DNA of 64,000 bases from a virus (IMGVR_UViG_3300027754_000045:89851-153850), one strand, 5' to 3'. Numbered from the stretch's first letter, positions 1 through 64,000 are shown. Notes: generated from the sequence alone by a model not told the origin. Made by a program: numbers and translations.

Positions 1-2505
1 GGAACGTCATTTACTATAACAGGTACTAATCTTACTGGTACTTCTAGCGTAACTGTTGGCGGTGTTGCAGCAACCAGCGTTGCTGTTGTTTCTGGGACTT
101 CTGTTACGGCTGTTACTCCAGCAGGAACAGCAGGCGTAAAGAGTGTTGTTCTTACTACTCCTGGAGGAACAGCCACTGCATCAAGTGCATTTACCTATAT
201 TGGCGTACCTACAATAACAACAATAAATCCTAGTACTGGTGTATTAGCTGGAGGAACACCATTTACTATAGGAGGAACTAATTTATTAAATACTTCTAGT
301 GTAACTGTTGGCGGTGTTGCGGCAACCAGCGTTACTATTGTTTCTAGTACTTCTGTTACCGCTGTTACTCCAGTAGGAACAGCAGGCGTAAAGAATATTG
401 TTCTTACTACTCCAGGAGGAACAGTAACATTCTCAAGTGCTTTTGAATACACAGATATTGCTGTATTCCCTACAATAACAATTATTGCTCCAATTTCTGG
501 AGTATTAGCAGGAGGAACAACCTTTGGCATAACAGGAACTAATTTATCAGATACTTCTAGCGTAACTATTGGTGGTGTTACCGCTACTAGCCTTACTAAT
601 GTTTCTAGTGTTTTTGTTACTGCACGTACTCCAGCAGGAGCAACAATAGGCTTAAAGAATATTGCTTTAACAACTCCTATAGGAACAGCAATATCAGCAA
701 ATGCATTCACGTATATTGGCCTACCTACAATAACAAGTATTGCTCCAACTTCTGGTGTATTAGCAGGAGGAACAACCTTTGGTATAACAGGAACTAATTT
801 ATCAAATACTTCTAGCGTAACTGTTGGTGGTGTTACGGCTACTAGTCTTACTAATGTTTCTGATACTTCTGTTACTGCACGTACTCCAGCAGGAGTAACA
901 ACAGGATTAAAGAATATCACTTTAATAACTCCAGGAGGAACAACTACTGCACCAAATGCATTTACGTATATTGGCCTACCTACAATAACAGAAATTACTC
1001 CAAATTCTGGTCCAGTAAGCACCGAAACAACTGTAAATATAGATGGCACTAATTTATCAGGTACTTCTAGTGTAACTGTTGGCGGTGTTGCGGCAACTAA
1101 TTTAAATATATTTAGCCCATTTAGCGTAGGGTGTGATTTTCCAGTAGGAACAATAGGTGCAAAGAATGTTGTTCTTACTACTCCAGGAGGAATAACTACT
1201 GCACTAAATGCATTCACGTATATTGGCGTACCTACAATAACAAGTATTTCTCCTACTTCTGGTGTAGTAGCAGGAGGAACAACTATTACTATAACAGGTA
1301 CTAATTTATCAGATACTACTATCGTAACTATTGATGGTGTTGAGGTAACTAGCTTTACTAATGTTTCTAGTACTTCTGTCACGGTTGTTACTCCAGCAGG
1401 AGCAACAATAGGCGCAAAAAATATTGTTCTTACTAATTTCGGAGGAACAGTTACTGCACCAAACGTATTTACGTATATTGGGCTACCTACAATAACAAGT
1501 ATTGCTCCAGCTTCTGGCGTATTAGCAGGAGGAACGACTTTAGGAATAACAGGAACTAATTTATCAGGTACTTCTAGCGTAACTGTTGGTGGTGTTACGG
1601 CTACTAGTCTTACTAATGTTTCTAGTGTTTTTGTTACTGCACGTACTCCAACAGGAGCAATAATAGGAGTAAAGAATATTGTTCTTACTACTCCAGGAGG
1701 AATAACTACTGCACTAAACGCATTTACCTATATTGGCGTACCTACAATAACAACAATAAATCCTAATACTGGTATATTAGCTGGAGGAACATCATTTACT
1801 ATAGCAGGAACTAATTTATCAAATACTTCTAGCGTAACTGTTGGCGGTGTTGCGGCAACGAACGTTACTACTCTTTCTGGGACTTCTGTTACTGCAGTTA
1901 CTCCAGCAGGATCAGCAGGCCTAAAGAATATTGTTCTTACTAATCCAGGAGGAACAGTTACTGCATCAAATGCTTTTGAATACACAGATATTACTATAAT
2001 ACCTACAATAACAAGTATTTCTCCAACTTCTGGCGTATTAGCAGGAGGAACAACTTTAGGCATAACAGGAACTAATTTATCAAATACTACTAGCGTAAAG
2101 GTTGATGGTGTTACCGCTACTAGTCTTACTAATGTTTCTAGTGTTTTTGTTACTGCAGTAACTCCAGCAGGAGCAACAATAGGCCTAAAGAATATTACTC
2201 TAAATACTACTCTTGGAGGAGTAACATCAGTAAATGCATTTACTTATATTGGCCTACCTACAATAACAAGTATTGCTCCAATTTCTGGCGTATTAACAGG
2301 AGGAACAACCTTTGGCATAACAGGAACTAATTTATCAGATACTTCTAGCGTAACTGTTGGTGGTGTTACTGCTACTAGCCTTACTAATGTTTCTAGTGTT
2401 TTTGTTACTGCAGTAACTCCAGCAGGAGCAACAACAGGCGCAAAGAATATTGTTCTTACTACTCCAGGAGGAATAACTACTGCACTAAACGCATTTACTT
2501 ATACG
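1..2505 (+). repeat. Tandem IPT/TIG-coding repeats, ~255-bp unit (9 complete, 1 partial)
   Basis: CCTACAATAACA (PTIT) at 208, 469, 724, 979, 1231, 1486, 1741, 2002 and 2257. Confidence 0.95.
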
Positions 2506-5500
2506 GATTTTAATCTTGATTTTGCAAGAATACAAGTATTAGCAGATACTCGTATAAGTGATTTGTGGGTATTAGATACTACAAAAGCAAAACCTGTTGG
2601 TGTTGTTGCTGGGAAGTTTTATGCTCAAAGTGGCATTGATCGTTCTCAAGGAGGTTACACATCTGCTCCTAATGGAAGATTGACAAAATGGGCACAACCA
2701 TTATTTTATACTCCCAGATCTATGGCAGATGTTATTAAAGGAACAACTGCAATTTCTGGCTTATGTGCAAGCCTAACTTATAATAAATTTGGCATTTTAA
2801 AAAATTTAAATTATTTTTATGGTGGACAGACCTCTGGTAGTGAAGGATCGGTTAATATGTCACGCCTATTGAGACTCAAAGAAGGAATAACTGGAGGAAA
2901 AAATGTAATCAAAAGACCGTATTCTTTTAATGATATTAAAACTTTTGGTTTAAGTGCAGGTCATACACTTTTTGGTAATATTAATAGTGATAAAACAGTA
3001 ACTGCTGTAGCAATAGCATACAATAATCCAAACTCTTGGTCTCTAAAAAGAAATATGTTACTAAGTAGTTTAAGTCAAATTGATGAATGGCAATCTTATA
3101 GAGTTTTAAATTATTTAACACCTCTTGCTATTTCCTGGAGATTTCAAAAAGAAATCAGACAAAATAGTATAGGATTTTCAAATAATGTTTCACAAATATC
3201 TGAATCAGAACTTAACGCAGTAAATACAGATACTCTAAATCATCTTAAAATATTATTAGACGAATATAAAGACCATTATCCGCTAGCAAGACCGAATAAC
3301 GGAGTGAATAATACTCTAGGTAGTAACCAAACTTGGCGTGGAGAGGCAACTAGTGGCTATCCTATGGGTCTGTGTGGTTCTTTTGGTGTTCGAACATCTC
3401 CATATCCGTTAGGAGCAACTCTTGATTTTATTCCTGCACTAGGAGTAAACGGAACAACCTTAGATACTTGGTCTCCTCAAGGATGGACAGCAGATACAGG
3501 AATGTATTTATTTGACGGTTGGGGTATGAGATATATTTTAGAAAATATGATATATTTGGACGGAGTAACATCAGTAATAGAACCAGTTACAACAACAACT
3601 CAACTTAAAGCAGATTCTTCGTGGAATAATATTCTTATAGAAGTAAAAAAATTAATGCTTAAAGAAATTTTTGATTATGTGATACACACAGAAGAAGGAA
3701 GAGCCTGGTATGCTAAAAGAAAGTATTGGCCAGACGGTTCAGAGCGAGACTCACTGATTTATGCAGACTCAAACCCAAATCGAATATGGACAGAACAAGC
3801 AACTGGTTTAACAGGAATTAAGTATTATTATAATCATTATTTTAATGGAACTGGTTATTGGTATCCAGAACCAGATAATAAAGGATATGTAGGAACCAAT
3901 CAAAATATTACTCCTATGGCATATCGTATGTTAGCCACAATGTATTTGTATCCTTATATGACACTAGACAAAGAAAGAACTGCTCTTTTATCTGCGTATA
4001 ATATGATGGCAGAAGAATGTGCTTCGGTGTTAGAACGATTTTTAATGGGAGTTACTTCTTCTCAAGAAAATAGTGCTGGATATTGGACGGAAGGTTGGGG
4101 ATATGCTGCACAATCTATGCCAGATTTTTTGAAAATATTAACCTCTATGAAAACTATGGGAGACAGGAGACTATGGGACAAAAAGTCAACTCCAGACTAT
4201 TTCAATAAAACAATACCAGGAATTTCTTATAGTTCTTGGACAAACAATACTTGGAAATGGATCGTTAGTAGAATAATGCCAAATAATTTAATTATTAATT
4301 CTGGATCATGCAATAGTTCTGGATGGGAAACTATAGGCAACTCTTATCAATTTACACCGTGGGGAGTGTATTTAACTGCTGTGAATGCAAGCGAAAGTCC
4401 TACTCCAGGAACCACGGGATCTGCAATTAGCGAACTTCATGATTGGTTTGATAATAACGCAGGATACGAAGAAGAAATTGAATATTTTTACAATGTTAGA
4501 AAATATCAAGAACGTAATACATATAACGAAAAAATTAACACTCCTTGGTTTTACTCTCCAGGGGACTGTATAGTTACTTGGAAGTCGGAACACGTAATAC
4601 CAAAATTTCAAAGTGATTGGACTTACGGAAATAATACAGAAAGACCTGATGGTAAACCAGGATACGTTGTTAATAATTTTAATAAACCTTTAATTTTTGG
4701 TCTTTGGGCTAAGGGCGTAGGAGTTAGTGACGAAAAAACTAATGTTGATTGCGGTCACATTTCTGCTTATTTGGGCGACGCTGCATTACTAATAGAGACT
4801 GGTGAACCTAGACAGTTACTGGAATTTGATAATGATAAAACAAATAACTATTTTTACGAAAGAGAAACTTTCAGGGTAAAAGGACATAATGTTATGCAAT
4901 TGGGAGAAAGACTTGATTACAAGAATCCCAAATATGCTCCTTGGACTGGAGTAACATTTACCGCAACTGGTGGTAGTGCATTTTTAAATGCAACTTCAAA
5001 TTATAATGTTAGACCATTAAAAATAAGTACTCCTCAACCATTGGGTGATAATCGACCTAATCCAAAAGATGGAGGTTTTCCAACATGGGCAGAAAGTGAT
5101 CCTGCCTGGGATAATGTATCTGACGGATTTTTATATCTTGCAGGAACAACACAAATAGCGAATACACGAGGAGGAGATACTGCACAATATTTGGCTCAAT
5201 CCAGTAATATTCTTGGTGGATCAGAAACTATAGACGGAAGAGCTGGTCAATACGTATTTGAGCCGTATCAATACCAAATAAAAACCTGCACAAGAGGTAT
5301 TACCTGGGAATATTCTGCTGGTGTTGCAAAAATTAGAATTCAGGATATTGTGGGAATAAGTGCATTCAACAACAATCCATCGTTCTGGTCAGCAACTGGT
5401 CCGTATGCAACAGGACCAGACACAAGAGTATATTATCGTTTTCATACTGGATATACTGGAGCAAACGATATAGCAGGAAATCCAAGTTCAACTAGTTGGC

Positions 5501-7344
5501 CATTCTTTACCACCACAGACGCAGGATTAACTTTCTTTTCAGTTTCTGGCACAAACAACAAGACTTGGCAAGCAGCGTGGACACAACCAATACCGTATAA
5601 TACAATGGCATATGATGGTGTTGTGAGCAGATTAGATTCTGTTGGTGTCACAATGACCTTTGTTGGAAGTCAGCCAATTAAATTAACAAAAGAATTATCA
5701 GTAAATCATTCTTTTAAATATTCTTCAGTAACTAAACCAGGAATAGGAATTACTGCTCCTAGTCGCCATTACGCAATTAATATTTTGTTAGGACTATCTG
5801 GTGGAGCGTTTCACGACGAGAAAAACCTTACTCTTAATACCACTATTGATGCGGCAGTTAAAAAGAGAGATAACTTTACTATATTATTTCAAGAGGACGT
5901 TACAGTACAACAAGAAAATAAATTTAATGCACTAGGAGCAAAGAAATATTACATAAACTCTAGAGGACTTTCTGCAGGTAGTTGGAATTTATCCCAATCA
6001 AACATAGATGCAGCTGTTGCATATTTAAAAGGAGATCTTAATGAACAAGGAAGTATGGTATTTGGTAGAGGCATAACTGCAACCAGTAAATCTTTTATAT
6101 TTTTAGATTTTGAATCAACGTATGATCCTATGACTAAATCAGGAGGACCTACTGTAGATGTCATGTTAGTTGATGGTCATACAGGACCAAATGGTTTTAC
6201 AGGACCAGACGATCTTAGTTTTGATCAAACTTTACTAGATGGTCGAATATTTGGTCAAACCTGTGCAAATAAATATTTTTATGAATGGATTGAAGGTGGA
6301 ACGTCAAATAACGGCACAACATTCCACGGATTACGACATTATTTTCCAGGATGCAGTTTTGGTAATTACGGACCACATTGGTGGTGGGGAAATAGCCAAT
6401 GGTTTGGAAAAACTGATGCACAAATTGACGCACAACTAGAAATAGCCGCAAATACTCTTGTGGCTGGTTGTTCTGCTGCTTTTAAGGCATTTGATATATT
6501 TTCTCCTAGTGTTTATTCTAATGTTAATACCAGAAAATTAACCAGATGGAATAATGCACAAAATGTAAGATTGTATAAAAAAATTAATACAATAATGGGT
6601 ACCAATAAACCAATTATGCCTTGGGTTACTCCAACGTATTGGCATAATGGTACTGGTACTCCTTATACCACAGGCAACGCACCAGATGGTTATACAGGTT
6701 TCGAAGCTCAATATACTCCACCATGGACAATACTTCTAGATACTGACATTGTTTATGAAAATGCAGAACCTCTGATAGCCGAAGGAGCCGATGGAGTAAT
6801 GATTTGGGGTAGTCCAGAATATAGAAGCATTCAAATACTTGGTCGTCCTGGTTGTTCGGATTGTAGTGAATTTTCGTTAATTGGTTTCGAGGGACGTACT
6901 GCGCAAGCTGTTGACGGAAAATATCAACAATGGCCATTAGATAAAGCAACAACTCCAGGTGCAAGTCCTACTGGAATAACATTAAACGAATGGTCTTTCT
7001 TTACAGGTCAACGCCAAGCAATTTCTGCTCACGAGAACTATATAAAAGGCAGAGATATGGGTGTTACTGGTAATCGTTGGTGGTGGAAAGAAATTTCAGG
7101 TTCTACAGCGTATACACCACCAGAATGGGGAAATTTAAACACCAATCTTCAATGGAATGATGCAAATATTACTACTGGTACTACTGGTGCAGAAATAATT
7201 ACAAGAACCTATAGAGATACTTTTTATAATATGGCAAAAGTAATTAAAGAATCATACGGAACAAAAGATCAATGGATCTCTGGAATGACTGGACCAATTA
7301 AAGGTCTTACTGGTAACAGAAGAGTTAATGGAGTACAACAATAA
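1..7344 (+). CDS. Giant virion-associated protein (5'-partial): IPT/TIG repeat stalk, heparinase II/III-like region and GH56-like glycoside hydrolase domain
   Basis: Frame +1 reads GTSFTITGTNLTGTSSVTVGGVAA from base 1 and is in frame with the track ORF 2563-7344. Repeats match IPT/TIG (PTITSIxPxSGxxAGGT..ITGTNL..V.VGG..TP.G..F.Y). Later motifs are WTEGWGY, GHISAYLGDAALLIETG, GHNV, FLDFES, FSPSVY and GADGVMIWGS. Confidence 0.85.
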   Translation, partial: GTSFTITGTNLTGTSSVTVGGVAATSVAVVSGTSVTAVTPAGTAGVKSVVLTTPGGTATASSAFTYIGVPTITTINPSTGVLAGGTPFTIGGTNLLNTSSVTVGGVAATSVTIVSSTSVTAVTPVGTAGVKNIVLTTPGGTVTFSSAFEYTDIAVFPTITIIAPISGVLAGGTTFGITGTNLSDTSSVTIGGVTATSLTNVSSVFVTARTPAGATIGLKNIALTTPIGTAISANAFTYIGLPTITSIAPTSGVLAGGTTFGITGTNLSNTSSVTVGGVTATSLTNVSDTSVTARTPAGVTTGLKNITLITPGGTTTAPNAFTYIGLPTITEITPNSGPVSTETTVNIDGTNLSGTSSVTVGGVAATNLNIFSPFSVGCDFPVGTIGAKNVVLTTPGGITTALNAFTYIGVPTITSISPTSGVVAGGTTITITGTNLSDTTIVTIDGVEVTSFTNVSSTSVTVVTPAGATIGAKNIVLTNFGGTVTAPNVFTYIGLPTITSIAPASGVLAGGTTLGITGTNLSGTSSVTVGGVTATSLTNVSSVFVTARTPTGAIIGVKNIVLTTPGGITTALNAFTYIGVPTITTINPNTGILAGGTSFTIAGTNLSNTSSVTVGGVAATNVTTLSGTSVTAVTPAGSAGLKNIVLTNPGGTVTASNAFEYTDITIIPTITSISPTSGVLAGGTTLGITGTNLSNTTSVKVDGVTATSLTNVSSVFVTAVTPAGATIGLKNITLNTTLGGVTSVNAFTYIGLPTITSIAPISGVLTGGTTFGITGTNLSDTSSVTVGGVTATSLTNVSSVFVTAVTPAGATTGAKNIVLTTPGGITTALNAFTYTDFNLDFARIQVLADTRISDLWVLDTTKAKPVGVVAGKFYAQSGIDRSQGGYTSAPNGRLTKWAQPLFYTPRSMADVIKGTTAISGLCASLTYNKFGILKNLNYFYGGQTSGSEGSVNMSRLLRLKEGITGGKNVIKRPYSFNDIKTFGLSAGHTLFGNINSDKTVTAVAIAYNNPNSWSLKRNMLLSSLSQIDEWQSYRVLNYLTPLAISWRFQKEIRQNSIGFSNNVSQISESELNAVNTDTLNHLKILLDEYKDHYPLARPNNGVNNTLGSNQTWRGEATSGYPMGLCGSFGVRTSPYPLGATLDFIPALGVNGTTLDTWSPQGWTADTGMYLFDGWGMRYILENMIYLDGVTSVIEPVTTTTQLKADSSWNNILIEVKKLMLKEIFDYVIHTEEGRAWYAKRKYWPDGSERDSLIYADSNPNRIWTEQATGLTGIKYYYNHYFNGTGYWYPEPDNKGYVGTNQNITPMAYRMLATMYLYPYMTLDKERTALLSAYNMMAEECASVLERFLMGVTSSQENSAGYWTEGWGYAAQSMPDFLKILTSMKTMGDRRLWDKKSTPDYFNKTIPGISYSSWTNNTWKWIVSRIMPNNLIINSGSCNSSGWETIGNSYQFTPWGVYLTAVNASESPTPGTTGSAISELHDWFDNNAGYEEEIEYFYNVRKYQERNTYNEKINTPWFYSPGDCIVTWKSEHVIPKFQSDWTYGNNTERPDGKPGYVVNNFNKPLIFGLWAKGVGVSDEKTNVDCGHISAYLGDAALLIETGEPRQLLEFDNDKTNNYFYERETFRVKGHNVMQLGERLDYKNPKYAPWTGVTFTATGGSAFLNATSNYNVRPLKISTPQPLGDNRPNPKDGGFPTWAESDPAWDNVSDGFLYLAGTTQIANTRGGDTAQYLAQSSNILGGSETIDGRAGQYVFEPYQYQIKTCTRGITWEYSAGVAKIRIQDIVGISAFNNNPSFWSATGPYATGPDTRVYYRFHTGYTGANDIAGNPSSTSWPFFTTTDAGLTFFSVSGTNNKTWQAAWTQPIPYNTMAYDGVVSRLDSVGVTMTFVGSQPIKLTKELSVNHSFKYSSVTKPGIGITAPSRHYAINILLGLSGGAFHDEKNLTLNTTIDAAVKKRDNFTILFQEDVTVQQENKFNALGAKKYYINSRGLSAGSWNLSQSNIDAAVAYLKGDLNEQGSMVFGRGITATSKSFIFLDFESTYDPMTKSGGPTVDVMLVDGHTGPNGFTGPDDLSFDQTLLDGRIFGQTCANKYFYEWIEGGTSNNGTTFHGLRHYFPGCSFGNYGPHWWWGNSQWFGKTDAQIDAQLEIAANTLVAGCSAAFKAFDIFSPSVYSNVNTRKLTRWNNAQNVRLYKKINTIMGTNKPIMPWVTPTYWHNGTGTPYTTGNAPDGYTGFEAQYTPPWTILLDTDIVYENAEPLIAEGADGVMIWGSPEYRSIQILGRPGCSDCSEFSLIGFEGRTAQAVDGKYQQWPLDKATTPGASPTGITLNEWSFFTGQRQAISAHENYIKGRDMGVTGNRWWWKEISGSTAYTPPEWGNLNTNLQWNDANITTGTTGAEIITRTYRDTFYNMAKVIKESYGTKDQWISGMTGPIKGLTGNRRVNGVQQ

Positions 7345-7345
7345 T

Positions 7346-7588
7346 ATGAAAGTTAAAATAAAAGAAAAATATGAAAATATATCATTTATTAATATAACTA
7401 ATGTATATAATTATTCTATACTAAAAATAACAGATAAATCTAAATATATTGTTTTAATTTCTGAAATAAAAGAACCTGTATTTTTTGAAGGAGAACCAGA
7501 GGCTAATTTTATTCCAGATATTCCAGGAGGACGAGAGGATACTGATAATGCATTTACAGACGCACCTTTTCCTGCAATATTATTATAA
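7346..7588 (+). CDS. Hypothetical protein
   Basis: ATG just after the upstream stop; fills the gap. Confidence 0.55.
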   Translation: MKVKIKEKYENISFINITNVYNYSILKITDKSKYIVLISEIKEPVFFEGEPEANFIPDIPGGREDTDNAFTDAPFPAILL

Positions 7589-7591
7589 ATA
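7584..7591 (+). promoter_or_regulatory. T4-type late promoter TATAAATA
   Basis: Exact gp55 consensus 4 nt before ATG 7596. Confidence 0.75.
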
Positions 7592-7595
7592 TTAA

Positions 7596-8861
7596 ATGAA
7601 ACGTTTTTATAATTATTTTCAGTCTACTGAAACTCCTCCAGGATATGTGGAAGGACAGTATTCTTACGGATCTAGTTTTGTACTGAGTGAATCTTGGCAT
7701 GATTACGCTCAAGGATCCGAATTTACTCTAACAGACAATGATGTTCCTGATCGTGTTTATCGCCACGGAGTCGGTGTGGCTGCAGGACAGTTTCGTGACA
7801 GCAAAGGAAACGTGGTAGCGGTTACAGGAAACAGAAACGAATTACATAATTTGTTTCAGTATCGCCCTCAAGAACAAACCCAATACCCAGAACCACAAAC
7901 CAGAATAGAACGAGAGATTGTTCGAGAAACTGGTATTCCTGGACCCAAAGGAGAGAAGGGTGAAGACGGATGGGCTGGTCCCCAAGGAGAGCGAGGTCCT
8001 CGTGGAGATGATGGCCTTCAGGGTGTTCGGGGTCTACAGGGCATTCAGGGAGATCAGGGTCCTCAAGGGCTAGGCGGAGAACAGGGTGATATTGGTCCTC
8101 AAGGAATACAAGGCGACCAGGGTTCTCAAGGAATACAAGGACCACAGGGTGTTCAGGGAGATCAGGGTCCTCAGGGGCTGGGAGGAGAACAGGGTGCTAT
8201 TGGACCTCAAGGCGAACAGGGTACACAGGGAGAACGGGGTATTCCAGGCATTCAGGGCAAGGACGGCTCACAGGGCATTCAGGGGCTTCCTGGAGCCTCT
8301 GGCAAGGATGGTAAGGACGGCAAAACAGGTAAATCTGGACCTCGTGGAGCCCAAGGAACTCAAGGCAAGGCAGGTCCAAAAGGTGATCAGGGAGTAAAGG
8401 GAGATCAGGGTCCGATTGGTCCAGAAGGTGCTCAAGGAGCCATAGGAGAATCGCCAATATTAACTGCCCAGTATCCTTTGGTATTAGAGGATAATGAACT
8501 AACCTTTGATCCCAAGAAAATACAAGAATTTTTATCTGGTTTAATTAAGAGCAAAAGTGACGCTGATCGAGTCTCCCATAACATGGGACTGATGGCTAGT
8601 TCTGGTGGTGGTGCAGTCGGCATCTATAAGGATAAAGCCAGAATTATTAAATCAGTAAATGATATTAATTTTATTGGTAATAATATTGTGGTAACTCGCA
8701 AAGGCAAACAAGTTGATGTGAGTGTTACTGGAGGAGCAGCAGGAGGAGCATTCTACGAATCCGCTACTAGTCCTATAGCTACTTTAATAGACGGAGATCG
8801 TTGGTGGAATACTAATACAGGTAGACTATATACTTGGATTGGAATTTGGGTTGAAATTTAA
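7596..8861 (+). CDS. Collagen-like (Gly-X-Y) virion fibre protein
   Basis: 58 uninterrupted G-X-Y triplets at 7932-8453; C-terminal GDRWWNTNTGRLYTW fibre motif. Confidence 0.9.
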   Translation: MKRFYNYFQSTETPPGYVEGQYSYGSSFVLSESWHDYAQGSEFTLTDNDVPDRVYRHGVGVAAGQFRDSKGNVVAVTGNRNELHNLFQYRPQEQTQYPEPQTRIEREIVRETGIPGPKGEKGEDGWAGPQGERGPRGDDGLQGVRGLQGIQGDQGPQGLGGEQGDIGPQGIQGDQGSQGIQGPQGVQGDQGPQGLGGEQGAIGPQGEQGTQGERGIPGIQGKDGSQGIQGLPGASGKDGKDGKTGKSGPRGAQGTQGKAGPKGDQGVKGDQGPIGPEGAQGAIGESPILTAQYPLVLEDNELTFDPKKIQEFLSGLIKSKSDADRVSHNMGLMASSGGGAVGIYKDKARIIKSVNDINFIGNNIVVTRKGKQVDVSVTGGAAGGAFYESATSPIATLIDGDRWWNTNTGRLYTWIGIWVEI

Positions 8862-8863
8862 CT

Positions 8864-8871
8864 TATAAATA
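8864..8871 (+). promoter_or_regulatory. T4-type late promoter TATAAATA
   Basis: Exact consensus 5 nt before ATG 8877. Confidence 0.75.
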
Positions 8872-8876
8872 CTGTA

Positions 8877-11800
8877 ATGCCAATAGAATTTACTCCTAAT
8901 CCTAACGAAGGCGACCTCTACAACTACCTTGATTCAACGTGGTTTTGGAACGGTGTTGCTTGGGATAAGGTAGATGCCACGATTACTGCGGGTGGTGCAA
9001 ATGTATTCACCGCACTCAACAGATTCAGTGCAGGTATCTCTGCTTCGGGTGCAACATTCTCAGGAAACATCTCAGCACCATGTTTCAAAACCTTCACATC
9101 GGGAGTTAATGTTGATTTGAATCTGAATGTACAAGATTTGGTTGGTCTTGAAGGCGCAAAGATATCCTTTTATGGAGTAGACAGTGGTGATCCTGGTGCT
9201 ACAGGGTATGGAGTTGTATTTGGTGCAAACGGAACATCGGCTATTCCATTTAGAATAACTGATTATATTGATGGCACTAATTATTTTCAGATTGATGCTA
9301 ACAAAATCATTACAATAGGAGATGTTGATGGTGTTTATGGTGGCACTAATTTATCAATAAATAATACGACTCAAACTATCGCCGTTACTGGTAGACTGAC
9401 TGCATCGGGTGCAACATTCTCAGGAAATATCTCTGCACCAAACATTGTAAACTCATGGAATGGTGCAACAGGTGCAGTGACATTCACCAACTATGTGACA
9501 TCATTCAACGGCAAGACAGGTGCGGTGAGTGGTGCATCTCTTGGCGCAAACACATTCACTGGACTCAACACATTCAATGCGGGTATTGGTGCATCAGGTG
9601 CTTCTTTTACTGGAACTGTTACTGTTCCTACACCAACCAATCTTACAGATGCAGCAAATAAAAGTTATGTGGATTCTCTAGCATCAGGAATTAATTGGCA
9701 TCAAGCAGTAACTGCATTGAGTGATGTTCAATCTGCAAGCACATATGTTGCAGGAACTGTGGGTTATGATGGAGGAACAGGTGTTGGTGCGTATATTGAA
9801 GCAAACGCAAACGGAGCATTGACTGCTGTGGATAGTGTGAATGTTGTAGTTGGCAATCGTCTTTTAATGATAGGCAGAACAAATACAATAGAAAATGGAA
9901 TCTACACAATTACAAGTGTAGGTAGTGTTGGAACTAAATGGAGAATTACTCGTGCCACCGATATGGATGGTCATGATGCTGCATCTGCAATTATTGCAGG
10001 TGATGCTGTGTATGTTACAAGCGGAACAGATCATGGTGGATTGGCATGGATTGAAACAGGCACAGGCACAGGCACAGGCGGTATTCACATCATTGGAACT
10101 GATGGAATTGTATGGACACAATTCACAGGAACAGCAACATTCACTGCGGGTGCGGGTCTCACCGCAAACGGCAGAATCATTGATGTGAATGTGGACAACT
10201 CAACCGTTGAAATTTCATCTGATATATTGCGAGTAAAAGACAGCGGAATAACAAACGCAAAACTTGCAAACTCTAATATCACAGTCACTGCAGGAAACGG
10301 ACTAGCAGGTGGCGGTTCGGTGGCATTAGGCAGTAGTGTGACCTTGACCAACGCAGGAGTCACTGCTGCTGTGGCAGGAACAGGTATTTCGGTTAGTGGA
10401 GCCACTGGTTCTGTTACAATTACGAACACAGGCGTTCAATCATTCAACGGCAGGACAGGTGCGGTTCAAGGCGTGTCTGCTGCTGTGGCAGGAACAGGGA
10501 TTTCTATCTCTGGTGCAACAGGCTCGGTTACAATTACAAACACAGGCGTTCAATCATTCAACGGTCTTACAGGTGCGGTGACAGGAGTAGCATCCGTGAA
10601 CGGCAGCACAGGCGCAGTGGTTACCTATGTGGGAACAACAGGCAATATTCCTTACCGATACGGCGCAGGAGTTGGAATCACTGCAAACAGTTACTTTACT
10701 CTACAGAATACTGATATTGGTATGCCCACAGACATATTGATTCTTTCTGGTGCAACAACTGATGGTATAGAATATAGTATAGCATATGGAAACCAAGAAG
10801 CGATGGGACTAGAATTTCATCGAGCATATGCTGGACTAGGACTAGACGAAAGCGGTGGAGCCGCCATTGTGGCAAAGGGTATCTTTAATGATGGTGGTCC
10901 ATTTAACTATGGAAGTAGTTTGTGGTTAGTGACTCCTTCTATTGGTGGTGGTACAATACGCCTTGCTCCTCAAGGATATGAAGTTGTTCAGGTTAGTGCG
11001 GGTAATATGAATATTAATGGATCATTAACCACCTCCTCAACAGCAACTATCGCAGACACACTCACGGTAAGCAGTGGTGGTGGTGGTGCAGTGTTGGAGT
11101 GGGACGGCAGTCTACCTATACCAACAGTTCTCACTGTTTACGACAGCGGAACCCCAGCAAACACCTTGACCTTGAAAGGTGATGGCACATTCTCCCAACT
11201 TACCACAAGCGGAACAATTAGTGGTGCAACAGGCGCATTCTCAAAACTGTTGACTTTGAGTGGCGGTCTTTCTGCTTCTGGCGCAACATTCGCTGGCGAT
11301 ATAGCCGTGAACGGTGTTCTTATTGGTCGTGGTGCAGGCAGTGTGACAACAAATACGGTTCTTGGCGCAGGTGCTGGAGCAGCCAATACGACTGGAGCAA
11401 ACAATATTTTTGTGGGATCTGCAGCAGGTGATGCGGTCACGACAGGCGCAAGAAATATTGCGATTGGATCTGATGCATTGGGTGCAGGTGTCACAACTGA
11501 TTCTTGCGTTGCGATTGGATACAATGCTCTTCTGTTAAACAGAGGCAATTATAATATTGCTATTGGTGATTCTGCATTAGATGCAAGCACCACGGGGTTT
11601 AGTAATCTTGCTATTGGAAATGATGCTTTGGGCTCATTAAACTCTGGTTCGTACAACATGTCACTTGGTTCTTCTTTACGAGCAGTAACAACTGGTCAAA
11701 ATAATGTTGCAGTAGGACAATCAGCAGCAGTAACTATAACAACTGGAGTTAACAACATTGCCATTGGAACATTTGCTTTATATCAAGCAAATACATCTTC

Positions 11801-12299
11801 GAGTAGTAATACTGCAATCGGAAATCAAGCAGGCGGCGCAGCAAATGCTTCTGCAACCGTTCAAAATAATAATACATTTATTGGTGCGTCATCAGCACGA
11901 AGCATTACAACAGGCAGTCAGAATGTTGGAATCGGAATGGAATCAATTTACGGTATTACTGGTTCTTCTAACAACACAGCACTTGGATATCAGGCTGGCA
12001 GATACACAGCCAATGGCACAACCGAACTGACCGTAACTGCTAACTCTCTATATCTTGGATACGGAGTTCGTGGATCTACTAATTCTGTAACCAACGAAAC
12101 GGCTATTGGTTATCAAGCCGTTGGTCTTGGATCCAACACCACGGTGATTGGAAACTCTAGCACAACAGCCACCACGATCTACGGAGTCTTGAATGCTCCT
12201 GGTGGTATCTCATTGTCTGCTGGTATCACATTCACAGACGGAACATATCAAACATCAAAAACACCAGACTTTTTACTTTTCAGTATGGGAATCATCTAA
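8877..12299 (+). CDS. Tail fibre / adhesin-like protein
   Basis: N-terminal FTPNP..GD.Y..W.WNGVAW; DAANKSYVD; ENGIY; VxSFNGxTGAV repeats; C-terminal NxAIGxxAL beta-roll repeats. Confidence 0.85.
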   Translation: MPIEFTPNPNEGDLYNYLDSTWFWNGVAWDKVDATITAGGANVFTALNRFSAGISASGATFSGNISAPCFKTFTSGVNVDLNLNVQDLVGLEGAKISFYGVDSGDPGATGYGVVFGANGTSAIPFRITDYIDGTNYFQIDANKIITIGDVDGVYGGTNLSINNTTQTIAVTGRLTASGATFSGNISAPNIVNSWNGATGAVTFTNYVTSFNGKTGAVSGASLGANTFTGLNTFNAGIGASGASFTGTVTVPTPTNLTDAANKSYVDSLASGINWHQAVTALSDVQSASTYVAGTVGYDGGTGVGAYIEANANGALTAVDSVNVVVGNRLLMIGRTNTIENGIYTITSVGSVGTKWRITRATDMDGHDAASAIIAGDAVYVTSGTDHGGLAWIETGTGTGTGGIHIIGTDGIVWTQFTGTATFTAGAGLTANGRIIDVNVDNSTVEISSDILRVKDSGITNAKLANSNITVTAGNGLAGGGSVALGSSVTLTNAGVTAAVAGTGISVSGATGSVTITNTGVQSFNGRTGAVQGVSAAVAGTGISISGATGSVTITNTGVQSFNGLTGAVTGVASVNGSTGAVVTYVGTTGNIPYRYGAGVGITANSYFTLQNTDIGMPTDILILSGATTDGIEYSIAYGNQEAMGLEFHRAYAGLGLDESGGAAIVAKGIFNDGGPFNYGSSLWLVTPSIGGGTIRLAPQGYEVVQVSAGNMNINGSLTTSSTATIADTLTVSSGGGGAVLEWDGSLPIPTVLTVYDSGTPANTLTLKGDGTFSQLTTSGTISGATGAFSKLLTLSGGLSASGATFAGDIAVNGVLIGRGAGSVTTNTVLGAGAGAANTTGANNIFVGSAAGDAVTTGARNIAIGSDALGAGVTTDSCVAIGYNALLLNRGNYNIAIGDSALDASTTGFSNLAIGNDALGSLNSGSYNMSLGSSLRAVTTGQNNVAVGQSAAVTITTGVNNIAIGTFALYQANTSSSSNTAIGNQAGGAANASATVQNNNTFIGASSARSITTGSQNVGIGMESIYGITGSSNNTALGYQAGRYTANGTTELTVTANSLYLGYGVRGSTNSVTNETAIGYQAVGLGSNTTVIGNSSTTATTIYGVLNAPGGISLSAGITFTDGTYQTSKTPDFLLFSMGII
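10364..10566 (+). repeat. 114-bp-period internal duplication in the tail fibre
   Basis: AAVAGTGISxSGATGSVTITNTGVQSFNG occurs twice, starting at 10364 and 10478. Confidence 0.85.
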
Positions 12300-12323
12300 T
12301 AAATACAATAGGAGAATAACAAA

Positions 12324-12752
12324 ATGGCAACTTCAGCACAATATGTCACAACACCAGTTTTAGAAATCATGCAGGGTATAACCGCAGACACATCCAGAAC
12401 TGCACCTACTGCAGCAAACACTTACTTGGTTTGTCAGGGTCCAGCAACCGCTTCGGGTTCAGGTGTTGGAAAACGAATCACAAGAGTCACTGTTTCTGCC
12501 ACAGGAACCACCACTGCAGGCGTTATTCGGTTTTGGATCAGTGTGGACACAGGAACAACAAAGCGATTAATTCTAGAAAAAATTGTTGCCGCCAATACTC
12601 CAAGTACAAGCAATCCCGTTGTTCGTTTTGATGTACCTGAATTGGTTGGTCTTGTGCTTCCAGGAACAGTTGCTTCGGCGGTGACAAGTCTTTACGCAAC
12701 CACAAACAACACAGAAACATTCAACTTTTTAGTTGAAAGTGGAACTCTATGA
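12324..12752 (+). CDS. Putative tail-fibre-associated structural protein
   Basis: AGGAG RBS; AATAAATA upstream; beta-rich; follows the fibre gene. Confidence 0.7.
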   Translation: MATSAQYVTTPVLEIMQGITADTSRTAPTAANTYLVCQGPATASGSGVGKRITRVTVSATGTTTAGVIRFWISVDTGTTKRLILEKIVAANTPSTSNPVVRFDVPELVGLVLPGTVASAVTSLYATTNNTETFNFLVESGTL

Positions 12753-13423
12753 ATCAAGGTATATTTGGATTACCTCCAAACAATAAGATTGGTTACGATA
12801 CTCCCGCTCTTTTGCATCCGTTAGCATATGTGGATGTTATGAATAGTTCTGCAAATGGAACAAGTCAGACTCTTTATTATATGCCGTATGGGTTTCAAGC
12901 AACAGGATCCACAGTAACTATTGCTGCAAATACCCTATATTTCAATGCATTTTGGATTGGTAAACCTGCCGTTGTAAAATATATTTCAATACGAAGTGCT
13001 GTCCCAACCGTCGCAGGTAACTTAAAATTTTCTTTTTATGATTCCGAGTCTACCACAGGACTACCAAACAAATTATTATTTTCCTCTGTTAGCGTTGCTC
13101 GTGCTGCTGGTTACGGATACACCACAGTATATACTGCTCATGTGTTAAAAATAGATAAGCCTGGATTTTATTGGACAGGTATTGTTTTTGATGCAGCAAT
13201 AGATAATTTGGAAAGATTCAGTGGAAGTGGAGCAAATCCATTCCCTTCATCAGGAACACTTGGAAATTATCAAGGCTACGGAGTGTCTACTCCTCTAACA
13301 TTTGGTGATCCTCCATCTTCTTGCGAAGGAGTAAAATTTAGTTTATTAGATAGTGGCTCAACACCATTGACTCAATTAGTCATGACCTCACAACTTCAAA
13401 ATATCACAGTTCTGAAAGGATAA
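12749..13423 (+). CDS. Putative fibre-associated beta-sandwich protein
   Basis: ATGA overlap with the upstream gene; beta-rich. Confidence 0.7.
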   Translation: MNQGIFGLPPNNKIGYDTPALLHPLAYVDVMNSSANGTSQTLYYMPYGFQATGSTVTIAANTLYFNAFWIGKPAVVKYISIRSAVPTVAGNLKFSFYDSESTTGLPNKLLFSSVSVARAAGYGYTTVYTAHVLKIDKPGFYWTGIVFDAAIDNLERFSGSGANPFPSSGTLGNYQGYGVSTPLTFGDPPSSCEGVKFSLLDSGSTPLTQLVMTSQLQNITVLKG

Positions 13424-13426
13424 TAT

Positions 13427-13759
13427 ATGAAATTTTCCACACAACACATTTATTATCCTGACGGAACTCTAGAAATCATTGATGATCGTGTTTTTGAAGA
13501 CTGCAAAACATTTCATCTGGAACGAATCAAAAAATCAGCCACGGAGCGAATACTTGAATTGGCACCTGAATATAAACAAAGAAACGCCGCTCTTGGTTTA
13601 CTAACGCAAGGAGAAACAGATGCCATAAAGTCCACAATTCAAACCATAAGGAATGCTGTAAACTCTGCAGAACAACAGATTCTTTCCGTGGTTTGGAATG
13701 GCACAGAACAAACTCGTGCTGCCGCCTGTGACGCTGTGCAGGCAGTTCGTTGCGAATAA
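13427..13759 (+). CDS. Putative tail fibre assembly/chaperone protein
   Basis: Helical ILELAPEYKQRN..IQTIR pattern; position after the fibre genes. Confidence 0.55.
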   Translation: MKFSTQHIYYPDGTLEIIDDRVFEDCKTFHLERIKKSATERILELAPEYKQRNAALGLLTQGETDAIKSTIQTIRNAVNSAEQQILSVVWNGTEQTRAAACDAVQAVRCE

Positions 13760-13776
13760 GTCTCCTATATACTACC

Positions 13777-14037
13777 ATGAGCACAGAATACACAGCAGAA
13801 GATACAGCAGGACACATTCAAGGATTACAGGATGTGGCGAATCTGATTCAGATCATTATTGCAGGAAACTATCCTGCGAATACTATTAATCCTGAATCGC
13901 CCACCACTCTTATGGGGCGACAGACTGGACATATTCGCATCATGCTTGCGATGCCCCATATTCAAGCATCGGGTGTGGATCTGAGCTCATTTGAAACCGC
14001 TGCCGATGACGGTGAAGCCTGGGCAAATTCTCAATAA
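13777..14037 (+). CDS. Hypothetical protein
   Basis: ATG 13777 preceded by CTATATA, a late-promoter-like box. Confidence 0.6.
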   Translation: MSTEYTAEDTAGHIQGLQDVANLIQIIIAGNYPANTINPESPTTLMGRQTGHIRIMLAMPHIQASGVDLSSFETAADDGEAWANSQ

Positions 14038-14044
14038 TTTTTAC

Positions 14045-14072
14045 TTGACTTTTCCTTTTCCTGGGGTATATT
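14045..14072 (+). promoter_or_regulatory. sigma70-type promoter of the replication operon
   Basis: TTGACT-16 nt-TATATT. Confidence 0.6.
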
Positions 14073-14117
14073 TGATTTAGTGTTTGCTAGACATTAAACC
14101 AACCAAAGGAAAATACT

Positions 14118-14600
14118 ATGAATCGTGAAGATCTGCTCAATATCCATGAAACCCTTACTCGCCGTGCTCGTGAACTAATGGACAAGAAAAATCGTGACTA
14201 TGCAGGAAAAGGAGGAATTGAACCATTTGCTAATTTTACAAGAGTAGAATCGATGGGTATTTGTAGCACCGAACAAGGATTTCTTTGTAGACTTACTGAT
14301 AAGATGAGTCGTCTTTCTTCGTTTGCAGAAAGCGGTAAACTTGCAGTGGAAAATGAATCATTTGAGGACACAATTATTGATGTTATCAATTACATGGTTC
14401 TGTTCTATGCCTATCTTCAAGACAAGACAAGCAAGGGAAATTCTTCAGAATATAATCCTACACAATTAATTCCCCAACAACTATTAAACGAAGCAGTAAA
14501 GAAATTCAACCGAGAATACCAAATGGAAATTGAAAAAACTATTAATGATAATGCCGCTATGTTCGGAGATGTACGCCTTCCAACTACCAATCATAAATGA
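14118..14600 (+). CDS. Nucleotide-modification-associated domain 1 (Nmad1/DUF1599, MazG-like) protein
   Basis: KKNRDYA..PFANF..RLTDKMSRL..SFEDTIIDVINY. Confidence 0.75.
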   Translation: MNREDLLNIHETLTRRARELMDKKNRDYAGKGGIEPFANFTRVESMGICSTEQGFLCRLTDKMSRLSSFAESGKLAVENESFEDTIIDVINYMVLFYAYLQDKTSKGNSSEYNPTQLIPQQLLNEAVKKFNREYQMEIEKTINDNAAMFGDVRLPTTNHK

Positions 14601-17170
14601 GTGAATTCTATACCTCGGTTCATCTTGTCGGAAACGACATTAAAGAAATCTATTACTGTAACGGAAAGCGAAGCACGAGAAGTATTCGATTCCAGCCCAC
14701 ACTATTCACTCCTTCCCTGAAGCGTGACGTAGAGTGGCATACACTAGAAGGAATTCCGCTTGAATCCTATAAACCTGGAGATGTGGCTGACTGTAGAGAG
14801 GTGTTTACCACATACGAGAATGTTGAAAACTTTCAGATATACGGCAACGAGGATTATGTTGCCCAGTATATTGCGGAACGATACTCTGGAGAAATTCCTT
14901 ATAATTATTCAGATCTGCGTGTTGCATTTCTAGACATTGAAACTGAGTGTGAAAACGGATTTCCTTCTCTAACCGAGTACAATGAGCGAGTGAGTGCTAT
15001 TACTGTGGAGATGGACGGTGTTCGCCATTCGTTTGCCATTCACGACTTCAGTATTCCTGATGTAGAATGTCATGTGTTTGGGGACGAACAAGATATGCTT
15101 GAAAGTTTTGTGGAGTACTGGGAACAGAATTATCCTGACATTGTGACTGGATGGAATATTCGATTCTTTGATATTCCGTATCTCTATGGTCGCATCGCCA
15201 AAATCATAGACCAAAAGACTGCGAAGCGATTGTCTCCGTTTCGTCAAGTGCGTGAGCGAATAATTAATCGCAAGGGCAAGGATCATAACGTATACGACTT
15301 GGTTGGTGTTGCCACCATGGATTACTATGAGTTGTACATTAAATTTACCTACACGAATCAAGAGTCGTACAGCCTGAATAATATTGCCAGCGTGGAACTG
15401 GGAGAAGCCAAGACCAATTACGAAGAGTATGATGGTATCAAGGATTTCTACACCAAGGATTGGCAGAAGTTCATGGAGTACAACAACCAAGACGTTGTGT
15501 TGGTGCAGCGACTGGACAAGAAATTAAAATTGATGGAACTGGTTGTGGCAATGGCATACAACGCCAAGGTTAATTTCATGGACATCTTTTCTCAGGTTAA
15601 GACTTGGGACTCTATTATCTACCACCATCTGAACGATAAAAAGATTGCGATTCCTCTAAAAGTTTCAGGAGAAGAACAAGACACGCAGTTTCAGGGAGCG
15701 TATGTTAAAGAACCTATAGTGGGTCTGCACGAATGGGTAGTGGCATTCGATTTGGATAGTCTGTATCCTCACTTAATTATTAATTATAATATGTCTCCAG
15801 AGACCAAGCACAAGATGGGTAAACGAAATACCCTGAAGCCTGAAGACATTCTACACCCAGAATCGTATGATGCCCAAACAAACTTTATTCGCCTAGAAGA
15901 TCACCAGAAGTTTGCCAAAGAAAATAACATTGCTATTACTTCTAACGGCATCTATTTCAAAAGAGAGAAGCAAGGCTTTCTTCCTGAACTGATGGAAACC
16001 ATGTATTCAGAGCGAAAGATGTACAAGGAAAAGATGTTGGACTGCAAGGCAGAACTTAAAAGTCTGCCTAGCACAGCAACTAAGAAGGAACGAGAACTTC
16101 TAGAGTACAAGATCTCCAAGTATAATAATTTTCAGTTGTGTCGCAAGATTCAACTTAACTCCGCTTACGGTGCTGTTGGAAACCGATGGTTTCGCTATTA
16201 CGATCTAGATATCGCAGAAGCAATCACCATTTCTGGGCAGTTAAGTATTCGTTGGATCGAGAAAGCCCTGAACGAGTTTGTCAACAAGATGGTTGGCACC
16301 ACAGGAAAAGACTACGTGGTAGCATCAGATACCGATTCCATCTATCTGTGTCTTGATAAGGTGGTGCAGAAAGTTTTTGCTGGCAAAAAACCATCCCAAG
16401 AACGAATTGCAGAAGTAATACAAAAGATTTGCGAAGACAAGATTGAGCCTTATATTGAAGCCAAATATCAAGAACTTGCCAATACCATGAATGCCTACAA
16501 GCAAAAGATGCACATGAAGCGAGAGTCTATCTCAACCAAGGGTATTTGGACTGCCAAGAAACGATACATGCTGAACAACATCATGGGCGAAGACGGAGTA
16601 TTATTAAAGATTTCTGAACTAAAGATGGTTGGTATCGAGACGGCAAGGAGTTCTACACCACTAATGGTGCGTACAGCACTGAAGACTGCTATTAGTATTA
16701 TTATGAACAAGACGGAATTAGATGTTCAGGAATTTGCAGAAGATTTCAGAAATAAATTTAATAAGGCTTCCATACAGGATATTGCGTTTCCTCGCAGCGT
16801 GTCTGGACTAGATCGATACGAATGTACTACCGCAGTATACAAGAAGGGAACTCCTATTGCGGTAAAGGCATCCCTGTTATTTAATGATTATTTGGAAAAG
16901 AATAATCTAGAGAAAAAATACAGAAAAATTGCGGAAGCAGATAAAATTAAATTTATCTACTTGAAGGAACCTAATCCGTTCTCTATAGTAAGCGGAAAAG
17001 AACAAGTAATTGCATTTATGCAGCATATTCCTAAGGAACTCCACCTAGATAAGTATGTGAATCGAGACCTACAATTCGAGAAATCTTTCAAAGATCCCTT
17101 GACAAGGATTCTAGATGTGATACAATGGAGTGTAGAGAAAATTAGTACCTTGGAGAGTTGTTTTGAATGA
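14597..17170 (+). CDS. gp43: Family B DNA polymerase (T4 gp43-like)
   Basis: DIET, GWNIRFFDIPY, DLDSLYP, KIQLNSAYG, DTDS, KKRY. Confidence 0.98.
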   Translation: MSEFYTSVHLVGNDIKEIYYCNGKRSTRSIRFQPTLFTPSLKRDVEWHTLEGIPLESYKPGDVADCREVFTTYENVENFQIYGNEDYVAQYIAERYSGEIPYNYSDLRVAFLDIETECENGFPSLTEYNERVSAITVEMDGVRHSFAIHDFSIPDVECHVFGDEQDMLESFVEYWEQNYPDIVTGWNIRFFDIPYLYGRIAKIIDQKTAKRLSPFRQVRERIINRKGKDHNVYDLVGVATMDYYELYIKFTYTNQESYSLNNIASVELGEAKTNYEEYDGIKDFYTKDWQKFMEYNNQDVVLVQRLDKKLKLMELVVAMAYNAKVNFMDIFSQVKTWDSIIYHHLNDKKIAIPLKVSGEEQDTQFQGAYVKEPIVGLHEWVVAFDLDSLYPHLIINYNMSPETKHKMGKRNTLKPEDILHPESYDAQTNFIRLEDHQKFAKENNIAITSNGIYFKREKQGFLPELMETMYSERKMYKEKMLDCKAELKSLPSTATKKERELLEYKISKYNNFQLCRKIQLNSAYGAVGNRWFRYYDLDIAEAITISGQLSIRWIEKALNEFVNKMVGTTGKDYVVASDTDSIYLCLDKVVQKVFAGKKPSQERIAEVIQKICEDKIEPYIEAKYQELANTMNAYKQKMHMKRESISTKGIWTAKKRYMLNNIMGEDGVLLKISELKMVGIETARSSTPLMVRTALKTAISIIMNKTELDVQEFAEDFRNKFNKASIQDIAFPRSVSGLDRYECTTAVYKKGTPIAVKASLLFNDYLEKNNLEKKYRKIAEADKIKFIYLKEPNPFSIVSGKEQVIAFMQHIPKELHLDKYVNRDLQFEKSFKDPLTRILDVIQWSVEKISTLESCFE

Positions 17171-17286
17171 TAACAACAGAGTTTGTTTGTGCCACAATTA
17201 TTTTTGTTTTATTCTGTTGTTTGGCTATTATTGGATTTTGTGAAACGGTTGAAGAAATTAAAAGAGAAATAAAAGGAAAAAAATGA
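17167..17286 (+). CDS. Small single-TM peptide (39 aa)
   Basis: [39 protein letters not shown]; ATGA overlaps at both ends. Confidence 0.65.
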
Positions 17287-18299
17287 GCTTTTTAAACGAT
17301 ATTATTAAAAATTCAGGTAATGAATACGCTTGCACGGTGGAAGACGGTATTGACGGCAGTGATGTTAAGGGTTTTATTGATACAGGCAGTTACGCATTTA
17401 ATGCTTTGGTGAGCGGTTCCCTATACGGAGGAATCCCAAACAATAAGATTATTGCTTTGGCTGGTGAGTCTGCCACAGGCAAGACCTACTTTGCTATTGG
17501 CATGGTGAAGCGATTCCTGGAAAATAATAAAGATGCTGTGGTTCTTTACTTTGATACGGAACAAGCCGTAACTTCAGACATGTTTATCAGTCGTGGTATT
17601 GATGCTAAGCGTGTGGCTATCTTTCCTGTAGCGACTGTGGAAGAGTTTCGCAAGCAACTTATCACTATTGCCGACAAGTACCTAGAGCAAGATATCGCCA
17701 AACGAAAGCCTATGATGGTTGTGTTAGACTCTCTGGGAATGTTGTCTACAAGCAAGGAAATCAACGACACAACAGAAGGCAAGGAAGTGCGAGATATGAC
17801 TCGTGCTCAAGTTATCAAGAGTACATTCCGTGTGCTTACCTTGAAACTGGGTAAGGCAGGAATTCCTCTTATCATGACTAATCACACCTACGATGTTATT
17901 GGATCTTATGTTCCAATGAAGGAAATGGGCGGAGGTTCAGGTCTCAAGTATGCTGCATCCACCATTGTATTCTTGTCAAAGAAGAAGGACAAGGATTCAG
18001 AAGGTCAGGTTATTGGCAACATTATTCACTGCAAGTTATACAAGAGTCGCCTAACCAAAGAGAATCAAATGATTGATGTTCGACTAAATTACGACAGCGG
18101 CTTAAATCTTTATTACGGATTACTTGACTTAGCTCTAAAGCATGGTATATTTAAGAAGGTCTCAACTCGCATTGAACTTCCTAACGGAGACAAGACTTTC
18201 GAGAAGACCATTAACGATGATCCAGAGAAGTTTTTTACCCCAGACGTAATGGCACAATTAGAACTTGCAGCAGCAAAAGAATTTAAATACGGTCAATAA
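17283..18299 (+). CDS. uvsX: RecA-like recombinase UvsX
   Basis: [30 protein letters not shown]. Confidence 0.97.
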
Positions 18300-18302
18300 A
18301 AT

Positions 18303-19706
18303 ATGAAAGATTTTGAGCATGTCCTTTTAGAAGGACTTCTCTTTCGAGAAGACTTCTACAAGAAAGTTATTCCATTCATTAGTTTGGAATACTTTCATCG
18401 AAACCCAGTGCAGATGTTGTACACCTGCATTCACGACTTTGTTATTCAGTATAACAGTTGTCCTTCAAAAGAGGCAATCAGTATCTGTCTAGAAAAGCAT
18501 AAGGGTATCAGTCAGGCAGACTATGATATCTGCATTGAGATGCTAGAGTCGTTTCAAAAAGAAGAAGCAGACAAACACAACATTGATTGGTTGGTGGAAG
18601 AAACCGAGAAGTTTTGTAAGGAGAAGGCTCTCTACAACGGCATCATGGAATCTATTCACATCATTGACGGCAAGAGCAAGGACAAGACCAAGACGGCTAT
18701 TCCTGACATCTTGAGCAAGGCTTTGTCTGTATCTTTTGACACACATATCGGACACGACTACCTAGAGGATACTGAACTTCGATACGATTTCTATCACAAG
18801 GTAGAGCAACGAGTTCCGTTTGATCTAGAGTACTTGAATACGATTACTGCGGGTGGAACACCAAACAAGACGCTTAATATTGTCATGGCTGGAACTGGTG
18901 TAGGTAAGTCTTTGTTCTTGTGTCATCATGCGGCTAACTGTATCTCGCAGGGCAAGAATGTTCTCTACATTACTTGTGAAATGGCAGAAGAAAGAATTGC
19001 AGAACGCATTGACGCAAATCTATTGGATACTACACTTGATTCCTTGCGTGATCTCAGCAAAGAGGTCTACGACAAAAGAATTGATAACATGAAGCAAACG
19101 GTCAAGGGTAAACTTATTATCAAAGAGTATCCTACTGCAAGTTCTAGTGTGAATCATTTTCGTGTCCTGTTGGATGAGTTGTGGCTGAAGAAGAAGTTTA
19201 AGCCTGATGTAATTTTTATAGATTATTTAAACATCTGTGCATCCTCTAGAATGAAGCAGGGCGCAAATGTAAACTCATACACCTACATCAAAGCCATTGC
19301 AGAAGAACTACGAGGATTAGCCACAGAACGAAACGTTCCTATCTGGTCAGCCACGCAGGTTAATCGTATTGGCTTTGGTAATTCAGATTTTGGTCTGGAA
19401 GACACCAGCGAATCGTTTGGTCTTCCTGCTACTGCTGACTTTATGATTGCCTTGATTGCCACAGAACGCCTAGATGAGATCAATCAAATTATGGTTAAAC
19501 AGTTAAAGAATCGATACAACGACACCGTGGCTAATCGTAAGTTTGTGCTTGGTATCAATCGATCCAAGATGAAGTTGTACGACATTCCAAAGTCGGAACA
19601 GCCTCAGTTATCGGACAGCAATCCACAAGATGCTCCTGATAATGATGAAGATCGATTTAACAGTAAGTTCAAGAAATCAAGTAAGTTTACAGGATGGAAA
19701 GTATGA
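18303..19706 (+). CDS. gp41: Replicative helicase (T4 gp41-like)
   Basis: AGTGVGKS, EMAEERIAERIDAN, DYLNIC, ESFGLPATAD, QLKNRY. Confidence 0.97.
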   Translation: MKDFEHVLLEGLLFREDFYKKVIPFISLEYFHRNPVQMLYTCIHDFVIQYNSCPSKEAISICLEKHKGISQADYDICIEMLESFQKEEADKHNIDWLVEETEKFCKEKALYNGIMESIHIIDGKSKDKTKTAIPDILSKALSVSFDTHIGHDYLEDTELRYDFYHKVEQRVPFDLEYLNTITAGGTPNKTLNIVMAGTGVGKSLFLCHHAANCISQGKNVLYITCEMAEERIAERIDANLLDTTLDSLRDLSKEVYDKRIDNMKQTVKGKLIIKEYPTASSSVNHFRVLLDELWLKKKFKPDVIFIDYLNICASSRMKQGANVNSYTYIKAIAEELRGLATERNVPIWSATQVNRIGFGNSDFGLEDTSESFGLPATADFMIALIATERLDEINQIMVKQLKNRYNDTVANRKFVLGINRSKMKLYDIPKSEQPQLSDSNPQDAPDNDEDRFNSKFKKSSKFTGWKV

Positions 19707-20734
19707 GTATATACATCGACAAAAAGTTTGTTAATTTTGTAGGAGCAAGCCTAGAAAAGTTTGCTTGGAAGAAGGATACTCTTGCTTCTTGTCGCTGTCC
19801 TATCTGCGGAGACTCCTCTAAAAATAAAAACAAAACTAGAGGATTCTTCTTTGTTAACAAGAATAAATACTTCTACAAGTGTCACAATTGTGGTGTTTCG
19901 TGTAACTTGTACGGATTCCTAGAGAAAGTTTCTCCTTCTTTGTGTAAGGAGTATTCGCTAGAAGTCTGGAAGGATGGAGACGGACTAAAACCAAAAAAGA
20001 AAACAGAACCAGTAGTGGCTATTAAAAAAATAAAGAAAAAGTATACAATAGAGTTGCCTTCAGTATCAGAACTTCCACCAAACCACCCATGCAGAACATT
20101 TGTGGAACTTAGAAAGATTCCTAGAACCGCATGGAAGTATCTGTACTATGCAGAAGACTTTGGAACATGGGCAAGAACAATTAACTCGGAATCTGCAGAG
20201 GCACTAGAGCAGAGTTCTCGTCTAGTTATTCCTATTGTGAACGAAAAGGGTGAAATGGTTGGAGCACAAGGCAGAGCCCTTAGTGTTACTGGTGATCGCA
20301 ATGCTCGTAAGACTGCTCGATACATCACCATCAAGACAGAAGGTCAGGAACACAAGGGATGGTTTGGTTTGGATCGTGTAGATACTGGAACCATCTATGT
20401 GGTAGAAGGTCCGCTGGATTCTCTATTCATTCCTAATTGTGTTGCAATGATTGGTCTTAGTGATGCCCTAAATGTTCCAAGTCATTTGAAATCTAGATCT
20501 CTTGTGTATCTTATAGATAATGAACCAAGGAACGAGGCAGTAGTGATAACGATAGGAAAACTATTAGATCAAGACAAGAAAGTTTGTATTTGGCCTGATC
20601 ATATCAAACATAAGGATTTAAATGATATGATCATGGCTGGTATGTCTGAAAAAGAATTAATAAAAACTATTAAGGAAAATACTGTGTCTGGTCTATCAGG
20701 AAAAATCAAATTCAACAACTGGAAAAAAATATGA
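19703..20734 (+). CDS. gp61: DNA primase (T4 gp61-like)
   Basis: CPICGDS..CHNCG zinc finger; VEGPLDSLF TOPRIM; DNEPRN; KDLND. Confidence 0.96.
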   Translation: MSIYIDKKFVNFVGASLEKFAWKKDTLASCRCPICGDSSKNKNKTRGFFFVNKNKYFYKCHNCGVSCNLYGFLEKVSPSLCKEYSLEVWKDGDGLKPKKKTEPVVAIKKIKKKYTIELPSVSELPPNHPCRTFVELRKIPRTAWKYLYYAEDFGTWARTINSESAEALEQSSRLVIPIVNEKGEMVGAQGRALSVTGDRNARKTARYITIKTEGQEHKGWFGLDRVDTGTIYVVEGPLDSLFIPNCVAMIGLSDALNVPSHLKSRSLVYLIDNEPRNEAVVITIGKLLDQDKKVCIWPDHIKHKDLNDMIMAGMSEKELIKTIKENTVSGLSGKIKFNNWKKI

Positions 20735-20967
20735 AAGAAATAGATTTCGAATCAGAAGATGCTGCTTTAATTTTTTGTTTTCTTTTAATAGAATATGTAA
20801 AAGGAACTGACCCAGAATTATTTAAAAAAGCTCATGCCTATGCTAAAGATAATACTGGCATTGATATAACAAATTTTGAAATTGATCTTGATGATATTGA
20901 CGACGACGAAGACAACGACGACGATGAAGAAGAAGATTTTGAGGACGACGATGAAGAAGAAGATTAA
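20731..20967 (+). CDS. Small protein with poly-acidic C-terminal tail
   Basis: ATGA overlap; D/E-rich tail. Confidence 0.65.
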   Translation: MKEIDFESEDAALIFCFLLIEYVKGTDPELFKKAHAYAKDNTGIDITNFEIDLDDIDDDEDNDDDEEEDFEDDDEEED

Positions 20968-21685
20968 AGTTTTAGACTACGGACATGTTGAGTATGTCGA
21001 GCACATGGGAAGTGACCTTACTGTGGTTAATGCTGCTCGTGTATCATTCAACAAAGAAAGTGAATGGGACATAGACGAACAGGCAAAACAAAGGTTAACC
21101 GCTAGTGAATCCGCATACTATGAAAGCGATCTTCATGTTTTGTCTAGTAAAGATATAAAATTAATTAGTTACCTAGCAAAGCATCAACACTGGACACCAT
21201 TTGCTCATCCTCAAATCACACTAAGAGTCAAGGCACCTATCTTTATAAGAACACAATTGTTTAAGCATAAAGTAGGAATGGTAGAGAACGAAATGTCACG
21301 ACGATACGTTACAGATACACCAGAGTTCTATACTCCTACTTGGAGAAACGCTCCAATCAACGGAGCAAAGCAGGGAAGTTATGAGTTTGTTGATCCAGTA
21401 TTGAGTATGGAACTAGATCATATGAACGAACGTATCATTGAAAGTGCACTACACACATACAAATATTTACTGGAGAATGGTGTGGCACCAGAACAAGCAC
21501 GTGCCATTCTTCCACAAAGCACGTACACCGAATGGTGGTGGACTGGATCGCTGTCTGCATATGCTCGTATATTTAAACAACGATCAGATGCTCATTCGCA
21601 ATGGGAAGTTCAACAATATGCTTCTGCTATTGGAGAAATAATTGAACCATTGTTTACTAACTCTTGGAACGTTCTCACTAAATAA
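20951..21685 (+). CDS. thyX: Flavin-dependent thymidylate synthase ThyX
   Basis: VVNAARVSF, HWTPF, FKHKVG..NEMSRRY, APEQARAILP, HSQWE. Confidence 0.95.
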   Translation: MKKKIKVLDYGHVEYVEHMGSDLTVVNAARVSFNKESEWDIDEQAKQRLTASESAYYESDLHVLSSKDIKLISYLAKHQHWTPFAHPQITLRVKAPIFIRTQLFKHKVGMVENEMSRRYVTDTPEFYTPTWRNAPINGAKQGSYEFVDPVLSMELDHMNERIIESALHTYKYLLENGVAPEQARAILPQSTYTEWWWTGSLSAYARIFKQRSDAHSQWEVQQYASAIGEIIEPLFTNSWNVLTK

Positions 21686-21710
21686 TTTATAAATTAAAAG
21701 GAAACTTATC

Positions 21711-23636
21711 ATGCATTTACCAACACAATTTCAACAATTCATTCACCTTTCTCGCTACAGCCGCTGGCTAGAAGAGGAGAATCGTCGTGAAACCTGGGAA
21801 GAAACTGTGAATCGTTATTTTCATTTCTTTGACGGTCATCTGAAAGAAAATACTAAATGCAAGTTGGATAAAGCAACAAGAGAAGAGTTGCGCCAAGCAA
21901 TTCTTAATCTAGAGATCATGCCTTCCATGCGTTCTCTGATGACGGCAGGAGAAGCACTAGAGCGAGACCATACAGCAGGATACAATTGCTCGTATGTGGC
22001 AGTTAATCGAGTAAGAGCATTTGATGAAATTTTATATATTTTAATGTGTGGCACAGGAGTTGGATTCTCCGTAGAAAGGCAATACGTTGACAAATTACCA
22101 ACAATTGCAGAGCAATTTACTGATTCGGACACTACAATTATTGTACAGGATTCAAAGGCTGGTTGGGCTAAGGCTTACAAGGAATTGGTCTCCTTACTTA
22201 TTGGAGGTCAAGTTCCAAAATGGGATGTCTCTAAAGTACGGGCTTCTGGGGCGAGGCTTAAAACTTTCGGAGGTAGAGCCAGTGGACCTCAACCATTGGT
22301 TGATCTCTTTAGGTTCACTGTGGATACTTTTAAACGTTCCGCTGGACGCAAACTCACAAGTATCGAATGCCATGATATTGTCTGTAAGGTTGCAGAGGTT
22401 GTGGTGGTGGGAGGAGTGCGTCGATCTGCTCTTATCAGTCTATCGAACCTCACCGATGAACGTATGCGTGATGCAAAAACTGGAGCATGGTGGGAAGCCA
22501 ATCCACAACGGGCACTTGCGAATAATAGCGTAGTGTATAGCGAACGACCAGAGATTGGTACGTTTATGGAGGAATGGGTCTCTCTTTATAAATCAAAGAG
22601 TGGTGAGCGTGGTATTTTCAATCGTGCTGCCGCACAAAAACAAACAGCAACATTAGGTGATCGTCGTGATGCCACCTATCAGTTTGGAACAAATCCATGC
22701 AGTGAAATTATTCTTCGTGACCGACAATTCTGTAATCTTACAGAGGTGGTTGTTCGTGCAGATGATACTGTTGAAACATTGACACGCAAGTGTCGTCTTG
22801 CCGCTATTCTTGGTACATGGCAAGCGTCCCTGACTCACTTCCCATACTTGTCTAGCGAATTTACAAAAAATTGTGAAGAAGAAGCCTTGTTGGGAGTGTC
22901 TCTTACAGGTATTCTAGATAATCATATTATGCGTGGCGAGTCTCAAGATGATATTGCTGAATTGCTCGGAGACCTTAAGAAGATGGCAATAACAACAAAT
23001 GTGGAATGGGCAAAGAAGTTAGGTATCAATGCAGCGGCTGCTATTACTTGTGTGAAACCGAGTGGAACAGTATCACAACTAGTTGACGCAGCCAGTGGTA
23101 TTCATGCTCGTCACAACGAATATTATGTTCGTACTGTTCGTGCAGATCGCAAAGATCCTCTGTGCCAGATGATGACCGACAAGGGATTTCCTGCAGAGCC
23201 TGATGTAACCAAGCCTGATCATGTTATGGTGTTTTCGTTTCCCATGAAAGCAGAAGGATCAGTGACACGCAATGATATGTCTGCTCTAGATCATCTAGAG
23301 TTGTGGTTGACGTATCAAAAGTATTGGTGTGAACACAAGCCGTCTATCACAGTAACAGTTCGTGAAGAAGAGTGGATGGAAGTTGGTGCCTGGGTGTACA
23401 AGCACTTTGATGAAGTTAGTGGTATTAGTTTCTTGCCACACAGCGACCATTCATATCGTCAGGCACCATACCAAGACTGCACCAAGGAAGAGTACGAAGC
23501 TCTATTGCTAAAGATTCCTGGGAACGTGGACTGGTCAGAACTCAAGAACTACGAAAAGGTAGATACAACTACGGGCACACAAACATTTGCGTGTACTGGC
23601 GATAAGTGTGAAGTGGTAGATTTAATTACCAGTTAA
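21711..23636 (+). CDS. nrdJ: Class II (B12-dependent) ribonucleotide reductase
   Basis: YNC, GGVRRSA, TNPCSEI, CVKPSGTVS, C-terminal CTGDKC; no nrdB adjacent. Confidence 0.88.
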   Translation: MHLPTQFQQFIHLSRYSRWLEEENRRETWEETVNRYFHFFDGHLKENTKCKLDKATREELRQAILNLEIMPSMRSLMTAGEALERDHTAGYNCSYVAVNRVRAFDEILYILMCGTGVGFSVERQYVDKLPTIAEQFTDSDTTIIVQDSKAGWAKAYKELVSLLIGGQVPKWDVSKVRASGARLKTFGGRASGPQPLVDLFRFTVDTFKRSAGRKLTSIECHDIVCKVAEVVVVGGVRRSALISLSNLTDERMRDAKTGAWWEANPQRALANNSVVYSERPEIGTFMEEWVSLYKSKSGERGIFNRAAAQKQTATLGDRRDATYQFGTNPCSEIILRDRQFCNLTEVVVRADDTVETLTRKCRLAAILGTWQASLTHFPYLSSEFTKNCEEEALLGVSLTGILDNHIMRGESQDDIAELLGDLKKMAITTNVEWAKKLGINAAAAITCVKPSGTVSQLVDAASGIHARHNEYYVRTVRADRKDPLCQMMTDKGFPAEPDVTKPDHVMVFSFPMKAEGSVTRNDMSALDHLELWLTYQKYWCEHKPSITVTVREEEWMEVGAWVYKHFDEVSGISFLPHSDHSYRQAPYQDCTKEEYEALLLKIPGNVDWSELKNYEKVDTTTGTQTFACTGDKCEVVDLITS

Positions 23637-25987
23637 AATCTACTAATATTCTTAAGAAGAGTTGATGTATTATTTACAGGGGTTTCTACGTCTCTTGCAG
23701 AATTCTTTGCCAAATAATCCATATGTTGTTGTAGTCTAGTCTTTGTTGCGTCATCTACATGAGGAAGAAGAGCACTAAATGTTTGTGGTTCGTGTAATTT
23801 GACTTGACTCAATGCATTCAATGCTGGATGTCTTGGTTTTTGTAAGTAAGAATCTTTAAATGGCACTTTTGCTTTTCCCCAATTTGGAGCTAATTGCTGT
23901 GCTACTAATTGTGGCCAAGAAGTAGTAGTTGAAACACCAGTTCCTCCTGTAGATACTGGTTCAACAGGCAAGTTTTCTGATTTAGGAGTAGCAACGTCAG
24001 GAGCATGTTGTGCAAAAAGATCACTATAAATATTGTGCAATGCAGCATGACTTTTTCTTTGTTTTGCTGCTTTTGTGTCTATCTTTAATTGAGAAAGGGA
24101 CATGTTACTAGGAGGATTTTCTGCAGAAATAGGCGCAATATCTCCAACAGGACTGACACGAGAAGATGCTGGATATAATTTTTCTAATACTCCGTACTTT
24201 CTAGTTGGTGATGCATCTTCTCTTTTTGCGTGACTCGCAATGCTAGGTAATTTAGTATCAATTGCAGTATCGTCATCAATATCGTCACCTGCGTGTGATT
24301 TAGGTTCTTCTATAGAACCATGTGCTCTATCAAGTTCTCTTTCAAGATTAATACCTATTTGTGATTGTCTTGAACCTGAAATCTTAGGAAGATTTGGAAC
24401 TTCCACAGTCATATCAACACCTTCGGCATCAAATGTTTCTTTTGCTGCTTGAGTTGTTGGCTGTGCTCTTCTTGACTTCATTGCTATTAATTTCTTTTTT
24501 ATTTCAGTAGCAGCAATTCTATCAGATAATGGAAGAGGTGCTCCTATTTTTACTGTTTTTACTTTTTTATTTGAAGTACTTGATACATCTTTATCAGCAC
24601 CATCTGAATAATCATCAGAGGAATCAAGAACTTCCTTAGTTTCTCCTGCCAACCACTGTCCAGCAGCCTTCATTCTGCCTTCTAATCCCTGTAGCATACT
24701 AGACGGAATCAAAGGTTGTTGTATCTTTGGTCCTGACGGCGCAGAAGTTGCAGTTGCCATTCTACCTAATGTAAATTCGTTTCGTGTTACTGGATCATTT
24801 GGAAATTGAAAACGATCTTCTCTTTTTAGAGGCTCTGATTCAACTTTTTCCTTTTTATCTTTTACTGGCATATTTTTTACTGGATACTTATTTGGTTCCA
24901 TGGCTTTAAAAGGAAGTAATATATTAAATCTTTCGGATGCTTCAGCAGCTTCTACTTCTTGTCGTGTAGCTCCTGCTCTAGGTCCTCCAGTTGCTGGGTT
25001 GTAAGCCCAGAATGCAGCAGAAGCTTCTTCTAATCTCTGCGCTAATACTTGGCGATAATGTTCAGTAATTTCTTGTTGTTCGTTAACAGGAGAAACTCTG
25101 TTTGGGTTTGTAAAATAATTATAAGGAGTCCATTTACGTTGACCTGGATCTGGTGGAGCTTCAAATTGCAAACTAGTATCTGGTGTATCAGATTGTGTGG
25201 TAGTTGATGTAATCGATTTATTAGCTGGCATTTGTTGATTCATGCCAACTCCTCTACTACCTAAAATACCTAGACCTAACATACCAGCACCAAGAACGGT
25301 AGCTATTGTTTTTGGACTAGTAAGAGTATTTCTTAATCCTTGACCAAATTTATAAGATGTTGACGGTGTAGTAACTGGAGTAGGAATGGAGGCAGGAGCC
25401 GAAGCAGGAGCCGAGGCAGGAACTAATTCAGTTTCTGCTTTAGAAACCATACCATCATTGTTCAAATCCCCATATTTTGTGGTAGCAGTAGAAATTGTTG
25501 AACCAACAGGTTGTTGTCTATTAACAATATCACTTGCAGTCTGAACAGAACTTAATCGTTTTGGATTTATTCTGAAACCAGGATTAATTATCTCACCTGG
25601 TTCTCCGAGAGCTGGATTTGAAATAGAAGAAATGCCAGACGAAACAGGAGTTTTTGATTTACCAAAAATTGCAGTTCCTTGCTTTTTAGTTATAGGATCA
25701 ACATTTACACTTTGGGTAATAGTTGTTTCTGGTTCGGGTTTTGGTTCAGGTTTGGCTTTAACTACAGGTTTACTTTTAGTAGTCTTAGGTTTACCTTTAG
25801 TTTTTGTTGCTACGACAGGAGCAGCCACAGGAGCAGCCACAGGAGCAGCCACAGGAGCAGGAGCACCACTAAACAAATCAGGTTCTCTAGGAGCCAACTT
25901 CTTAGCCTTGGCTTCTAGCAATAAATCGTTACTTTTGGTATAAATCGCTCTAATCAAATCAATTTCACTATTTACTGGTTTTTGCAT
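23633..25987 (-). CDS. Low-complexity putative internal head/ejection protein
   Basis: 784 aa; CCTAAATA late box at 26009-26016; LLEA/VNEQ/ITEH putative prohead-protease sites; PVAA repeats. Confidence 0.65.
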   Translation of the reverse strand: MQKPVNSEIDLIRAIYTKSNDLLLEAKAKKLAPREPDLFSGAPAPVAAPVAAPVAAPVVATKTKGKPKTTKSKPVVKAKPEPKPEPETTITQSVNVDPITKKQGTAIFGKSKTPVSSGISSISNPALGEPGEIINPGFRINPKRLSSVQTASDIVNRQQPVGSTISTATTKYGDLNNDGMVSKAETELVPASAPASAPASIPTPVTTPSTSYKFGQGLRNTLTSPKTIATVLGAGMLGLGILGSRGVGMNQQMPANKSITSTTTQSDTPDTSLQFEAPPDPGQRKWTPYNYFTNPNRVSPVNEQQEITEHYRQVLAQRLEEASAAFWAYNPATGGPRAGATRQEVEAAEASERFNILLPFKAMEPNKYPVKNMPVKDKKEKVESEPLKREDRFQFPNDPVTRNEFTLGRMATATSAPSGPKIQQPLIPSSMLQGLEGRMKAAGQWLAGETKEVLDSSDDYSDGADKDVSSTSNKKVKTVKIGAPLPLSDRIAATEIKKKLIAMKSRRAQPTTQAAKETFDAEGVDMTVEVPNLPKISGSRQSQIGINLERELDRAHGSIEEPKSHAGDDIDDDTAIDTKLPSIASHAKREDASPTRKYGVLEKLYPASSRVSPVGDIAPISAENPPSNMSLSQLKIDTKAAKQRKSHAALHNIYSDLFAQHAPDVATPKSENLPVEPVSTGGTGVSTTTSWPQLVAQQLAPNWGKAKVPFKDSYLQKPRHPALNALSQVKLHEPQTFSALLPHVDDATKTRLQQHMDYLAKNSARDVETPVNNTSTLLKNISRF
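25815..25859. repeat. 12-bp tandem repeat (ACAGGAGCAGCC) encoding PVAA
   Basis: About 4 copies seen directly. Confidence 0.85.
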
Positions 25988-26049
25988 AAGGGGTTCCTTT
26001 TTCTACTTTATTTAGGCTTTTTATACTTTGTCTGTATACATACTAATGT

Positions 26050-26814
26050 ATGAAATACCTCAGGCTTGCTGCAATAAGTTTCGCAGTAGTCTTCGTGGTG
26101 CTCCTCTTGAGGCACAAAGAAGCAAAGCCTATACTACCTAAAATCAATCTTCCTGATCCAGCAACCATGATTGATGACATTCTAGAGATAGACAGTTATC
26201 CAGGTTTTACTGTGGTAACTGACGACTGTGCAGATACCTATAAATGTGTTGGAGAAATATTCACTGCTGATGGTCCGTTCATTGGTAGTGGAACATTGAT
26301 TGCTCCTAAAGTAGTGGTTACTGCGGCACACGTAATTAAAGGTTCCGATTTAGAATATTTCCGAACAAACAACAAGTGCTACAAGATTAAAAAATCTGTG
26401 GTACACCCAGATTATACAGAGGAAGGAAGTGGTAAAAATGATATCGGTTTACTTTTCTTAGAGGAAGCGTGTTTGGAAACTCCTGCAGTGTTACAGACAG
26501 ATCCCCAAGAACTAAAACGAGGAGAATTATTAACAACAGTTGGATTCTCTCATAAAATTAAAAAAATTAGTAATGAACACACCTTCTGGTATTACGGAAC
26601 CATTGTGGAGCAACCGACGTATATTCGTTTTCTTGCCTACAAAGGAAACATCTGGCTTGGTGATTCTGGAGGTGCCGTATTCGAGGACGGCGGTAAGCTG
26701 GCAGGAGTAATATCTGCGCTTATGATTATGGAGTATGATGTAGTGGATCAGATTGCTGCACGAGTAGACCTGTACGTTCCTTGGATCAGACAGATGGAGA
26801 AGATCAATGAGTAG
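26050..26814 (+). CDS. Trypsin-like (S1) serine protease with N-terminal signal/TM anchor
   Basis: TAAHV, NDIGLL and GDSGG triad motifs; hydrophobic N-terminus. Confidence 0.92.
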   Translation: MKYLRLAAISFAVVFVVLLLRHKEAKPILPKINLPDPATMIDDILEIDSYPGFTVVTDDCADTYKCVGEIFTADGPFIGSGTLIAPKVVVTAAHVIKGSDLEYFRTNNKCYKIKKSVVHPDYTEEGSGKNDIGLLFLEEACLETPAVLQTDPQELKRGELLTTVGFSHKIKKISNEHTFWYYGTIVEQPTYIRFLAYKGNIWLGDSGGAVFEDGGKLAGVISALMIMEYDVVDQIAARVDLYVPWIRQMEKINE

Positions 26815-26887
26815 GGTTCAACGATGTTTAGTTGCAGCCTGTAGCTTTCTAGTCGGAATTATTCTGGCTAGACTGTTTGGGTTTTAA
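26807..26887 (+). CDS. Small hydrophobic peptide (26 aa)
   Basis: [26 protein letters not shown]; GGAG RBS; overlaps the protease stop. Confidence 0.5.
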
Positions 26888-26918
26888 GCCTAAATACCTA
26901 TGTGAATATCACAAAAAG

Positions 26919-26961
26919 CATAAATAAAAGTGGTCGAGTGAGGTTCGAAGCCTCCCCGACC
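26919..26961 (+). promoter_or_regulatory. Late promoter CATAAATA plus leader hairpin of the homing endonuclease
   Basis: CATAAATA 26919-26926; GGTCG..GAGG-TTCGAAG-CCTC..CGACC 26932-26961; GAAAGG RBS. Confidence 0.6.
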
Positions 26962-26982
26962 TACACAGAAAGGTTAGTTTCC

Positions 26983-27675
26983 ATGCATTCTATTTATATT
27001 ATCTACCTTGTTCGACTTAACGGAAAACCTGTTTATGTTGGTTTTACTTCCAAAACATTAGAAGAGCGTTGGAATAAACATTGTACAGATGCAACAAAAT
27101 ATATGTCGCCATATGTTTTTCATAAAGCAATCCGCAAATATGGAATTGAATCCTTTTCAGTAGAAACTATTTATACAGGAGATGATTGGAAATATACTTT
27201 ACAAGTAATGGAGCCCCAGTTTATCACTGAATATAATACTTATATTCGTAATGAAGGTTATAACATGACTATGGGAGGAGAGGGAAGTGTTGGCTTCCGT
27301 CATAGCCTCGAAACTATAACGAAGATGTCAGAAGATAAGCAAGGAATGGGAAAGGGAAGAATCCACTCAGAAGAAACTAAAGAAAAGATACGGCAATCTC
27401 ATATGGGAAAGAAACGAAAGCCATTCTCCGAAGAGTGGCGACAAAATATGGGAAAAGCATCTAAGGGCAAGAAACGAAAGCCTTTTTCGGAAGAACATAA
27501 ACAAAAAATTTCACAGGCAAATAAGGGCAAGAAACGTGGACCTCCCTCTGAAGAAACACGCAAAAAATTATCAGAAGCAAATAAAGGTCAAAATAAAGGT
27601 ATTCCGTTATCTGCTGAAACCAAAGCAAAGATATCAGCCTCTCATCTTGCTCGTAAAGAAAGTAGGCTTGTATGA
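26983..27675 (+). mobile_element. Free-standing GIY-YIG homing endonuclease with NUMOD3 repeats
   Basis: [24 protein letters not shown]; repeated SEET/KxKxS. Confidence 0.93.
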
Positions 27676-28229
27676 TCATTAGTGGCATAGACTACTCAAT
27701 GACTTCGCCTGCAATTTGCGTATTTAACTCCGCAGAACCTTTCAAGTTTCAGAGATGTTCGTTCTATTTTTTAACTGATGTGAAAAAATATCAAAAATTA
27801 TTCCTAACCAATATTCGTGGAGATCCATTCGACGACTGGAACTCTGATTTTGCCCGTTTTGAAAGCATATCAGACTGGGCACTACAGATGTGCATAGGAT
27901 GCGACCAGATAGCCCTGGAAGGGTATGCATACGGCGCAAAGGGTAAAGTGTTTCATATTGCAGAGAATACTGGCGTTCTCAAATATCGTCTGCACCAGCT
28001 GAGTATTCCAGTAGAAGTGATTCCTCCGAGTGCTGTGAAGAAGCAGGCTGCTGGCAAGGGCAACGCAAACAAAGAAGAGATGTATCAGGCATTTCTAATG
28101 GAGACTGGAATAGATCTTAAGGGAACTATTAGTCCAGATAAGAAAGATGTCGGAAACCCAGTTTCCGACATCGTGGATTCTTATTATATCTGTAAGAGTC
28201 TGTATACGAAACTTAAGAGTTTGGGTTAG
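27672..28229 (+). CDS. ruvC: RuvC-like Holliday junction resolvase
   Basis: [33 protein letters not shown]. Confidence 0.88.
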
Positions 28230-28452
28230 TATTCTTTTTTCCTGAAATGTATTTTACAGCCATATCTACCCAACTATTCTTTTCATTTAATTGAGTTTCT
28301 ATAGGCTCTGCTTTTGATTCAATTGTTGTATCTTTTACAACATTTTGTTCGTATACTGGCAATCGATTACCGTTCACCCAAAGACCTGGGTTTTGTGCCC
28401 CTTGGCTCTTGGTTTGCATACTCTTTAAAAAAGATAGAAACATTGAGTTCAT
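28213..28452 (-). CDS. Hypothetical late protein
   Basis: AAGGA RBS; ACTAAATA box at 28474-28481; LNE motif. Confidence 0.55.
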   Translation of the reverse strand: MNSMFLSFLKSMQTKSQGAQNPGLWVNGNRLPVYEQNVVKDTTIESKAEPIETQLNEKNSWVDMAVKYISGKKNTNPNS

Positions 28453-28484
28453 TTTATTCCTTTGGTTATACTGTATTTAGTGTT

Positions 28485-28859
28485 TTAGCAATTCCACTTG
28501 CGAAGAGACAGGGCTTTACGAGTAGGCTCTCCATTTGGTTTTTTCATGGCTCCAGGCATTCCGCCCATTCTTGCACAAAAAGATTTTCTTCTCTTTGCTG
28601 CTTTAGAGCCAGGCTTTAGTTTAGAAGGAGGTGTTGTTACTGCGGTCTTTAATTTACTTCCAGGATGTTCCATTCTGTAAGAATCAATACCCGCTGCATT
28701 CAGACCACCTTCAGGATTCTTTCCCTCTTTGCGTGTCCATGCCGCAGTTTCGTTTACTGGTACACAGTTAGGAACTTGACGTTTACCTTTACGTTTTGTG
28801 CCTACAGCCTTGTATCCAGTCCAACAAGCTTCTTTTAAGTATTCTCGAAACGATTTCAT
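28485..28859 (-). CDS. Small basic internal head protein (conserved in T4-like phages)
   Basis: MKSFREYLKE capsid-targeting-like N-terminus; CWTGY..VPNCVP and AAWTRKEGKNPEGGLN..RRKSFCARM..WNC modules. Confidence 0.8.
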   Translation of the reverse strand: MKSFREYLKEACWTGYKAVGTKRKGKRQVPNCVPVNETAAWTRKEGKNPEGGLNAAGIDSYRMEHPGSKLKTAVTTPPSKLKPGSKAAKRRKSFCARMGGMPGAMKKPNGEPTRKALSLRKWNC

Positions 28860-29098
28860 GATTCTGCATTAATCTTTTTTCGTTTAACCAGCACAGTCCA
28901 TCCCCACGCCACTGCCAAGAACAGCACAGGAAGATACCACAAAATCCATCCCCAACCGTTTCGTTGAGAAATATTATCTGCGTGTTGTGCCGCATTAGTA
29001 GAAGTATCAGGAATAATCATAGGGGTTGTGTTGCAAGCAGTAAAAAAACAAAAAATCGTCAACGCCAATACTAAACGAGCCTTTGTGATAAGTTTCAT
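28856..29098 (-). CDS. Putative lipoprotein with C-terminal TM helix
   Basis: Signal peptide with lipobox FTAC; Trp-rich TM helix; basic tail. Confidence 0.65.
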   Translation of the reverse strand: MKLITKARLVLALTIFCFFTACNTTPMIIPDTSTNAAQHADNISQRNGWGWILWYLPVLFLAVAWGWTVLVKRKKINAES

Positions 29099-29107
29099 AT
29101 AATCTCC

Positions 29108-29545
29108 TTAAGATTTATTGCTGGCTGCAGCTGATCCAAAATAGAATCCTACAATTGAAAGTAGAATCTGTCGGTTTTCACTAGTAAACAAGTACCCATT
29201 TATTTCCACAAAGAATTTTCTGGTAGAAGAAGGAATTAAACCAAACAGTCCCTCTGGTGTAGTTGCATCAACTTCCACAAATGTTGGTGTGCCAAAGAAC
29301 GGCAGTATGAATGGAGCAAGTAGTGTGGCAAACAGAACACCCAGCACAATAACTTGGCGCACAACACGTCCAGCATCCACTGAGACACGCTGCACGGCTT
29401 TATCTTGATTCTCGGTGGTCTGCTTGTTAGCAGCCATGAGTTGGTTAAACATCTCTTTTTGGTCCTGACTCTTCTGAGCCATGTAACGAAAAAGGAATCC
29501 AGTGAATCCGCCACCAATGAGTGAAATTAGTTCAGTTGGTATCAT
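29108..29545 (-). CDS. Membrane protein (holin-like topology)
   Basis: 2-3 hydrophobic helices; C-terminal IVGFYFGS. Confidence 0.65.
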   Translation of the reverse strand: MIPTELISLIGGGFTGFLFRYMAQKSQDQKEMFNQLMAANKQTTENQDKAVQRVSVDAGRVVRQVIVLGVLFATLLAPFILPFFGTPTFVEVDATTPEGLFGLIPSSTRKFFVEINGYLFTSENRQILLSIVGFYFGSAAASNKS

Positions 29546-30095
29546 TTGATTCTCCTGTAATATTTAGGCTATTCTTCTTTCGACGTGCCATATACCGTCC
29601 TTTGCTCTGTTGTATACGTTTTTGAACTGAAACAGGCACTCCAATGTCATCAGGCTTCATTCCAGCTACGCCACCTGCTGCCACACTATTAGCAATAGGA
29701 GCAGCAACGGCAGCTTCTCCGTCTTCCTGTAAAACACCACAAGCCCGCAGTTCACGCATTGCTCCTTCTAGAAACAGTTTTCCATTACCTCCTGCTGCTT
29801 CACATTGTTCAGAAAACAAAGCAAGAGCTGCAGGAACATTAGTGAGATGAGCACGAACATAAGGATCAGGAACTTTCACAATAATTCTTTTCAAAGAAAC
29901 AATCATCTGATCAAATGGTGTAAACTGTTGTAGTTCTCTTTGTGATAATTTGCCAATATCTTTTAGTTGTCTGCCATTAGCATCAATAATACCTAGACTA
30001 TATGCGGCAAGTCTTGTGAATGGTGTAGTCAGGGCATCAATAAATTTATACATTGTAAAACTGGTAACAATTTGACTTAATGTATTTGCGTTCAT
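29532..30095 (-). CDS. Conserved T4-like virion protein
   Basis: YKFI..LTTPF..AY.LGIIDANG motif; LQEDG cleavage-like site. Confidence 0.75.
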   Translation of the reverse strand: MNANTLSQIVTSFTMYKFIDALTTPFTRLAAYSLGIIDANGRQLKDIGKLSQRELQQFTPFDQMIVSLKRIIVKVPDPYVRAHLTNVPAALALFSEQCEAAGGNGKLFLEGAMRELRACGVLQEDGEAAVAAPIANSVAAGGVAGMKPDDIGVPVSVQKRIQQSKGRYMARRKKNSLNITGESNDTN

Positions 30096-30472
30096 GTGAT
30101 TTCTTTTAAAACTTTCATTATTCTGTGATCTAGTGGAATGTCGTCTATTTTAACTTCTGGTACTCTTTTAGGTAGTATTTGAAGAAAATACAAAAATGTT
30201 TTTAAATATGAGTGATATCTGGGTTCAGTCTTAAAGAATAGAATTCGTGAGCAAGCTTCAACCCCAAACACATTATTAAGTATTAATATGTGGTTGAGAA
30301 GTAAACGATCCTTTAGTGTCTTTTTTAAATCATACTTGTTAAACAACCTCTTAATGTACTTAATTCTGTTGAGATCGTCATAAAACTCTGAAATACCAAT
30401 ACAACTGGGATTATCATACATTTTAATCGAATACAACAGAAAATTGTCTTCACTTAGAGGTTCATAAAGCAT
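30092..30472 (-). CDS. Conserved T4-like hypothetical protein
   Basis: NFLLY..K.YDNP.C...EFYDDL.RIKYIKRL..RLLLNH motif. Confidence 0.8.
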   Translation of the reverse strand: MLYEPLSEDNFLLYSIKMYDNPSCIGISEFYDDLNRIKYIKRLFNKYDLKKTLKDRLLLNHILILNNVFGVEACSRILFFKTEPRYHSYLKTFLYFLQILPKRVPEVKIDDIPLDHRIMKVLKEIT

Positions 30473-30475
30473 AAT

Positions 30476-31042
30476 TTATTTTTGATTATTAAATCCAGAA
30501 CTATTCAAAGGAGTATCAATAGCAGCAGGAGTATGTTGACCTTGTTCTGGACTATCTCCAGAGTATCGCATAACACTAGCAGTCATTTTGTACAATCCAG
30601 ATGCTGCTTCTTCTACACCAAGAGCAATAGCCAAATGATCTCCGTCAAGAGTATCTTCTACGCCATCGGTTACTTTAAAACCATCCTTCATTAAATTATG
30701 CTCTGGAGTAGTACCAAAAGTACCACCAAAACGAGTAAGCTTCAGGTAATTTACAACACCAACATTAATCGGAGTCTTACCATTAAACTCAAAATCCAAA
30801 CCAGCCAAGTTAATCTTGACTCGCATCAAAGATAAAGCTGCACGAGGATCTAGGTACTCACGACCAGTGAATGCGCTCAGGAAAGCTTGAATTCTTTGTA
30901 CTTGTTCTGTGCTTTCGATACGGTGAATACCAAAGTCAGATGTTGCAGATCGAACATTCTGTGCTGGGTAACCACCAAGAGCTCCGCCTTCAGTATTTTC
31001 GGCTTCGTTTAATTGTAATCGTAAATCTTTGTACTTTTTCAT
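30476..31042 (-). CDS. Putative head-associated protein
   Basis: MKKYKDLRLQLNEA; GGAG RBS; late promoter. Confidence 0.7.
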   Translation of the reverse strand: MKKYKDLRLQLNEAENTEGGALGGYPAQNVRSATSDFGIHRIESTEQVQRIQAFLSAFTGREYLDPRAALSLMRVKINLAGLDFEFNGKTPINVGVVNYLKLTRFGGTFGTTPEHNLMKDGFKVTDGVEDTLDGDHLAIALGVEEAASGLYKMTASVMRYSGDSPEQGQHTPAAIDTPLNSSGFNNQK

Positions 31043-31056
31043 TTTTGTCTCCTTTG

Positions 31057-31064
31057 TATTTATA
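31057..31064 (-). promoter_or_regulatory. T4-type late promoter TATAAATA
   Basis: TATTTATA on the + strand. Confidence 0.7.
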
Positions 31065-31069
31065 TGAAA

Positions 31070-31957
31070 TTATTTGCCAGCAAAATATGGACTATTTTTG
31101 AGATTTGCAGCAAGTCGTCTCTTTCGATTTGCAGCCATGGTTAATCGATCCGAACCTTTAGCGTTGGCCCAGGTTTTTCGATCAGTAACTGTTTTTTTAC
31201 TAGCCTTTTGTCTTTCTGCTTTTTGACGATTCTTGGGAACATTCTTACTAGATCCAGAAAGACCTGTTGTTCGGTTAGTATTTGGAATTTTCTTTTGAGT
31301 AGACTTCAACAGTTTTTTATTATATTTCTTTTCACCATCATCGTCCATCGTTATGCGAGCATCATTTCGTTTTTGTTTTCTGGTTCGCTTAGGAGCACTA
31401 TCGTCTCTTCCGTGACTATACAATGAAGGTTCATAACCATGTTTATTTCTACCACCACCCATTACTTGAAAAGTAGCAATACGATGAGCAGCATTTTCCT
31501 TAGTATCTTTACCCTTTAATTTTGGTTTAAAATTAGGACTATTTAACATGGCATCTGCCATTCTGTCTCGTTTTGCTATTTCTGGATCAGTCATAGTAAA
31601 TTCATTTTCTGGATTCACTACTTCTTCTGAGATAACACCAAAGAATCTGGATTTTAAACGATCACGAAGCAAAACTTTAAAATTTTCGTGAATCAATTCA
31701 CCATCACTATTATCAACAATTGTGTGATCATGTTTTCTTTTTTTCTCAGGTTTATCAATTTTCTTTATATTAGTTTTAATATTTTCACACAATATACTAA
31801 TAACATTTTCTGGAATAATTATATTCTTAACATAATCTGCTTCATAAAGAGCCAACTTATTTTTAAATGTTCCTAATATACCAAAATACACACCATTTGT
31901 GGTTTCTACAAGAATACGTTTGTTCATAAAATCAGTTATATTTTTATTAATTGTCAT
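31070..31957 (-). CDS. Basic putative internal head protein
   Basis: 295 aa; LCE/IHE/ISEE motifs; K/R-rich C-terminal half. Confidence 0.6.
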   Translation of the reverse strand: MTINKNITDFMNKRILVETTNGVYFGILGTFKNKLALYEADYVKNIIIPENVISILCENIKTNIKKIDKPEKKRKHDHTIVDNSDGELIHENFKVLLRDRLKSRFFGVISEEVVNPENEFTMTDPEIAKRDRMADAMLNSPNFKPKLKGKDTKENAAHRIATFQVMGGGRNKHGYEPSLYSHGRDDSAPKRTRKQKRNDARITMDDDGEKKYNKKLLKSTQKKIPNTNRTTGLSGSSKNVPKNRQKAERQKASKKTVTDRKTWANAKGSDRLTMAANRKRRLAANLKNSPYFAGK

Positions 31958-31966
31958 ATGTTTGCT

Positions 31967-34900
31967 TTATATTGTTATTTCATTACCATCGATTATACAA
32001 TTTAATACTACATTATCTATAATACTTGGAATTTTTAGTGTTATGTCTATAAATAAGCTTCCTGTTTTTGTTTTCAAGGGAGTATTATTAGTTTCGTCAC
32101 AAACCACAGTATACGAAGAAATACCATTGTAAGATAAAATTATATTTAGTTCAGAAACAATGTTCAATTTCAATTTAGATCTAGTAATTTCGTTATTTAA
32201 TTCGAAAGCATAAGTTTTAAATATATTTTTTATAGTTTTTCTCAACAGGGTTAAAAAGTATACTTCGTTTATTTTATCGTAATTATCAAAAGAAAATAAG
32301 TGTGTAGCTAATTTATTTCCGTTTAAAAACACAACATCATTATTATTTTTTGTTTTGTTGTATACTGCACTTAAATAGTTTTCGTCGTCATTACTAGAAA
32401 ATTCATTAATAGGAGTAGGTAGAGTATTTAATAAAGACCCACGAGAAATACCTGAAAATGGTCTCCATCTATCCTTTGTTGTTGATAATCGAGCAATACA
32501 TCCTGCAGCATCGGTATTTGTTGATATATTTACTATAGTATTTGTCCAAGGACTAATAATTTGTTTTTTATCTGAAAAAAAACAAAGATTATTATCGTTT
32601 GTATAATAATTACTGCCTTCTGTGGTACTATAATCAGGTTTATTCACAAATCTATAGTCTTGATTATTTAGAAAATTTTTATAATAATCAAGTATTCTAA
32701 ATTTATCATTTTTGGTTGTGGCTATTATATAATGACTATGAGCATAAACTTTATCAAAAGATAAGTAATTTTCATTTTCTAGTTTTAAATAATTGTCTGT
32801 AGAATAAAGAACTTCTATATCACCCTTCATATTTACAGCGAAAGGTCCATCAAAATTCGTGCTTACGGAGGTATACGGACCAGGATAATGCAAATAATTA
32901 TCATTACCATTAGACATTAACCAAGATACTACACTTCCGTCTGTTTTAAGAGCAACATATCTGGTGTCTATTGCTGTACTAATTTCTGGATCGGTGCAAA
33001 TATGGTTATCTATAAGATTTACTGCACTCTCTAAATATACAACACTATTATTTGCAATTTGTGGAATATTTTTATTACTACTATTTCCCCAATGTACCAC
33101 ACTTCCGTCTGTTTTAAGAGCTAATATTTGATTCTGTATTACGATTTGAGAAGTACTATTAAGGGTAGTTAGAAGACCACAACAAGTTTGTGTTACGTCA
33201 CTAAGTGTTTGTCCTAAAATTTTTATAACACTACCATAAGTAGTACCACCAGAAAGTGTAATTCCGTTTCCGTTAGAATTTGTTCCTAAATATTGATTAT
33301 GAAATTCAGTTTCACCAACATTATTCACGTCTGTGTATGAATTTAAATCATTACTATTACCAATAGAGGATCTATAAACCGCACCAGACGGTATAACTAC
33401 AACATTTCTGTTTTTTAGAATTGCCACTATAAAGGTAAAATAGTTATAGTTGTCGGCAGCTCCGCCAGAGTTCTCACAGTTTAGTCGAACCATACTGTAA
33501 CTTGTTTTTGCATCAATAACATTTGTTAGTGTGGTTCCTAATGGCCACTGAATTGGTTCGTACCATTTTTGTTGTTGATTTATTACAATATCCGCCATAG
33601 TATTTGTATAATAAATTTTATTATCTGATATTGCAATAAATGAATGATCACTAGTGTAAACGTTAGTATAGGTTAATCCTCCACTATTCGTTTGATTATT
33701 ATATACATTAAAATCTAAAGTAGCTCCCCCAACATGTAAAAATTTATTTTGTAGACCTTTTTGAACTATAAAGTTGTTGGTTGAAGAACACAACCCCGCT
33801 AGTGATCCAAAAGCATCAATACGCCCATTATTATATAAAGAAATACCACCTTTATAATAAGACACATAATTCTCCCCAGGTAAACTATTCTTAACGCTTT
33901 TGTCTATAACTATTTTGTCTATAATATTACTGTGTAAATTTTTTATAGATTTTACTTTTTTATCTTTAAACACCATCATATAATCTTCATAAAATTTCCA
34001 ATCCTGCGTAATTCCTGTATTTTTTGAAGATGTTGTGTTGGAAAGGTTTATATAATCAATATCATTATTGTCTAAACCAGGTATGTTGTTTAATGGTGTT
34101 ATGCTGTTCGATAGACTATGTGCTGGTGTTTTTTGAAAAGAAGGATATGCTGTTTTATAGTTATTTACATAACTAGTCAAATAAGAACTTTGATAAGTAG
34201 CAGAACCTTGGGAATATATGGTTATTGGAAAATTTAAATTTTCGCCAATTCCCCATCCATAATATGTTCCTCCAGCACTAATAGCAAAATTTGAAAATCC
34301 AGATCGACCTAATTTGATTCCATCAAAATTATAACTTGTGGGACAAAATACCTGAATAATATCAGTAAGAGTAATGCCATTTATTCGAACAGGAACTAAA
34401 GGTGGAGGAATATTTGTGGTAGTATTATTGTTATTTCCTGCATTAGTTAGAGATATACCATAAGGAGTATCAAGTGCTGTTAAAGGATGGGATTGTGGAG
34501 TTCCTGTTCCGTATATTAAACCTATGGGCACAGAACTACAAACTCCTGAGATATTATACCCAGTTTGAGAATATGCTTTATTTCTATCTTCCTGGCCCCA
34601 ACACACCACATTTCCTCCAGCTGTTACAACACAAGTATGATGGTATCCTACTGCTACAGATTTAATTCCAGTTAAACCTGAAGGAGGAGTTGTTCGAAAT
34701 TTGGTTTCTGTATTAAAAGAGGATTCAAAAGCAGTATATCCGCCTGTAGAAGTTACTACCGCTATATGATTTGGTCCAATACTTATATTTCCTGCACTAA
34801 TTCCAGTTACCCCGCTCAAAACATTTTTAGAAAATCCCTTTTTTACTAGAGAAGGATTTATAATAAATCCTTTTGTGTCTGAATTATAGTAAATTTCTGT

Positions 34901-35530
34901 TTTATTATGTTTTGATCTGTCTAACCAGTCTGAAGACGTAGAATAATCTAAAAAAGGCACTAAATATGAAATTTCTGTTTCAGGAAGATATGCGTCTTTT
35001 TTGTCGCCTGCTAAATTTGCACTTGATTGTATGCTAGAACGTCCATTAGTGCCTATTGGTGTGGTTAATACTATGTCATCTGTTCTTGTGACATCAGTAA
35101 AATCTTTAAATTTTACTGATTTATTGTAAATATTTGTTGTGAATGATTTTAGATTTTTTTGAGTTCCTAAAAAACCTAAACAATCTTTTCTTGTTTTAGT
35201 TAACTCTATAGTATCCAAAAACATAGTATCACTTAAACCATCATTAAAAATAATATCTAAATCAACTAAATTATTGTTTCCGAGCGATCCAGTACTTCCA
35301 ACAACGCAAATACCTCCATATTGAAGGTAATTGTAGATACTCCACCACTCTCCAGCCCAAGCACCAGTAGGACCAGAGGTTTTATACGAACTATCGTTTA
35401 GTCTACCCAACCAACTATTATAAGAAGGAATCGTCATAAGACCTATTTCTTTTTCAGAAACAGTACCAAACAAATTCAATAAAGTAGGTGATGGTATTCC
35501 AGCAATAATTATGTCATCTATAGTTGGCAT
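31967..35530 (-). CDS. Tail-sheath (gp18)-like protein with a large RCC1-like insertion
   Basis: N-terminal YNYLQYGG..VV and RKDC; C-terminal AGCIAR..W..SG..RG and FELNNEITRS..VVCDETNNTP..IDI..K; internal GYHHTCVVTAGGNVVCWG and two ALKTDGSVVxW. Confidence 0.8.
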   Translation of the reverse strand: MPTIDDIIIAGIPSPTLLNLFGTVSEKEIGLMTIPSYNSWLGRLNDSSYKTSGPTGAWAGEWWSIYNYLQYGGICVVGSTGSLGNNNLVDLDIIFNDGLSDTMFLDTIELTKTRKDCLGFLGTQKNLKSFTTNIYNKSVKFKDFTDVTRTDDIVLTTPIGTNGRSSIQSSANLAGDKKDAYLPETEISYLVPFLDYSTSSDWLDRSKHNKTEIYYNSDTKGFIINPSLVKKGFSKNVLSGVTGISAGNISIGPNHIAVVTSTGGYTAFESSFNTETKFRTTPPSGLTGIKSVAVGYHHTCVVTAGGNVVCWGQEDRNKAYSQTGYNISGVCSSVPIGLIYGTGTPQSHPLTALDTPYGISLTNAGNNNNTTTNIPPPLVPVRINGITLTDIIQVFCPTSYNFDGIKLGRSGFSNFAISAGGTYYGWGIGENLNFPITIYSQGSATYQSSYLTSYVNNYKTAYPSFQKTPAHSLSNSITPLNNIPGLDNNDIDYINLSNTTSSKNTGITQDWKFYEDYMMVFKDKKVKSIKNLHSNIIDKIVIDKSVKNSLPGENYVSYYKGGISLYNNGRIDAFGSLAGLCSSTNNFIVQKGLQNKFLHVGGATLDFNVYNNQTNSGGLTYTNVYTSDHSFIAISDNKIYYTNTMADIVINQQQKWYEPIQWPLGTTLTNVIDAKTSYSMVRLNCENSGGAADNYNYFTFIVAILKNRNVVVIPSGAVYRSSIGNSNDLNSYTDVNNVGETEFHNQYLGTNSNGNGITLSGGTTYGSVIKILGQTLSDVTQTCCGLLTTLNSTSQIVIQNQILALKTDGSVVHWGNSSNKNIPQIANNSVVYLESAVNLIDNHICTDPEISTAIDTRYVALKTDGSVVSWLMSNGNDNYLHYPGPYTSVSTNFDGPFAVNMKGDIEVLYSTDNYLKLENENYLSFDKVYAHSHYIIATTKNDKFRILDYYKNFLNNQDYRFVNKPDYSTTEGSNYYTNDNNLCFFSDKKQIISPWTNTIVNISTNTDAAGCIARLSTTKDRWRPFSGISRGSLLNTLPTPINEFSSNDDENYLSAVYNKTKNNNDVVFLNGNKLATHLFSFDNYDKINEVYFLTLLRKTIKNIFKTYAFELNNEITRSKLKLNIVSELNIILSYNGISSYTVVCDETNNTPLKTKTGSLFIDITLKIPSIIDNVVLNCIIDGNEITI

Positions 35531-35550
35531 TAGTTTTTGTTCCTTTTACA

Positions 35551-35558
35551 TATTTATA
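35551..35558 (-). promoter_or_regulatory. T4-type late promoter TATAAATA
   Basis: TATTTATA on the + strand, upstream of 35530. Confidence 0.7.
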
Positions 35559-35576
35559 AATAAAAATTATATGTTT

Positions 35577-36203
35577 TTATTTTGACTGTAATCCTAGTTG
35601 TATGGCAACAGAATTACGAATTTTTGTAATTTCATGAACAGCTAAAGTTTTATCCACAATCTCAGCTTTTACCGAACTACACCACTGAATCATTAAAAAA
35701 CCAGTTATTTCGTTTTGTATCCAAATAGGAATTACTGAAAATGCTTCAACATTCCTAGATTCTAAATATTGCTTAAAATAACTATCTTTAAGGTCCTGAG
35801 AATAGTGTAATTTTGCGTTATCTTCTACCACAAGATTTAATAGAGGAATAAACATTGAACACAAAAAACCACGTATTCTTGAGCCATCAGAAGCAATACC
35901 TTTTTCAAGAGATTCGTGGGTAAGACTAAATTTCCTCATTGATACACCATCCATAAAATATTCGCCATTATGGAGTTGTATGATTTGAGCACGAGCAGAA
36001 TCTGTTACTAATCTGAGTTCTGTGAGAAGTTCATGTATTTCACTGTGAACTATGAAAAAGTTGTCCATTTTCAGGTAACTCTTCAATTTAGACCAACTTT
36101 TCATGAAACCTATTATTACACCAATAAAAATTGCTGTATAAATTGCCCAATCCTCGAAAACTCTAACAAAATCTTGAGAAATATTAAAAATTCCATTAGG
36201 CAT
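35577..36203 (-). CDS. Single-TM protein with GAF-like domain (T-holin-like architecture)
   Basis: N-terminal TM helix; RAQIIQLHNG..FS.THE..S.IPI....ITGFL.I.W. Confidence 0.6.
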   Translation of the reverse strand: MPNGIFNISQDFVRVFEDWAIYTAIFIGVIIGFMKSWSKLKSYLKMDNFFIVHSEIHELLTELRLVTDSARAQIIQLHNGEYFMDGVSMRKFSLTHESLEKGIASDGSRIRGFLCSMFIPLLNLVVEDNAKLHYSQDLKDSYFKQYLESRNVEAFSVIPIWIQNEITGFLMIQWCSSVKAEIVDKTLAVHEITKIRNSVAIQLGLQSK

Positions 36204-36206
36204 ATT

Positions 36207-38459
36207 TTATTTCTTTTTCTTCTTTCGTATTTCCAAATATGTTTTACATCCTTCACACCTTTGTGATGGATTTTTTGAAAATGGCGTATCGTTACTCAAT
36301 CTATCGGTTAATTCTGGAGTTCCTTCGAAACCAGCACCATGATCTTCGTGCATAGCTCTATTTTTATGAGCAGACATAGGCTCTAGGTTGTTTGTGTTAT
36401 TATTTTGTGGGTTTCCGTCTTTATGATTCACATCTATGCCGTCACCCTTTTTAACTTTGCCTAATTTTATCATTTTTCTTCGAGCAAGAACTCGTTTGCT
36501 TCTATTTTTTCTTTGTTTTGCTGATCCCTGATAATTATCATATTCTCTGCGATAATTTCTCTCGTTGAGTTCAGAAATAGAAAATTGCTCGTTAAGAATT
36601 TTAACGGCATCAAAACTAGTCATACAACCACTATTAACTTGTTGTGCGAAATAATCATTACAAAATAAATATGATTCCATAAGAGCATCTGCTCCACGTT
36701 GTATTAAATCTTCCGAATTTCCTTCTGGATCAAAAATCATTTTGACTGGAATATTAATTATTTGTTCTGATGGTGTTCCAGAATTAATAGTAATAGTATT
36801 TTCTGTATCAGAGTCTCCTGAATAAAAATCAGAATACGATAAAGGCTTGACGAATACTGCGTCTATTAATTCTAGTTCGAATATTTCTAAAAAACTTAAA
36901 GGCATACTAATATAATCTTTAATTTTTTCAATATCCATTACTACATCCAATGAACTTTCGTTGATTTGTGACATTTTTTGAAATAATGATTGTAGAAACC
37001 CATTACTAGCATTTTCTTTTTTTGAAAATTTCAAATGCAAATCTGTATCTTTTGATTTTGAAAAATCATTAACAAACTCTGCATTTAATGGAATAATTTT
37101 AGCATCAGTTCCGTCTTTATTTGCAGTCAACATAGCTTGAGCAGATCCTGGATTTCCTTCAAACTTTCCGTTTCCAGTTAAAAGTTCTTGTAAAAACATA
37201 GACTTTATGTTTATATTTTCGTTAATGTATTGTTCAAATAAATTAGCAGATGTATTTAAAAGTTGTTGCTGGCGATTACTAATAAAATCATTTTTCATTC
37301 TTTGTTTGTTTAACAACAAAGATCCTTGTTGAATTGTTGTGGATTGAGTTGGTTCTATAAAATTTTTAGAAAAATCAGAACGAAGATTTTCTACAAAATC
37401 TTTAATCATTAAACTAAAAGATTCAAACATTTCTCTAGGATCTATTAGAGACAGAGAAGTTGTTAGTGCAAACCCAGCTTCTCCTTTTATTCCTGGTCTC
37501 ATTTGTTCACCAATTTTAACAGAAATTCCTAAAGAATCTTCTTTTGACACACCAATAAGATTAATATTTCCTACAGATTCTGGAATATTCATACTATTCC
37601 ATAATTTACCAGTAGGATATGATGGTTCTGCTAAACTAAATTTCATATTAGCAGCTTCTGGGAATGTTTTAGAAATTTCCTTTACTATTCTTTCTATACA
37701 ACTACCTAAAGTTCTATTAGAATCAATTTCTTGTTGAAATTCGGTTGGTAGTTTCTTACCAGATAAATTATTCAAGGCATCAGGTAATAAAGAATTTATT
37801 TGATTGTAATCATGATCCCAATCAGGATATGTAGAAAATTCATCAGTAATTTCTTTTCCATTCTTTGGGGCACGAATATTTGGCGGAGGTGGCACAGATG
37901 CAGAAGATTCACTAGAAGATTTATCAGAAGATTTATCAGAAGATTTATCAGAAGAATCATCTTTTTTATTTTTTTCTATTTTGCCTAATATTTTTATAGA
38001 AGTTTTAGTATTAACAAAATTTTCCATACCAGAGTAATACGTTAGATCTCTTTTAGTAATATCGCCCTTGTCTACTTTTCCTATACGCCCTTTGATTACA
38101 GTATGAAGAGATTTATCAAAATCAGATTTTAAAATAATTTCTACTTTGTTGCTGTTATTGTTTTTTACAACAATAATTTGACTCATAATGTCTGTTTGTT
38201 TGTCTTGGCGACGACTTTCTTTTTTACGATTTCTTTCACGCTTAGCAGGATCAACTTCTGGTCTCATTCGTTGTTTTTCTGCTTTTAACGGAGTTCGTTT
38301 AGACTCTGCAGTTTCGTGTAAAGCCTTGAAGAAAGCTTCTTGTAATTTGTCTTGCGATTTAGTTGTTTTTGATTTATCGGGGAAAAGAATAGAAGATTCA
38401 GTTAAAAATTTAGAATATTCTTTAAAATTAAACCAAGATGGAAGATTATTTTTTAGCAC
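36207..38459 (-). CDS. Large putative virion protein with C-terminal HNH domain
   Basis: GTG start 5 nt after CCTAAATA (38465-38472); LNERNYRREY..DVNHKDGNPQNN..NL..NR. Confidence 0.75.
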   Translation of the reverse strand: MLKNNLPSWFNFKEYSKFLTESSILFPDKSKTTKSQDKLQEAFFKALHETAESKRTPLKAEKQRMRPEVDPAKRERNRKKESRRQDKQTDIMSQIIVVKNNNSNKVEIILKSDFDKSLHTVIKGRIGKVDKGDITKRDLTYYSGMENFVNTKTSIKILGKIEKNKKDDSSDKSSDKSSDKSSSESSASVPPPPNIRAPKNGKEITDEFSTYPDWDHDYNQINSLLPDALNNLSGKKLPTEFQQEIDSNRTLGSCIERIVKEISKTFPEAANMKFSLAEPSYPTGKLWNSMNIPESVGNINLIGVSKEDSLGISVKIGEQMRPGIKGEAGFALTTSLSLIDPREMFESFSLMIKDFVENLRSDFSKNFIEPTQSTTIQQGSLLLNKQRMKNDFISNRQQQLLNTSANLFEQYINENINIKSMFLQELLTGNGKFEGNPGSAQAMLTANKDGTDAKIIPLNAEFVNDFSKSKDTDLHLKFSKKENASNGFLQSLFQKMSQINESSLDVVMDIEKIKDYISMPLSFLEIFELELIDAVFVKPLSYSDFYSGDSDTENTITINSGTPSEQIINIPVKMIFDPEGNSEDLIQRGADALMESYLFCNDYFAQQVNSGCMTSFDAVKILNEQFSISELNERNYRREYDNYQGSAKQRKNRSKRVLARRKMIKLGKVKKGDGIDVNHKDGNPQNNNTNNLEPMSAHKNRAMHEDHGAGFEGTPELTDRLSNDTPFSKNPSQRCEGCKTYLEIRKKKKK

Positions 38460-38467
38460 TAATCTAT

Positions 38468-38857
38468 TTAGGGTTTTTTTGGTTTGTCTTCAGAACCCAG
38501 GGACTCTATAGTAAACCCCTTAAACTGCTTTCTTTTGCCAGAAGAAACCTCCCACATAGCAGAACTATTTAGATTGTGCTGAGTACAAAACCTTTCAAAA
38601 TTATCAGTAATATATTTAATGCCTTCTTTGTCGGTAAAAACGTAAATTTTTCTTGGTTTTTGTCGGTCCGTCTCTTTTCTGTGGAAAAATTGAATATTAA
38701 TATTCACCATAGAGTTCCAAAACCAATGCTTTCCACGAGTTTCCCATCTTCCGCCGTGCTTGGCAAGAAGTTTTGCTCGGTTCTGAGCACCTTTAGAATT
38801 TCCATTAAACATGGCCCATTCTCGTGAATTTTGTTTATTTATGTTGTCCAAATTCAT
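38468..38857 (-). CDS. Small protein with NUMOD1-like DNA-binding motif
   Basis: FCTQHNLNSSAMWEVSSGKRKQFKGF. Confidence 0.55.
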   Translation of the reverse strand: MNLDNINKQNSREWAMFNGNSKGAQNRAKLLAKHGGRWETRGKHWFWNSMVNINIQFFHRKETDRQKPRKIYVFTDKEGIKYITDNFERFCTQHNLNSSAMWEVSSGKRKQFKGFTIESLGSEDKPKKP

Positions 38858-39482
38858 AATGTTCCTTCCATTCTACAATAGCAGCCTTTAGTGTGTCTTT
38901 ATAATCATTAATGTTCTTTTTGAATACTTGAACTTCGCCTTCGTCACAAGAGATAAGAATAACAAGCTGGTCAACTTTCTGACCAGTCATTTCTTCCCAC
39001 ATGATTGCGTATGCTGTTCCTTGAAGAAAATAATTTTCAATATCTTTTTCTTGCTTTGGTCTGGTGCTGCCTTTGAAGTCTATAATACTCAAGACTCCAT
39101 CATACTCTGCCACACAGTCTGTTCGACCAGCCAAACCTAATGATTTGCTCCACAAAAAAGATTCCACACCACGAATATTATCAATCTTGTCTATTTCTGG
39201 CTGAATCTGGTAGAACAAGTCAAGAGTGTAAGGATCAACAGACTTGGTGCATTCTGGAGTATTGAGCACATAAGACTCTAGCAGAGAATGCAGACGCACA
39301 CCACGATTAACTGTTCGTCGAGCCTCTTTCGGATTGTTCTTTCTCCATTGTGCAAAGAACTGAGTTTTTTTCCAGCCAACCACGCTGGTCACACTGGGAA
39401 ATGTGCCGTCTGGTGTCTGATAAAAGCCGTCTATTCTTTCGCCTGTCGGTAGAGTCACTAGATCATGATTAAAATGTTTCAT
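38835..39482 (-). CDS. PD-(D/E)XK (Cas4/RecB-like) exonuclease
   Basis: PSVTSV, RG..LH...E, AGRTDC, IIDFK, YFLQ..AY. Confidence 0.9.
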   Translation of the reverse strand: MKHFNHDLVTLPTGERIDGFYQTPDGTFPSVTSVVGWKKTQFFAQWRKNNPKEARRTVNRGVRLHSLLESYVLNTPECTKSVDPYTLDLFYQIQPEIDKIDNIRGVESFLWSKSLGLAGRTDCVAEYDGVLSIIDFKGSTRPKQEKDIENYFLQGTAYAIMWEEMTGQKVDQLVILISCDEGEVQVFKKNINDYKDTLKAAIVEWKEHYEFGQHK

Positions 39483-39498
39483 AATATAAAATTAACCT

Positions 39499-39810
39499 TT
39501 AGTTTAAGCCTTGAATCCAGAGACCAGTTGTGACACCAGTAAGATTATAACTCTTTATAATTGACGGAAATAACGTTTGACTAGTTGCAGGAAAATTACA
39601 AAATGCACTTACTCCGTCCATACCAGTAAAGGTAAGAGTAATACCACCAATAGTACTAATATTCAATCCTCTGTGTTGTGGCATGAATGGCTGCATGGTA
39701 ACACCGCCTCTTGTGGTGTATGTGCCTCCAGGAGTGAATCCTGCTGCGTGTGTATTACCATTATAGATGTTAAATATGTTTGAGTAACTTGGTTGTGAAA
39801 TTGGTTTCAT
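39499..39810 (-). CDS. Hypothetical late protein
   Basis: AAGGA RBS; CATAAATA at 39826-39833. Confidence 0.65.
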   Translation of the reverse strand: MKPISQPSYSNIFNIYNGNTHAAGFTPGGTYTTRGGVTMQPFMPQHRGLNISTIGGITLTFTGMDGVSAFCNFPATSQTLFPSIIKSYNLTGVTTGLWIQGLN

Positions 39811-39828
39811 TGTTGTCCTTTAGTGTAT

Positions 39829-42303
39829 TTATGTAGATTTTTTGCCAGCCATTAAGCGTTTAAAATAATTTGTTATATCCGAACCTTTACCGTCATATAC
39901 TCGAAAATTCTTTTTTCCGAATACTGCTCGTCGAATTCCTTGGATGCTTTTTGCAAATATTTCTAGTTTCTTGCCGTCTTGCACTACAACAACTTTATAC
40001 TGTTGTTTCTTAGCACGATTTTGAACTGCAGTCTTAGTATTTAAAGTACCTGAACGAGATTCGTTTACATTAAGAATATAATCATTGTATTTTAAGTTAT
40101 TTTGTTGATCATAAAAAGGATTAGCACGAGCAACAGAAGCTCCATATCGTTCTGTTGGTGCATAACTATCGGAAGACGGAGCATCTGGCAATACGCTACC
40201 ATCAGCCCATTGAAACTTTGATTTAGTTTTTTCGTCAGGTTTTGCCAAAATCTTTTCGTCAGTTTTTGTTGTAGTTTTTGCTGGAATCTTTTTGTCAGTC
40301 TTTGTTTCAGTCTTTGTTTCAACCTTTGCTAATGCTCCAGTCTTTGCTTTTGGTGCAGTCTTTGTTGCTAAATCAGTAATAGTCTTTGCTGCTAAATCAG
40401 TATTAGTTGGTGGAGCTGTGGTAGTCGTTGGTAAAGTAATTGGTGCAGGTTTTAAAGGAATAGTAGGAACTACACGAGTTGGTGGAGTTGTTGGTAAAGT
40501 AATTGGATCTAAAGGACTCTTCGTTATAGGATATACGGTAGGAGTTGTTGGTGTTTCAAATTTATTTGGTTCCATTTCTTTTACTGGACGACTAGTTGGT
40601 TCTGCCTGTTTTGGTAATTTTTTATCTAACCAAAGAAAAATATCTTTAAGTGGATTAGATTTTAATTTTTCTTTTTCTAATACTGTGCTACCACTTTTAA
40701 CAACTTCCTTGTCTACTGCTTTTAAAAATGAATTTAAAAACTGTTCTTGAATAGTTTGTAATTCTGGTTTCAACATTCTTATTCTTTGTTTTTCGTCTTC
40801 GGATTTTTCGGGTACTTGCATATTAGAAGGAACTAATTTTTGTAATCCAGATGTAGCTGCTTTACCTATATTTTGCGGAGTAGGAATACTTTTTGCTGCT
40901 TTTTTCTTTAGTTCTTCTCTATCTTCTGGAGACATATCATGGTAAGCACTGGCTGCGTCTAGTGCTACACCAATAGGCAGTCCTACTACAGGAATTGGAG
41001 AAATAACAGAAGATGCTGCATCTAATCCTGCTCCATAAGGATCTCCTGCTAGAGCTTTTTGGCCAGCACCGTATAATCCTCCTACTATAAGACCTGCTCC
41101 TACCACAGGAGCAAATTTTCCAATTTTAGCACCGATTTGACCAGCAACTTTCATTGCATTCGGAGCAACTTTAGTTGCAACTTTAGAAACAAGTGGCGAA
41201 ACAACTTTAGTTGCGGCTAATTCTCCTCCATACATCGCCGCCATATCAACACCCATTTTTGGTAATGTGTCCATATCTTTTGTAAAAGGTTCAGCAAGAT
41301 GAAGACCACCAACCCAACCAAGTGTACGAGCTAATGTTGGGTTATGCCTTAATTCATACCCTCTATTTCGTGTTAAAGCAGCACCTTCTGGTGCCCAAGG
41401 CATTATATTTTTCATCATCCCCAAACTCACAGTTCCTGCTTTTCCACCAACCAATGCTCCCGCAACTTCTCCTGGAATTTCAGTTGTTAAACCAGGTCCA
41501 AAATATTCTTTTGCCAGATCTCTGCCTATTTGTGAGCCAATAATTGCAGGAGCTGAATTTATAAGACCTTTTCCTAAAGTATAAGGAGATTTTACTACAG
41601 CTTTAACTACAGTACCAGCAGAAGGCATATTCCAAGAAGGAGTAGTAATTTTTTCTCCAACAGGCTTTACAGATTCTGGTGGTACTTGTGTCTTTTGTGC
41701 TTCAGGTCTAACTCTTTCTCGTTTATTTGCTTCTTGCCAATCTGCGGCTTTTTGTTGTTCTGCAGCTTTTGCTGCTTGTGCTTGTCTAATTCTTTCTTGT
41801 CTAGATGCTTCTTGTTGAGCAGAATTTCTTTTTCCTGCTTCTTGTTGAGCAGTTTTCATTTTTTCTGCAGTAGAAGCGTTTTGTGCTGCTTCTGCGGCTG
41901 TTCGCTCTGCGTTTGCTCGTTCTCCCTTTTTTCCAGCAGCATTATCCTTTTTTGCTGCTTGTGCCCTAGCATATCGGTCTCGTATTTTATCTGCATTGCC
42001 TGGAGCACCCTTTATTAATTCTTCAATATCTTTGGGAGAAGCATTATTAAAATAAGCATCTCCAGCATCTTGTTCATTAATAATCTTTTTAGACAACCAA
42101 GTAATATCATTACTAGTAATTAAACGATTTTCGATTAGTATGTCTGAAATATTAAGCAATACTATATCATTTTCATTAATTAAATTAATAAATTCACCGA
42201 TAGTAGGATAACAGCCATACGACTGTTTCCAGTTGTTGGCTGCTTCATTCAAAATTGATTTAATTTTCCAGGTTTGTTTTATCTGATTATACTTATCGCT
42301 CAT
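39829..42303 (-). CDS. Large putative internal head/ejection protein
   Basis: ILNEA/INEN/IENR/INEQ motifs; coiled coil; Gly-rich amphipathic segment; Pro/Thr linker. Confidence 0.7.
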   Translation of the reverse strand: MSDKYNQIKQTWKIKSILNEAANNWKQSYGCYPTIGEFINLINENDIVLLNISDILIENRLITSNDITWLSKKIINEQDAGDAYFNNASPKDIEELIKGAPGNADKIRDRYARAQAAKKDNAAGKKGERANAERTAAEAAQNASTAEKMKTAQQEAGKRNSAQQEASRQERIRQAQAAKAAEQQKAADWQEANKRERVRPEAQKTQVPPESVKPVGEKITTPSWNMPSAGTVVKAVVKSPYTLGKGLINSAPAIIGSQIGRDLAKEYFGPGLTTEIPGEVAGALVGGKAGTVSLGMMKNIMPWAPEGAALTRNRGYELRHNPTLARTLGWVGGLHLAEPFTKDMDTLPKMGVDMAAMYGGELAATKVVSPLVSKVATKVAPNAMKVAGQIGAKIGKFAPVVGAGLIVGGLYGAGQKALAGDPYGAGLDAASSVISPIPVVGLPIGVALDAASAYHDMSPEDREELKKKAAKSIPTPQNIGKAATSGLQKLVPSNMQVPEKSEDEKQRIRMLKPELQTIQEQFLNSFLKAVDKEVVKSGSTVLEKEKLKSNPLKDIFLWLDKKLPKQAEPTSRPVKEMEPNKFETPTTPTVYPITKSPLDPITLPTTPPTRVVPTIPLKPAPITLPTTTTAPPTNTDLAAKTITDLATKTAPKAKTGALAKVETKTETKTDKKIPAKTTTKTDEKILAKPDEKTKSKFQWADGSVLPDAPSSDSYAPTERYGASVARANPFYDQQNNLKYNDYILNVNESRSGTLNTKTAVQNRAKKQQYKVVVVQDGKKLEIFAKSIQGIRRAVFGKKNFRVYDGKGSDITNYFKRLMAGKKST

Positions 42304-42309
42304 AATAAG

Positions 42310-42317
42310 TATTTATA
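42310..42317 (-). promoter_or_regulatory. T4-type late promoter TATAAATA
   Basis: 6 nt before ATG 42303. Confidence 0.75.
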
Positions 42318-42322
42318 ATAGA

Positions 42323-42892
42323 TTACTTTGCAGGTAATACAAACCGAACACTCCAATACCACATCGGGTTTCCGTTACCAAACAGCATCCAATCCTCGAT
42401 TTTCAGGGGATCGTAACTGCGCCAAATGCCTGTTCGCATATCCACAGTAAACACTTTGCCTGTGCCGCCAAGTTTATGCCAGACAGCCAGACTTTGAGGT
42501 GTTTGTTGTGCGTCGCTCAATACTGTAACCCCCTGTTGCGACATCCAATTATACAGATTAGGGGCAATGTCGTGACCAATCCAGTCACCATGCACTCGAA
42601 TCATGTCTACCGCATACACACGGCGACTCCAAGGCAACACAATAGGTGCGCTAACAAACTTGGCGTATGCCACCGTCTTGCCGTTCACCGAGCATTTGAC
42701 AATCATGCCGTTACCTTGCTCTGTGGCAATCTTCTTGGTGCTGACCTCTACTGGAAAATTAGCAGCGTCAGGCAGGCGACTATTTGTCCAAAATGCTTTT
42801 TGGCACTTCCTGTCCCATGTATGCCCCTTCACGGCATTTTCAAGTTTTGTATTGTGGTCCGAGTTAATAACGATATGCGGTGTTAAAATCAT
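42323..42892 (-). CDS. GNAT-fold-like protein
   Basis: VDMIRVHGDWIGHDIA..LY..SD..QT..S..VW.KL resembles GNAT motifs A and B. Confidence 0.55.
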   Translation of the reverse strand: MILTPHIVINSDHNTKLENAVKGHTWDRKCQKAFWTNSRLPDAANFPVEVSTKKIATEQGNGMIVKCSVNGKTVAYAKFVSAPIVLPWSRRVYAVDMIRVHGDWIGHDIAPNLYNWMSQQGVTVLSDAQQTPQSLAVWHKLGGTGKVFTVDMRTGIWRSYDPLKIEDWMLFGNGNPMWYWSVRFVLPAK

Positions 42893-42898
42893 ACTGTA

Positions 42899-42926
42899 AT
42901 TATACCTTATAATTGTGGAATGTCAA
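42899..42926 (-). promoter_or_regulatory. sigma70 promoter (leaderless)
   Basis: TTGACA-16-TATAAT-6 nt-ATG 42892. Confidence 0.85.
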
Positions 42927-43581
42927 ATAGATTAGGTGAAGAATTTTGAATATTGTTTATTTGTTCTTGCATTTCATTTATTTCTCTATTTAATGCAATT
43001 ACTGCTCTAACATCCAATTCAGGATAAGAAATAATACCATACTCAACAGCCTCTATTTTTTTTTCTAAAGCACATATACAGGCTTCTTTAAAAGATGAAA
43101 ATGTTTTAGAATATTCTTTATTGGGTGTAATGGTTACTCTAACTCTATATTTTCCATTATAAGTTGAACCGACACCTTCTGGTAGGTGTAAATTAGATTT
43201 TTTCTTACATCCATGACCAAAAATACTATTAATAGCCTGTGGTATAAAACAACAGGTATTGGGACCGTAAATCTTATTACCCTTAACCAACAAATCTTTA
43301 TCTAATTCTAATCCTTCCCACTTTTGATTCTCCATCCAAAGGCGAAATTTAGAAAAATAACGCCATTCTGGACATACAGAACATCCAATATAAGTTGGTC
43401 TTGTTTTATGATAACGAGATGAATAACATCTTTTTAACATACCTTCCCATTTTGCATAAAATTGACATCTCCAAATAATTTTATTATTTCTTTTTGTTAT
43501 AGTATTATAATCGGAATCATTAAGCCCAACACCATAAACTAAGGATCTCCTACTCAAAGAACTTTTACTTGCAAGTTTCAT
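42907..43581 (-). mobile_element. HNH-type homing endonuclease
   Basis: YGVG.ND, W..ML.RCY, Y.GCSVC.EW..FS.F, LDKDLL..GNKIY.P.TCCF.P..IN, LPEGV. Confidence 0.88.
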
Positions 43582-43591
43582 CTATATTTCC

Positions 43592-43976
43592 TATTCATTT
43601 ACGATGATCGTAATATAATTATATTATTAAAAATTATTTTTACGCTTCCTGTCATACCTGTTATTTTTTTCAGCAGGAGTCAATTTAGCAAGTTCACTTC
43701 CGTACCATCGGAAAAACCATAATCTTTCTTTTTGTTTATTTGAAAGTTTTTTTACTGGAGGCTTTTTACCCATATTTTTGAGTTGTTTATTTGGTTCCAT
43801 AATCAAATCCTTGTATTCATTTACGATCATCGTAATATAATCAAACCCTTACGATCATCGTAATATAATCAAACTCTTTACGATCATCGTAATATAATCA
43901 TACCCTTACGACCATCGTAATATAATCATACCCTTACGACCATCGTAATATAATCATACCCTTACGACCATCGTAA
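43592..43976. repeat. 28-bp repeat containing the palindrome TTACGA-N3-TCGTAA (6 tandem copies plus 1 detached)
   Basis: Palindromes at 43599, 43821, 43849, 43878, 43906, 43934 and 43962. Confidence 0.97.
43627..43800 (-). CDS. Small basic protein between repeat copies
   Basis: AAGGA RBS then MEPNKQLKNMGKK. Confidence 0.5.
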   Translation of the reverse strand: MEPNKQLKNMGKKPPVKKLSNKQKERLWFFRWYGSELAKLTPAEKNNRYDRKRKNNF

Positions 43977-43980
43977 ACCA

Positions 43981-44280
43981 TTAGTGCCACTTACGACCCT
44001 TCATACCATTATAACGGTCAAACTTATGGTGGCTGCTCTCAGGCGTAGCCGCCTTCATACGAGTCATAAGTTCACTCCACCGCCCACCAGTCATCTTGTC
44101 GGGTGTCAGGTTATGATCTGCCCCTAGTTGTGGCGTACAATCAGCCCAAGACTTGTGGACGCATTTCCTAGCCTTACATTTTGGGCAGGGTTGTTTCAGC
44201 GGTAATTCAGAGTTTGCCATCGTCTGGAAATCTTCCCAAATATGTTGGCATTTACGGCATTCATAATTATAATTCGGCAT
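43981..44280 (-). CDS. FmdB-like zinc-ribbon protein
   Basis: MPNYNYECRKC..CPKC. Confidence 0.85.
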   Translation of the reverse strand: MPNYNYECRKCQHIWEDFQTMANSELPLKQPCPKCKARKCVHKSWADCTPQLGADHNLTPDKMTGGRWSELMTRMKAATPESSHHKFDRYNGMKGRKWH

Positions 44281-44532
44281 GATGTATATATCTGTTCTTG
44301 TGGGAAATCTTTAGAGAACTAAGACCCATAACAAACATACATCCGATAACGCAAAAGTCAAGGGGAACTAACCACGAATTTTATGGGACGCTGCGTCAAC
44401 TATCAACAATCGCCGACCCCAGAGCGCAGCCGTCTGGACGCAGGGCAAGCAGAACCAAGTTATATTAATATATCCAACAGCACCCCCCTGAAGCCTTCGA
44501 GCCATAGTAAACTCTAATTTTGAAGGAACTGG

Positions 44533-44552
44533 GAACTATATTAATATAGTTC
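44533..44552. other. Perfect 20-bp palindrome GAACTATATTAATATAGTTC
   Basis: Seen directly; 12-bp core also at 44461-44472. Confidence 0.9.
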
Positions 44553-44590
44553 AAATCTGTCCGTGAAATCTACCAGCAAGCCCGTGAAAA

Positions 44591-45217
44591 TTATTTCACA
44601 GAATAATACTTAGACAAGGCTTTGTAGACTGTGCGTGGAATGGTCAGGTCGGCACGGCGGCTGAAGTCTGTCGGCATAATGCGGTAGATGGATTCAGACA
44701 GGTAGGGATTTCCCACCGTGTTCCAGTTGCCGCTGTCACGCATCAGGTGGTGCGAGTAAATGTATAGGTTTGCATACTTGGCGTACACCTTCGGATTAAT
44801 TGGCAGATCGTATTGTCTTGCGATCCTGACTGCCCGAATCTCGGCATCCCTCTCATACGCCATGACTCGTCGGAACGCCTTGTGGACGATTGTAGGGCTT
44901 GTCTTTTCTTTGCCGCCACCATGCAGCCAACGGCTGACGATCACATTAGCGTGGCAGTCTGCATTATAAACATTGGCAGGGGTTTCTAGCCATTGCTTGA
45001 AGTGAGCATACTCATGGACGAGGACTTGCAGCCAGTCAGGTCTGCCCCCTGCCACCTTGATCACTCGCTTGTCCTCGTCAAAGAACCCCGACGATCTCCA
45101 ACCTTCACCCGAATTAAGTTGCTGTCCCTTACCAATTAAAAAACGGAAACCATAAGAATGGAGTTCCGCTTTAATAGAATCTAAGAATTTAATAGTTTGG
45201 GGGTTTCTATGCTGCAC
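44591..45217 (-). CDS. Zinc metallopeptidase-like protein (HExxH)
   Basis: LVHEYAHFKQW..ERDAE. Confidence 0.75.
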   Translation of the reverse strand: MQHRNPQTIKFLDSIKAELHSYGFRFLIGKGQQLNSGEGWRSSGFFDEDKRVIKVAGGRPDWLQVLVHEYAHFKQWLETPANVYNADCHANVIVSRWLHGGGKEKTSPTIVHKAFRRVMAYERDAEIRAVRIARQYDLPINPKVYAKYANLYIYSHHLMRDSGNWNTVGNPYLSESIYRIMPTDFSRRADLTIPRTVYKALSKYYSVK

Positions 45218-45240
45218 GATACCACCTACCTTCTTACTCC

Positions 45241-47559
45241 TTATATATGAGCCGACATACTTGAAACGAGCCGATTTACCAAAGTCCTTGAAACAATCTT
45301 TTTCTGCAAGGATCGAATGAAATTGCTCTTTAACTTGGCGTAAGTGGCATTTCCCATATTAATATCTTCGTAGGCATCAACCGTTTCCTTGCGAGTGCAT
45401 CTAATAATAAACACTTGATTGAAACTTTGTTGTGATTTTTCATTTAGAGGCGTAGTATCTTCAGAATCATAATACATTCTTTGAGAACGATCAGAACACA
45501 CAGCCAGTAGATAATTCTCATTGTTCCATTGGGCAGTAAATTCCGTAGTATCTTGATTGTATGAAGCAGGACTCAACTCAATAATTTTATTATTCTTTCC
45601 CATCATGGCAACATTGTGGGAAGGAATACGAATGCCCTTGACTGATGTAGAAGTATCCAAGAACAGAAGAATTGCATTGCATCCAGTATTATCACGAAGG
45701 TACTCCACACAAACATTTGTGGTCAATCGCTCGTGCATCGAGTATGAAGCACCAGTCCGTTTATTAATAATACGAGTCGGTCTGCGTACACCAATATCAT
45801 CATCATCCCCATAATAATTCCTTGAGATTGGACTTCCCGAAGTCGAGCCGTCTGAAATTACTACGCAGTTCAATATCTCGATTTTATTCTTTTTACGGAA
45901 ATTAATCAAGATTTGATTTGCTGCAATAATCGCATCATCTAGCGGAGTATCACTCAATCGCAAGCACCACGGAGTGTTGGGGCAATCTCCACCAAACTTG
46001 TAGCCGTACCCGCCAAGCACCGCACCCAAGAAGAACAGGTGTCGCATTGCATTCATGTGTTCAGTCTTACGCATCTTGCTAGATGCGAAGTTGTAGAGAT
46101 GGAATGGTTGGGCTGTAACAACACCAGTCTGACCGTAATTGCTTTGAATGTCTTTAACAGAAAACATATTTTTCTGCAATTCTTCTGCCGCTTCACTATA
46201 ATCGCTATATGATTTGTTATCATCTTTATCGTAATTTCCAGTCAAGACTGGGGTGTTTGTACTGAACGCATACACTTCGTATGGCACACCGATGCGGCGA
46301 AAGAAAGATGTAAGAATATACATTTGCTTCACAACATCTTGGACAAGAGGTTGCATCGAGCCACTCCAGTCGAGGAACACCACGAAGCCGTGATTCTTGC
46401 CGTTAGGCTTCACGGTGAAGTGCTTGAAGATGTCCTCGCTCCATTTGTATTGTGTGAGCAAGTTCATATCCAATACGCCAGTCTTGGCAGTCTGATTACG
46501 ATGGTGCTGTTGAGCCGCCTTCTTGGTCAGGAACACCTTGACCATTGCATCGACTGTTGCGTTGGCTTCATTGGTGAACGCATTGTATGAGGTCATAATT
46601 TCTTCTGTTGCCGCTTTCATGCCTTTCGACTTGGAGTTGGATAAAGAGTTTTCTATAGCATTCATAATGTCAACATAAGGAACGATAATTTTCTCAAGAT
46701 TGTATTCGGGAAGATACGCAGGAGCATCTTTATCAGAATAATAATTATCTTTGACCTTGCTGTCTAGCCATTGCTTTTGTGCATTAGCCGTGAATGATTC
46801 GGGTGCAATGTTGTGACGCTGCTCGGATTGCTCTCCCTCTCTTGATTTAGGATCGCCATCACCATTAGTTTCGTATTCGCCATCTTGCCCATCGCCACCC
46901 TTTGTTGGCTTGCCCTGTGGTCGATCACTCGTTTCAGGCTCTTGGTTGGCTTCCTTCTTGGCTTCGTCCCACAAGCGACGAGTCACCGCACACACTTCCT
47001 CAAAAGTCTGTGCCGCCTCAACATCATTGATGATGGCTTGCTCGTCGGCACTAAATGGAATCTGTGTTCCTAGATGCTTGCCAATCTTAAAGTGCAAGTT
47101 GGTACGATCAATGATTCGCATCTTGGTATAGTCTGCGGCACTCAAGTCACCAAACATTTGATTCTCGGCAAGCCACTTGTATCCCTTGTAGTAATCACTA
47201 CGCAATCCTGCATACTTCTCTTTGATGAGTCGTTCAATGCGAGCATCTTCCACGATGTTAAGATACATGGCAGCACGGCTCTTGTCATCATTGCTTGCTG
47301 TCTTACCAACAACAGAGTCAATGAACTGCTCCATGCCTTCAGGTGGCGTGTGGAGTGCGTGGCTGACTTCGTGTGACAGGAACAAGTCATACGCCTCTTG
47401 CGTCATGTCTGACCAGTCAGGCACGGTCAGGACACGACTCTTAACATCCATTGATGCCGTCTTTGCCTTTGAGTCAAAGATCACCGAAAGGTTTTCTGTT
47501 GACATTAGTTTTGCGAAAGTGCTATGACTGCCGTGTGATTGTTGTGAGATTGATTTCAT
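45241..47559 (-). CDS. CobT-like peptidase/vWA domain protein
   Basis: HEVSHALHTP, NIVEDARIER, MIDAS DWSGS, TPL, ISDG. Confidence 0.9.
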   Translation of the reverse strand: MKSISQQSHGSHSTFAKLMSTENLSVIFDSKAKTASMDVKSRVLTVPDWSDMTQEAYDLFLSHEVSHALHTPPEGMEQFIDSVVGKTASNDDKSRAAMYLNIVEDARIERLIKEKYAGLRSDYYKGYKWLAENQMFGDLSAADYTKMRIIDRTNLHFKIGKHLGTQIPFSADEQAIINDVEAAQTFEEVCAVTRRLWDEAKKEANQEPETSDRPQGKPTKGGDGQDGEYETNGDGDPKSREGEQSEQRHNIAPESFTANAQKQWLDSKVKDNYYSDKDAPAYLPEYNLEKIIVPYVDIMNAIENSLSNSKSKGMKAATEEIMTSYNAFTNEANATVDAMVKVFLTKKAAQQHHRNQTAKTGVLDMNLLTQYKWSEDIFKHFTVKPNGKNHGFVVFLDWSGSMQPLVQDVVKQMYILTSFFRRIGVPYEVYAFSTNTPVLTGNYDKDDNKSYSDYSEAAEELQKNMFSVKDIQSNYGQTGVVTAQPFHLYNFASSKMRKTEHMNAMRHLFFLGAVLGGYGYKFGGDCPNTPWCLRLSDTPLDDAIIAANQILINFRKKNKIEILNCVVISDGSTSGSPISRNYYGDDDDIGVRRPTRIINKRTGASYSMHERLTTNVCVEYLRDNTGCNAILLFLDTSTSVKGIRIPSHNVAMMGKNNKIIELSPASYNQDTTEFTAQWNNENYLLAVCSDRSQRMYYDSEDTTPLNEKSQQSFNQVFIIRCTRKETVDAYEDINMGNATYAKLKSNFIRSLQKKIVSRTLVNRLVSSMSAHI

Positions 47560-47565
47560 GTCAGT

Positions 47566-47593
47566 ATTGTACCAAAGTTTTGAGTGGTGTCAA
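47566..47593 (-). promoter_or_regulatory. sigma70 promoter (leaderless)
   Basis: TTGACA-16-TACAAT-6 nt-ATG 47559. Confidence 0.85.
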
Positions 47594-47623
47594 GTAGGTT
47601 TGAAAGATTTTTGAAAGATTTCT

Positions 47624-47663
47624 AAAATAAAATTTCCCCGCCCATTTTCACGGACGAGGAAAT
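47624..47663 (-). terminator. Rho-independent terminator
   Basis: ATTTCCTCGTCC/GGGCGGGGAAAT stem (with G-U pairs) followed by a T tract. Confidence 0.65.
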
Positions 47664-47674
47664 ATGAAAATATA

Positions 47675-47980
47675 TTAATATACTGGATTTCCCTGTTTTG
47701 TGATAATATAATTCGACCACTCAACAATTTCAGGGATTAGATAAACTCCGTACTCAACCGACTTTCGTGCTTTGTCTTGCACAATCCAAGTTGGTGCAGA
47801 CTTGAATCCAAACTGGATTCCCATCTCATTCAACTTGTCACGCTTCACTTCTGCATAGGCAATTCCTTGATCGACTAGAAACATTACAAACTTCTTTTGT
47901 CGTGTTTTTAATGCAAGAAAATTTGGTGCTATCTCTTTAACTTTTTCGTAATCACTCGGAACATTAATACTTATATTCAT
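47675..47980 (-). CDS. Small protein similar to the N-terminal domain of the adjacent CobS-like ATPase
   Basis: R..L...G....P.W.V....R....G.Y.IPE pattern shared with 48101-49315. Confidence 0.65.
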   Translation of the reverse strand: MNISINVPSDYEKVKEIAPNFLALKTRQKKFVMFLVDQGIAYAEVKRDKLNEMGIQFGFKSAPTWIVQDKARKSVEYGVYLIPEIVEWSNYIITKQGNPVY

Positions 47981-48108
47981 TTCACAATCTCCTTTGTTGT
48001 TGGTTTAACATCAGTCCATTCATCATCGTCGTAGGTTACATCATCTTCGTCGGTGTCAGGGGGGTCGGGAAATGACCCCCCTGCCTGTTGCGAGAACGAA
48101 TTACGCAT
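47977..48108 (-). CDS. Small acidic peptide (43 aa)
   Basis: Overlaps the cobS-like stop; ATGA overlap downstream. Confidence 0.45.
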   Translation of the reverse strand: MRNSFSQQAGGSFPDPPDTDEDDVTYDDDEWTDVKPTTKEIVK

Positions 48109-49315
48109 TGTCGGCTTCCTGTGGCTCGCTGCCGATGCTGTTGGGTTGAACAGGTGGTTTCCCAGTAAAAGGATCAATACCATGATTAACCTCAACACCA
48201 CCATTGATCGTAGGATCAATCTTTGTGTAGAAGTTCATGAATGCCGTCTTGGTTTCAGTATCGAAACGGCTCAATGCTCGCTCAATGCTGACCATGCGAA
48301 CTTCCAAGACTGCATACAACTTTGCAATGGCTTCCAGTCGGCGAGTGGAAATAATCTCGCTGACTGCACCTTCATAGAACGCCTTGCGAATGGTTTCCGA
48401 CCATCGTGTCAAAGCATCGGCAAAGTCATTGTCACGCTTGCCAAACGCTTCCATCTTCTTGATGAGAATACGCTTCTCTGTGCCACGAGGAGCATACTCT
48501 TGCTCGTAAGTGAAGTCGAAGCGATCCAAGAACGCCTCGTTCAAGATGTTAGTTCCCACAAAGCGTCCATCGTCGCTGCCCTTGCCTTTGGTATTGGCTG
48601 TGGCAAGAATGGTGAAGCCCTCAACAGGACGAATCCACTTGTTGATCTTCTTCAAGAACACGCCCTTGCCCTCAAGCACAGGCTGCAAGCACATAATCTT
48701 ATGTGATCCCAAGTCCACTTCGTCGAGGAGAAGAACGCCGCCGCACTCCATCGCCTTCACGACTGCACCATCTTGCCAAACAGTATTACCGTTGACAAGT
48801 CGCATACCGCCCAACAAATCATCCTCGTCAGTCAACTCGGTAATGTTCACACGAAACAGTTGACGCTTTTGCTTGGCACAAATCTGCTCGATCATGGTTG
48901 TCTTGCCATTGCCTGACAAGCCAGTCACGAACACAGGTGCAAACTTCTTGGACGAGATAATCTTTGCAATCTCGTCGTAGTGTCCCCACGGAATGTATGT
49001 TGCATTGACATCAGGAATCAACTGCTCATGGGATTGCGAGTTGGTCATAACGGCTTGCATTGTAGTATCATTCATATTAGAGTCCAGTAAGTTCTGCTCA
49101 GGTTGAGCGATTGGTGGAAGTAAAGTTTCAGTATCAAGTTCAGGGACATTGAATAGTCCACGACTGACTCGATTTTCGGGAGTGACTGCCCAAAGTGGTG
49201 TGACTCCAAGTCCCACGCCTTTTGCAGCCACAAGAATCTGTTCACGGCTCAACGGATTAGTGTAACCTAGTCGTTGCATTTCTTTAATTACGAGTAATTT
49301 TTTTGAGTGTTTCAT
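48101..49315 (-). CDS. CobS/MoxR-like AAA+ ATPase
   Basis: GLSGNGKT, LLLDEVD, ANTKGKGSDDGRFVGTNILNEAFLDRF, ISTRRL. Confidence 0.95.
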   Translation of the reverse strand: MKHSKKLLVIKEMQRLGYTNPLSREQILVAAKGVGLGVTPLWAVTPENRVSRGLFNVPELDTETLLPPIAQPEQNLLDSNMNDTTMQAVMTNSQSHEQLIPDVNATYIPWGHYDEIAKIISSKKFAPVFVTGLSGNGKTTMIEQICAKQKRQLFRVNITELTDEDDLLGGMRLVNGNTVWQDGAVVKAMECGGVLLLDEVDLGSHKIMCLQPVLEGKGVFLKKINKWIRPVEGFTILATANTKGKGSDDGRFVGTNILNEAFLDRFDFTYEQEYAPRGTEKRILIKKMEAFGKRDNDFADALTRWSETIRKAFYEGAVSEIISTRRLEAIAKLYAVLEVRMVSIERALSRFDTETKTAFMNFYTKIDPTINGGVEVNHGIDPFTGKPPVQPNSIGSEPQEADNA

Positions 49316-49323
49316 ATATGTTC

Positions 49324-49352
49324 ATTCTAGTCTAAGTTGTTTGGTTTGTCAA
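49324..49352 (-). promoter_or_regulatory. sigma70 promoter
   Basis: TTGACA-17-TAGAAT-8 nt-ATG. Confidence 0.85.
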
Positions 49353-49376
49353 GTGGTAAATCAAATAATTTTAAAA

Positions 49377-49715
49377 TTATTTTTTATCTCCGTAGATTAC
49401 AGGTTGTTGGCAAGCGTTCTCGGCTTGCAACAGAATGTTCTCGTTTACTACATTATCCAAGACTAAACAAGCACCATGAATCCTGCCATACAAAGCACCG
49501 ACCATTAACATGGAAGTTTCGATAAACTCCCGCACATCATCGTTATCTTCGTTTGCCGCCTTCAAAGTTTCTCCGCAATTCATCAGCGTAAAGATGGCTA
49601 GTGTCATGCCGATTGACTCGTCATTGGTCATCACTCCCTTAGCAAACATTTGCTTTACATGGTCAGGGCAAATAGCGTGTGAATCTTCAAATCGTTTCCA
49701 TTGATCTTTTGTCAT
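49377..49715 (-). CDS. Hypothetical early protein
   Basis: ORF in a tightly packed - strand operon. Confidence 0.7.
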   Translation of the reverse strand: MTKDQWKRFEDSHAICPDHVKQMFAKGVMTNDESIGMTLAIFTLMNCGETLKAANEDNDDVREFIETSMLMVGALYGRIHGACLVLDNVVNENILLQAENACQQPVIYGDKK

Positions 49716-49735
49716 TGTATTAGTTTCTTTCTTGT

Positions 49736-50002
49736 TTAATAATTGTCTGCGTCATTGTATCCATCATACTCTAGTGGAATCGGTTCAGGATCATACTGAT
49801 CTTCGTCATCAGCATCTAAACTCTTATCTTCATCGTCTGATTCTTTATCTTCCGAATCAACAACATCCATTTCGTTAGTCTGTGATCCATCATCTATTTC
49901 AACATTTTCATTCTCAAGATCATCTAAATCAATATCATCATCCAAGACAAAATCATCAGAATCTCTGTCAAATTGTTCACGATAAAATTCTTCGTAGTTC
50001 AT
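49736..50002 (-). CDS. Extremely acidic small protein
   Basis: GAAAGG RBS; D/E-dominated sequence. Confidence 0.7.
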   Translation of the reverse strand: MNYEEFYREQFDRDSDDFVLDDDIDLDDLENENVEIDDGSQTNEMDVVDSEDKESDDEDKSLDADDEDQYDPEPIPLEYDGYNDADNY

Positions 50003-50316
50003 TATTTTGTACCTTTCTTTTTAATAACTTTCTTTTTAGTCTTTGTTTTCTTAAACTGGTTTATAGTCATCGTTGGCTTAAAGTCATCCACGAATTGTTG
50101 TAGGCTTTCGTTTACTGATTCGAATATCTGATCCATACAATTCATATCACAAAATTTTTCCAAGATCATTTCACATTCTGCGTCAGTTAAAGACTGAGAA
50201 CCATCACACATTCTTACATCTTCAATTTCCCAGTATGTTGCAATTATTTTTGGATCATGACCATCAGCCATGCTTTTCATAAATGCGATCTCGTCACTCA
50301 TTTTTCTCAATCTCAT
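50002..50316 (-). CDS. Hypothetical early protein
   Basis: W..EDV..LTDAEC..IL motif. Confidence 0.7.
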   Translation of the reverse strand: MRLRKMSDEIAFMKSMADGHDPKIIATYWEIEDVRMCDGSQSLTDAECEMILEKFCDMNCMDQIFESVNESLQQFVDDFKPTMTINQFKKTKTKKKVIKKKGTK

Positions 50317-50339
50317 TGTGTTTCTTCTTTCATGTCAGT

Positions 50340-50367
50340 ATTGTAGCAAAGTTTCGGTTAGTGTCAA
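50340..50367 (-). promoter_or_regulatory. sigma70 promoter (leaderless, into a 6-codon ORF)
   Basis: TTGACA-16-TACAAT-6 nt-ATG 50333. Confidence 0.85.
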
Positions 50368-50392
50368 GTGGTAAATCAAATAATTATTAAAT

Positions 50393-50743
50393 TTATTCAA
50401 CTTCATCCAAGTCGTAACGATCACTCTTGGCGTTCTCCATTGCATACTCGTAGCACTCATAGAATACATCGGATGCCTCTGTGTTCTCGTCTGTGGTTGG
50501 TTTGCTGTTGGGGTAATAGAAAGTCTTGTGACTGCTCATATCCTCGGCAAACATGACGATCTCGTAAATGAGAACATCTTCGCAGATTAGATCAGAACCA
50601 TCTTGCGGCTCTGTATTATCTAATTCCCATTGCTCTAATGCCGTGAATGTAAACACTCTTGGAGTTCCAGTATCTACTGGAATATCTCCGTAAGTAAGTT
50701 CTACTCCATCATATTCGACTGTCTTTTCTAGTTTCTTAATCAT
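50393..50743 (-). CDS. Acidic hypothetical protein
   Basis: GAGGAG RBS; ATGA overlap. Confidence 0.7.
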   Translation of the reverse strand: MIKKLEKTVEYDGVELTYGDIPVDTGTPRVFTFTALEQWELDNTEPQDGSDLICEDVLIYEIVMFAEDMSSHKTFYYPNSKPTTDENTEASDVFYECYEYAMENAKSDRYDLDEVE

Positions 50744-50934
50744 TGTGTAATCTCCTCTTGTTCGGGTGAAATTGTAACTGAAATCATATCATGTGTCAAC
50801 GCATCAAATCCATTTTCTTCTAATTTATTTTGAATTACTTGTTGCAGTTCATTTGTAATATATTGAACTATAAGATAATTTGATTGAACAATAAATTCTA
50901 CATTAACCATAAAATTTTTCTTATTATTCGTCAT
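50740..50934 (-). CDS. Hypothetical protein
   Basis: Coupled ORF; GAGGA RBS. Confidence 0.55.
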   Translation of the reverse strand: MTNNKKNFMVNVEFIVQSNYLIVQYITNELQQVIQNKLEENGFDALTHDMISVTISPEQEEITQ

Positions 50935-51157
50935 ATTGTTTGTTGTCCTCTACATAAATGTCATCAATGTCTATTGTGTAAGGTGGTGAAATAAACCACA
51001 TTTCGTCTAATTCAGTATCATATTTTTCCATTGCTTCCATGTAAGATACTGATTTGTCTATTGTGATTGGTGACTCACTTTCAAATTCCACAGCAAACGG
51101 AACGCACTCGTAGAATTTAATCACCGCAAATTGTGAATATAGTTTATTTTTTCTCAA
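50924..51157 (-). CDS. Acidic hypothetical protein
   Basis: Coupled ORF. Confidence 0.55.
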   Translation of the reverse strand: MRKNKLYSQFAVIKFYECVPFAVEFESESPITIDKSVSYMEAMEKYDTELDEMWFISPPYTIDIDDIYVEDNKQYDE

Positions 51158-51431
51158 CGAAACACCACACTTTCTCGCCTTTGATCTTACGCAATTTGAA
51201 ATACTTTGAATAATCTAAGACTGGACTTTGAAATGCTTTCTTGCGATTATTCAATTCTCTACCTAATTCTGCAATATCATTGCCCACTAAAGTCTGTGTA
51301 TCATGAATGTACACGATCTTCTTGCCTTCGTAGTGGACTTCGTGAATACCAAATCCATCGCCCATTAAAGGGGGATATTTTAATACACGAAAGTTGAACG
51401 AGAAATCATATTTATATGTTTTTGTTTTCAT
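51144..51431 (-). CDS. Hypothetical protein (GIHEVHY family)
   Basis: Leaderless start 6 nt after TACAAT; NFRV..IHEVHY motif. Confidence 0.7.
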   Translation of the reverse strand: MKTKTYKYDFSFNFRVLKYPPLMGDGFGIHEVHYEGKKIVYIHDTQTLVGNDIAELGRELNNRKKAFQSPVLDYSKYFKLRKIKGEKVWCFVEKK

Positions 51432-51437
51432 TTTTTT

Positions 51438-51466
51438 ATTGTAGCAAGAAAGGTTTGTTGTGTCAA
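51438..51466 (-). promoter_or_regulatory. sigma70 promoter (leaderless)
   Basis: TTGACA-17-TACAAT-6 nt-ATG. Confidence 0.85.
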
Positions 51467-51495
51467 GTGTTTTTAGAATTAATTTTAATTTTTTT

Positions 51496-51750
51496 TCATC
51501 GTCTGCGTTCATTGATTGCCGTTGCCCTTCGTATGTTTTCCTTGTCTGCTGAATTGATCAATACAAGTTCGGGTGCTGTTTTATGTGACCAGTCCATGAA
51601 GCCAACATATCCTGTAGCCTTAGAACATTTCACACAAGTGTCTGTGTCAGGCAGACACTCTAATCGAGATTCTCCAATATCATTTCCGCATTCTATACAA
51701 TGTTTCAACAATGCCATCCTTTCGTGAATGATTGCTTGATTGTTTTGCAT
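51496..51750 (-). CDS. DksA/TraR-type C4 zinc-finger protein
   Basis: CIECGNDIGESRLECLPDTDTCVKC; start may be 51717. Confidence 0.8.
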   Translation of the reverse strand: MQNNQAIIHERMALLKHCIECGNDIGESRLECLPDTDTCVKCSKATGYVGFMDWSHKTAPELVLINSADKENIRRATAINERRR

Positions 51751-51923
51751 TCAACAAACTTGTCGGCTGCGTGGTGCATCTTACGCATCTTGATTGTTCC
51801 CCTGCCAACAGCACAAGGTTTCGCTGTGTGCAGGGCAGGGGAACGCAGAGCCAGTCCCTCTCTTTCGGCTTCAAGATCGAATCTGTCAAGTTGTCGCTTG
51901 CTCATCATCATCTCCACTTCCAA
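51705..51923 (-). CDS. Hypothetical protein
   Basis: Fills the operon; start uncertain. Confidence 0.45.
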   Translation of the reverse strand: MEVEMMMSKRQLDRFDLEAEREGLALRSPALHTAKPCAVGRGTIKMRKMHHAADKFVECKTIKQSFTKGWHC

Positions 51924-52128
51924 AGATAAATTTATCCATCATGGTATCTTCCATTGTAATGTGTTTTGCGATTCTGACTTCATCCTTAAAATCCATACTG
52001 TTAAAATCACAGTAATGAATAATATCTGCGATCATGTCGCTTGGATTCTCGTACTCGTAGCCCCACTCTTTCATGGCAAACTTCATGAGAGATTGGATTC
52101 TTCGTGCTGCATTCTGTTCAACGCTCAT
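51886..52128 (-). CDS. Hypothetical protein
   Basis: D.IAD..H.C....DF...R.A..H phage motif. Confidence 0.65.
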   Translation of the reverse strand: MSVEQNAARRIQSLMKFAMKEWGYEYENPSDMIADIIHYCDFNSMDFKDEVRIAKHITMEDTMMDKFIFGSGDDDEQATT

Positions 52129-52249
52129 TTGTTTTGTTGTCCTTATTTAATTCGTTTTCTTCCATGACCAGTCCAACATACCAATACAACAAATATCCCA
52201 ATACAGGTAATGTAAAGCCTACTGCAATACCACTAATCAGTATTATCAT
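52118..52249 (-). CDS. Small single-TM peptide (43 aa)
   Basis: MIILISGIAVGFTLPVLGYLLYWYVGLVMEENEL...; fills the gap. Confidence 0.55.
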   Translation of the reverse strand: MIILISGIAVGFTLPVLGYLLYWYVGLVMEENELNKDNKTNER

Positions 52250-52250
52250 A

Positions 52251-52469
52251 TTAGTCAATGTCTACCGCCTTTGTTGCATACCATTCTTCGTGGCTCTCAT
52301 CTTTAGAAAACTCTTTCAGGAAATTTTCTTCTGATCCTTCATAATAATAAAACATTTCATCCTCATCTTCGTGATCCATGTCAAGAGTTCCTATCTTGGC
52401 ATAGAAATCTGAATCTACATCTTTATAATGAATCATTACAACAAACCATGTTCCGTTTTCTTTGTTCAT
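52251..52469 (-). CDS. Acidic hypothetical protein
   Basis: ORF in operon. Confidence 0.6.
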   Translation of the reverse strand: MNKENGTWFVVMIHYKDVDSDFYAKIGTLDMDHEDEDEMFYYYEGSEENFLKEFSKDESHEEWYATKAVDID

Positions 52470-52471
52470 GT

Positions 52472-52750
52472 TTACTCAATTCCTTGAATTACATGAATCT
52501 CTACGATAGAATCATTACGGAATGAACGCCACTCCTCAATATCCAAGTCAAAGATTGCTGTAGTATTATCTTGTTTCTTATGATTATACTTACGATCACG
52601 CCATTCTTTCGGCATCAACTCAAGGTTCATTGTGCCACGCAACTTGCGTAACGATCCGTCTGCCTTTACAAAGGTTACTCGCAGGTAACCTTTGAATTGC
52701 TTTAGATTCTCAAGTGCTTCCGTACTCCATGCTTGTGTAAGCGTACTCAT
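52472..52750 (-). CDS. WYL_2/SH3 (Sm-like) beta-barrel protein
   Basis: VTFVKADGSLRKLRGT..FDLD..EWRSFR. Confidence 0.8.
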   Translation of the reverse strand: MSTLTQAWSTEALENLKQFKGYLRVTFVKADGSLRKLRGTMNLELMPKEWRDRKYNHKKQDNTTAIFDLDIEEWRSFRNDSIVEIHVIQGIE

Positions 52751-53130
52751 TGCATATCTCCTTCGGTTTGGGGTTTAGTGTCCAGTTCTCCACATTGCGC
52801 CAATTCAAGTTTCAGCATCATATTTTGATTCTCGGCTTCACGCAACTGCTGATTCAATCCAATGATTCTGCCTAGTGTGATGCCAAGATACTCGGTAGTC
52901 TTTTCACACAACTGTGTGAAATTATTGACTGGCTCAGGCTCTACATTTTCTGAAATGCTGTCAATAAACTCAAGAGAGTCTGACATCTTATCAACAATAT
53001 CTTTCACATCACGACACAGGTCAACAACTTCGCCAATGTCCATTGCTTTATCATAATTAAATCCCAAAGCAACTTCGTCGGGAGCATTTTCAACAACATG
53101 GCTGATAAACTGGTCATAGGTAGGTTTCAT
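52747..53130 (-). CDS. Hypothetical coiled-coil protein
   Basis: ATGA overlaps. Confidence 0.7.
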   Translation of the reverse strand: MKPTYDQFISHVVENAPDEVALGFNYDKAMDIGEVVDLCRDVKDIVDKMSDSLEFIDSISENVEPEPVNNFTQLCEKTTEYLGITLGRIIGLNQQLREAENQNMMLKLELAQCGELDTKPQTEGDMQ

Positions 53131-53246
53131 CGGTAATCCTCTCGGTAATCGGTTGTGTCCATTTGAAAGTCATAATCTACATCATCAAGTACATACTCTT
53201 GGTAGAGTTCATTCATGTATTCATTGTATTCAGGTTCGTCGTTCAT
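53127..53246 (-). CDS. Acidic Tyr-rich peptide (39 aa)
   Basis: MNDEPEYNEYMNELYQEYVLDDVDYDFQMDTTDYREDYR; leaderless start; ATGA overlap. Confidence 0.65.
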   Translation of the reverse strand: MNDEPEYNEYMNELYQEYVLDDVDYDFQMDTTDYREDYR

Positions 53247-53252
53247 GTGTGT

Positions 53253-53280
53253 ATTGTAGCAAAGTTTTATGGTATGTCAA
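53253..53280 (-). promoter_or_regulatory. sigma70 promoter (leaderless)
   Basis: TTGACA-16-TACAAT-6 nt-ATG. Confidence 0.85.
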
Positions 53281-53296
53281 GTAGGTAATCAAATAA

Positions 53297-53485
53297 TTAT
53301 AAAATTTCTTCAACTTCGTCTAGCCAACATTCGTTGTTAAATGACAGATTAGAAGTTAATTGTTTTGTCTGATCTGTTACTTCCGCAACGATCCATTCGT
53401 TGTCATCCTCATTGTTTGCATCACACTCAATAATGATATGAAGTCTGATTTTCTTTGGTATATTATTATTTGGTGTATCGTTCAT
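53297..53485 (-). CDS. Acidic hypothetical protein
   Basis: GGAG RBS; ATGA overlap. Confidence 0.6.
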   Translation of the reverse strand: MNDTPNNNIPKKIRLHIIIECDANNEDDNEWIVAEVTDQTKQLTSNLSFNNECWLDEVEEIL

Positions 53486-53715
53486 ATTGTTCTCCACGGA
53501 TATGCCCATTCTTGCAGTTCGATTTGTTCAGCCACAAACAGTTTAAGTTTGCGTGTGCTTGCCAAGAATGTGCCTCGGCTGTGATGAGTGAGTTTATACA
53601 TCCTTGTTTTTTTGCCATTCGGCGTTGAGAATATAATAACAGATTTTATTTTCAAGAATTTCCATCCTTGCTGTTCAAGCAATTTCCTACATTCTTTCAC
53701 ACTAAGTTTAGTCAT
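53482..53715 (-). CDS. Small basic hypothetical protein
   Basis: Coupled ORF. Confidence 0.6.
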   Translation of the reverse strand: MTKLSVKECRKLLEQQGWKFLKIKSVIIFSTPNGKKTRMYKLTHHSRGTFLASTRKLKLFVAEQIELQEWAYPWRTI

Positions 53716-54325
53716 GTTCTAGACTCCGAAGAAAGTCATTGAACTCCATATCAGACTCCATCTTGTCGAAGTGTTCTTTGTGCGAGTCTGCGAAATTAGT
53801 TGCGGCATCAACACCTAGTCTGTCAAGGTAAACTTCCAATAGTTTGGGCAACAACTTGATTCCCTGATCTGTCATCTTGCTACCTTTACGGCAATTCTCG
53901 GCTTCTGAAATAACCTGCCAGTTTACAGGATGATCCAAGCCACCCAATACAATAGGAACAATATGATCTATATGGTATTGGATTCCAAGTTCTTTCTCCA
54001 GTCTGACACACTCTGAAATTAGTTTACCACGCACAATCATTTCATCGTCTGTTAATTTAATATAAATTTGTTTCATTCGTGATCTCCTCTTGAAGTTCGC
54101 ATTTATCATGTTAATACGACTACGGACTGGGTTGTTTAATCTTGCTTTACGCTGTCGATCTCTGTTTTCTTGTGTGTGAGTAGCATTGTATTTTGTGCGA
54201 TAGGCTTTGATTTCTGCTGATTTGATTGCTCGATACTCTGCTCTACGCAATAATATCTTTGCACGATTTGCCACATAGTGTCTGCGTGAACACGCCGCTT
54301 GATCTTTTGGATTAGAGTATGTCAT
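53708..54325 (-). CDS. HNH endonuclease
   Basis: HIDHIVPI..GG.D...N.Q.I...EN..K. Confidence 0.88.
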   Translation of the reverse strand: MTYSNPKDQAACSRRHYVANRAKILLRRAEYRAIKSAEIKAYRTKYNATHTQENRDRQRKARLNNPVRSRINMINANFKRRSRMKQIYIKLTDDEMIVRGKLISECVRLEKELGIQYHIDHIVPIVLGGLDHPVNWQVISEAENCRKGSKMTDQGIKLLPKLLEVYLDRLGVDAATNFADSHKEHFDKMESDMEFNDFLRSLEHD

Positions 54326-54546
54326 GGTGTCATGTTCTCCGCTTTGTATACAATACCAACCAAGAACTTAGCCGCATCACAGGCAGCAATGAATTGCAGT
54401 TGATTGTACTCTTTAAGATTCCGTGCATTATCCTTCGCTTGGGCAATAGCCGCCGACTCTTGTGATTCAATGATTGCAAGAGTCTTGTTGCGAGCATTAC
54501 GCAATTTGGTGAATTGATCATCCAAAACGCCATCATACTCTTTCAT
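54322..54546 (-). CDS. Hypothetical protein
   Basis: AAGGA RBS; coupled. Confidence 0.6.
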   Translation of the reverse strand: MKEYDGVLDDQFTKLRNARNKTLAIIESQESAAIAQAKDNARNLKEYNQLQFIAACDAAKFLVGIVYKAENMTP

Positions 54547-54757
54547 TGGTATATTTCCTTTCGTTTGCTTCGCATTGACCGTTCATCCATGCAGACTCGT
54601 TTGCTTCGCATTGACCACTCATCCATGCAGACTCAATTAAATTTTTAAATGTTTCAATGGTGATATGAACATGATTCGTATGTTCGGGTGGAGTGAGTGC
54701 GAGTGCGATTTTAAGGAAATACTCTTTATTGATTTCCTGTTGTGTCATCTTCTCCAT
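54533..54757 (-). CDS. Hypothetical protein (paralogue of 54757-54957) with a 36-bp internal duplication
   Basis: LTPPEHT..FKNLI..AW..G.CE. Confidence 0.7.
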   Translation of the reverse strand: MEKMTQQEINKEYFLKIALALTPPEHTNHVHITIETFKNLIESAWMSGQCEANESAWMNGQCEANERKYTNERV

Positions 54758-54957
54758 TATGATGCAATCTCCTGCAATTCTTTGTTTGTTATCTCTAGTT
54801 GTTCACACTTGCCACCGATCCACGCCATGCCGATCAGGTTCTTGAATGCTTCAACGCTGATGTCAACACGATCCTTCGTGTGTTCGGGTGGAGTGAGTAC
54901 AATGCCGATGTTTACGATAAAATCCTCAGACATGGTTGTTTTTTGTGTGTCGCTCAT
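54757..54957 (-). CDS. Hypothetical protein (paralogue of 54533-54757)
   Basis: LTPPEHT..FKNLI..AW..G.CE. Confidence 0.7.
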   Translation of the reverse strand: MSDTQKTTMSEDFIVNIGIVLTPPEHTKDRVDISVEAFKNLIGMAWIGGKCEQLEITNKELQEIAS

Positions 54958-55343
54958 GATTTGATTATAACCTCGATTTGTTGCGGTGTCAAGCGATAAA
55001 ACGAATCTTTCTTAGAATTAACAGAATATATTTGCACAGTAGATGGTACTTTATCACGCACCACTTCTGCGGAGAATACCGTTTCATTACAGATTGTATC
55101 ATAAATGTTGGCTTCACCTGTTGGCAAGCCGTTGCGTAACATATTGACTGCCATCTTGGTTGCCCACGACTCTGCGGCTGCTCGTGTGGCAAAGGTTTCG
55201 TGTGCTTCCAATTCTTCAGCGTCATCGCTGAATGGATTGCAGTATGTTCCTTCGTAGCGTGTGGGTGCGACTGGGTTTCGACGATTTTGTGTTTGATTGC
55301 TCATACTAGTTAAACGCTTGAGTTTGGAGTTTGTGACACCCAT
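54954..55343 (-). CDS. Hypothetical protein
   Basis: ORF in operon; start may be 55304. Confidence 0.65.
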   Translation of the reverse strand: MGVTNSKLKRLTSMSNQTQNRRNPVAPTRYEGTYCNPFSDDAEELEAHETFATRAAAESWATKMAVNMLRNGLPTGEANIYDTICNETVFSAEVVRDKVPSTVQIYSVNSKKDSFYRLTPQQIEVIIKS

Positions 55344-55717
55344 TTTCTATAATTTGTGTAATTTGGAAATCTCGTAAGAATGTTGAAAGAATTTTTTTGT
55401 GTTTTACAGTATTGTGTGAAATGCTGAATACCATCCGTACTGTAGAGTTTAAGTTTAAGTTTCTTGTAATCTTCCCACGATATGATCCAGTATTTTCCTT
55501 TATGGTGTTGCATGATTCCCTTAAATACAGTTTCGTGAGTTAAGAAGTATTTGTGAGTGTCAGGTTTTTGTTTGGTGTGAACAATAACCCAACGCACACA
55601 TTTACCATCACGCCTGACAAGTTGACGAAGGAATACTTTATGTTTTCCGTGTTCAAATTTTCCTGTCATCAAACATATTAAAGAGCCAAATTGTTCGTAT
55701 ATCTTAGGAGATTTCAT
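55310..55717 (-). CDS. Hypothetical protein
   Basis: Coupled ORF. Confidence 0.65.
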   Translation of the reverse strand: MKSPKIYEQFGSLICLMTGKFEHGKHKVFLRQLVRRDGKCVRWVIVHTKQKPDTHKYFLTHETVFKGIMQHHKGKYWIISWEDYKKLKLKLYSTDGIQHFTQYCKTQKNSFNILTRFPNYTNYRKWVSQTPNSSV

Positions 55718-56045
55718 AATTTCTTCCAAAAATTTTATTGATAAGTTCGGCTCGTTTTAGGATTTCATGAGTTTCTATCATGCTAAAATACTGACGCACA
55801 CATTCTGTTTGATTCTTGCCAATGGCAATTCCAAGATACAATCCGTCATGTTTATCATCGTAAACTACAGGAATACGATATTTGCCTCGTGACTTATACA
55901 TAAGGTTTTTGCAGGGAAGTGCTGAATTATTATGTGATGTTACGATTCTCCATTGCCACATCGTAGCAGATTCTTTAAGAGTTTCTAACCACTTGATCAA
56001 AAAGAATGGGGACTCTCCTTCTAATAGTGTTCTACGCCATTTCAT
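55704..56045 (-). CDS. Hypothetical protein (WQW motif)
   Basis: ATGA overlap. Confidence 0.65.
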   Translation of the reverse strand: MKWRRTLLEGESPFFLIKWLETLKESATMWQWRIVTSHNNSALPCKNLMYKSRGKYRIPVVYDDKHDGLYLGIAIGKNQTECVRQYFSMIETHEILKRAELINKIFGRNYEIS

Positions 56046-56377
56046 AGTGTAACTTTTTCCTGTTGTTTATAGTATTCAACCACTCGCATCACAGTATCGT
56101 GTATCGTCTTGCCGCCGATTGGTTCTTGTCTTGTATCATGTCCAAAAGTATTCCACAGATTAGGAATTGATACTATATACGAACACTTCAAAGCATTTGG
56201 TTTGGGGCATTTCACCATTGTGCCGCTGTATGTGCATGATCTCTCAGTTTCGCCACATCCGTATTCATCATAAATCCACTCCCATTCTGTTGGGGATAAC
56301 TTGCAAATTGATATGAAGTATACGCCACCGTATATGCTACTAGTCGAATACTTTTTTTGTTTCCATTTCATTTTCAT
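56042..56377 (-). CDS. Hypothetical protein (paralogue of 56374-56712)
   Basis: GVYF.SI.KL..EW.W.Y.EY..IPN...TFG.DT..GG.TIH.TVMR. Confidence 0.75.
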   Translation of the reverse strand: MKMKWKQKKYSTSSIYGGVYFISICKLSPTEWEWIYDEYGCGETERSCTYSGTMVKCPKPNALKCSYIVSIPNLWNTFGHDTRQEPIGGKTIHDTVMRVVEYYKQQEKVTL

Positions 56378-56712
56378 AGTTTTGCTTTCTCCTCTTGCTT
56401 TTGCCAGTTTACAAGTCGCATCACAGTTTCGTGTATCGTCATACCCCCGAACATAAGGTCGGGTGTATCCTCTCCGAAAGTTTTCACAGGATTAGGAATT
56501 GTGATTACATGAGTGACACAATCAGATACTCTCGGATATTTCTTGATTGTGCCGTGTGCAGAAAATGTGCCACCTTCAGAATCGTACTCGTTATATGCCC
56601 AGTCCCATTCTTGTGGACTAGAGTTGAAGATACTCTTTGGTGGTAACTTGCGAATTGATACAAAGTATACGCCAGTATCAGTACAATGTTTTTTTGCTTT
56701 CCAATTATTCAT
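56374..56712 (-). CDS. Hypothetical protein (paralogue of 56042-56377)
   Basis: Same motif set; AAGGA RBS. Confidence 0.75.
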   Translation of the reverse strand: MNNWKAKKHCTDTGVYFVSIRKLPPKSIFNSSPQEWDWAYNEYDSEGGTFSAHGTIKKYPRVSDCVTHVITIPNPVKTFGEDTPDLMFGGMTIHETVMRLVNWQKQEEKAKL

Positions 56713-56810
56713 TTGATGCAGTTCCTTATAATGTACAACCAAAAACAAAATCCTAGACTCCAAACAATTACTCTGCCAACTACCACAATCCAGTCGTACT
56801 TGTCTTTCAT
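56709..56810 (-). CDS. Small TM peptide (33 aa)
   Basis: MKDKYDWIVVVGRVIVWSLGFCFWLYIIRNCIK; ATGA overlaps at both ends. Confidence 0.6.
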   Translation of the reverse strand: MKDKYDWIVVVGRVIVWSLGFCFWLYIIRNCIK

Positions 56811-57061
56811 ATTTCTATCCCATATCGTAAATCCATGAAACGCTGAACCACACGGAACTGCGTTTCCTCTAAGACAGTTCCAAACCCAAAGTTTGGACTG
56901 CGACTGTGTATCTCGTAGCAGCGTGGACTGGACTGTTCCATTGTGTTGGCATGAAACACATTGTTGTCGAGGAACACAGTCCATTGCCAACTTGTCCTGC
57001 TGATCTTCACAATCCGCAGAGTGCCGCCTTTTACTTTAAGTTCTCGTGAGTATTGTTTCAT
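56807..57061 (-). CDS. Hypothetical protein (WQW motif)
   Basis: Leaderless start. Confidence 0.7.
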   Translation of the reverse strand: MKQYSRELKVKGGTLRIVKISRTSWQWTVFLDNNVFHANTMEQSSPRCYEIHSRSPNFGFGTVLEETQFRVVQRFMDLRYGIEI

Positions 57062-57067
57062 AGTGTG

Positions 57068-57096
57068 ATTGTACCAAAGGTTGTGGGGTGTGTCAA
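57068..57096 (-). promoter_or_regulatory. sigma70 promoter (leaderless)
   Basis: TTGACA-17-TACAAT-6 nt-ATG. Confidence 0.85.
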
Positions 57097-57123
57097 GTGG
57101 AAAACCAAATAAATTTAATAATT

Positions 57124-57207
57124 TTAATCTAATAGTTCGGGTGCAATAATCATCATTCCGACCAACAGAATGATACAGACTACGACAATGGCGGCAATCA
57201 ATATCAT
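57124..57207 (-). CDS. Small TM peptide (27 aa)
   Basis: MILIAAIVVVCIILLVGMMIIAPELLD; GAGGA RBS; ATGA overlap. Confidence 0.55.
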   Translation of the reverse strand: MILIAAIVVVCIILLVGMMIIAPELLD

Positions 57208-57311
57208 GTGCCGTCCTCGTAGAAGATGGCATTCAAGACAAACGACAGGCATCCCAAAGCAAGGTAACCAACCACAACCCAACACATAAACTTGTACGCT
57301 AACTCTAACAT
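57204..57311 (-). CDS. Small TM peptide (35 aa)
   Basis: MLELAYKFMCWVVVGYLALGCLSFVLNAIFYEDGT; AGGAG RBS. Confidence 0.55.
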   Translation of the reverse strand: MLELAYKFMCWVVVGYLALGCLSFVLNAIFYEDGT

Positions 57312-57727
57312 AATACTTTCTCCTGTAATCCTAAACCTATTTTCTGATTCAATACATTCTGTTTCATCCAACGACTCCTAACAATGAACCGAATCACGGC
57401 AGGAACTAGACGCTTGCCCTTTGTGCCGCACTCTGTGTCAAGCATGATCCAGTCCCTTTCCTTGCCAATACAGCCCCACAATTCTTTGATGGTGTAGCGA
57501 TTAGTATAGAATCTGCCTTCTTCTGCCATGTCCATGATGTCAACATACCAAACGCCACCTTGCAGAATGGCATGACCACGATAGAAGGTGTAGTCCCATA
57601 CGCCATACTCATCAGGTTGCTCTGCCCTTTTCTGATAAGTCCATTGCCATAGATCATCATGTTGTTTTACACGATTGGCTTGAAATTCATCGCCACACTT
57701 CAGAGTCTTTATGATACGGTCTTTCAT
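57305..57727 (-). CDS. Hypothetical protein (WQW motif)
   Basis: ATGA overlap. Confidence 0.7.
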   Translation of the reverse strand: MKDRIIKTLKCGDEFQANRVKQHDDLWQWTYQKRAEQPDEYGVWDYTFYRGHAILQGGVWYVDIMDMAEEGRFYTNRYTIKELWGCIGKERDWIMLDTECGTKGKRLVPAVIRFIVRSRWMKQNVLNQKIGLGLQEKVLC

Positions 57728-58104
57728 GTTGGCTCTTTGTAGTCTGTTATGATGTCTGATATGCTACATTGTCGGATTATATCTTCCACGGCTTGGGTTG
57801 GAGTCGTGCCGTGTCCCACTATGCCTTTGAATGTGTCTTTCAAACACGCATCACGCTTACGCTTCGCAATGTAGGAAACACTCTCTTGTATACGCATAAA
57901 CATCATAAATTCCGTATTCTGTCCTGTGCTTTCAGAGATAAGCCACTCAAGATGGTTCACCGCACTTTCTTTGGTTGTACCATGTCCGACTAGATCATCG
58001 TGCTGTAGCGACAGGGCAAGGAATGTGGTAACCTTTACGATATCAAAACCGTAGGTGGCACTATAAACATTGTCATCAGGATATGGGTAGGATTTGTCGA
58101 TCAT
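57724..58104 (-). CDS. Protein with two HicB-like motifs
   Basis: LVGHGTTKESAVNHL and IVGHGTTPTQAVEDI. Confidence 0.65.
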   Translation of the reverse strand: MIDKSYPYPDDNVYSATYGFDIVKVTTFLALSLQHDDLVGHGTTKESAVNHLEWLISESTGQNTEFMMFMRIQESVSYIAKRKRDACLKDTFKGIVGHGTTPTQAVEDIIRQCSISDIITDYKEPT

Positions 58105-58268
58105 TTGAACGCCTCTTGCAACTGAATGTACTTCCATTCTTCGCCGCCCAGTCTGTCATGCCAACACACTTCTTCTACGGCTTCCTGCGTAGGGTAGGCA
58201 GAGTGGGGTTGCCATTCTCCCCAAATACGGCTCTGCTCGTCTAGTCTGCGAACTAATAATAAAAACAT
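58101..58268 (-). CDS. Small hypothetical protein (55 aa)
   Basis: TAATG and ATGA overlaps; GAAAGG RBS. Confidence 0.6.
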   Translation of the reverse strand: MFLLLVRRLDEQSRIWGEWQPHSAYPTQEAVEEVCWHDRLGGEEWKYIQLQEAFK

Positions 58269-58570
58269 TATTTGCCACCTTTCTTGTTAAGTTGTTGGTC
58301 TAGATCATGTAGTGCGCCTTCACGAGTATCGCCACGACCTACGCAGTCGTTTTCACCGTCTTGAAATGCCACCCACCAACGAGATTCCGACAAGCGTATC
58401 TTGCAGTCTTGCCATACGATCTCGTCCATTGAGTTGCGATTGTACTCCCTGACGGCTTGGCGCAGATTGGCTTCGGCTTCCGACGAAGTGCCGCCTGTGC
58501 CAACCAAGCCATCTTCCTGTCGTGCTTCGAATACAATGTGTTCTAGAATGTGTTTTTGTGCAGTTGTCAT
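58268..58570 (-). CDS. Protein with two HicB-like motifs
   Basis: LVGTGGTSSEAEANL and CVGRGDTREGALHDL. Confidence 0.65.
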   Translation of the reverse strand: MTTAQKHILEHIVFEARQEDGLVGTGGTSSEAEANLRQAVREYNRNSMDEIVWQDCKIRLSESRWWVAFQDGENDCVGRGDTREGALHDLDQQLNKKGGK

Positions 58571-58618
58571 ATTAGTGTAACGCTTTCTTTGTTGGAGTGT
58601 GACAGAATAAAATTAAAA

Positions 58619-59068
58619 TTATCCGTTTTGCTCATAAGAGTTGTGGTGAAGGTGAAGTTCGGTGCGCCAATCGTAGGTGGCAGGGTCGTTACCGTCCCAA
58701 TGACCGTCATTAACAGTAACACCACAGCGACGATCCATGAGTTGGGCTTCCTGTTGGGCTTCAGAGCCATCATAGGGATTAACAGAATAAAAGTCTGCGA
58801 GTCGGCGTGTGGACTCCTCTTGATTCAGGATCATGGTGTCACCTTCTACCTCTGCCACCGCAGTCCACATGAGGCGGCAACAAGCCATGTCTAACTCGTC
58901 GGTAAACCAATAGAGTACATCACGAAACAGGCGATCTGTGCCGAATCGAAATACCGCTTTGCAGTATCCGTCACCATCATGTCCTGCTGAGTGCAGGGGA
59001 CGAAGGCGAGCATTGCGTGAGGCAAAGGTCTGGGCGAAGTCAGAGTATTGTGAGAGTGTTGGAGTCAT
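58619..59068 (-). CDS. Hypothetical early protein
   Basis: AAGGA RBS before MTPTLSQ; alternative start 59104. Confidence 0.7.
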   Translation of the reverse strand: MTPTLSQYSDFAQTFASRNARLRPLHSAGHDGDGYCKAVFRFGTDRLFRDVLYWFTDELDMACCRLMWTAVAEVEGDTMILNQEESTRRLADFYSVNPYDGSEAQQEAQLMDRRCGVTVNDGHWDGNDPATYDWRTELHLHHNSYEQNG

Positions 59069-59118
59069 TGTGTTCCTTGAGTGGGGTGCGATTTTGGCGA
59101 ACATTCGCCGTTTTGAGC

Positions 59119-59147
59119 ATCTTAACCGCAGTTTGCCCCTTTGTCAA
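59119..59147 (-). promoter_or_regulatory. sigma70 promoter
   Basis: TTGACA-17-TAAGAT. Confidence 0.7.
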
Positions 59148-59194
59148 GTGGTAAATGAAGATTTTTAAAAGATTTTTAAGGTGTCAGACTGTAT

Positions 59195-59242
59195 AAAGTG
59201 GGGCAGTATGGGGCGAAGTGGGGGTGTGGGATAATATGTGGA
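59195..59242 (+). repeat. 10-bp-phased TGGGG repeats
   Basis: TGGGG at 59199, 59209 and 59219; TGGAG at 59239. Confidence 0.8.
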
Positions 59243-59269
59243 GTTTTAGCCGAAAATAGGGGTAAGAGT

Positions 59270-59436
59270 CTGAGGGTCAACTCGCAGCCCCTAGCAGCCC
59301 TCTCAGAGGCTCTCAGATGCCCTCAGAAGCGTCCGTAGCCTTTTTCCCGCCCTCAGCACCCCTCAGCCCTGCAACGCCGCCCTGCGGCTTTAGATACGCT
59401 CTGCCACGATCTGAGGAATCTGAGAAATCTGCGAAA
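59270..59436. repeat. Helically phased CTCAG/CTGAG repeats
   Basis: CTCAG at 59302, 59312, 59322, 59352, 59362; CTGAG at 59270, 59411, 59420; CTGCG at 59429. Confidence 0.85.
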
Positions 59437-59452
59437 TTATTTAAAATTTCTC

Positions 59453-59480
59453 TTGACTTCCCCAAATTCCGCTGTATACT
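59453..59480 (+). promoter_or_regulatory. Lone + strand sigma70 promoter
   Basis: TTGACT-16-TATACT with an AT-rich upstream element. Confidence 0.65.
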
Positions 59481-59596
59481 GTGAGCAGACGCAGAAGTGC
59501 TACGGCTGTCCTCTGAGCGCACCGAGTTATCGGACTCCGTGGCGGCAGGGGGCGACTATCAACATTCGAGTCCGATAACTCGAATAATAATAAAAT

Positions 59597-59643
59597 AAAA
59601 AAGCCTCATCTCGGTGGCTCTAAGTCAGAGTCGGATGAGGCTT
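59597..59643 (-). terminator. Rho-independent terminator
   Basis: AAGCCTCATC..GATGAGGCTT stem plus T6. Confidence 0.75.
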
Positions 59644-59817
59644 GGGCAGGTGTGGCAGACACTCGCCTGAACTGGGATTTATACCCCGCCTGACGATTTT
59701 CCCCCTGTTGAGGGTACTTGGCGAAACAACGCAGGGTGAACAGGTGTTGCTGACACCCATGACAGAGCAGATAGGTGTTGTTTATAAGCACTCACCTACA
59801 AGGTTTTTGTATTCGTG

Positions 59818-60141
59818 TCATTTGCCGACCCTCACAGTATAGTATCCCACAGGATAATTCTTCTTTGCACAGGCTGTTCCGATATAGAACCAACCCTGAT
59901 CCCATGAATCAGACTCCTCAGCCAATACCGCATCGGCTGGCATGATCTCCTGATTCACCGTCATGTGAACCATCATAGCCGTCTTGAGGGACTTGTCCGA
60001 GATAGGCTTGCCACAGCAATGGCATTGCTGCTTCGTGACCCTCTTATGAACAGCGTACTCCTGCGCTCTAGAAGGACGCTTGGCAGGGACGCAGACGATA
60101 AGGTTTCCGTTGATGTCTTTGAGTGTTGGGTGAGTTTGCAT
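59818..60141 (-). CDS. Putative zinc-binding early protein
   Basis: CHCCGK..IGTAC. Confidence 0.7.
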   Translation of the reverse strand: MQTHPTLKDINGNLIVCVPAKRPSRAQEYAVHKRVTKQQCHCCGKPISDKSLKTAMMVHMTVNQEIMPADAVLAEESDSWDQGWFYIGTACAKKNYPVGYYTVRVGK

Positions 60142-60226
60142 ACTGTTAGAACGCTTTCGTTAGAGGATTGTGACAGCAATTCCGAAACATTTCCAAAGGG
60201 GCTGGCAAACGCTGCCATCCCCCAGT

Positions 60227-60255
60227 AGTATACACCATGTTCAGGTGGTTGTCAA
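60227..60255 (-). promoter_or_regulatory. sigma70 promoter
   Basis: TTGACA-17-TATACT with extended -10 TG. Confidence 0.85.
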
Positions 60256-60370
60256 GTGAGAAATTAAATTATTATTGTAGCGTCTGATAACTTCAGCCGT
60301 CCCATAACTCCCCTGCGACTATCAACTTTTCGCCGCCGAGTCCGATAACTCTGGCGAAATAATAATAAAT

Positions 60371-60404
60371 AAAAAACCCCCCTGCTGTTTTACGAGCAGG
60401 GGGG
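60371..60404 (-). terminator. Rho-independent terminator
   Basis: CCCCCCTGCT/AGCAGGGGGG stem plus T6. Confidence 0.9.
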
Positions 60405-60431
60405 TCAGACCTTTTAAAGATCGTCGAGGGG

Positions 60432-61403
60432 TCAGGCGTTCACCGCCATCCACGCTTCAGCCTGAGCGTAGGCTTTCTGCTTGATGTTCGAGCCTACCCC
60501 GAACAGGTTAGACTCCATGCGAAGGCTGTCATTGCTGTCCTCGCCCTTCACAGTACGCTCATGGTCGCACCATTGCGTCACCGCATTCACCGCTGCCCAA
60601 AGTGAACCCGCAGACTTCACGCTTGTCTGCTTGGTGTCCACCCAAAGGTTGGTACGCCACGCATCGAGAACCTGCTCGTAGCGTGTATTGCCACGACCCT
60701 GTGCCTTTGGCGTTCCGTTCATGCTGTTGTACACTTCTTGGAAGAAGGTATCAGCACTAGCCGTAGTCACTTCACGCTGTGCCAAACTGTTGCAGAACGA
60801 ATTGAAAGATGCTGCCTGACCCATTCCTGCTTCCACCCATTGCTGAATCATGGCAAACCTTGCTTTGCTGCCTGATCCGTGGCGAATTGATGCAGTATCA
60901 ATGCTGCCCTTCATACCCGCCAACGCCATCATGTAGGTGTTTTGGCAGATAATACGAACCGAGTTCAAGCCACCTGTGGTAGCCTGTGTGCAGTCATGGC
61001 TAGTGCCAAGAAAGAACCGATTCGATACGGTGTCACGCTCATCGCCGCCGATGTTGCACTCGCCAAGATCAACCTGAAAGAACACACGCTTGCCGCCATT
61101 GAGTGAACCAACCTGAACGCAACTAGTACCACTAAAGTTAGTGATTTCATAGCACAATTCGGCAAGTTCATGGTTTTGGATGCTAGTGTAGCCATCCTTA
61201 GCCACCGCAAACACCGAGCCTGTGTCCTCACGAACGATGGCACGATAATCGCCACCGCTGAACGCAGCACCATCCGCACCACACGCCACGATGGGAAGAG
61301 TAGCCACAGTCCAATCCAAACCCGCCTTCTTCATGATTGAGATGGGGTCAGCGGTGAGGGTGGAACGGTCAGCATCAGTAACATTGTAAAGTTGAATCGA
61401 CAT
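60432..61403 (-). CDS. DUF932 (TIGR03299 phage/plasmid-like) protein
   Basis: AGLDWTV, Y..IQN, GSLNGGKRVF, SHD, VRIICQNT, IRH, GSLWAAVNAVT..DH. Confidence 0.9.
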   Translation of the reverse strand: MSIQLYNVTDADRSTLTADPISIMKKAGLDWTVATLPIVACGADGAAFSGGDYRAIVREDTGSVFAVAKDGYTSIQNHELAELCYEITNFSGTSCVQVGSLNGGKRVFFQVDLGECNIGGDERDTVSNRFFLGTSHDCTQATTGGLNSVRIICQNTYMMALAGMKGSIDTASIRHGSGSKARFAMIQQWVEAGMGQAASFNSFCNSLAQREVTTASADTFFQEVYNSMNGTPKAQGRGNTRYEQVLDAWRTNLWVDTKQTSVKSAGSLWAAVNAVTQWCDHERTVKGEDSNDSLRMESNLFGVGSNIKQKAYAQAEAWMAVNA

Positions 61404-61463
61404 TAGTATCTCCTGAAAGAGTTGAGTGAGAAGTGTCAGAAGGAACTTCCTGCTGACTCACAC

Positions 61464-61493
61464 AGTATAACGCATTCGGGGATTGAATGTGAC
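61464..61493 (-). promoter_or_regulatory. Early promoter, second class (GTCACA-18-TATACT)
   Basis: GTCACATTCAATCCCC..CGTTATACT. Confidence 0.75.
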
Positions 61494-61636
61494 TGTGTGT
61501 GAGATTATTTTTTATTTTTTCTTGTCTATTATTATACAGGAACATCTAGTCCGATAACTTGTGCCGAGTCCGATAACCCCTGTGACTATCAACACACCGC
61601 TCCTGAGTCCGATAACTCGGTCTTGGGCGGGGCAGC

Positions 61637-61671
61637 AAAAAACCCCCCTGCCCTGTTGGGGGCAGAGGGGT
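61637..61671 (-). terminator. Rho-independent terminator
   Basis: GC stem plus T6. Confidence 0.85.
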
Positions 61672-61705
61672 GGTCACACCCGTGATCTTTTCCGATCCTC
61701 CTAGT

Positions 61706-62179
61706 TTACTTCTTGATGTACTCCGTGATGTACCCGCTGATTGTGCCGTCACCGTTCACAATGCCCTTGCCATAGGCTTCGATCAGCCAAGCCATTGCTT
61801 CTCCGATCTTGTTCAACTGCTCCACATTGAGCGTGTTCATGAACTCCTTTGCCGCCCATGCCGTCATCTCATCACCGCTGTGGCTGAACACAACCAATTT
61901 CATTCCAATATGGGAACTATAGAACTCAGGGAAAATCTCCATCGAGATGTTCTCAGGTGAACCGTCGAATGTCTTACCAAACAACTCATTCTCAGGATCA
62001 CAGGCAAATTTGAACCCATCCTGATTAGCGTTATCCTTCAACAGCAACTCATCGCCTACTTCGTGATCCGAACCATCCAAGAAGAATGGAGATTCGAGCA
62101 GGTTGACCACATGGTTGTACATTCGTGAAGCGATTGACTTCTTGTTTGCCATAGTATTGATGTCTGTGAGAGAGAACAT
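61706..62179 (-). CDS. Hypothetical early protein
   Basis: GAAAGG RBS before MFSLTD. Confidence 0.75.
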   Translation of the reverse strand: MFSLTDINTMANKKSIASRMYNHVVNLLESPFFLDGSDHEVGDELLLKDNANQDGFKFACDPENELFGKTFDGSPENISMEIFPEFYSSHIGMKLVVFSHSGDEMTAWAAKEFMNTLNVEQLNKIGEAMAWLIEAYGKGIVNGDGTISGYITEYIKK

Positions 62180-62231
62180 TAGTAGCCTTTCTGAAAGAGG
62201 AAGTGAGCGGCAACACCTTGTTGCCTTCATC

Positions 62232-62261
62232 AGTATAACGATTATGGGGATTGAATGTGAC
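62232..62261 (-). promoter_or_regulatory. Early promoter, second class (GTCACA-18-TATACT)
   Basis: Same conserved block as 61464-61493. Confidence 0.75.
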
Positions 62262-62344
62262 ACCGCATATAAAAAAAAATAAAATTATTATCGAGTCCTA
62301 TAACTTCCAGAGTCCGATAACCCCATGGTGACTATCAACAAGCC

Positions 62345-62374
62345 AAAAAAATGTCCCCCCCCGAAGGGAGGGAC
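62345..62374 (-). terminator. Rho-independent terminator
   Basis: GC stem with TTCG loop plus T7. Confidence 0.85.
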
Positions 62375-62394
62375 GAGGCGAACCTCTTTGTTGC

Positions 62395-62724
62395 TTATTG
62401 CACACAGTCTTCATCATCCAAGTCCTCGACGGCTTCGTCGAGTTCTCCAAGCACCTTTGTTGCAGGTTCGACACTCCAACGGCTTGGTCGCTCTGCACGG
62501 TACTTGATTCGCTCAATCATCATTTTCGCCTTCTCAATCTGACACTCCAACAGGTCAATCTTGTCCTGCTGCTGACGCAGCACCACCCAAGCGTGAGCCT
62601 TCGCATTCTCGTGACGCTTGATCTTGTCCTCCATCTCCTCCTGTGTGGAGGAATCGGTGAAGAACGGAACGATTACGACAGGCTCGACGGTGGTGACGGT
62701 TGTGATTTGAATGTAGTCTTGCAT
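62395..62724 (-). CDS. Hypothetical coiled-coil protein
   Basis: AAGGA RBS. Confidence 0.7.
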   Translation of the reverse strand: MQDYIQITTVTTVEPVVIVPFFTDSSTQEEMEDKIKRHENAKAHAWVVLRQQQDKIDLLECQIEKAKMMIERIKYRAERPSRWSVEPATKVLGELDEAVEDLDDEDCVQ

Positions 62725-62785
62725 TTTGGTTTCCTTTATGGAAGAAGTGGCGGAGCAGCCCCGTGGCTTACTCCGCCCACCCTCT

Positions 62786-63040
62786 TTAGTCCTTTTCCTT
62801 GAATGTGTTGTTCGCCATGAACACCTGAAGTGATGGCAACGCCTGAATCAAACGCTCCCATTGTCCCTTGTACAGCGTGACAGGGAAACGACCCAAGCCG
62901 TAGACGCTTAAAGCACCCTTCTCAGACACCTTGAAGCCGATTGGCTTGAAGTTTGTTGCCGCCTTGAGAGCAGCGTTCTCCACCGCCGCTGCCTTGAGAG
63001 CAGCGTTCTCCGCCATTAACTGTTGTAATTGATCAGACAT
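62786..63040 (-). CDS. Conserved small protein (KVSEKGALSVYGLGRFPVTLY family)
   Basis: GAAAGG RBS; ENAALKAA duplicated with a 30-bp period. Confidence 0.8.
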   Translation of the reverse strand: MSDQLQQLMAENAALKAAAVENAALKAATNFKPIGFKVSEKGALSVYGLGRFPVTLYKGQWERLIQALPSLQVFMANNTFKEKD

Positions 63041-63093
63041 TTGTAACCTTTCATAAAGAGTTGAGTGAGGGTCAGCACCTTGCTGACTTCATC

Positions 63094-63123
63094 AGTATAA
63101 CGACTTCGGGGATTGCGTGTGAC
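63094..63123 (-). promoter_or_regulatory. Early promoter, second class (GTCACA-18-TATACT)
   Basis: GTCACACGCAATCCCC..CGTTATACT. Confidence 0.75.
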
Positions 63124-63206
63124 ACCGTGCCTGTAAAAAAAATAAAATTATTATCCAGTCCTATAACTTCCAGCGTCCCATAACTCGTGGTGACTATCAA
63201 CATCCC

Positions 63207-63244
63207 AAAAAAAATCCCCCCCGCCAACATACGGCGGGAGGGAT
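63207..63244 (-). terminator. Rho-independent terminator
   Basis: GC stem plus T tract. Confidence 0.85.
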
Positions 63245-63307
63245 CAGGGGGTTGTCGGTGGGGGGAGGGGGGGCGGCTACGATGCCGTGCCCCCCTGCCT
63301 GACACCA

Positions 63308-63691
63308 TTAGGCGATGGTTCGCAGACCCTGTGACCAAGCCACCAAGCGGCGGCTTGAGCCGTTCTCGACACGCAAGTGTCGTCGCTTCATGCGACTTAG
63401 TGGGTCGCTCTGCGGTGCGCCTACGAGCAGGTCAATACCTGCCCACTCGCTTCTATAGCGAGAGCCAAATTGGGTGCGAGCAGCCGCCTTGAGAGCGGAT
63501 CGGAAGATGTTGCCTCGTTGAGCAACCATTGTGCAAGCCCATGCGAGGCTGTTTGCCTCGTCTGAATCCAACTTTCTTGGCTGAACAACAATGTGAGCGG
63601 CAAATTCGCCCACAAGAGTGAGGCGGTGAAACGCCTCTTGGTTAGGGGTGCGGAAGGGGTTCGGACGGTTGTTGAGATTGAGTAGTGTCAT
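63308..63691 (-). CDS. Hypothetical early protein
   Basis: Leaderless ATG 6 nt after TACAAT. Confidence 0.7.
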   Translation of the reverse strand: MTLLNLNNRPNPFRTPNQEAFHRLTLVGEFAAHIVVQPRKLDSDEANSLAWACTMVAQRGNIFRSALKAAARTQFGSRYRSEWAGIDLLVGAPQSDPLSRMKRRHLRVENGSSRRLVAWSQGLRTIA

Positions 63692-63697
63692 GTCACC

Positions 63698-63727
63698 ATT
63701 GTAACGCAATTGGGGATTGAATGTGAC
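63698..63727 (-). promoter_or_regulatory. Early promoter, second class (GTCACA-18-TACAAT), leaderless
   Basis: Same conserved block. Confidence 0.75.
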
Positions 63728-63923
63728 GCAGGGTCAAATAAAAAAAATAATAATGGGGGGTGTCCTGTCCGAACAGTAAAATGGGTTATGGGACTCCCAA
63801 CGAGCCTCTGGGGCTAGCACACAGACTCGCAAGTGGCAAAGGACGGCAAACCACGCAGACCCCCCATCCCCATACCCCCCTATTTGATTTTCATGGATCC
63901 CCCTCTGGAAATTTTTTTTTTTT

Positions 63924-63931
63924 TATAAATA
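63924..63931 (+). promoter_or_regulatory. T4-type late promoter TATAAATA
   Basis: 4 nt before GTG 63936. Confidence 0.7.
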
Positions 63932-63935
63932 TATC

Positions 63936-64000
63936 GTGCTATCCTTTATCCAATACCTCGCAGAAGCTAAAACTGCAATGGAGCGCATAGAGAGTCGTGC
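63936..64000 (+). CDS. 3'-partial putative internal head protein
   Basis: MLSFIQYLAEAKTAMERIESR, a capsid-targeting-like N-terminus. Confidence 0.6.
   Translation, partial: MLSFIQYLAEAKTAMERIESR

Follow-up and report, generated by a model that had tools for sequence, protein, structure and literature searches.

Two-word box arrays at the joints of a PeSL-type early-gene region in an uncultured T4-type myovirus

Towards the end of the stretch of viral DNA analyzed here (64 kb in total, in the following termed the window), two short sequence words recur in ordered arrays between small genes, which raises the question of what these arrays are. The window is the end portion of a circularly closing genome of 153.9 kb (153,850 bp). 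Judged by its gene content, the uncultured phage is a distant T4-type myovirus: its gp43-type DNA polymerase shares 47% identity at 100% coverage with a cyanomyophage gp43, and tail sheath, DnaB-like helicase and ribonucleotide reductase (RNR) are present as further marker genes of T4-type phages. Late-type promoters (TATAAATA) precede the + strand genes past the junction. As the assembly closes circularly, which is expected of a permuted T4-type genome, the region cannot be claimed to be first-entering DNA. The best explanation of the region is that it represents the hyperplastic early-gene arm of this phage, composed of units of the promoter-early stem-loop (PeSL) type.

The cassettes lie on the − strand, where a hairpin terminator and its boxes lead into an AT-rich tract, a promoter of the host sigma70 type, a leader hairpin, a ribosome site and a small gene. 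The order of these modules had been described initially, and a consensus scan for promoters and terminators agrees with it. One correction concerns the coupling of these elements, as the upstream hairpin is more tightly coupled to the arrays than the downstream promoter. The zone is opened by a single inverted A box (a; 63785..63794), which lies in a divergent spacer that is apparently not transcribed, with the first early promoter about 58 nt further downstream. The same box is found in the same conserved block in five relatives (L101, L147, L154, L163 and L166). Promoter P0 (63698..63727; GTCACA, 18 nt, TACAAT) is followed by gene 1, the mRNA of which is probably leaderless, because its ATG lies only 7 nt past the −10 hexamer. 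This gene (63308..63691) encodes a 127-aa protein without any Pfam or PHROG match, which belongs to the most widespread cargo family (F0, 11 loci). The AlphaFold model of F0 is all-helical with five helices and matched no fold in the PDB, and the family was not found in the related G2. Behind cassette 1 follow an intrinsic terminator (63213..63245), array 5 (B-A-A; 63158..63201) and promoter P1 (63094..63123; GTCACA, 18 nt, TATACT), the latter with a 5′ leader hairpin and a conserved UTR. Cassette 2 (62395..63040) carries two genes, encoding proteins of 84 aa (F4; 62786-63040) and 109 aa (F17; 62395-62724), with a conserved hairpin without boxes between them. It is closed by a terminator (62353..62374) and array 4 (B-A-A; 62295..62339), both ahead of promoter P2 (62232..62261).

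Cassette 3 (61706..62179) encodes a 157-aa protein (F1) that is kept in the main lineage, and its terminator (61642..61671) is succeeded by array 3 (A-B-A-A; 61549..61616), for which an orthologous array exists in seven loci, and by promoter P3 (61464..61493). The product of cassette 4 (60432..61403), a DUF932 protein of 323 aa (F2; PF06067, E 9e-33; phrog_1221), is the only one among the seven cargo genes to fall into a known family; in relatives, the sole family matches of cargo genes are Cas_VVA1548, DUF7178 and GP88. Its terminator (60375..60406) precedes array 2 (A-B-A-A; 60282..60349; orthologous array in six loci) and promoter P4 (60227..60255; TTGACA, 17 nt, TATACT). The 107-aa gene of cassette 5 (F18; 59818..60141) is missing in L101, L163 and L148, where the promoter runs directly into a conserved non-coding stretch of 237 nt (59583..59819 in the window). 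This stretch ends with a terminator hairpin (59603-59641) and a T-run and is about 97% identical in four relatives (z = −2.1). It is a candidate for an early ncRNA, and neither covariation nor a match in Rfam was found. The run finishes with array 1 (A-B-a; 59526..59579), beyond which no promoter of the same direction is found; a convergent + strand promoter (59453..59480; TTGACT, 16 nt, TATACT), which is kept in relatives, fires into this array.

The box A pattern GTCYBATAAC has 14 exact matches in the window against 0.61 expected, a number reached by none of 100 shuffles. Copies on the + strand start at 59570, 60282, 60299, 60340, 61549, 61568, 61607, 62295, 62312, 63158 and 63175, inverted copies at 59526 and 63785, and the 14th match (19607), which is situated within the DnaB-like helicase gene, is a chance copy. 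Box B (GACTATCAAC) is matched five times (59554, 60317, 61584, 62330 and 63192) against 0.11 expected in the window. All 13 copies of box A and all five of box B are found exactly where the initial annotation had placed them, far above chance, and its spacings (17–19 from A to A, 16–18 between A and B) proved correct as well. Its box B was rightly located but of the wrong length, as the real word comprises 14 nt (T-GTTGATAGT-Y-R-C-M), with position +12 being a C in 101 of 101 copies even though it lay outside the search pattern. The box A word is R-TTAT-NR-GAC (10–12 nt). Both words are asymmetric and tightly packed, 16–18 bp from start to start, and their information content is well above that of typical sites of global host regulators. 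The edges of conservation are sharp, and positions 6–7 of box A vary in the way that would be expected of uncontacted bases. Relative to transcription, box B occurs in one orientation (101 forward, about 0 reverse), whereas box A is mostly forward but found in both. Box B starts either 0–7 nt past the foot of the hairpin or 4–6 nt past the T-run, with many hairpins lacking a U-run. The whole genome contains no exact box copies beyond those of the window. With one mismatch allowed, a single extra cluster appears, a degenerate array (B, a, TTGACT, A, A; 44323..44407, − strand) upstream of a gene for a Zn-ribbon protein of the FmdB family (43984-44280), which has its counterpart in G2 and in L198-L201.

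Altogether, 81 arrays are present in 20 non-redundant related viral or metagenomic loci, while a scan of 185,579 bacterial or archaeal genomes yielded no arrays, just 15 single chance matches. Cargo genes are gained, lost and reordered between relatives and their order differs among the 20 loci, which bears out the idea of a modular early-gene cassette system. The −35 and spacer sequences of the promoters are lineage-specific, whereas the boxes are constant. At orthologous joints, box columns are 96–97% identical and the order of the boxes is preserved across lineages, compared with 58–72% for the spacers, which carry indels, and 62% for third codon positions of the DUF932 gene adjoining the joints. 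The initial annotation had named boxes no better conserved than their spacers as the mark of plain duplication remnants. The opposite was found, and these alignments show the boxes to be selected sites under purifying selection. It is true that arrays 4 and 5 look like recent duplicates (78–94% identity over 50–83 nt), as would fit boxes being functionless, passive leftovers from repeated duplication of one intergenic module. This explanation is, however, already contradicted by boxes being far more conserved than spacers and synonymous sites, outlasting complete replacement of the promoter and keeping their order at orthologous joints, and its probability appears negligible.

Another explanation regards the boxes as recombination sites or portable homology anchors for cassette exchange, either integron-like or as an extension of PeSLs, in which the B-A block, being all that is conserved behind a cargo gene, would be one arm and the conserved 5′ UTR the other. 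Arrays are indeed located at the 3′ boundary of every cassette and the first joint carries a different, single box, a layout resembling attI and attC. The cassettes have different terminator hairpins, so that the first sequence they share past the stop codon is B-A. A comparison of the window with L163 shows a clean indel of two cassettes, the position of which falls in a segment of 15 nt that includes box B, and site-specific recombination was left open by the authors of the PeSL studies. Yet most junctions of cargo genes are found at 5′ UTR and stop codon instead of in the boxes. Within arrays, fewer homology blocks end than in random placements (9 vs. 19), and more do so 50–100 nt downstream of them, in promoter and 5′ UTR (56 vs. 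20). The whole genome matched neither PF00589 nor PF00239, with control genomes being positive, and thus lacks a tyrosine or serine recombinase. Furthermore, gene conversion as a means of homogenisation would be expected to even out the spacers of 3–7 nt too, yet these vary and carry indels, and selection for evolvability is a weak force when 14 nt are to be held invariant. Like an integron, the region consists of small single-gene units in series that can be exchanged, has a recurring element at the 3′ end of each and carries a distinct element at its head. It differs from an integron in having no integrase (IntI), in direct repeats instead of attC-like imperfect palindromes that fold in single-stranded DNA (an inverted pair exists in array 1 alone), in a promoter and terminator for each unit instead of promoterless cassettes behind a common Pc, and in junctions outside the boxes. 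The integron-like label is therefore not retained, and a role of the boxes in recombination appears rather unlikely.

Could the boxes be recognized by a protein of the host, be it a regulator that drives or times early transcription or a protein such as DnaA being titrated by a decoy? In favor of this, no sequence-specific DNA-binding protein is recognisable among the phage-encoded proteins, and the boxes are the same in lineages with differing promoters. The consensus of the DnaA box is TTATCCACA, and box B, read on the + strand, agrees with it at seven of nine positions. This likeness, which had been noted initially, concerns box B alone and breaks down at a fixed position even of the relaxed consensus TTWTNCACA, as position 1 and the fixed C differ in 101 of 101 copies. 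The 14-nt invariance of box B also reaches well past the length of a DnaA box. Box A matches TTATC alone, and a DnaA box cluster is not supported. For host proteins in general, the information content clearly exceeds that of typical sites of a global regulator, and the B-A composite occurs in none of the 185,579 bacterial or archaeal genomes. A host binder appears unlikely.

The fixed orientation of box B, shared by most A boxes, and its position directly behind hairpins that often have no U-run would also suit an action in RNA, with read-through transcripts carrying B and A as linear signals for processing or for loading of a factor onto RNA polymerase, similar to nut/boxA. From the + strand promoter at 59453, an A box would be read in sense orientation. 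Against this reading, a full terminator, where one lies ahead of an array, would exclude the array from most transcripts, the first a box and promoter-proximal inverted a boxes are misoriented or in untranscribed DNA, and the Zn-ribbon gene in the G2 lineage has boxes that lie over its promoter. We consider it very unlikely.

As the boxes are selected sites that persist where promoters were replaced, the binding platform proposed in the initial annotation is the best reading, although its integron-like and DnaA parts do not stand. In this phage lineage the arrays form a second layer on the PeSL-type design, and it appears moderately probable that they are double-stranded DNA docking sites for one or two sequence-specific proteins that control or insulate the early units. 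Homologous recombination of the T4 type would gain, lose and reorder the units, and arrays occupied by protein would block read-through at the joints, shield the promoter that follows or turn it off, so that all early units could be shut off or insulated coordinately. The direction of this effect, i.e., repression, roadblock or activation, is conjecture. We infer binding by a protein, and we count the a box in the apparently untranscribed spacer and the two orientations of box A for an action at the DNA level. A regulator-like geometry is suggested by the G2 lineage, in which A boxes ahead of the Zn-ribbon gene overlap its −35 hexamer, its start site and its 5′ UTR.

A phage-encoded protein of unrecognised fold seems most likely as the binder and is favored over a host factor. 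Several observations count against docking. A profile search of the genome gave no match for HTH_3, RHH_1, MotA or AsiA, and no DNA-binding regulator family was found by Pfam among 52 small ORFs. The F0 protein has no fold match and is absent from G2, and many phages possess the Zn-ribbon gene but no boxes. The cassette arrays are situated upstream of the AT tract and not over the core promoter. Their distance to the −35 hexamer varies (15–58 bp) without helical phasing (R = 0.06–0.13, n = 49), which speaks against an activator of the classic type and is hard to reconcile with simple repression. Moreover, the near-total invariance of box B is stricter than in usual operator sets, and its fixed orientation also suits an RNA-level or enzyme-type role.

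A more specific and rather doubtful proposal is that hairpin and B/A array together form a dedicated cassette-boundary device of a kind undescribed in bacteria or phages, which would be a polar transcription barrier and insulator at joints and an operator where it covers promoters. One or two phage proteins of unrecognised type would bind the oriented boxes, and the inverted a boxes would shut the zone to antisense transcription at both ends. If true, each early, probably anti-defence, gene would be a fully autonomous plug-in unit, and the device a bacterial-virus counterpart of RNA polymerase I roadblock terminators.

Early hyperplastic regions of T4-type phages hold fast-evolving genes for host takeover and probably anti-defence; the cargo includes DUF932 here and a Csx16-like putative ring nuclease in a relative. 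The shuffling of such genes is accounted for by PeSLs, which do not, however, explain how strong tandem units remain independent by the dozen and are jointly switched off. A high-information two-word code at every joint that is constant across promoter-swapped lineages points to a trans-acting factor with an unrecognised DNA-binding fold. If found, this factor would be an early-transcription regulator or insulator in a large group of uncultured phages, the samples of which look like freshwater lakes. The boxes could also serve to tag early, anti-defence gene islands in metagenomes.

Among known systems, KorA (OA) and KorB (OB) of plasmid RK2 provide global operator sets for the regulons of plasmid establishment, consisting of palindromes bound by known plasmid-encoded dimeric proteins. 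The phage arrays share with them two kinds of high-information sites that recur at many first-expressed operons, a variable distance to the promoter and an arrangement which allows a burst of expression and then coordinate shut-down. They differ in being asymmetric, tandem and tied to terminators, and their binder is putative. Eukaryotic RNA polymerase I uses roadblock terminators, either the Sal boxes of TTF-I or a Reb1 site with a T-rich release element. By analogy, these also are oriented protein-binding sites that directly follow a release element, closing each tandem transcription unit a short way ahead of the promoter of the next one, and they serve both termination and promoter protection. 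Polymerase and domain of life differ, binding to the phage boxes is putative, and the geometry is questionable, as a bacterial RNA polymerase blocked at box B would come to a halt with the hairpin still incomplete.

The closest relatives are the PeSLs of the T4-type phages RB49/phi1, T4/PST and KVP40/nt-1 (Arbiol 2010, PMC2839356; Comeau 2014, PMC4122927), the crossovers of which fall between the −10 hexamer and the ATG (PMC2839356). The initial annotation had presented the cassettes as an undescribed system, but their design is the published one: the carrier is likewise a T4-type myovirus, the unit consists of stem-loop terminator, AT-rich tract, sigma70-like early promoter, Shine-Dalgarno sequence and ATG, small ORFans make up the hyperplastic region in which the units are concentrated, and relatives differ by indels, replacements and reordering with crossovers from promoter to ATG. 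Excised mini-circles between neighbouring units are a feature of PeSLs in the known phages. The cassette zone described here is 13–18 points richer in G+C than the remaining genome. The PeSL descriptions (PMC2839356, PMC4122927) mention no element like the box array. The new part is this array of 35–80 bp at every joint, placed between the stem-loop terminator and the AT tract, with invariant B and A words that are kept across lineages even after a change of promoter type.

The record is 153,850 bp long, and the window covers its bases 89,851-153,850. The initial and final 152 bases of the record agree except at one position, so the assembly forms a closed circle, in line with a permuted T4-type genome. 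Its family-B gp43-type DNA polymerase is 47% identical over the full length to cyanomyophage gp43, and the tail sheath, a DnaB-like helicase and a ribonucleotide reductase are the other large genes typing the phage. No close DNA relative was found among cultured phages. The + strand genes immediately past the junction are preceded by TATAAATA motifs, the T4 late-promoter word, and a long - strand block, which runs leftwards from this junction, begins with the box system.

A pattern scan of the window yielded 14 matches to box A (GTCYBATAAC; 0.61 expected) and five to box B (GACTATCAAC; 0.11 expected), and all box coordinates of the initial annotation were correct. No further exact copies of either word were found in the whole genome, and the A copy at 19607, within the helicase gene, is a chance match. 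The proposed ordered module also holds at the - strand joints, where a hairpin terminator is followed by the boxes (B-A-A or A-B-A-A), an AT-rich tract, a sigma70-type promoter, a 5′ hairpin, a conserved UTR with ribosome site and the gene. Four of the cassette promoters read GTCACA-18-TATACT/TACAAT and one TTGACA-17-TATACT. The five units comprise seven genes, of which DUF932 alone received a family assignment from Pfam and PHROGs. An Rfam search of the region gave no match, and a literature search with four box words returned chance primer matches only. The mRNA of cassette 1 is probably leaderless, as its ATG begins 7 nt past the -10 hexamer without a ribosome site (window 63689-63703); relatives have an ordinary leader in their corresponding first units. 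A second conserved hairpin (outer GC stem, inner AGCC-ACGG-GGCT) follows several cargo genes (window 62745-62790; 2687, 4398 and 5680 in the related locus L101), and where both flanking genes are part of one unit it has neither a T-run nor boxes.

In IMG/VR, searches with exact 14- and 16-mers taken from box A and from the promoter core returned mostly single chance matches; the relatives were recovered with a pattern in which B and A are separated by 5-10 nt. This pattern identified one viral contig, L101, with 13 arrays, as well as 51 stretches of metagenome, among which 11 contain two to six matches, while one genome per species of prokaryotes (185,579 species) contributed only 15 single chance-level matches. 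The final set, with one duplicate removed, holds 20 loci and 81 arrays. Among these, BA (20), ABAA (14) and BAA (7) are the commonest architectures, and other variants finish with inverted A-like boxes adjoining the AT tract. Box starts are 16 (38 cases) to 18 bp apart from B to A and 17 bp from A to A (25 cases), so that only 3-7 bp lie between sites. Box B extends over 14 nt, T-GTTGATAGT-Y-R-C-M, with C at +12, a position outside the search pattern, in 101 of 101 copies; box A reads R-TTAT-N-R-GAC, usually with TC next. Box B keeps a single orientation throughout; about one sixth of the A copies are inverted, at defined places. In the lineage of the relatives G2 and L158, box B (variant GTTGATAGTA) often precedes not A boxes but a repeated third word, TGTTAAGATT (and GTTAAATTAA), which can face either way (3106 and 5873 in L006, that is G2; 7915-10538 in L158), so the code includes additional letters specific to a lineage. 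Position 10 of box B is A in the G2 lineage.

The initial annotation had proposed the conservation of boxes relative to their spacers as a test, and across relatives the boxes are kept while the spacers diverge. Orthologous ABAA joints were compared between cargo family F1 and DUF932 (seven loci) and after DUF932 (six loci). At these two joints 96.9 and 95.8% of the box columns are identical, against 71.5 and 57.6% of the spacer columns, which also contain indels; as box calling allowed no more than one mismatch these values carry some ascertainment bias, but no orthologous joint lacks any of the four boxes. The neighbouring DUF932 gene shows 61.7% identity at third codon positions. The adjoining promoters have been swapped wholesale between lineages (TTGACAcggtg..., TCACATTCAATCCCC..., ctactcaacttcccc..., and others) with the boxes constant. 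An alternative would regard the boxes as passive remnants; on this evidence they are sites under strong purifying selection, acting on DNA.

Every array is preceded by a GC-rich hairpin. Box B starts 4-6 nt past the T-run in 20 of the 26 cases that have one, and 0-7 nt past the hairpin foot where there is none. The last box and a TTGAC -35 are 15 to 58 bp apart, and this spacing shows no helical periodicity (R = 0.06-0.13 at 10-11 bp, n = 49). Given this coupling to the hairpin and the variable -35 distance, the array goes with the upstream unit's 3′ end no less than with the promoter that follows. A class-I-type activator was rejected, as the boxes are out of helical phase with the -35 hexamer.

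At the edges of the zone the arrangement differs. Upstream of the first promoter a single inverted A box lies in the divergent spacer and is kept in five relatives. The last array (A, B, inverted A; 59526-59579) comes after a terminator, and no promoter in the same direction goes with it; facing it on the opposite side is a conserved sigma70-type promoter on the + strand (59453-59480), which fires into the array and then runs antisense to a candidate early ncRNA. The transcript of this promoter would contain a 15-bp perfect inverted repeat (59523-59537, 59568-59582) enclosing box B. The candidate ncRNA is a non-coding stretch of 237 nt with a terminator at its end (window 59583-59819, - strand; L101 8700-8936; L163 5380-5617; L148 550-789). 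It is so regarded for its identity of about 97% among four relatives, with neighbouring genes at only about 80%, and for its position directly after a promoter in L101, L163 and L148; its fold has a z of -2.1. It had no Rfam match, and no covariation was seen, as there are too few changes. Dense CTCAG/CCCTCAG words occupy window 59250-59420 after G-rich TGGGG repeats (59195-59242), and a partly complementary G-rich stretch lies at 63868-63888 (inverted repeat I6).

Outside the cassette run, a degenerate cluster (B, inverted A, TTGACT, A, A; 44323-44407) lies upstream of a gene for a 99-aa FmdB-family Zn-ribbon protein, and at the orthologous gene of the 146-kb relative G2 the boxes are arranged alike. 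In close kin of G2 (L199-L201) the A boxes overlap the -35 hexamer, start site and 5′ UTR of a good promoter, which is an operator-like geometry. As the Zn-ribbon gene is common in T4-like contigs without upstream boxes, it is box-regulated in this lineage rather than the obvious binder, and its protein was rejected as specific box partner. Directly past this gene (window 43600-43985, - strand) a 15-bp palindrome, TTACGA-N3-TCGTAA, stands in tandem in six or seven copies with a 28-bp period and TATGAT/TTGATT-like hexamers; a related TTACGAA repeat occupies the same place in G2 (~4560-4700), one copy being inside a box array.

Most simply, the boxes would be read as docking sites for sequence-specific proteins. 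That the boxes are protein-binding sites appears probable, while a function in coordinate control or insulation of early units is proposed tentatively. A host factor as the binder is one alternative, and a role of the boxes as RNA signals is another. Likenesses to DnaA, IHF, Fis, Fur, Ter and tetO sites, judged by eye, each fail at conserved positions, and none was taken as evidence. This includes the resemblance to a DnaA box suggested in the initial annotation, which had also considered an integron-like array; both readings fail defining features, and neither a tyrosine nor a serine recombinase was found in the genome. Concerning a phage-encoded docking protein, no match to MotA, AsiA, HTH_3 or RHH_1 was found in the genome. 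Among 52 small ORFs Pfam revealed no classical regulator, but Zn_ribbon_8, a DksA/TraR-type zinc finger, GIY-YIG with NUMOD3, WYL_2, PD-(D/E)XK and others; Pfam and PHROGs found no regulator among the cassette and neighbouring small proteins, and PDB sequence searches gave no match. Contig G0 and G2 have conserved small early and middle proteins in common. The most widespread cargo family, F0, is confined to this phage group (seven representatives among 1.8 billion proteins) and absent from G2; its structure model consists of five helices and matches no PDB fold. The DksA/TraR-type gene lies among the early genes (window 51499-51750, - strand), with a G2 homologue within the cassette zone (143237-143677), and its product may modulate host RNA polymerase at cassette promoters. 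A putative HNH-like endonuclease of 139-147 aa, recognized by eye, is encoded between two box arrays in G2 (3713-4156); its counterpart in contig G0 lies elsewhere (7777-8196, + strand). The window also encodes a GIY-YIG plus NUMOD3 endonuclease.

The cassette zone (window 58000-64000) has a G+C content of about 50%, compared with 36% for the genome. The same jump is seen in the relatives G1 (~40-48 kb; 49% vs ~36%) and G2 (132-146 kb plus 1-4 kb; 55-57% vs ~38%), an excess of 13-18 percentage points in three independent contigs. A chimeric assembly was rejected as its cause, since the three contigs share the juxtaposition and the zone is internal to the contig in G1. A gene pool shared with higher-GC elements and avoidance of AT-binding silencers are among the possibilities. 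Several independent assemblies (contig ends of G0, G1, G2 and L198-L201) break in or beside the cassette zone or the Zn-ribbon array, which fits repeats and population heterogeneity at these places.

Order and combination of the cargo families differ among loci. F0 comes first in the window, L142 and L163 and mid-array in L101, L130 and L139; F4 stands before F1 in the window and second in L101. The first cassette of L101 (1191-1523) encodes a Cas_VVA1548 (Csx16-like) protein (PF09652, E 5.5e-17), plausibly an anti-CRISPR ring nuclease among the early cargo; other cargo family matches are DUF7178 and GP88. With regard to the alternative of the boxes being recombination anchors, one indel of two cassettes, seen on comparing the window with L163, maps to a 15-nt segment with box B, but homology-block ends are not enriched within arrays (9 vs 19 random) and concentrate 50-100 nt downstream, in promoter and 5′ UTR (56 vs 20 random). 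For F11/F12, homology between L163 and L101 begins at the ribosome site and ATG and ends at the stop codon. These junctions resemble the mini-circles of promoter-early stem-loop (PeSL) cassettes, for which Arbiol et al. described crossovers between -10 hexamer and ATG (PMC2839356). Published PeSL cassettes consist of stem-loop, AT-rich region, -35, -10, SD and ATG, and form hyperplastic-region clusters next to indels (PMC4122927). As the overall layout is the same here, the cassette system can with high confidence be regarded as a PeSL array; a box array is absent from the published descriptions (PMC4122927, PMC2839356).
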